DNA of 20,000 nucleotides from an uncultured virus (IMG/VR IMGVR_UViG_3300013137_000012) (lineage: Duplodnaviria; Heunggongvirae; Uroviricota; Caudoviricetes): the IMG/VR virus record IMGVR_UViG_3300013137_000012; one strand, given 5' to 3'. Numbering within the stretch: the first letter of the stretch is position 1; each line of letters begins with the position of its first letter. Below are positions 1 to 20,000 of this stretch, piece after piece. The notes under the pieces were generated by a model. The model was not told the DNA's origin and searched no databases. It saw only the letters and a program-made list of their open reading frames with translations. Made by a program: the position numbers and the translations under genes.

Positions 1-62
1 TACTATATTAAATACAATGGTTAAAAACAAAGAGGTTATAATAGTTAGCAAAGGGGATTAAT

Positions 63-884
63 ATGAAAATACGTAATGGTTTTGTATCTAATTCAAGCTC
101 AAGTTCTTTTGTGGTAGTATTTCCTAGAAAACCAGAAAATACTAAAGATGTAATGGAATTTATGTTTAATGGTAAAGAAGGTGGTATATCTGTTTATGAT
201 TTAAATGGGTTGTCTCATTCCCAAATAGCTGAAAGGGTTTTTAGAGATATAGAACATAGTGGTTTTAAAACAGCAACAAAATCAGAAATAATTGATCGGT
301 TTTCGGGTCGTTATAATTATTATATTGATAGTTATAGTTTAATGTTTTTTAACAACATAACAAAAGATACGTTAGGTGGGGCATGGGATGAAAAAATTGG
401 TAAATATTGTGGTTCTAATATCAAAAATCTGGACAAATTACGCAATATGGTTATAGAACACGAAAAAGAACAAAAAAGAATTAATACTAGACAGTCTGAA
501 ATTATAAAAGATTCTGGTATTAATTGCGATATACCATGTGCTTATAAGGGTGGCACAAATCCTATTACCAAAAACCCCTATACGTCACAAGATATTGAAA
601 AATGGGAAAAACACCACAAAGAGATTGAAGATTATAAGAAAAACAACAAGGAATATCAGAAACTTGAAAAAGAATACGAAAAATCATTTGAGGATTATGG
701 AAAACAACACAAATTAAGAGAAATAATTGCTGCGGAAGACGCCGAAGTATTTTTGAAAGATTATGATACACAGTTCATATTTATTGTTGAATATTCTGAT
801 AATGATGAGGGAGATGTCGGAACAACTTTGGAGCATGGTGATATTTTTAGGAATGTACCGCATATAACAATCAGTAATCATTAA
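63..884 (+). CDS. Hypothetical phage protein with N-terminal MKIRNGFVSNSSSSSF motif (copy 1), central charged/coiled-coil region
   Basis: 273-aa ORF with RBS AAGGGGA. First 16 aa are identical to ORF 895. From memory, this motif recurs in uncharacterised proteins of large phages. Confidence 0.85.
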   Translation: MKIRNGFVSNSSSSSFVVVFPRKPENTKDVMEFMFNGKEGGISVYDLNGLSHSQIAERVFRDIEHSGFKTATKSEIIDRFSGRYNYYIDSYSLMFFNNITKDTLGGAWDEKIGKYCGSNIKNLDKLRNMVIEHEKEQKRINTRQSEIIKDSGINCDIPCAYKGGTNPITKNPYTSQDIEKWEKHHKEIEDYKKNNKEYQKLEKEYEKSFEDYGKQHKLREIIAAEDAEVFLKDYDTQFIFIVEYSDNDEGDVGTTLEHGDIFRNVPHITISNH

Positions 885-894
885 AGGAGAAAAC

Positions 895-1452
895 ATGAAA
901 ATACGTAATGGATTCGTATCAAATAGTAGCTCTTCTAGTTTTATTGTAAGTGGCACAGATATTAAAGAAATTGCCACTTCAATGCTGGATATTGTTGTAG
1001 AAGACTTTTCAGAATGGAATGAAAATAGCAAAGAACGATTAAAGATATATGGTAAATGGCAAAAAAACCTACAAACAATCTTCAAATTAAATAACAAAGA
1101 CATATTAGAAGGTAAAATTGGCGTGTGTTTTCCTTCTACTAACTATGACACCTATATATTACTAAAAGATGAAGACATTATACATGTTGATACCTGTAAT
1201 AATCATTCATGGGACCTAAATACATGGAGAGAACTGGATTGTAATGAAATAGAAGGCATGAATGATTTTTTATATTTTGATGTGGCGATTAATAAGCTTA
1301 GAAAAAAACTAGACTATTATATACACGATCATAATAATAAGACCAAAATAGTAAAAACCTGTAGTTGTGATATTTATACGTATTACCATGACGCAAAAGA
1401 CTACCCAATTTGTCCTGAATGTGGCAAGAAAATTAAAATTGTTGAAAAATAG
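895..1452 (+). CDS. Hypothetical phage protein with MKIRNGFVSNSSSSSF motif (copy 2) and C-terminal Zn-ribbon
   Basis: 185-aa ORF with RBS AAAGGAG. C-terminal CSC...CPECG. Confidence 0.85.
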   Translation: MKIRNGFVSNSSSSSFIVSGTDIKEIATSMLDIVVEDFSEWNENSKERLKIYGKWQKNLQTIFKLNNKDILEGKIGVCFPSTNYDTYILLKDEDIIHVDTCNNHSWDLNTWRELDCNEIEGMNDFLYFDVAINKLRKKLDYYIHDHNNKTKIVKTCSCDIYTYYHDAKDYPICPECGKKIKIVEK

Positions 1453-1459
1453 ATTTATA

Positions 1460-1488
1460 TTGCATTGTTTAATAGGCTGTGCGATACT
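1460..1488 (+). promoter_or_regulatory. Sigma70-like extended -10 promoter P1
   Basis: TTGCAT (1460-1465), 17-bp spacer ending TGc, GATACT (1483-1488). Same architecture as five other intergenic sites. Confidence 0.55.
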
Positions 1489-1511
1489 ACTGGTGTAATA
1501 AAGGAGAAACT

Positions 1512-1940
1512 ATGTTCAGGTTCATAAGAAGTTGGATTCTGCCTATTATAGTAGTAACCGCACTATTATATTTAAGCGGAGAAATTGAGACATTAAAACA
1601 ACTGCCAGAATTAGAACAAGTTGCTGCATTTTCGTTTTTAGTATGTATCTCCACAATATTTTCACCTTCTAGTAGACTTCTAACAGCTCCTACTTTTGTT
1701 ATAACTATTACTTGTTTGTTTTTTAATAACGGCGATTATTCTTTAGGCTATGTTTTTTCTGGAATATTTTGTACAATAATTGCCTTAATAGTATTACCCC
1801 ATATAACAGAATTAAAAGAAAATGATGAAATAGACATATATAGTTATCAATTAGGTAAAATTGTAAATACTATAATGTTAATTTATGGTATATTTGCATT
1901 AATATGTGGATTCACTAATATAACAAACTTTACTAAATAG
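1512..1940 (+). CDS. Multi-pass membrane protein A (about 5 hydrophobic segments)
   Basis: Strongly hydrophobic 142-aa ORF. Start moved from GTG 1479 to ATG 1512 because of RBS AAGGAG at 1501-1506 and because 1479 lies inside promoter P1. Confidence 0.8.
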   Translation: MFRFIRSWILPIIVVTALLYLSGEIETLKQLPELEQVAAFSFLVCISTIFSPSSRLLTAPTFVITITCLFFNNGDYSLGYVFSGIFCTIIALIVLPHITELKENDEIDIYSYQLGKIVNTIMLIYGIFALICGFTNITNFTK

Positions 1941-1947
1941 GCGATAT

Positions 1948-2379
1948 ATGTTTGGAAGATTATTGCTTTCTTTAATACTGTTGCCACTATGTAGCTTGTT
2001 ACTTTTGACATTTTTAGGTGGCGATAATTTTAACTACATGAATGAGTTAGGACAAACTTATGCGGTTTGTGCATTTTGGTTATTTGGTTCTGTGTTAGCA
2101 TTTTTACCATCATATATTAAATTTCCAAATATTCTAATATCTCTAACTATTTTTATATTCATGAGCATTGTAAATAGTGTCGGATTATTTACTGGATTAA
2201 TTGTTTTAGGAGTATTTATTATAATTGTTTTGAGCATGTTGACTTCATTATTTGAATTACTTGATTTTGATGAAATAAAACCGTTTTTAATGTTGATTTT
2301 TATAATTGGTATAGGGTGTATTATCGTTGGAATATGTTTTAACCGATATGATGTCGCACTACACTTTTATCAATTATAA
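1948..2379 (+). CDS. Multi-pass membrane protein B, probable distant paralogue of A
   Basis: 143-aa hydrophobic ORF 7 bp downstream of A, with similar length and hydrophobic pattern. Confidence 0.8.
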   Translation: MFGRLLLSLILLPLCSLLLLTFLGGDNFNYMNELGQTYAVCAFWLFGSVLAFLPSYIKFPNILISLTIFIFMSIVNSVGLFTGLIVLGVFIIIVLSMLTSLFELLDFDEIKPFLMLIFIIGIGCIIVGICFNRYDVALHFYQL

Positions 2380-2424
2380 ACTATTGAAGCACTAAAGAAA
2401 AAATTATCCGAAAATATTTTGTTA

Positions 2425-2453
2425 TAGACACGTTTAAACTCTTCTGTTACAAT
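2425..2453 (+). promoter_or_regulatory. Sigma70-like extended -10 promoter P2
   Basis: TAGACA (2425-2430), 17-bp spacer ending TGt, TACAAT (2448-2453). Shares AAATATTTTnTTATAGACAnGTTT with P3. Confidence 0.7.
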
Positions 2454-2491
2454 GGCGGCACAATAAACGAAGATGTAGAAAGAACGTACAC

Positions 2492-3157
2492 ATGTCAACC
2501 AGAGGCGCATACGGTTTCTATAGGGGTGGTAAGGAAAAGGTAACGTATAATCATTTTGATAGTTATCCTACGGGACTGGGTAAAGACGTAATTGTTTTTA
2601 TTGGCGACACAAGCAATGAAGAGTTAAACGATATATCTGATAAGATAAAGTTAGTAAATGGCAATAAAGAGGCTACTCTAAAGCAAATTGAAGAATGTAA
2701 GGAGTTTAGTGATACACATGTAAGTACTGGTAAATTAACTGAATGGTATTGCCTTTTGAGAAATGCACAAGGAGAATTAGGTGCATTTAAGAAGGGACTA
2801 AAATATATGGTTGACGGTAAGAGTTTTTTGAATGACAGTCTATATTGTGAATGGGCATATATTATAAATCTAGATACCAGTGTTCTTGAGATCTATAAAG
2901 GATTTAATAAAAATAAGAATGCTAAAGGAAGGTATGCGAGAAATTGGGATAAAACCAACGAAAAAGAAAAAGAAAATTCTGACGTTTATTATGGCGTAGA
3001 ATTGCTAAAAGAAATTCCTTTGGACGAAATACGAGAAATTGCAAAAGACGAAGATAAATTACATGATTTTCTTACTAATGTGGAAGAATCGGGTGTTACT
3101 AATGGCGGCAGAAAGCCCACATGCTTTAGCTGTGGGATGAATGCCGCATACTCTTAA
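2492..3157 (+). CDS. Conserved phage hypothetical protein (MSTRG...YNHFDSYP...EWAYIINLD); last codons replaced by IS left end
   Basis: 221-aa ORF. Residues after T203 are read from the IS left end. Removing the IS restores the ending ...EESGVTSDE* (206 aa). Confidence 0.8.
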   Translation: MSTRGAYGFYRGGKEKVTYNHFDSYPTGLGKDVIVFIGDTSNEELNDISDKIKLVNGNKEATLKQIEECKEFSDTHVSTGKLTEWYCLLRNAQGELGAFKKGLKYMVDGKSFLNDSLYCEWAYIINLDTSVLEIYKGFNKNKNAKGRYARNWDKTNEKEKENSDVYYGVELLKEIPLDEIREIAKDEDKLHDFLTNVEESGVTNGGRKPTCFSCGMNAAYS

Positions 3158-3269
3158 TTTATTCACGTTTTTATTATACAAAATAGTATAAAAAATAAAA
3201 AGGAATTTGTATAATAATCTTGAATAAGAAACATATGTAAACTTAATAAATTTAATAGGATAAATACTT

Positions 3270-3683
3270 ATGGATATTCAAAATCCCTCAAAACAATATA
3301 AAAAATCTAATACAGCAATTTATTCTTGTCAATATCATGTTGTTTTCTGTCCTAAGTATAGAAGAAGTATTTTTGTCGATGGAATCGACAAAAGACTTAA
3401 ACAACTTGTTCGTGAAAAATCTAAAATATGGAATTATGAAATATTAGATATGGAAGTAATGCCAGATCATGTTCATTTACTTCTTGATATTAATCCCAAA
3501 ATTGGTATCTATAATGTTATTAATCATATTAAGGGTTATGCTTCTAAGGTATTGAGAAAAGAATTTCCAAGTCTTAAGACTCGACTTCCGTGTTTATGGT
3601 CAAGAAGTAAGTTTATCAGTACAGTAGGTGCCGTTAGTCTAGAGACGGTTAAAAAATATATTGAGAATCAAAAAGGAAAATAA
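3270..3683 (+). CDS. tnpA: IS200/IS605 HUH (Y1) transposase TnpA
   Basis: YHVVFCPKYRR, HUH motif DHVHLL, LWSRSKF, catalytic Tyr in KKYIENQ. Confidence 0.97.
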   Translation: MDIQNPSKQYKKSNTAIYSCQYHVVFCPKYRRSIFVDGIDKRLKQLVREKSKIWNYEILDMEVMPDHVHLLLDINPKIGIYNVINHIKGYASKVLRKEFPSLKTRLPCLWSRSKFISTVGAVSLETVKKYIENQKGK

Positions 3684-3686
3684 CAC

Positions 3687-4961
3687 TTGACAAAATCTGA
3701 TATAATCAAAGAAACACTGAGACAAACACGATTAAAACGATCAACTCAAGATTGTAAGGTTTTTGAATTAAAAATAGATACTTCGCATATTTCTAACAAA
3801 AAACTCAATGATCTAAAACTTCTTTTTACTGAATCAAAATGGCTATATAATCATATTCTAAATCAGAAAAATATCTTTGATTTTGATACTAAAATAAGCG
3901 TGGTACAAGCATTAGATAAAGATAAAAATACTGTTGATAAAACACTATCAATAATTGGATCTCAAATTAAACAATCAATACATTCAAGAATTATAGATTC
4001 TATAATAGCATTATCAAAACTAAAAGAAAAACACTATAAAGTTGGAAAACTTAAATTTAAATCCAGAATAAAATCTATTCCTTTAAAACAATACGGAGTA
4101 ACTTTTAGATTTAATCCAACCAAACCAAACTATATAAAATTTCAAAACATTAAAGGTTATTTTAAGCTTAATGGTATTAAACAAATTCCACAAAATGCAG
4201 AAATAACAAATGCTATTTTAATTAATAAAAATAATAACTATTATATCAAATTAACTTGTTATATACAAAAAGAAACCAAGAATTTTTTAGAAAAAGAAAT
4301 AGGAATAGATTTTGGAATTCAAGATAATATCGTATTGTCTAATGGAGAAAAATTCAATATCAACATTCCAGAATCTACAAGAACTAGAAAACTAAGACGT
4401 AAATTATCTAGAAAACATGGATATAAAAAAGGACAGAAGAAATCCAAATCTTTTTATAAAAATCTAAATTTGATAAACGCATCTATAGATAAAATCAATA
4501 ATCAAAAGAAAGATTGCAAAAATAAAATTGTATCAAAAATAGTAAATAACTATGAAACAGTATGTGTTCAAGATGAAAATATTAAACAGTGGAAAGATGG
4601 GATGTTCGGTAAGCAAGTTCACAATTCTGTTTTGGGAGGAATAATGAAAGATTTGTGTGTCAAATCTCATACTCTCAAAATAGTTGATAAGTATATGCCT
4701 ACAACTCAATTATGTCCCGTTTGTTTTAAGCTAAATAAGATTAGTTTGAAACAAAGAGAATATATTTGTGAGTGTGGTTATAAAAATGATAGAGATATTC
4801 ATGCCGCTCAGAACATATTGAATATTGGCATGAACAGACTTGATATTAATAAAGTGTCTACGGAGTATAGACACTATAAATCTCCGATGGAGGGAATAGT
4901 CTCTGCTGTTGATTTAAACAGCAAGCTGTTTCTGTTGAAGTCGGAAGCCAACGTCCTTTAG
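3687..4961 (+). CDS. tnpB: RNA-guided endonuclease TnpB with variant RuvC-II motif
   Basis: TTG start 3 bp after tnpA. RuvC-I GIDFG (D208), RuvC-II region VQDEN, Zn finger CPVC...CECG, RuvC-III DRDIHAAQNIL (D370). Stop codon lies inside the right-end hairpin. Confidence 0.93.
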   Translation: MTKSDIIKETLRQTRLKRSTQDCKVFELKIDTSHISNKKLNDLKLLFTESKWLYNHILNQKNIFDFDTKISVVQALDKDKNTVDKTLSIIGSQIKQSIHSRIIDSIIALSKLKEKHYKVGKLKFKSRIKSIPLKQYGVTFRFNPTKPNYIKFQNIKGYFKLNGIKQIPQNAEITNAILINKNNNYYIKLTCYIQKETKNFLEKEIGIDFGIQDNIVLSNGEKFNINIPESTRTRKLRRKLSRKHGYKKGQKKSKSFYKNLNLINASIDKINNQKKDCKNKIVSKIVNNYETVCVQDENIKQWKDGMFGKQVHNSVLGGIMKDLCVKSHTLKIVDKYMPTTQLCPVCFKLNKISLKQREYICECGYKNDRDIHAAQNILNIGMNRLDINKVSTEYRHYKSPMEGIVSAVDLNSKLFLLKSEANVL

Positions 4962-4996
4962 GCGTTGGTAGCTCACAAGTGATGAATAAAAACTGT
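4800..4996 (+). ncRNA. Predicted TnpB omegaRNA/reRNA (scaffold up to TCAC 4976, guide from the flank AAGTGATGAATAAAAACTGT)
   Basis: Inferred from known IS605 TnpB biology (scaffold overlaps tnpB 3' end and right end). The 5' boundary is approximate. Confidence 0.55.
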
Positions 4997-5191
4997 TTAA
5001 TTTGCAAATATAGCGTGCTTGATCCAGAAATGCAAGGTTATTCTGAATATACGCCAGGATCTTCAGCATCTTGGGATTGTATAAAGGGTCATTGGGTAGA
5101 TAATCCTTTAATGTTACAGAAAGATGATTTTTTGAAACTTATTGAAACCGCAAAAACGTGTAAAGATTATGAACATTATAGAAAGGAATAA
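4982..5191 (+). CDS. Small Cys-rich hypothetical protein (CxxC...C...C)
   Basis: 69-aa ORF from ATG 4982 (track start GTG 4979). In the empty-site allele it overlaps the upstream stop (ATGAATAA). Confidence 0.75.
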   Translation: MNKNCLICKYSVLDPEMQGYSEYTPGSSASWDCIKGHWVDNPLMLQKDDFLKLIETAKTCKDYEHYRKE

Positions 5192-5192
5192 T

Positions 5193-5714
5193 ATGAAACT
5201 GGAAAAACAAGGCGATAAATATATTCTAACCGGAACGGTAATGTGTGTAAGTTGTGAAGGTACAGGGCTTTATAGAGGAATAGCAGAGGGTAATAATTCT
5301 GCGGTTATTTGCCATACTTGTAAAGGAACTGGCAAAGTAGAAACGAAACTATCTTTTACAGAATTTACCGGTAGAAAAACCAGAAAAGATGTTAAAAGAG
5401 TATATCTAACAGCATGTGGATGTGGAATAGCTGATAAAGATTTCGTTACAAAAGAGGGAAAAACAATTAGATTCTCTGAAGCTGGATGTTCTTATGAAGA
5501 TTGGCTAAAAGGTGCCGAACCAAAACCCATTACTGATTTACATTGTCCCTATATGCACACAAATCAAGCAATGCAAAATAAAGATCACAAGTGTCATTCG
5601 CTATATAATACAAAATGTTCTAAAAATATGGGTTTTGGTTTTATCGCTGCTTGCAAGTGTTTTGAAAATAAAGAAGAGTGTTGGAAAGAATATCTGGAAT
5701 TAATGGAGAAATAA
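5193..5714 (+). CDS. DnaJ-type zinc-finger (CxxCxGxG x2) Cys-rich protein without J-domain
   Basis: CVSCEGTG and CHTCKGTG motifs plus further C-terminal Cys/His. ATG 5193 follows RBS AAGGA and the upstream stop. Confidence 0.75.
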   Translation: MKLEKQGDKYILTGTVMCVSCEGTGLYRGIAEGNNSAVICHTCKGTGKVETKLSFTEFTGRKTRKDVKRVYLTACGCGIADKDFVTKEGKTIRFSEAGCSYEDWLKGAEPKPITDLHCPYMHTNQAMQNKDHKCHSLYNTKCSKNMGFGFIAACKCFENKEECWKEYLELMEK

Positions 5715-5716
5715 TA

Positions 5717-6028
5717 ATGAAAAAACTAATCAAAATTCATCGTATCAAACATCCAACAAAGAATTCTGTAGTAACTTTCGCAAGCATGGTTGATAATAAC
5801 AAGGTTCAAATTGGTTATAGCTTTTCTTCACTAAAAGATAGATTTTGTAAGGCAGAAGGTCGTAGATGGGCATTGGATAGAATGTTTGTTTCACCTGTTA
5901 TTGATGACTTTACAGGTCATTCTTCGGCTAGTATTGCAAGAGTATGGGAACAAATTAAAAAGCCTTCTATATGGAAGCGTGTTCTTGTTAAAGACGTAGA
6001 AAAAATTGGACTAACTGTAGTACTATAA
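5717..6028 (+). CDS. Hypothetical phage protein (S..D.F.K..GR..A..R motif)
   Basis: ATG 5717 with RBS GGAG, 2 bp after the upstream stop. Confidence 0.7.
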   Translation: MKKLIKIHRIKHPTKNSVVTFASMVDNNKVQIGYSFSSLKDRFCKAEGRRWALDRMFVSPVIDDFTGHSSASIARVWEQIKKPSIWKRVLVKDVEKIGLTVVL

Positions 6029-6037
6029 GGGATAATT

Positions 6038-7960
6038 ATGAAAAAATCTATTGAAGAGAGAATTAAATATCTGGAACATTGCGCAAATTTATATGAAACT
6101 AGTGGCAATAGTCCTCTTACGGATAATGAATATGATAAGGAATATGCAGAATTAAAGAAAATTGCTCCTGATAATTATTTCTTTTCTAAAGTAGGTGGAA
6201 TGGATGAAGCACATATTTATGGTACTAAATATACTCATAAATATACTATGGGAAGTTTAGAGAAAGATCCTAATCCCGATGAATTTGGTAATTGGTTTAA
6301 AAAGACTTATGAAAAAGATATAGATAAGGTTGTTGCTATCCTGCAATTAAAGGTTGATGGTAGCAGCTTTTGTTTGCATTATCAGGATGGGAAACTTATT
6401 AGGGCCGTAAGTCGTGGAAATGGACTTGTTGGATTGGATTATACAAAGAATGCAAAACACATAAGAGGAGTACTTGAAACAATTTCGGCTAGGGGTTATG
6501 TAGAAATTAAAGGCGAAGTATATAAAAACAAACAGGATTTTGAAAAGTATTTTGCAGAAGAATTTGCTAATGATCGCAATTTTACTGCTGGTGCTATAAA
6601 CCAGAAAGACCCATTAGTTACAAAAGAAAGGGGCTTGGATTTTGTAGCTTATGAAGTAAGAGGAATTGATTTCAAAACCGAAACAGAAAAAACCAAGTTC
6701 CTTATTGATAATGGTTTTGCCAATCTTGACGAATACACTTCTAAAATAAACTGTAAAGGAAAAACAGTTAAAGATGTGGTTGATTTTATTACTCTATTTA
6801 TGAATAATGTGGATAAAGAAAATCTTCCTTTTTCAATTGACGGCATAGTATTTAAGCTTGATGATATTGAATGGGCAGAATCTTTGGGAACAACAGATGA
6901 AGGTAAAAGACCTAAAAGTAATAGGGCTATTAAATTTCCAACAGAAATAAAAGAAACAATTCTAGAGGGTATAGAGTGGAGTGTTGGTAGAACTGGCGCA
7001 TTAACTCCCGTTGCTCTTCTACAACCTGTTCAATTGGCTGGAACTACTGTAAAAAGAGCCACTATTCATAATTTAAAAGAAATGGAAAGACTTGGCATTA
7101 ATAAGATAGGATGTACGGTAAAATTACAGAAATCCGGCGATATAATTCCTAAAATTTTGGAAATGACTAAGGCTGGAAATAAAAAAATAGAAGTTCCAGA
7201 AAATTGTCCATCGTGTAACAGCAAACTGGAATGGGACGATACTAATACAACAAAGTTCTGTCATAATAACATGTGTCCTTCTCAGGTTAATTCTTCTATT
7301 GAACATTATTTTAAAACCATTGATGTTCTTGGTATAGGTGAAGGTATTATAGAAAGGTTAATCAATAAAGAAAATAACATGGTTAATTCTATTTCAGACA
7401 TGTATACACTGAATAAGTATAAGTCGCAATTATCATCTATATTTGGTCCTAAAGCTACTGAGAATTTACTAGAAGCAATTAATTCTGTTAAAGAAATTTC
7501 ATTAGCTAAATTTATTGAAGCATTAGGAATAGGCAAAATTGGGCGTATGAGTAAGGATATAACAGAAATTGCGCCTACAGTAGAAGCAATAGATAAACTA
7601 ACTATACCGGATATATTGAATATTCATGGATTTGCTGAAATTAAAGCTAAAAACTTCATAGATGGTTGGAAAAGTCAAAGGAAAGAGATAGATAAACTGT
7701 TAAAACACATAAAAATACAGGAGGCTAAGAAAATGAGTGGTAAACTAAATGGTAATAGTTTTTGCATAACTGGAACATTATCTCGCCCAAGAAACGACTT
7801 TATTGCCATTATTGAAGAAAATGGTGGTAGATTTGCTTCTTCTGTATCCGCAAAATTAAATTTCCTAATCTGCGGGAGCGATTGCGGTAGTAAAAAAGAT
7901 AAAGCGGAGAAACTTGGAGTACAAATTATTTCTGAAGAGGAGTTTAATGAAATGCTATGA
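6038..7960 (+). CDS. ligA: NAD+-dependent DNA ligase
   Basis: Domain Ia (Y...DNEYD), MGSL, adenylation motif KVDG, SRGNG, GEVY, IDGIVFK, OB fold VGRTGALTPVA, SGDIIPKI, Zn finger CPSC..C..C, HhH repeats, C-terminal BRCT (FCITGTLS...KAEKLGV). Confidence 0.97.
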   Translation: MKKSIEERIKYLEHCANLYETSGNSPLTDNEYDKEYAELKKIAPDNYFFSKVGGMDEAHIYGTKYTHKYTMGSLEKDPNPDEFGNWFKKTYEKDIDKVVAILQLKVDGSSFCLHYQDGKLIRAVSRGNGLVGLDYTKNAKHIRGVLETISARGYVEIKGEVYKNKQDFEKYFAEEFANDRNFTAGAINQKDPLVTKERGLDFVAYEVRGIDFKTETEKTKFLIDNGFANLDEYTSKINCKGKTVKDVVDFITLFMNNVDKENLPFSIDGIVFKLDDIEWAESLGTTDEGKRPKSNRAIKFPTEIKETILEGIEWSVGRTGALTPVALLQPVQLAGTTVKRATIHNLKEMERLGINKIGCTVKLQKSGDIIPKILEMTKAGNKKIEVPENCPSCNSKLEWDDTNTTKFCHNNMCPSQVNSSIEHYFKTIDVLGIGEGIIERLINKENNMVNSISDMYTLNKYKSQLSSIFGPKATENLLEAINSVKEISLAKFIEALGIGKIGRMSKDITEIAPTVEAIDKLTIPDILNIHGFAEIKAKNFIDGWKSQRKEIDKLLKHIKIQEAKKMSGKLNGNSFCITGTLSRPRNDFIAIIEENGGRFASSVSAKLNFLICGSDCGSKKDKAEKLGVQIISEEEFNEML

Positions 7961-8224
7961 AGAACGAATTCACAAAAGAAATAAAAATACATCCTGCATT
8001 TGACAAAACCTGCCAAGCGGCTATACTGGCAATGCAGATGTGAATGCTGCTTTGAATATACGTAAACGATTTCTAACAGGAAAATACGGTTCCTGTTACA
8101 ACCCAGAAAACATACAAGAATCAACTACTAGTAGGTTTTTGTATGTTTAAGGGAACGGTCTGACGGAGTTTGGAAAGAGTTAGAAGAATACTATAAGAGT
8201 ACTTTTGAAAATGGAACCAATTAA
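7957..8224 (+). pseudogene. Broken phage gene: N-terminus MKNEFTKEIKIHPAFDK (7957-8007) and C-terminus SDGVWKELEEYYKSTFENGTN* (8159-8224) flanking a transposon remnant
   Basis: ATG overlaps the ligA stop (ATGA), and the C-terminal fragment overlaps the next gene start, both typical coupling for this window. That the two fragments belong to one gene is recalled from a phage family (PAFDK...GVW.ELEEYY) and is not verified. Confidence 0.55.
8008..8158 (+). mobile_element. Remnant 3' end of a second tnpB element (IS607-like right end with probable omegaRNA scaffold)
   Basis: 8019-8150 translates as GYTGNADVNAALNIRKRFLTGKYGSCYNPENIQESTTSRFLYV* (TnpB RuvC-III motif), preceded by out-of-frame TCQ (frameshifted CxxCG). 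Hairpins TAACAGGAA/TTCCTGTTA (8074-8098) and AAACATACAAGAA/TTTTTGTATGTTT (8108-8148). Ends in ...GAACGG. Confidence 0.8.
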
Positions 8225-8408
8225 AAAATATTTAGATTTGGCATATAAATTTATTGTCTTGATGAGAGATAATAAACAGTCAGAAGCAGTGAAATTAGAA
8301 CTTGAATTAGCGACACTATTTGAAAAATTAACCGATGAAGAAAAGTATTATGTAGATGAGCAAGTACTTAGGTTACAAACATATTTCCCCGATAACGCCA
8401 AGCAATAA
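8211..8408 (+). CDS. Small helical hypothetical protein
   Basis: 65-67-aa ORF (ATG 8211 or TTG 8205) ending just before promoter P3. Confidence 0.65.
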   Translation: MEPIKKYLDLAYKFIVLMRDNKQSEAVKLELELATLFEKLTDEEKYYVDEQVLRLQTYFPDNAKQ

Positions 8409-8436
8409 AAATCAATCTTTCGCAAATATTTTCTTA

Positions 8437-8465
8437 TAGACATGTTTCGTAGTACCTGCTAAGAT
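8437..8465 (+). promoter_or_regulatory. Sigma70-like extended -10 promoter P3
   Basis: TAGACA (8437-8442), 17-bp spacer ending TGc, TAAGAT (8460-8465). Confidence 0.7.
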
Positions 8466-8513
8466 GTTGCTGTGAAGATGGAAAACAACCAGTAGATAAA
8501 CAGGAGAAATAAC

Positions 8514-8879
8514 ATGGGACTTGATCAATATGGTAATGCTCGTCCACCCGATACTAAGCCTGATGATAAAAGAAGAATTGAACTGGCATATTGGCGCAAA
8601 CATAATCGTCTTCAAGGCTGGATGGAAAATTTGTGGGTGAAAAAGGGCGGTAAAGGTGAATTCAATTGTGTAGAAGTAGAACTAACCAGTAAGGATTTGA
8701 ATGAATTGGAACGTATTGTAGAAGATAAAGAACTTCCCGAAACTACAGGATTTTTCTTTGGCAGTGACTCATATGGAGAATATGAAAGGTATCATAAGAA
8801 AACTGATTTGGAATTTATTTCTAAAGCTAAGAAAGAAATTAAAAAGGGAAATAAAGTTTATTATAGTTCTTGGTGGTGA
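8514..8879 (+). CDS. Conserved phage hypothetical protein (MGLDQY...YWRKHN...GFFFGS...YYSSWW family)
   Basis: 121-aa ORF with RBS AGGAG. Motif pattern recognised from phage hypotheticals; function unknown. Confidence 0.85.
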   Translation: MGLDQYGNARPPDTKPDDKRRIELAYWRKHNRLQGWMENLWVKKGGKGEFNCVEVELTSKDLNELERIVEDKELPETTGFFFGSDSYGEYERYHKKTDLEFISKAKKEIKKGNKVYYSSWW

Positions 8880-8882
8880 AAA

Positions 8883-9194
8883 ATGAATATTAAAGACATA
8901 AAAGTTGGAAAAGTTTATCCTTATGTTATTCTTTCGGAAGGTTGTTATCCAGATACGGGCAGGACGAGAATAAGTAAGGTTTTGAAAACGGTTTGCAGAT
9001 CAGAAGATGAAGATTACTCTAATTATTTCAGTCATTGGAAGCCAGAAGAGTTATATCCTGATGTAAAGAGTGCCAAAGAAGCTATAAGAAAAGATTTTAA
9101 TAAATTCATAAAAAATGAGAAAAGAGAATTAACTAGTAGAATACGCGAATTTAAACGACTTTACAAAAACGCAATGAAAGAAGTGGAGGAATAA
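8883..9194 (+). CDS. Hypothetical protein with C-terminal coiled coil
   Basis: 103-aa ORF tightly packed between neighbours; GGTG upstream. Confidence 0.75.
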   Translation: MNIKDIKVGKVYPYVILSEGCYPDTGRTRISKVLKTVCRSEDEDYSNYFSHWKPEELYPDVKSAKEAIRKDFNKFIKNEKRELTSRIREFKRLYKNAMKEVEE

Positions 9195-9195
9195 A

Positions 9196-10173
9196 ATGTC
9201 ACATGGAATTACAGAAATAGATAAGGGTTATGTTTGGGGCGATACTTGGCATAGATTGTCTCAATATATTAGAATTGATGTTCCAGTTACTCCAAATCAA
9301 GCAATAGAAGTACTAGATTATCCACTAGAAAAGAAAGTGCTATTTAGAAAAGATTCAAATGGTAATCTAGTAGAAACAAATGCATGGGAAATAGTTAGAA
9401 CAGATCACGATATTTCTGTAGTATCTGCCGTTGGGAAATCTTTTACAGTTATGAATAATCGTAAGCTCTTTGAGTATATTAATGGTTCTATTTTGTCGGA
9501 ATTTCCAGATATTAAAATAGAATCTGTTGGTACATTGTTCAAAGGTCAGATTGCTTTTGTAAATTTGAAGATGGATGAATTTGAAGTTAAAGGTGATAAA
9601 AGTACAACTGTTTCTAGACTAATGTATTATAACCCTCTAGGACTTGGTAAATATAAGGTTTGTGCTCATAATATACGTGTTGTTTGTAATAATACTCTTA
9701 GAATGGCAACTAATGAATCAATTAATAGCGGGTTAATTTCAATGATTTCGCATACTAAAAATGCAGAAGTTGGAATTAAGAATGGAATGGCAAGTATTCT
9801 GGCTCTTAAACAGAAATTTACAGAAGAAAAAGAATTACTTAATATATTGGCTACAAAACAAATGGATACTAGTAAGGTAGAAATGTTCTTTGATGATTTT
9901 CTACCTATTAAAGACGAAAGCACTAAAAAGCAGAAGACAAATATTACTAACTTTAGAAACGAAATTGAGGATAGGTTTAATATCTGTCAAGATTTGGATG
10001 TATCGGTTGCTCGTACAGGTTATGGAATGCTTAATGCCGTAACCTATGTAGTAGATCATGAAGAGCCAAAGAGAGGGAATGACGTAGCTAGGGTTATGTG
10101 GGATGGAATAATTGGCAATCGTAGTGATCTAAAAGTAGAGGCATTAGATTCATTAAAAACAGTACTTGTATGA
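9196..10173 (+). CDS. DUF932-family (phage/plasmid TIGR03299-like) protein
   Basis: Signature IRVVCNNTL, ESVGTLFKG, ISHT, GMLNAVTYVVDH; RBS GGAGGA. Confidence 0.85.
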   Translation: MSHGITEIDKGYVWGDTWHRLSQYIRIDVPVTPNQAIEVLDYPLEKKVLFRKDSNGNLVETNAWEIVRTDHDISVVSAVGKSFTVMNNRKLFEYINGSILSEFPDIKIESVGTLFKGQIAFVNLKMDEFEVKGDKSTTVSRLMYYNPLGLGKYKVCAHNIRVVCNNTLRMATNESINSGLISMISHTKNAEVGIKNGMASILALKQKFTEEKELLNILATKQMDTSKVEMFFDDFLPIKDESTKKQKTNITNFRNEIEDRFNICQDLDVSVARTGYGMLNAVTYVVDHEEPKRGNDVARVMWDGIIGNRSDLKVEALDSLKTVLV

Positions 10174-10883
10174 AAAAGAAAACCGAAACAATCAAAGAAA
10201 TAATACATCATATTTGTGATCGTGATTTCCATTATAGTATGGATTTGGATTATAATACTGAACATGATTGCGCAAATGCTGGATGTGATAGTGAAGGTAT
10301 TTGTCGTTGTGGAAAAATTGTAGATATTAAAATTGAATCAACAAATATGGCAGACATATACAGTGTTTTTAGCGAAGTAACATTAAATAGCGATATTTTG
10401 GGTTATTGTATTAATCGGCTCTTATATATAAATAAATTGTGGAGTAAAGAAAATCATGATGTTTGGGAAGTTAATGTTGGTGGTGGATATTATGGAGAAG
10501 AAATAGAATCAGTCAAAATGTGTCATGACGTTCAAAAAGCTCTAGAAAGTCAAATTATACGCTTAATAGATACCGCTTCAGATACAGATAAGATAAAGTA
10601 TGTATTAAAAATGGAATATGGCTACTTGTTAGATAGTATTAAGGACACAAGACATGCTCAAATAATAGATATATGGAGAAGTTCTATTAAGGTGGGACAG
10701 CCGGATCATTATAAAAAATTGGATATAAATGTAATTGAAGATTATAAGAAAACAGTTAATAAGCTTAAATTGCCTATTTGTGTATGTAAAAAGGAAAGTG
10801 GATATGTCCGTTTAATTGACGGTTATCATAGATTTGCAGCTAGTATAAAAGATACTGTAGATATAATTGTATTGGAGGATTAA
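10170..10883 (+). CDS. Protein with N-terminal Cys cluster and C-terminal ParB/Srx-like domain
   Basis: HDCANAGCDSEGICRC near the N-terminus; PICV...LIDGYHRFAA near the C-terminus (ParB/Srx DGxHR motif). Confidence 0.7.
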   Translation: MKKKTETIKEIIHHICDRDFHYSMDLDYNTEHDCANAGCDSEGICRCGKIVDIKIESTNMADIYSVFSEVTLNSDILGYCINRLLYINKLWSKENHDVWEVNVGGGYYGEEIESVKMCHDVQKALESQIIRLIDTASDTDKIKYVLKMEYGYLLDSIKDTRHAQIIDIWRSSIKVGQPDHYKKLDINVIEDYKKTVNKLKLPICVCKKESGYVRLIDGYHRFAASIKDTVDIIVLED

Positions 10884-11059
10884 TGAAAGAATACATGATT
10901 ATTAAGATTGAAAATTGTTTAGATTGTCCTTGTAGAAAAAGCAATGATGAAAGTACTTGGTGCGAAACTCCAGATGGCGAAATAAATGAGTTTGAATTTG
11001 ATGACAATTTAGATAAAGATTTTCCAGATTGTTGCCCATTAGAGAAAATGAAGGAATAA
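10883..11059 (+). CDS. Small Cys-rich protein (58 aa; CxxCP...C...PDCCPL), absent from the ORF track
   Basis: Manual translation MKEYMIIKIENCLDCPCRKSNDESTWCETPDGEINEFEFDDNLDKDFPDCCPLEKMKE*; RBS GGAGG; TAATG overlap with the upstream stop. Confidence 0.8.
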   Translation: MKEYMIIKIENCLDCPCRKSNDESTWCETPDGEINEFEFDDNLDKDFPDCCPLEKMKE

Positions 11060-11103
11060 TAAGGGGTATGATAAAGCTTTTGTAAAATTAATGGAGTATA
11101 ACG

Positions 11104-11376
11104 ATGAGGCGTAATAAAAAACTTAAAATACCAACAGATTGTAGACCTATTGAAACAGAAGTGGAAGTATTAACAAAATATAGGATTTTTGAGATAAATA
11201 GAGATTGTCTCCCAAGAGAAATTAACATCGGAAATACTTGCGATGGTGGCTATAATAATGAAGCAGAGGCAATAGAACACCTCAAATCATATGCAAATAA
11301 TAATTCCAATTATTTTTGGAGTTACAGACATTATATTATACTTCCAGTTGTGAGGATAAAGGCGGATCTGAAATGA
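11104..11376 (+). CDS. Hypothetical protein
   Basis: 90-aa ORF, RBS GGAG, ATGA overlap with the next gene. Confidence 0.7.
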   Translation: MRRNKKLKIPTDCRPIETEVEVLTKYRIFEINRDCLPREINIGNTCDGGYNNEAEAIEHLKSYANNNSNYFWSYRHYIILPVVRIKADLK

Positions 11377-11678
11377 AAATAAAAATGGATAAAACAAATA
11401 GAGGCTTTGCAACAGGTAAATTTATTGATCGTTATAATCAGGAATGTTCTATACAAAAAAGTTCTTTAGCAACAGAAAAAGCAATTTGGTTGGGTGTTGA
11501 TAATGCTAATCCCAAAATTTTAGCCTGTAAAGTAAATGGTGGTATTCCTAATGGCTGGGTAGATTATAAAATTCCAGAAGATGTTTTGTTATCTACGCGG
11601 ATGCACTTGACTCAAGATATGGTAAAAGAATTAATACCCGTTCTTCAAAAATTCGTAAAAACTGGCGAGATAAATTGA
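11373..11678 (+). CDS. Conserved phage hypothetical protein (T.RGF...CS.Q.SSLATE..IWLG...RMHLT family)
   Basis: ATG 11373 overlaps the upstream stop. Motif pattern recognised from phage hypotheticals. Confidence 0.8.
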   Translation: MKIKMDKTNRGFATGKFIDRYNQECSIQKSSLATEKAIWLGVDNANPKILACKVNGGIPNGWVDYKIPEDVLLSTRMHLTQDMVKELIPVLQKFVKTGEIN

Positions 11679-11684
11679 AGGAGA

Positions 11685-11948
11685 ATGACAGTGAACAAAT
11701 TACCCTATAATGCAAAAGCTTATATTTATGAAGATAAAAGATGGGAAGAAATACCCTGTGATTATGATAACGATGATAATCCTAGAATGAAATTAAAGAG
11801 TTTTATTGAGATGATAAAAAGGCATATTGTTTATGTGTTCCCCGAAGCCAAACAAAATCACTCCAAAATCAAAATCAAGTTGTGGCATTATGATGAAAAT
11901 TGGGACCGTGAAATTCCTCTTAAAACAAGAATTGTACAACTTTTATGA
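11685..11948 (+). CDS. Hypothetical protein
   Basis: 87-aa ORF with AAGGAG upstream (start ATG 11685 or GTG 11691); ATGA overlap downstream. Confidence 0.7.
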   Translation: MTVNKLPYNAKAYIYEDKRWEEIPCDYDNDDNPRMKLKSFIEMIKRHIVYVFPEAKQNHSKIKIKLWHYDENWDREIPLKTRIVQLL

Positions 11949-12457
11949 AAACAATTAATAAAGAGGATATTTCTCAGGCAAATGCTATCTCGCAGTTTAA
12001 TTATGATCTTTTAGACAAGGTGATAAACTATAAAATCAATAAAGAAAACCTGATTAAAATTCTACAAGGCCCTGAAGATGTTTTGATTGGTTATACAAAT
12101 AGAATAGAATATAAACCATTTTGTGATTTAGCTAAATACGCATGGTCTGTTGTACTTGTTGATGCTTATAGTGTATTGGTGCCTAATATGGTTGATGAGG
12201 TATTAAAACGCTTGAAAGGCAGAGATAATTTTCTTAATGTATTGGATGAGTTTGTAGCTTATACAATTAATCTTTTGGGTTTTGTGATAAATGAATATTC
12301 TAATTTAATAATAGATAAATATAACAATAACGAACTTCCAAAATTGTTTTATAATACAATTATGTCTGAGCTACCCGACATGGAACAATTAAAAAAATGG
12401 GAAAAACATTTTATTGCAGAGCGCGAAAATATAGCACAACAAAAACTAACTATTTAA
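11945..12457 (+). CDS. Hypothetical, probably helical protein
   Basis: 170-aa ORF coupled to the upstream gene, last gene before P4. Confidence 0.75.
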   Translation: MKTINKEDISQANAISQFNYDLLDKVINYKINKENLIKILQGPEDVLIGYTNRIEYKPFCDLAKYAWSVVLVDAYSVLVPNMVDEVLKRLKGRDNFLNVLDEFVAYTINLLGFVINEYSNLIIDKYNNNELPKLFYNTIMSELPDMEQLKKWEKHFIAERENIAQQKLTI

Positions 12458-12503
12458 GATTAAGTTCTCTCAATAAAATCAATTCTCGCATAATAAATTA
12501 ATA

Positions 12504-12532
12504 TTGCCATACACTTAATGATGTGCTATGGT
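12504..12532 (+). promoter_or_regulatory. Sigma70-like extended -10 promoter P4
   Basis: TTGCCA (12504-12509), 17-bp spacer ending TGc, TATGGT (12527-12532). Upstream CAATAAAATCAATTCTCGCA resembles the sequence upstream of P3. Confidence 0.65.
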
Positions 12533-12554
12533 AGTGTCGTAGCATGGAGGAAAT

Positions 12555-14747
12555 ATGAATCTTGAAATGTTAGAAAAATCAAACTGGATAATTTACAAAT
12601 GGCTTACAGGAAGTTATGCCTATGGAACAGCTATTGAGGGTAAATCAGACAAGGATTATCGTGGAATATTTGTGCTTCCTTTAAGTGAACGTGTTACTTT
12701 GAAATCTTCTATTCCCGAAGTAGGACAAGAAAAACCTGTAGATGTCAAGTATTATGAAGTGGAAAAATTCTTACAATTAGCACTTGATTGTAATCCTAAT
12801 ATTGTTGAATTTCTATTTCCCCCTTCTGATTGTATTGAAATTTGCACTCCTATTATGCAGATGATTATAGATAACAGGAATTTATTTATATCTAAAAAAG
12901 CGTTTCATACATTTTCCGGTTATGCTTACGCCCAAATTAAGAAGGCAAAGGGCGAGCATAAGTGGATAAACAACCCAAAACCCGAAAATCCACCCATTAG
13001 AGATGAGTTTTGTTGGGTAATTCCTTCAGAGTCAATGAGTTATGATGTAAAAAATATTCCGGCAAGACCTGTTTCGATTAACAAATCAGGCATAAATCTG
13101 GAAGAATATCATGCTGCCGGATTAGAGCATGTTTCAAATACCTTTAGACTTTATCATTATGGGAATAGTTCTAAGGGTGTATTTAGGAATAATAATTTAG
13201 TTTGTGAAAGCATTCCAATTGAAGATGAAGCCTCTAAATTTTGGGGATTTCTTATTTATAATGACGACGAATATCAAAAAGCCATGTTAGATTGGAAGAA
13301 TTATTGGACGTGGAAGAAAGAAAGAAACCCTAATAGATGGATAGCTCAAGAAAAAGGAGAGATCGATTTTGATTGTTATTTAGAAAAAGAAACGGAGTTT
13401 TTAACTAAAAATGGCTGGAAAAAATTTGACCATATTACAGAGTTAGATTTGTTGGCGACATTAAATAGAAAGCATAATTTGGTTTTTCAAAAGTTTAAGA
13501 ATAGATTTGTTAAAGAATATACGGGGGCCATTTACACCTATGAGAATAGGTTTACGAGATTTGCTGTTACGCCCAATCACAGGCTTTATGTTTCAGATTG
13601 CCATAGAAGTTTAAAAAATCATTTTTCAACAAAATATCTTCCGGCGTATAGCAATTGGCATTTTGAAACCTTTCAGCATTTAATTGACAGTAACAGAAGT
13701 CATAAACATATCTTGTTATCTCCTTATGTTGCCAATAAGAAGAAATACCCCATATCTGATAACGATATCATTTTAATGGGGTCTTTTTTATCTGAAGGAA
13801 GTGTGGTGTTTGATAAAAAGCATAATCCGAAAGAATTATATGTGGCACAAAATCGAGGGGGAAAACTTTGTGTATTTATGAATAAAATCAAGCCTGTTAA
13901 AAAATTTAATATAGCTATTACGTCTCATAAAAGAGATCATAGGGTTGAATTAACATATAGAATAAAAAATCCGTTAATTGCAACAACATATTTGAAAGAT
14001 TTTGGTCATGGTTGTAACAATAAACATTTAGCTGATTATGTCTTTAGTTTTTCTCCAAAACAAGTTGAATTATTTTTAAATACTCTTTTAGCGGGGGATG
14101 GTCATAGACATAAAAAAGGACATGTCGTTTATTATAGCACCTCTAAACAACTTATTGAAGACTTGCAAAGATTGTTATTTATTAATGGAAAAATTTCGCA
14201 AATTTATGGTTCGTATTTTTACAAAGATAAAATGTATCAAAAACTGCCAATTTACCAATTATTTATTCCTAAAACAAACAGACATGTGTGTGGTATGGTA
14301 AAATATTTTTCTCATTCAAAAGCGAATATAAAAAATAATAAGTTGTGTTTAGGGGTAAGAAAAAAACATGTTAGAAATCAAAAAATAGTTTGTTTTGAGG
14401 TGGATAATTCTATTTTAATCACTAGAAATAAAGGTAAAATAGCCATTCAGGGCAATTCAAAAAACATGCAACATTGTATTCGTTTAATTATTTCCGGTAA
14501 GAATATTTTAACAAAAGGTTATCCAATTGTTAGATTTGAGGGGGAACAGCTTCAATTTCTAAAAGATATTCGTGCTGGTAAATACGAATATGAATATCTT
14601 ATGGAATATGTAAAAAAAGAAATGAAAGCAATGGAAGAACTTTATGAAACAAGCACCCTTCCTTATAGTGCAGATCGTGATAAAATAGATAAATTATATA
14701 AGGAAATTGTATTTGAAAGGGAATATAACTATGATAATTATTTTTAA
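12555..14747 (+). CDS. Pol-beta-superfamily nucleotidyltransferase (RlaP/YcgL-like) interrupted by an intein
   Basis: GSYAYGT...SDKDYRGIF (GS..DxD motif), NPNIVEFLF, TFSGYAYAQIKKA. After splicing, IDFD|SKNMQHCIRL matches the family YDxK..H..RL motif. LKDIRAGKY near the C-terminus. RBS GGAGG. Confidence 0.9.
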   Translation: MNLEMLEKSNWIIYKWLTGSYAYGTAIEGKSDKDYRGIFVLPLSERVTLKSSIPEVGQEKPVDVKYYEVEKFLQLALDCNPNIVEFLFPPSDCIEICTPIMQMIIDNRNLFISKKAFHTFSGYAYAQIKKAKGEHKWINNPKPENPPIRDEFCWVIPSESMSYDVKNIPARPVSINKSGINLEEYHAAGLEHVSNTFRLYHYGNSSKGVFRNNNLVCESIPIEDEASKFWGFLIYNDDEYQKAMLDWKNYWTWKKERNPNRWIAQEKGEIDFDCYLEKETEFLTKNGWKKFDHITELDLLATLNRKHNLVFQKFKNRFVKEYTGAIYTYENRFTRFAVTPNHRLYVSDCHRSLKNHFSTKYLPAYSNWHFETFQHLIDSNRSHKHILLSPYVANKKKYPISDNDIILMGSFLSEGSVVFDKKHNPKELYVAQNRGGKLCVFMNKIKPVKKFNIAITSHKRDHRVELTYRIKNPLIATTYLKDFGHGCNNKHLADYVFSFSPKQVELFLNTLLAGDGHRHKKGHVVYYSTSKQLIEDLQRLLFINGKISQIYGSYFYKDKMYQKLPIYQLFIPKTNRHVCGMVKYFSHSKANIKNNKLCLGVRKKHVRNQKIVCFEVDNSILITRNKGKIAIQGNSKNMQHCIRLIISGKNILTKGYPIVRFEGEQLQFLKDIRAGKYEYEYLMEYVKKEMKAMEELYETSTLPYSADRDKIDKLYKEIVFEREYNYDNYF
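13374..14456 (+). mobile_element. Intein (361 aa, C274-N634) with LAGLIDADG homing endonuclease
   Basis: Block A CYLEKETEFLTKNGWK, block B VTPNHRLYV, LAGLIDADG-like LMGSFLSEGS and FLNTLLAGDGH, YYSTSKQLIEDLQRL, block F/G IVCFEVDN...IAIQGN followed by +1 Ser. Confidence 0.93.
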
Positions 14748-14768
14748 TAAATATAAAAGGAGGTCGTA

Positions 14769-15527
14769 ATGGCTAGAAAATACTACTTTACCGATCATTT
14801 TATAACCAGGCTTCATGAGAGATTTCCAAAATTAGAAGTAAGTTGGGATAACAAAGATCAACTATATTTAGAACTTGAGAGTATATTGGAAAACAGTACG
14901 GAAGAAAAAGGCTATTTAAATACCGAATATATGCTTTATTTACAAAAAGAATATGGCGTAGAAACCAAATATGAATTTAGAGCAAATAGAGATTATGATT
15001 TATTGTTTGTTGTTGTTGATAAAAGAGCAATTACCTGTTGGAGATTAAATGAAAGTAATAATGTAATGGTGCATAAAAAGTTTGTTAAAAATAAGAATAT
15101 AGACAGGTCTGTATTTAATCCTAAAAGTCGTAATTTAAGAAGTATTATGAGCGAATATGAGGCACAAGCACAATATGAAGAAATGGTAAACAATGGACTA
15201 TATGAAGCAAATGAAAGACTTAATTTAATAACATATGAATTAATATATGCAAACGAAGAAATAGCAGCGATTAAATGTTTAAAATGTGATACTACAAGCA
15301 CAAGTAGGTTTAATATAGAAAACAGATATTGTAATAATTGCAAAGCGTTTCATGATGATCCTAAATTAAAAGAAAATAAAACCTATAAAATATTATTAAA
15401 TCAAGATAATAAAGAACATGCGATTAAATGTGGACGATGTGGAAAAACCAGTTATAATATTAATGATGTAAAAGAGAAATATTGTGGGTGCTGTAATATG
15501 TATCATGAGATGAGGATTAAAATATGA
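14769..15527 (+). CDS. Hypothetical protein: N-terminal HxxxRxxER domain plus two tandem C-terminal Zn-finger repeats
   Basis: TDHFITRLHERF; repeats AIKCLKCDTTS...RYCNNCKAFH and AIKCGRCGKTS...KYCGCCNMYH; RBS AAGGAGG. Confidence 0.8.
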   Translation: MARKYYFTDHFITRLHERFPKLEVSWDNKDQLYLELESILENSTEEKGYLNTEYMLYLQKEYGVETKYEFRANRDYDLLFVVVDKRAITCWRLNESNNVMVHKKFVKNKNIDRSVFNPKSRNLRSIMSEYEAQAQYEEMVNNGLYEANERLNLITYELIYANEEIAAIKCLKCDTTSTSRFNIENRYCNNCKAFHDDPKLKENKTYKILLNQDNKEHAIKCGRCGKTSYNINDVKEKYCGCCNMYHEMRIKI

Positions 15528-16066
15528 TAGAACAACTCAATAATTATGATTGGGAAGAGGCGTTTAAAATAATGGGAGTTAAAACTCTTGATGAGGCTTT
15601 TAACACTGATTTTGGCAGAGAAGATGTTGTTAAAATATACGGCATAAGAGAAGGAGAAAATGATGGAATTAATTGGCTTTTATTTGGTAGACTGAAAGAT
15701 AAGCGATATTTTTTCTTGAGCGGAGGATGTTGTTATACCTGTTGGGATTGTCAAGGTTATTGTAGCGTTGATGTGGCACTATCTAAAAAATTGCTTATTA
15801 GTGATGGATTAACAGATGAGGCGCGACAAGTATTTGGAATAAAAGAGAATAAAATTGGGACTATAAAAGTAAAAGAAGCAGTAGATAGAGGAAATGTCTA
15901 TAAAGATGTTGTTTGTCCCAAAGAAATTATAGATAATAAAGAAAAGATCTTAAATGACAAAGAAAAGCTACTTAATAAAAAAGAACAGATAATAAGCGAT
16001 TTTTGTAAGAAATTTAAGGAACTATGCGATAAAGAAAAAATATTTGACAAGTTAATTGGCGAATAA
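15524..16066 (+). CDS. Hypothetical protein with Cys-rich patch and KEK heptad tail
   Basis: 180-aa ORF, ATGA overlap, RBS GAGG; GGCCYTCWDCQGYC. Confidence 0.8.
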   Translation: MIEQLNNYDWEEAFKIMGVKTLDEAFNTDFGREDVVKIYGIREGENDGINWLLFGRLKDKRYFFLSGGCCYTCWDCQGYCSVDVALSKKLLISDGLTDEARQVFGIKENKIGTIKVKEAVDRGNVYKDVVCPKEIIDNKEKILNDKEKLLNKKEQIISDFCKKFKELCDKEKIFDKLIGE

Positions 16067-16088
16067 AAATCTGTAGTACAAGGGCAAT

Positions 16089-16625
16089 ATGGATATAATT
16101 TTCAGTAGAGACTGGGCTATGCCGAATTTAGATACCTTTTCTGTTAAGCCCATAGGTGATTTTGTCAAAAAGTATCTAAAAGAAAATATTATTTCTGTAG
16201 ATCCTTTTGCTAGAGATAAAGATTGGTTTACTTATACTAATGACTTAAATCCGAATACCAAAGCGCAATATCACTTAGATGCCGAAGAGTTTTGTAAAGT
16301 TTTGCAGGATAAAGGGTTAAAGGGTAAAGTAGATTTGGGAATTATGGATTCTCCGTATTCGCCCCGTCAAATTTCGGAGTGTTATAAACAAATCGGTAAG
16401 AAGGTTGCAATGGAAGATACACAATCATCTTTACTATATAAACGTGTTAGAGATGCTTTAGATCCTCTTATAAAAGAGAACGGTATTGTATTGAGTTTTG
16501 GATGGAATACTGTTGGCATGGGAATTAAACGTGGCTATGAAATAATTGAAATAAAATTGGTTTGTCATGGCGGTGCTCATAATGACACGATTTGCATGGC
16601 CGAAATTAAAAATTCCGTAATATAA
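16089..16625 (+). CDS. Small adenine-specific DNA methylase-like protein (catalytic motif DSPY instead of DPPY)
   Basis: VDPFA (SAM-binding motif I-like), NDLNP, DSPYSPRQISECY, SFGWN, LVCHGGAHNDTI. Confidence 0.75.
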   Translation: MDIIFSRDWAMPNLDTFSVKPIGDFVKKYLKENIISVDPFARDKDWFTYTNDLNPNTKAQYHLDAEEFCKVLQDKGLKGKVDLGIMDSPYSPRQISECYKQIGKKVAMEDTQSSLLYKRVRDALDPLIKENGIVLSFGWNTVGMGIKRGYEIIEIKLVCHGGAHNDTICMAEIKNSVI

Positions 16626-16633
16626 AATTAATA

Positions 16634-16662
16634 TTGACCTATTTAACACCCTATGATATGTT
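16634..16662 (+). promoter_or_regulatory. Sigma70-like extended -10 promoter P5
   Basis: TTGACC (16634-16639), 17-bp spacer ending TGa, TATGTT (16657-16662). Confidence 0.65.
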
Positions 16663-16686
16663 GTATCCGAAAGTGAAAAGTGTATC

Positions 16687-17175
16687 ATGGACAAGGCCGG
16701 AATATTACTTGGAAGATTTCAACCTCCACATTTGGGACATTTTCAATTAATACAGGAAATTTCTTATGAAAATGATGTGCTAATTATATGTATAGGTTCT
16801 TCTCAACTATCTGTTCCTTTCAATATAAATCAACGAAAAACAATTATAAGAAGGCAATTAGATAAACTTAATATAACCAACTATAAACTATATTCTTTTA
16901 AAGATCCTATGCCTATTGATTCATGGGTAAAAGTACTATATAAAACTTGTAATTTGTCACAATATGAACCTGTTACTTTATATCGTTCAGATAGAGATTT
17001 AGAATCGTTTGAAGAAGAAATATGGGACTTAAACATAAGGATTAAGTATGTAGCACGTAAACCCTTTTATTATTTAACAAGTGATGGATTTTATGTAAAG
17101 ATAAATTCTGCAACCGACTTAAGAAATATAGAGAAAAATATACGCTATAATGGAACGTGCTATTATGGAAAATAA
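16687..17175 (+). CDS. HxGH-class nucleotidyltransferase (NadM/NMN adenylyltransferase- or cytidylyltransferase-like)
   Basis: GRFQPPHLGH, IICIGSSQ, PF...R..II, C-terminal NSATDLR (SxT motif). Substrate cannot be assigned from sequence. Confidence 0.85.
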   Translation: MDKAGILLGRFQPPHLGHFQLIQEISYENDVLIICIGSSQLSVPFNINQRKTIIRRQLDKLNITNYKLYSFKDPMPIDSWVKVLYKTCNLSQYEPVTLYRSDRDLESFEEEIWDLNIRIKYVARKPFYYLTSDGFYVKINSATDLRNIEKNIRYNGTCYYGK

Positions 17176-18496
17176 ACTACATGGCAAATTAACATGGAGT
17201 GATTTTAATCCTGTTGATATTAGAAGCAATAAAAAGAATGACAGGATTATTGGTCTTACTTTTCCCATAAGCGATAAAAAATTAGGATTAGAGCCTTCAG
17301 TATTATCTGTATTGCCTGATGGAGATAATGTTGAATATTCGTGTGAAAACAGAATATTTAATGACAAAGATGTTAAATATTATGTCTGTTCAGTGTATAT
17401 AAGTGGTTATGAAGAATTTATTAAATGGTCATTACAACACGATAATAAAAAAATTATAGTGGGCGGTTATCATCCTACTACTTTTCCTAATGATTTTATT
17501 AAATATGCTGCTAAAATTGTTCAAGGTCCATGTGATGATTTTTATGCTACAATAGAACAAGTTGGACAAATAGTATCCGGTATAGTAACTCATAAGCATA
17601 TACCCCGAAGAGATTTATATGATCTGCGAATAAATCAGCAAATAATACCTGATAAGATGCCAGATGATATGGTTGCTTCAATTAATACTTCTATGGGTTG
17701 TGCAAATAATCCACCTTGTGATTTTTGTGCCAGTCCAATAATGTGTTCAAAAGTTATGTCCAGACCCATTGAAATTATTGAAAAAGAACTATATGACATA
17801 GAACACCAAGCGATTCGTTTTTTGGATTTTTTATTTATACGCGATGAGAATTTTACTATGCAACCTGATTGGGATATACGGTTAAAGCTTATTCATAATA
17901 TTTTTCCTATGACCAAATTATATCTTTTTGCTTCTGCTAATACATTAAACGAAGCTAAAATAAAATTTATGAAATCTCAAAATGTCTATATGTTATGTTT
18001 GGGATTAGAAGATCCTACTAAACAATATAAGAAAAATGAATCGTTAGATAGTGTTGTTGCTTTATTGAAAAAATATAAAATAATGACATATTTATCTTTT
18101 ATTGTTAACCCTTTAGAGATAATTGGAGCATCGGCAGGTAAAAATTATTATAAGATATTGATGAACAGAATTGAAGATTTAAAGCCTGAAATGATATGTG
18201 GTAATTTTCTAATGCCATTTCCAGGTACAAAATTATGGGATACTTATTATACTTATGTGGATATAGAGGATTATAAGTATTATGATTCCAAGACGCCTTT
18301 TTTGATACGTAATAAAACCGTTAGAGAGAAGATGAGATTCTTTATGTTTTTCTATCAATGGCAGTATTATATGTCTGATTTTTATAATACTAAGATAAGA
18401 AAATTTAATATTGGAGATACATTAAATCGTCGTTTTATAGAACTCAAGAAAGAATTTGATCAATTATATGAAGTTTATTGGGATAAAAGAGCATGA
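17150..18496 (+). CDS. Cobalamin-binding-domain radical SAM protein (class B-like) with CX5CX2C motif
   Basis: IIVGGYHPTTFP (B12-domain motif), TSMGCANNPPCDFC, DENFT, LGLED, PFPGTKLWD. Start 17150 or 17165, overlapping the upstream gene. Confidence 0.85.
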   Translation: MERAIMENKLHGKLTWSDFNPVDIRSNKKNDRIIGLTFPISDKKLGLEPSVLSVLPDGDNVEYSCENRIFNDKDVKYYVCSVYISGYEEFIKWSLQHDNKKIIVGGYHPTTFPNDFIKYAAKIVQGPCDDFYATIEQVGQIVSGIVTHKHIPRRDLYDLRINQQIIPDKMPDDMVASINTSMGCANNPPCDFCASPIMCSKVMSRPIEIIEKELYDIEHQAIRFLDFLFIRDENFTMQPDWDIRLKLIHNIFPMTKLYLFASANTLNEAKIKFMKSQNVYMLCLGLEDPTKQYKKNESLDSVVALLKKYKIMTYLSFIVNPLEIIGASAGKNYYKILMNRIEDLKPEMICGNFLMPFPGTKLWDTYYTYVDIEDYKYYDSKTPFLIRNKTVREKMRFFMFFYQWQYYMSDFYNTKIRKFNIGDTLNRRFIELKKEFDQLYEVYWDKRA

Positions 18497-19083
18497 AAAT
18501 AGTTGTTATTAATGGAAGTTATAGAAAAAATGGGTTCACTACTGCCTGTTTAAACGCTATTATTAAAAAGAAATATCCCAAAGATAATATAGTTAATTTC
18601 TTCCTTCAAAATGATATACATGCCTGTCAGTATTGTAAGAAATGTGAAGAGTGGTGTAGATATGAAGATCAATTCCAGAAGATAGTTAAAGAGATAATTG
18701 ATGCCAATATAGTATTAATTGGATCTCCTGTTTATAACGATATGCCAACTCCCAAGTTAATGGCTTTTCTTTCCCGATTATCTTTTATTGCTGAGAGAAA
18801 ACATAGAGAATTTACTAAAAATACACAGGTAGAAATATTGGCTGTTGGTTATTGTAGCGGCACCAAATCAACAATACATTCAATAATGGGAGCGTGTGAA
18901 ATGGCAGGATTTGATATAATGGGACGTTCTACCAGAGAATATGTAATTTTGTGGAAAGATGGTAAAATAAGAGGTGGAAGAAACGCACAAGATACAATCA
19001 TATTAGATAATAATGTTTTGAACAAATTGAATAAACAGTATCTTGACTCCGATTATTTCAAACACATGCTTAATAAAAAATAA
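18493..19083 (+). CDS. Flavodoxin-fold iron-sulfur flavoprotein / NAD(P)H-dependent FMN reductase family
   Basis: INGSYRKNGFT (FMN phosphate loop), CQYCKKCEEWC (CX2CX2CX3C), IGSPVY; ATGA overlap with the radical SAM gene. Confidence 0.88.
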   Translation: MKIVVINGSYRKNGFTTACLNAIIKKKYPKDNIVNFFLQNDIHACQYCKKCEEWCRYEDQFQKIVKEIIDANIVLIGSPVYNDMPTPKLMAFLSRLSFIAERKHREFTKNTQVEILAVGYCSGTKSTIHSIMGACEMAGFDIMGRSTREYVILWKDGKIRGGRNAQDTIILDNNVLNKLNKQYLDSDYFKHMLNKK

Positions 19084-19103
19084 AAATTGTAATATTTTTG
19101 ATA

Positions 19104-19132
19104 TTGACGTGTTTTATGGCTCGTGATACCAT
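19104..19132 (+). promoter_or_regulatory. Sigma70-like extended -10 promoter P6
   Basis: TTGACG (19104-19109), 17-bp spacer ending TGa, TACCAT (19127-19132). Confidence 0.7.
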
Positions 19133-19153
19133 GTAGCTAACAATAGGTAAATT

Positions 19154-19348
19154 ATGATTGAAATTTCTAAAGGCAAAGTGATTGATATGGGACATTGTAA
19201 TTGTTGTCCTGCTACTAGTGTTTATGATAATGTGTATGAAATAGTGTTAATAATTGACGGTATGAAACAAAGTGTGTCTTTCAGGCTTTGTTTGCAGCAT
19301 TTGAAAGAACTGGAATCAAAAATAAAATACGTAAAGAGGTTTGGATAA
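19154..19348 (+). CDS. Small Zn-binding-like hypothetical protein (CNCC...CLQH)
   Basis: 64-aa ORF, RBS AGGT, TAATG overlap with the RNA ligase gene. Confidence 0.7.
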   Translation: MIEISKGKVIDMGHCNCCPATSVYDNVYEIVLIIDGMKQSVSFRLCLQHLKELESKIKYVKRFG

Positions 19349-20000
19349 TGGATACTAAACTTGCTACAATTCAAGAAATAGAAACTTTAAGCCCTATTCC
19401 TGATGCTGATAGAATTGAGGTTGCAACTATTAAAGGAATGGCGTGGAAAGTCGTAGTGAAGAAAAATGAATTCAAGGTTGGTGATCCATGTATTTATTGT
19501 ATGATCGATACTGTATTGCCTGAAAAACCCGAATTTGAATTTCTTAAAAAAGTAAAATATAGAATAAAGACCTGTAAGCTAAAAAAAACCGTTTCGCAGG
19601 GTATTATTTTCCCATTATCTATTATTCCTCCTAATACTTATACACTTAATCAGGACGTGTCAGAAATTTTGGGCATAAAAAAATACTTAAAAGAGATTCC
19701 TGCAAGTATGTCGGGAGAAATAAAAGGTAATTTCCCCTCTTATGTACCGAAAACAGATGGAATATTAGTAGAATCTGTAGTAGGCGTGTTAGATGAAATA
19801 AAGAATTTAGAAGTATATATAACTATTAAGTGCGATGGAACTTCTGCTACTTATTCTAATTTGAATGGAGAAATAGATGTGTGTTCTCGCAATTGGTCTA
19901 TGAAAAAGCCAGAAGATATCAAATCAAACGTATATTGGGAAATGGAAAACAAGTATAATATTATAGAAAAACTTAAAAGTGCTGGTAATTATGCTATTTC
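19348..20000 (+). CDS. RNA ligase, DRB0094/Rnl5-like family (5' part; runs off the window, absent from the ORF track)
   Basis: Open frame from ATG 19348: KLATIQEIETLSPIPDADRIEVA...WKVVVKKNEFKVGD...IDTVLP...SQG...GNFPSYVPKTD...ITIKCDGTS...VCSRN. KxDG adenylation motif plus the family's N-terminal OB-like domain. Confidence 0.88.
   Translation, partial: MDTKLATIQEIETLSPIPDADRIEVATIKGMAWKVVVKKNEFKVGDPCIYCMIDTVLPEKPEFEFLKKVKYRIKTCKLKKTVSQGIIFPLSIIPPNTYTLNQDVSEILGIKKYLKEIPASMSGEIKGNFPSYVPKTDGILVESVVGVLDEIKNLEVYITIKCDGTSATYSNLNGEIDVCSRNWSMKKPEDIKSNVYWEMENKYNIIEKLKSAGNYAI

Follow-up and report, generated by a model that had tools for sequence, protein, structure and literature searches.

What would a phage gain from a cluster of three overlapping genes that encode an NMNAT-like adenylyltransferase (NTase), a radical SAM enzyme, and an Fe-S flavoprotein? 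An earlier note on this DNA had proposed a module in which the NTase adds a nucleotide handle, the radical SAM enzyme alters the activated molecule, and the flavoprotein supplies electrons, with DNA/RNA hypermodification, an NAD-related product, or an antimetabolite as possible outputs. We followed up this proposal in the window, meaning the whole 20,000-nucleotide stretch of DNA that was analyzed. The window probably represents a phage from lake water and belongs to a record of 20,885 bp, of which at most about 0.9 kb lies beyond the window on either side. The 20,885-bp contig is present in sequencing run X1, its likely source, and short identical pieces of it were seen in two other lake-water runs. 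On balance, our analysis leans toward a phage-carried NAD-metabolism module with a radical step rather than toward a DNA/RNA hypermodification system.

Gene organization of the triad

The three genes were confirmed as overlapping ORFs on the same strand and together span about 2.4 kb (Table 1). The NTase and radical SAM genes overlap by 26 nt, or by 11 nt if the alternative ATG at 17165 is used, which would yield a 443-aa form of the radical SAM protein, and the radical SAM and flavoprotein genes overlap by 4 nt. The domain calls made for all three genes hold: PF01467 and GRFQPPHLGH in the NTase, a three-Cys motif in the radical SAM protein, and PF03358 with CxxCxxCxxxC in the flavoprotein.

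Table 1 Features of the triad, its flanking promoter candidates, and the NAD-dependent ligase gene of the window
Feature	Position	Strand	Remarks
NAD-dependent DNA ligase	6038..7960	+	640 aa; phrog_3869 at E 6e-151; outside operon
Candidate sigma-70-like promoter, upstream of triad	16634..16662	+	TTGACC-17-TG-TATGTT; consensus match only, 9/12 positions
NMNAT-like adenylyltransferase (NTase)	16687..17175	+	162 aa ORF; PF01467
Radical SAM enzyme	17150..18496	+	448 aa ORF; uncharacterised family
Fe-S flavoprotein, FMN-reductase family	18493..19083	+	196 aa ORF; PF03358
Candidate sigma-70-like promoter, downstream of triad	19104..19132	+	TTGACG-17-TG-TACCAT; consensus match only

The triad had also been described as bounded by promoters. 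Consensus-level matches do lie in both flanking gaps, the upstream one within the 61-nt gap 5' of the NTase gene, but sigma-70-like sites as a class are not above chance in the window (42 vs 34.5 ± 5.2 in shuffled sequences). The shared 8-mer ATATTGAC is present in three copies against 1.2 expected, a count reached in 24 of 200 shuffles. No terminator-like sites were found in the scan that accompanied the promoter search. Delimitation of the triad by these putative promoters is plausible from the sequence.

Because base composition is even over the whole window, there is no sign that the triad was captured recently. INPHARED (GenBank phages) contained neither a DNA match to positions 16000-19500 nor a tblastn match to the radical SAM protein. 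Profile matches bore out the flanking genes reported before, a DNA methyltransferase-like gene (phrog_11619) and an RNA ligase; the latter and an RlaP nucleotidyltransferase are RNA-repair-type genes that surround the triad. The window also encodes an NAD-dependent DNA ligase, a type of enzyme that consumes NAD+ and produces NMN. Among the window ORFs, there was no match to NadV, Adps, Namat, a PRPP-synthetase-like protein, PnuC, or the NadR kinase.

The NTase resembles archaeal NMNATs

The NTase matches PF01467 at E 1.4e-6. Residues 9-18, GRFQPPHLGH, fit the GRFQPxHxGH pattern and contain the (H/T)xGH motif for ATP binding, and Gly9, His15, Gly17, and His18 are invariant within the subfamily. 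Among solved structures, its best relatives are archaeal NMNATs (4yp7, 1ej2, and 1f9a), which match residues 3-67 at E 4e-9. Like the enzymes of M. jannaschii (MJ0541, 1f9a) and M. thermautotrophicus (1ej2), which are about 165-180 aa and thus similar in size, the NTase has GRFQPxHxGH, IGSxQ, and a C-terminal SATDLR, a motif of the SxxxxR type. However, the significant alignment to archaeal NMNATs is confined to residues 3-67, and the NCBIfam NMNAT models TIGR01527 and NF002243 give scores well below their equivalog cut-offs (42.8 bits vs 181.2 and 50.7 vs 127), which places the protein, as judged by these models, as NMNAT-like but outside the archaeal-type NMNAT equivalog. An alignment of 12 subfamily sequences at 31-41% identity kept GRFQPxHxGH, IGSxQ, DP..W, and YRxD, and the motifs DPxPIDxW, YRSD, and PFYY..PDGxY set the subfamily apart from archaeal NMNATs. 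The NTase can be assigned on these grounds to a divergent archaeal-type subfamily with motifs of its own. A word-index search with the NTase returned nothing beyond the NTase itself.

All top matches of the NTase are NMNATs, with CoaD, RibF, and cytidylyltransferase models far lower. This pattern counts against the NTase activating a molecule outside NAD metabolism, such as a phosphonate or a sugar or glycerol phosphate, for methylation or rearrangement by the radical SAM enzyme into a hypermodification donor or an antimetabolite. Such a scheme would suit the methyltransferase-like gene and RNA ligase beside the module, as well as the fold-level likeness of the radical SAM protein to Fom3- and OxsB-type enzymes (OxsB, Z 19). 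However, the same methyltransferase-like gene and RNA ligase gave 0 hits in related loci, and no DNA-modification, phosphonate, or natural-product genes recur beside the radical SAM-flavoprotein pair in the loci surveyed. The DNA/RNA hypermodification, phosphonate-type, and antimetabolite-type products put forward earlier therefore lose ground, and we regard a nucleotide handle of this kind as very improbable.

The radical SAM protein belongs to an unnamed family

Searches with the radical SAM protein found 340 homologues, the best at 55-66% identity, and the protein falls within a tightly conserved, unnamed family. Across 66 sequences, C184-x5-C190-x2-C193 is invariant, as are Cys80, Cys128, Cys283, and Cys350, which are candidate ligands of an auxiliary Fe-S cluster; the three-Cys spacing is Cx5Cx2C in the window protein, whereas most relatives have CxxxCxxC. 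The window protein had no Pfam hit at E <= 0.01, neither to PF04055 nor to PF02310. Among the matches listed, PF04055 is present in most of 120 relatives, and PF02310 occurs in 57-90% of the members of its ESM Atlas neighbor clusters. NCBIfam returned weak hits to RimO, MiaB, PhpK, HpnR, and BchE models, and the BFVD viral structures gave hits of at most 18% identity, all to generic radical SAM proteins and none to a close relative. No fused or longer forms were found at E <= 1e-10, which is weak evidence; long ORFs in three loci (L028, L032, and L106), considered as fusions, look like extensions or an insertion and are uninformative.

The predicted structure (pLDDT 91.1) combines a Rossmann-like N-domain with a radical SAM barrel and aligns to many radical SAM structures, with Z 13-27 among the 50 matches listed. 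The three-Cys motif and a partial TIM-barrel core, found in the sequence and the model, respectively, together mark the protein as a predicted member of the radical SAM superfamily. Among the matches listed, the closest structure is AprD4 (PDB 6fd2; Z 26.6, 369 residues, rmsd 3.5, model residues 31-414, 14% identity), a radical SAM 1,2-diol dehydratase of apramycin biosynthesis that works with the reductase AprD3 and has the same two-domain plan. AprD3 is an NAD(P)H dehydrogenase that acts on the product and is not an Fe-S flavoprotein. AprD4 further differs from the window enzyme in having an aminoglycoside substrate and no link to NAD genes. The Rossmann-like N-domain of the window protein has the cobalamin-domain fold, which AprD4 shares, and AprD4 binds no cobalamin according to a review (PMC12931638). 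Nearly tied with AprD4 is the cobalamin-dependent methylase MgmA/QCMT (9ccb; Z 25.3 over 351 residues), followed by MiaB, TsrM (Z 20.3), CysS (Z 20.2), and RimO at about Z 20-21. OxsB and TokK matched as well, and MgmA, TsrM, CysS, TokK, and OxsB all align to the model from about residue 30. The window protein differs from these cobalamin-dependent methylases in giving no hit to PF02310 or PF04055; peptides, proteins, and antibiotics are the substrates known for the methylases.

The fold matches to MiaB, RimO, and the protein methylase MgmA, together with the NCBIfam hits to RimO and MiaB models, lend some weight to a radical SAM enzyme that acts outside NAD metabolism, on tRNA, rRNA, protein, or another small molecule, either as a MiaB/RimO-like thiotransferase or as a B12-type methylase. 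The RNA-repair-type neighbors in the window would fit such a role. MiaB and RimO have three N-domain Cys residues for an auxiliary cluster and a C-terminal TRAM; in the window protein, two invariant Cys residues (Cys80 and Cys128) lie in the N-domain. Against such a role, Pfam detected neither TRAM nor any other domain that binds RNA, and the model, the C terminus of which is helical, shows none either.

The flavoprotein as a probable reductase partner

The flavoprotein matches PF03358 at E 4.7e-16 (59.2 bits vs a cut-off of 24), and its model (pLDDT 94) has a flavodoxin-like fold with SsuE, MsuE, WrbA, and RosB as top matches. It carries C45-xx-C48-xx-C51-xxx-C55, and a compact four-Cys [4Fe-4S] motif of this type is the hallmark of iron-sulfur flavoproteins (ISF). 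In 26 sequences, Cys45 and Cys55 are invariant, Cys48 and Cys51 are at least 90% conserved, and Cys121 is nearly invariant.

In the set drawn from genomes and IMG/VR, 18 of 38 loci carry the flavoprotein gene immediately 3' of the radical SAM gene. With metagenome loci added, loci dereplicated at 85% identity, and enough downstream DNA required, the same adjacency is seen in 28 of 57 groups. This conserved pairing agrees with the suggestion that the flavoprotein is a dedicated reductant, and judging from sequence and gene order, it probably serves the radical SAM enzyme as a reductase. We know of no Fe-S motif in the flavin part of eukaryotic TYW1. TYW1 (PMC8941971) nevertheless shows that a radical SAM enzyme can come with a flavoprotein module of its own; it differs from the triad in that its parts are fused rather than encoded by separate genes and its substrate is tRNA.

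Gene neighborhoods link the pair to NAD genes

The radical SAM family was found in huge-phage contigs, candidate-phyla bacteria, small archaea, and gut bacteria. NAD genes within 6 kb of the radical SAM gene were counted in 36 groups, each with 3 kb or more of flanking DNA on either side, and representatives were run against Pfam and NCBIfam to check the family labels. Of the 36 groups, 22 had one or more NAD genes, or 20 without the Nudix-only cases; as a rough estimate, the background is below about 10% per random 13-kb stretch for a 1-Mb genome with about eight such genes. The groups contain NMNAT-type genes (12), nicotinamidase (9), NaPRT/NadV (8), Nudix (8), NadE (6), NAD kinase (4), NadD (3), and NadB, PRPP synthetase, and PncC (2 each). 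NadA, NadC, and NrtR are also among the NAD neighbors. In the radical SAM tree, NAD neighbors are scattered over its whole extent. Of the outputs proposed earlier, the NAD-related one is the only one to gain support from these counts.

Gene order and content vary among loci. The order of the window, NTase-radical SAM-flavoprotein, recurs in L055 and L104, and radical SAM-flavoprotein-NTase is found in L063, L025, L083, L108, L122, L088, L021, and L109. In L109, the genes for Nudix, NadE, NadA, NadC, NadB, a DraG-like hydrolase, NAD kinase, the radical SAM enzyme, the flavoprotein, an NMNAT-like protein, and NadD stand together, whereas L064 holds NadE, NAD kinase, NaPRT, nicotinamidase, the radical SAM gene, and the flavoprotein. 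The gut-type locus L013 contains PncA, PncB, a NudE-like Nudix, the radical SAM gene, NadE, PRPP synthetase, NadD, and PncC, and an NrtR-like gene lies downstream in its sibling loci L006, L008, L011, and L014 (gut-type labels were checked on L009, L011, L012, and L013). The huge-phage locus L048 has LigA, an NMNAT-Nudix protein, NadV, CoaB, and CoaC alongside the radical SAM gene; LigA here is an NAD-dependent ligase, as in the window.

The expectation that the NTase would be a conserved neighbor stood in part: an NMNAT-type gene is present in 12 of the 36 groups, but the triad is not universal. The window-type NTase subfamily occurs in nine groups. Where an NMNAT gene follows the pair, it belongs, in different clades, to one of two unrelated lineages: the archaeal-like window type or the NadR type of L009. 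In many loci, the pair is present but the special NTase is not, and a search of five genomes in which no NTase adjoins the pair turned up only weak N-terminal matches to the window type.

The neighborhoods also bear on action outside NAD metabolism, in which case NAD genes would lie nearby through the packing of cofactor genes or the flavoprotein's use of NAD(P)H. In favor of this alternative, 14 of the 36 well-flanked groups have no NAD gene within 6 kb, and in L048, a CCA/polyA polymerase adjoins the radical SAM gene together with the CoA genes. The pair also sits amid unrelated genes in Gastranaerophilales-type loci (L017-L022 and L112). However, the NAD linkage is repeated across many clades and gene orders, and the surveyed loci have no recurrent neighbor gene for an RNA or protein substrate. 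We consider a role outside NAD metabolism decidedly unlikely.

Related loci and genomes argue against replacement of a known NAD enzyme

Several known NAD enzymes were considered as functions that the radical SAM enzyme might replace. L109 has NadA, NadB, and NadC, L048 has NadV, and many loci have both PncA and PncB; the radical SAM enzyme is therefore not a substitute for any of them. Replacement of a phosphoribosyltransferase also fails as a general rule, with a PF04095 gene present in five of ten genomes (G001, G003, G005, G007, and G009); in addition, an archaeal-type phosphoribosyltransferase was identified in G010 by NF006415, a model run on five genomes. G002, G004, and G008, genomes of uncertain completeness, had no pyridine phosphoribosyltransferase, strong NadE match, or PnuC, although G002 and G004 gave NAD-synthase hits that were weak and fell on the Pfam cut-off or close to it. 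The radical SAM gene, too, is missing from their sister genomes, and the apparent pathway hole is weak evidence.

Of the 201 genomes that were sampled in its phylum, the Saccharibacteria genome G002 alone has a member of the radical SAM family. The family is rare, patchy, and frequent on phage-like contigs; at this rarity, the enzyme does not perform a general housekeeping step. The linked NTase of G002 is probably an ordinary NMNAT, because no other NMNAT/NadD candidate was found there.

Such an ordinary NMNAT weighs against a further possibility, namely that a modified pyridine dinucleotide is what the module produces or processes. Here, the radical SAM enzyme would alter NMN, NaMN, or NAD, by ribose dehydration as in AprD4 or viperin or by C-methylation as in B12-type enzymes, and the NTase would adenylylate the altered mononucleotide to an NAD analogue, for example one that NAD-cleaving defense or toxin enzymes could not cut. 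Several observations are consistent with this possibility. The window-type NTase forms a distinct subfamily far below the NMNAT cut-offs and stands alongside a bona fide NadD in L109, where a methyltransferase is fused to the NMNAT-like region; L029 and L034 have class I methyltransferases beside their radical SAM genes; the structure that the model matches best is that of a diol dehydratase; and the sporadic distribution of the family is like that of conflict genes. However, the pair also occurs within canonical salvage operons with NrtR-like regulators and, in many loci, without the special NTase. We know of no NAD analogue of this kind, and we judge its synthesis to be unlikely.

Comparison with phage NAD pathways

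Phages reconstitute NAD+ by NARP1 (Adps and Namat), NARP2 (NadV and NMNAT), and NARP3 (PnuC and NadR), as described in the accessible parts of bioRxiv 10.1101/2024.02.11.579819 and PMC13464706, in which the term "radical SAM" does not appear. As far as these parts go, the NARP pathways resemble the triad in being phage-borne NAD-building genes that include an NMNAT, whereas none of the three has a radical SAM enzyme or a flavoprotein. The gene pairs that define NARP1, NARP2, and NARP3 are not present in the window, which has the NMNAT-like gene alone, while L048 carries the NARP2 parts, NadV and NMNAT-Nudix, beside its radical SAM gene. A search of the open-access literature found no description of the radical SAM family or of a radical SAM enzyme in NAD salvage, nor any account of the module.

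Proposed mechanism and significance

In the NAD-metabolism module that we favor, the NTase would join a mononucleotide and ATP into NAD+ or NaAD as an NMN/NaMN adenylyltransferase. The radical SAM [4Fe-4S] cluster would be held by Cys184, Cys190, and Cys193 and would convert SAM to a 5'-deoxyadenosyl radical, which may attack a pyridine nucleotide or a compound that closely precedes it or arises from its breakdown. Electrons would probably pass from NAD(P)H to the FMN of the flavoprotein and on to the radical SAM cluster, presumably with the two proteins in contact. The radical step, perhaps a diol dehydration as in AprD4 or a methylation as in MgmA, could convert a pyridine nucleotide or nucleoside form that ordinary salvage cannot use to NMN or NaMN, which the adenylyltransferase, or PncC and NadD in other loci, would return to the NAD pool. 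In the phage, such a module may keep NAD+ available for the NAD-dependent ligase and against NAD-depleting defenses.

The routes of NAD biosynthesis and salvage are considered completely charted, and to our knowledge none of their steps uses a radical SAM enzyme. The conserved radical SAM-flavoprotein pair nevertheless stands inside NAD operons, some of them with NrtR-like regulators and complete de novo or salvage sets, and it adjoins NAD genes on phage contigs as well. If this link is functional, it would point to an unrecognized pyridine-nucleotide reaction in small-genome anaerobes and phages, which might be an entry into salvage, serve repair, or make an analogue. Since the module is small, with three genes, its function lends itself to a direct test in which the genes are co-expressed and metabolites analyzed.

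In phages, defense and counter-defense are known to clash over the supply of NAD. A bolder proposal, which we hold to be doubtful, is that the enzyme performs a radical SAM reaction that would be the first of its kind in pyridine-nucleotide metabolism, remodeling the ribose or ring of NMN/NAD with the flavoprotein and, together with the NTase, giving a non-canonical NAD resistant to NAD-cleaving immune enzymes and toxins or recovering NAD from their product. If true, it would constitute a fourth, chemically new phage NAD counter-defense, shared with small-genome anaerobes.

Architecture of the triad and its proteins

Three overlapping genes on the same strand, as the earlier note had described, occupy 16687-19083 of the window and encode an NMNAT-like nucleotidyltransferase (NTase), a radical SAM enzyme, and an Fe-S flavoprotein. 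The NTase and radical SAM reading frames overlap by 26 nt, or by 11 nt with the start at 17165, which gives the 443-aa form found in the protein database; the radical SAM and flavoprotein frames overlap by 4 nt. The proposal that two promoters bound the triad as a unit is borne out to the extent that each flanking gap contains a sigma-70-like site, with an identical 8-mer ahead of both. However, such sites number 42 in the window versus 34.5 ± 5.2 in shuffled sequence, and the 8-mer occurs three times versus 1.2 expected, a count equalled in 24 of 200 shuffles. With neither commoner than chance allows, a single promoter-bounded unit is plausible at most. No terminator-like sites were found. 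At 19109, 19129, 19137, and 19145, the window departs from contigs of two sequencing runs, X1 (the likely source run, from lake water) and X2; all four positions lie in or directly after the downstream promoter-like site. GC content is even across the window (0.28-0.34) and thus does not mark the triad as a recent insertion.

The radical SAM protein has no Pfam match of its own but 340 homologues, the best 120 of which are 43-66% identical to it. Seven cysteines (C80, C128, C184, C190, C193, C283, and C350) are invariant across 66 sequences; C184, C190, and C193 form the radical SAM cluster motif, spaced Cx5Cx2C in the window and CxxxCxxC in most relatives. Its confident AlphaFold model (pLDDT 91.1) aligns over both domains with AprD4 (Z 26.6) and MgmA (Z 25.3), followed by MiaB, TsrM, CysS, and RimO (Z ~20) and OxsB (Z 19). 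The B12-type architecture claimed for the enzyme is therefore confirmed at the fold level. This does not imply cobalamin binding, since AprD4 has the same kind of N-terminal domain and, according to a review (PMC12931638), does not bind cobalamin.

The flavoprotein belongs to the FMN-reductase family (Pfam), with a conserved CxxCxxCxxxC motif and a flavodoxin-like predicted model. The NTase matches PF01467, whereas the archaeal, NadR, and NadM NMNAT models match below their cut-offs, and its solved relatives are archaeal NMNATs only (E 4e-9, residues 3-67). It represents a distinct subfamily of ~160 aa with conserved GRFQPxHxGH, IGSxQ, DP..W, and YRxD motifs and a C-terminal SSAxxIR-like motif.

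Coordinates of features in the window and in related loci
Feature	Location	Size	Remarks
NMNAT-like NTase	window 16687-17175	162 aa	ORF; same strand as other two triad genes
Radical SAM enzyme	window 17150-18496	448 aa	ORF; same strand; alternative ATG 17165
Fe-S flavoprotein	window 18493-19083	196 aa	ORF; same strand
TnpA and TnpB, IS200/IS605-type pair	window 3270-4961	137 and 424 aa	phrog_2577, phrog_506
NAD-dependent DNA ligase	window 6038-7960	640 aa	full-length
RlaP-family nucleotidyltransferase	window 12555-14747	730 aa	LAGLIDADG_3 domain at residues 504-556
Zinc-ribbon-like protein	window 14769-15527	252 aa	two C-terminal CxxC...CxxC repeats
Second small radical SAM gene	L087:2092-3069		weak MoaA, viperin, PFL-activase model matches
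Second small radical SAM gene	L109:11375-12241		weak MoaA, viperin, PFL-activase model matches
Second small radical SAM gene	L064:3872-4795		weak MoaA, viperin, PFL-activase model matches
NAD cluster	L109:371-13748		31.7-kb metagenome contig
Radical SAM gene with methyltransferase and hydrolase	L029:6361-8541
Radical SAM gene with methyltransferase and hydrolase	L034:4015-5804

Neighbourhood of the radical SAM gene

Pattern scans recovered at least 46 loci in species-representative genomes (35 with full-length relatives), at least 3 in IMG/VR (contigs of 212-416 kb), and at least 79 in metagenomes. The radical SAM gene was located by script in 118 of 129 records, including the window, and these fell into 71 groups at 85% identity. 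The flavoprotein gene proved to be a conserved neighbour: among the 57 groups that extend at least 700 bp downstream, 28 have it as the next gene downstream, in the same orientation.

NAD genes were counted in the 36 groups whose radical SAM gene is flanked by at least 3 kb on each side, a sample that leaves out the other 35, including the window. Families were detected with HMMs from self-made seeds and named by Pfam/NCBIfam matches of representatives. A NAD gene lies within 6 kb in 22/36 groups, or 20/36 without Nudix-only cases; by a rough estimate, fewer than ~10% of random 13-kb stretches of such genomes would carry one. The families were NMNAT-type (12 groups), nicotinamidase (9), NaPRT/NadV and Nudix (8 each), NadE (6), NAD kinase (4), NadD (3), NadB, PRPP synthetase, and PncC (2 each), and LigA (1). 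Across the radical SAM tree, most of the major branches have NAD neighbours. The linkage includes two different NMNAT lineages, the NMNAT-type class comprising six window-type, two NadR-type, two NMNAT-Nudix fusions, and two others. An NMNAT-type NTase is a recurrent neighbour, but the triad is not obligatory: in five genomes where no NTase adjoins the radical SAM-flavoprotein pair, the window-type NTase was matched only weakly and at its N-terminus. The remaining 14 of the 36 groups have no NAD gene within 6 kb.

The NAD cluster of metagenome locus L109 is unusually complete, encoding Nudix, NadE, NadA, NadC, NadB, a DraG-like ADP-ribosylglycohydrolase, and NAD kinase together with the radical SAM enzyme, flavoprotein, NMNAT-like protein, NadD, and a second, MoaA/viperin-like radical SAM protein. 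Since NadA is present, the enzyme is not a NadA substitute, and the NTase here coexists with NadD. Second small radical SAM proteins (~290-325 aa) occur near the main gene in three groups. A 501-aa protein encoded on the opposite strand of L109 combines an NMNAT-like region with a class I methyltransferase. In the mutually unrelated loci L029 and L034, the radical SAM gene is flanked by genes for a class I SAM methyltransferase and a DUF1749 alpha/beta-hydrolase, followed in L034 by NAD kinase, NaPRT, and nicotinamidase.

The near-identical gut-type operons (L013, L006-L014, and L027) encode PncA (nicotinamidase), PncB (NaPRT), a NudE-like Nudix protein, NadE, PRPP synthetase, NadD, and PncC alongside the radical SAM enzyme, with an NrtR-like gene downstream in L006, L008, L011, and L014. 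The operon is the whole route from ADP-ribose and nicotinamide to NAD, plus one unexplained member. In a sister type (L009/L088), a flavoprotein and a NadR-type NMNAT are inserted behind the radical SAM gene. An 804-kb contig (L064) carries NadE, NAD kinase, NaPRT, nicotinamidase, and the pair, and the huge-phage locus L048 carries LigA, NMNAT-Nudix, NadV, CoaB, CoaC, and the radical SAM gene.

Distribution and genome content

Near-identical gut loci sit in MAGs labelled Bacilli, Tenericutes, Clostridia, and Muribaculaceae, which suggests mis-binning or a mobile element; bin labels may be wrong. L070 (RIIA, RIIB) and L087 (tail protein) are clearly phage, and L033 has terminase and portal genes close upstream. 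L072 and L117 have weaker phage-family matches only (polymerase; PHROGs of unknown function), and L013 and L088 appear cellular. Look-alike clusters in the ESM Atlas are 85-97% viral. GenBank phages gave no match to the radical SAM protein. In a sample of 201 genomes of the phylum to which the Saccharibacteria genome G002 belongs, the family was found in G002 alone. Such rare and patchy occurrence is what a mobile accessory module would show, rather than a core pathway.

The G002 operon encodes the radical SAM enzyme, flavoprotein, NTase, and NAD kinase. Because this NTase is the sole NMNAT/NadD candidate found in G002, gene content suggests that it is a working NMNAT. No NaPRT/NadV, NadC, PnuC, or strong NadE was found in G002 or in two further genomes with relatives, G004 and G008; G002 and G004 have weak NAD-synthase matches at or near the Pfam cut-off. 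These gaps are a weak argument that the radical SAM enzyme supplies the NTase substrate: the genomes may be incomplete, and the same gap would be expected in relatives that lack the enzyme.

Other genes of the window

The window comes from a 20,885-bp lake-water metagenome contig that is probably phage. All sizeable ORFs share one strand, and for many of them the match is to a PHROG family of unknown function. No structural or packaging genes were found within the 20 kb. NAD-dependent DNA ligase, which the window encodes, consumes NAD+ and releases NMN, from which NMNAT can rebuild NAD+. A ligase of this type also adjoins the NAD genes of L048. The best GenBank phage matches of the RlaP-family protein are Lak megaphages (34% identical along 96% of its length). 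Its PHROG nucleotidyltransferase match falls in two separate stretches, so the LAGLIDADG_3 domain looks like an intein or homing-endonuclease insertion. The zinc-ribbon-like protein has a weak, sub-threshold match to ribosomal protein L37e and could be placed in no family. Besides the transposase pair of the window, TnpB-like genes occur close to the radical SAM gene at L108, L119, and L090, and in L106 a truncated radical SAM gene is fused in frame behind a 220-aa N-terminal stretch.

A putative role in NAD metabolism

The earlier note had envisaged DNA/RNA hypermodification or an antimetabolite as possible outputs. These find no support, because the window's methyltransferase-like and RNA ligase genes (both family matches) do not recur beside the pair in related loci. 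Synthesis of a modified NAD by the triad is the main rival: the special NTase subfamily, the methyltransferase neighbours in L029, L034, and L109, and the conflict-like distribution of the family speak for it, and we regard it as unlikely. A substrate outside NAD metabolism is possible but still less likely. In full-text literature searches, neither this family nor a radical SAM enzyme acting in NAD salvage was found described, and the term 'radical SAM' was not found in the NARP1/2 preprint (bioRxiv 10.1101/2024.02.11.579819) or the NARP3 paper (PMC13464706).

We lean, with slightly better than even confidence, toward a NAD module as a whole. The substrate of the radical SAM enzyme would be a pyridine nucleotide or something closely related to one, the flavoprotein would serve as the enzyme's reductase, and the product would be carried into NAD by the NTase or by PncC and NadD. 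The mechanism we favour is a previously unrecognised route into NMN or NaMN, by salvage or by repair.
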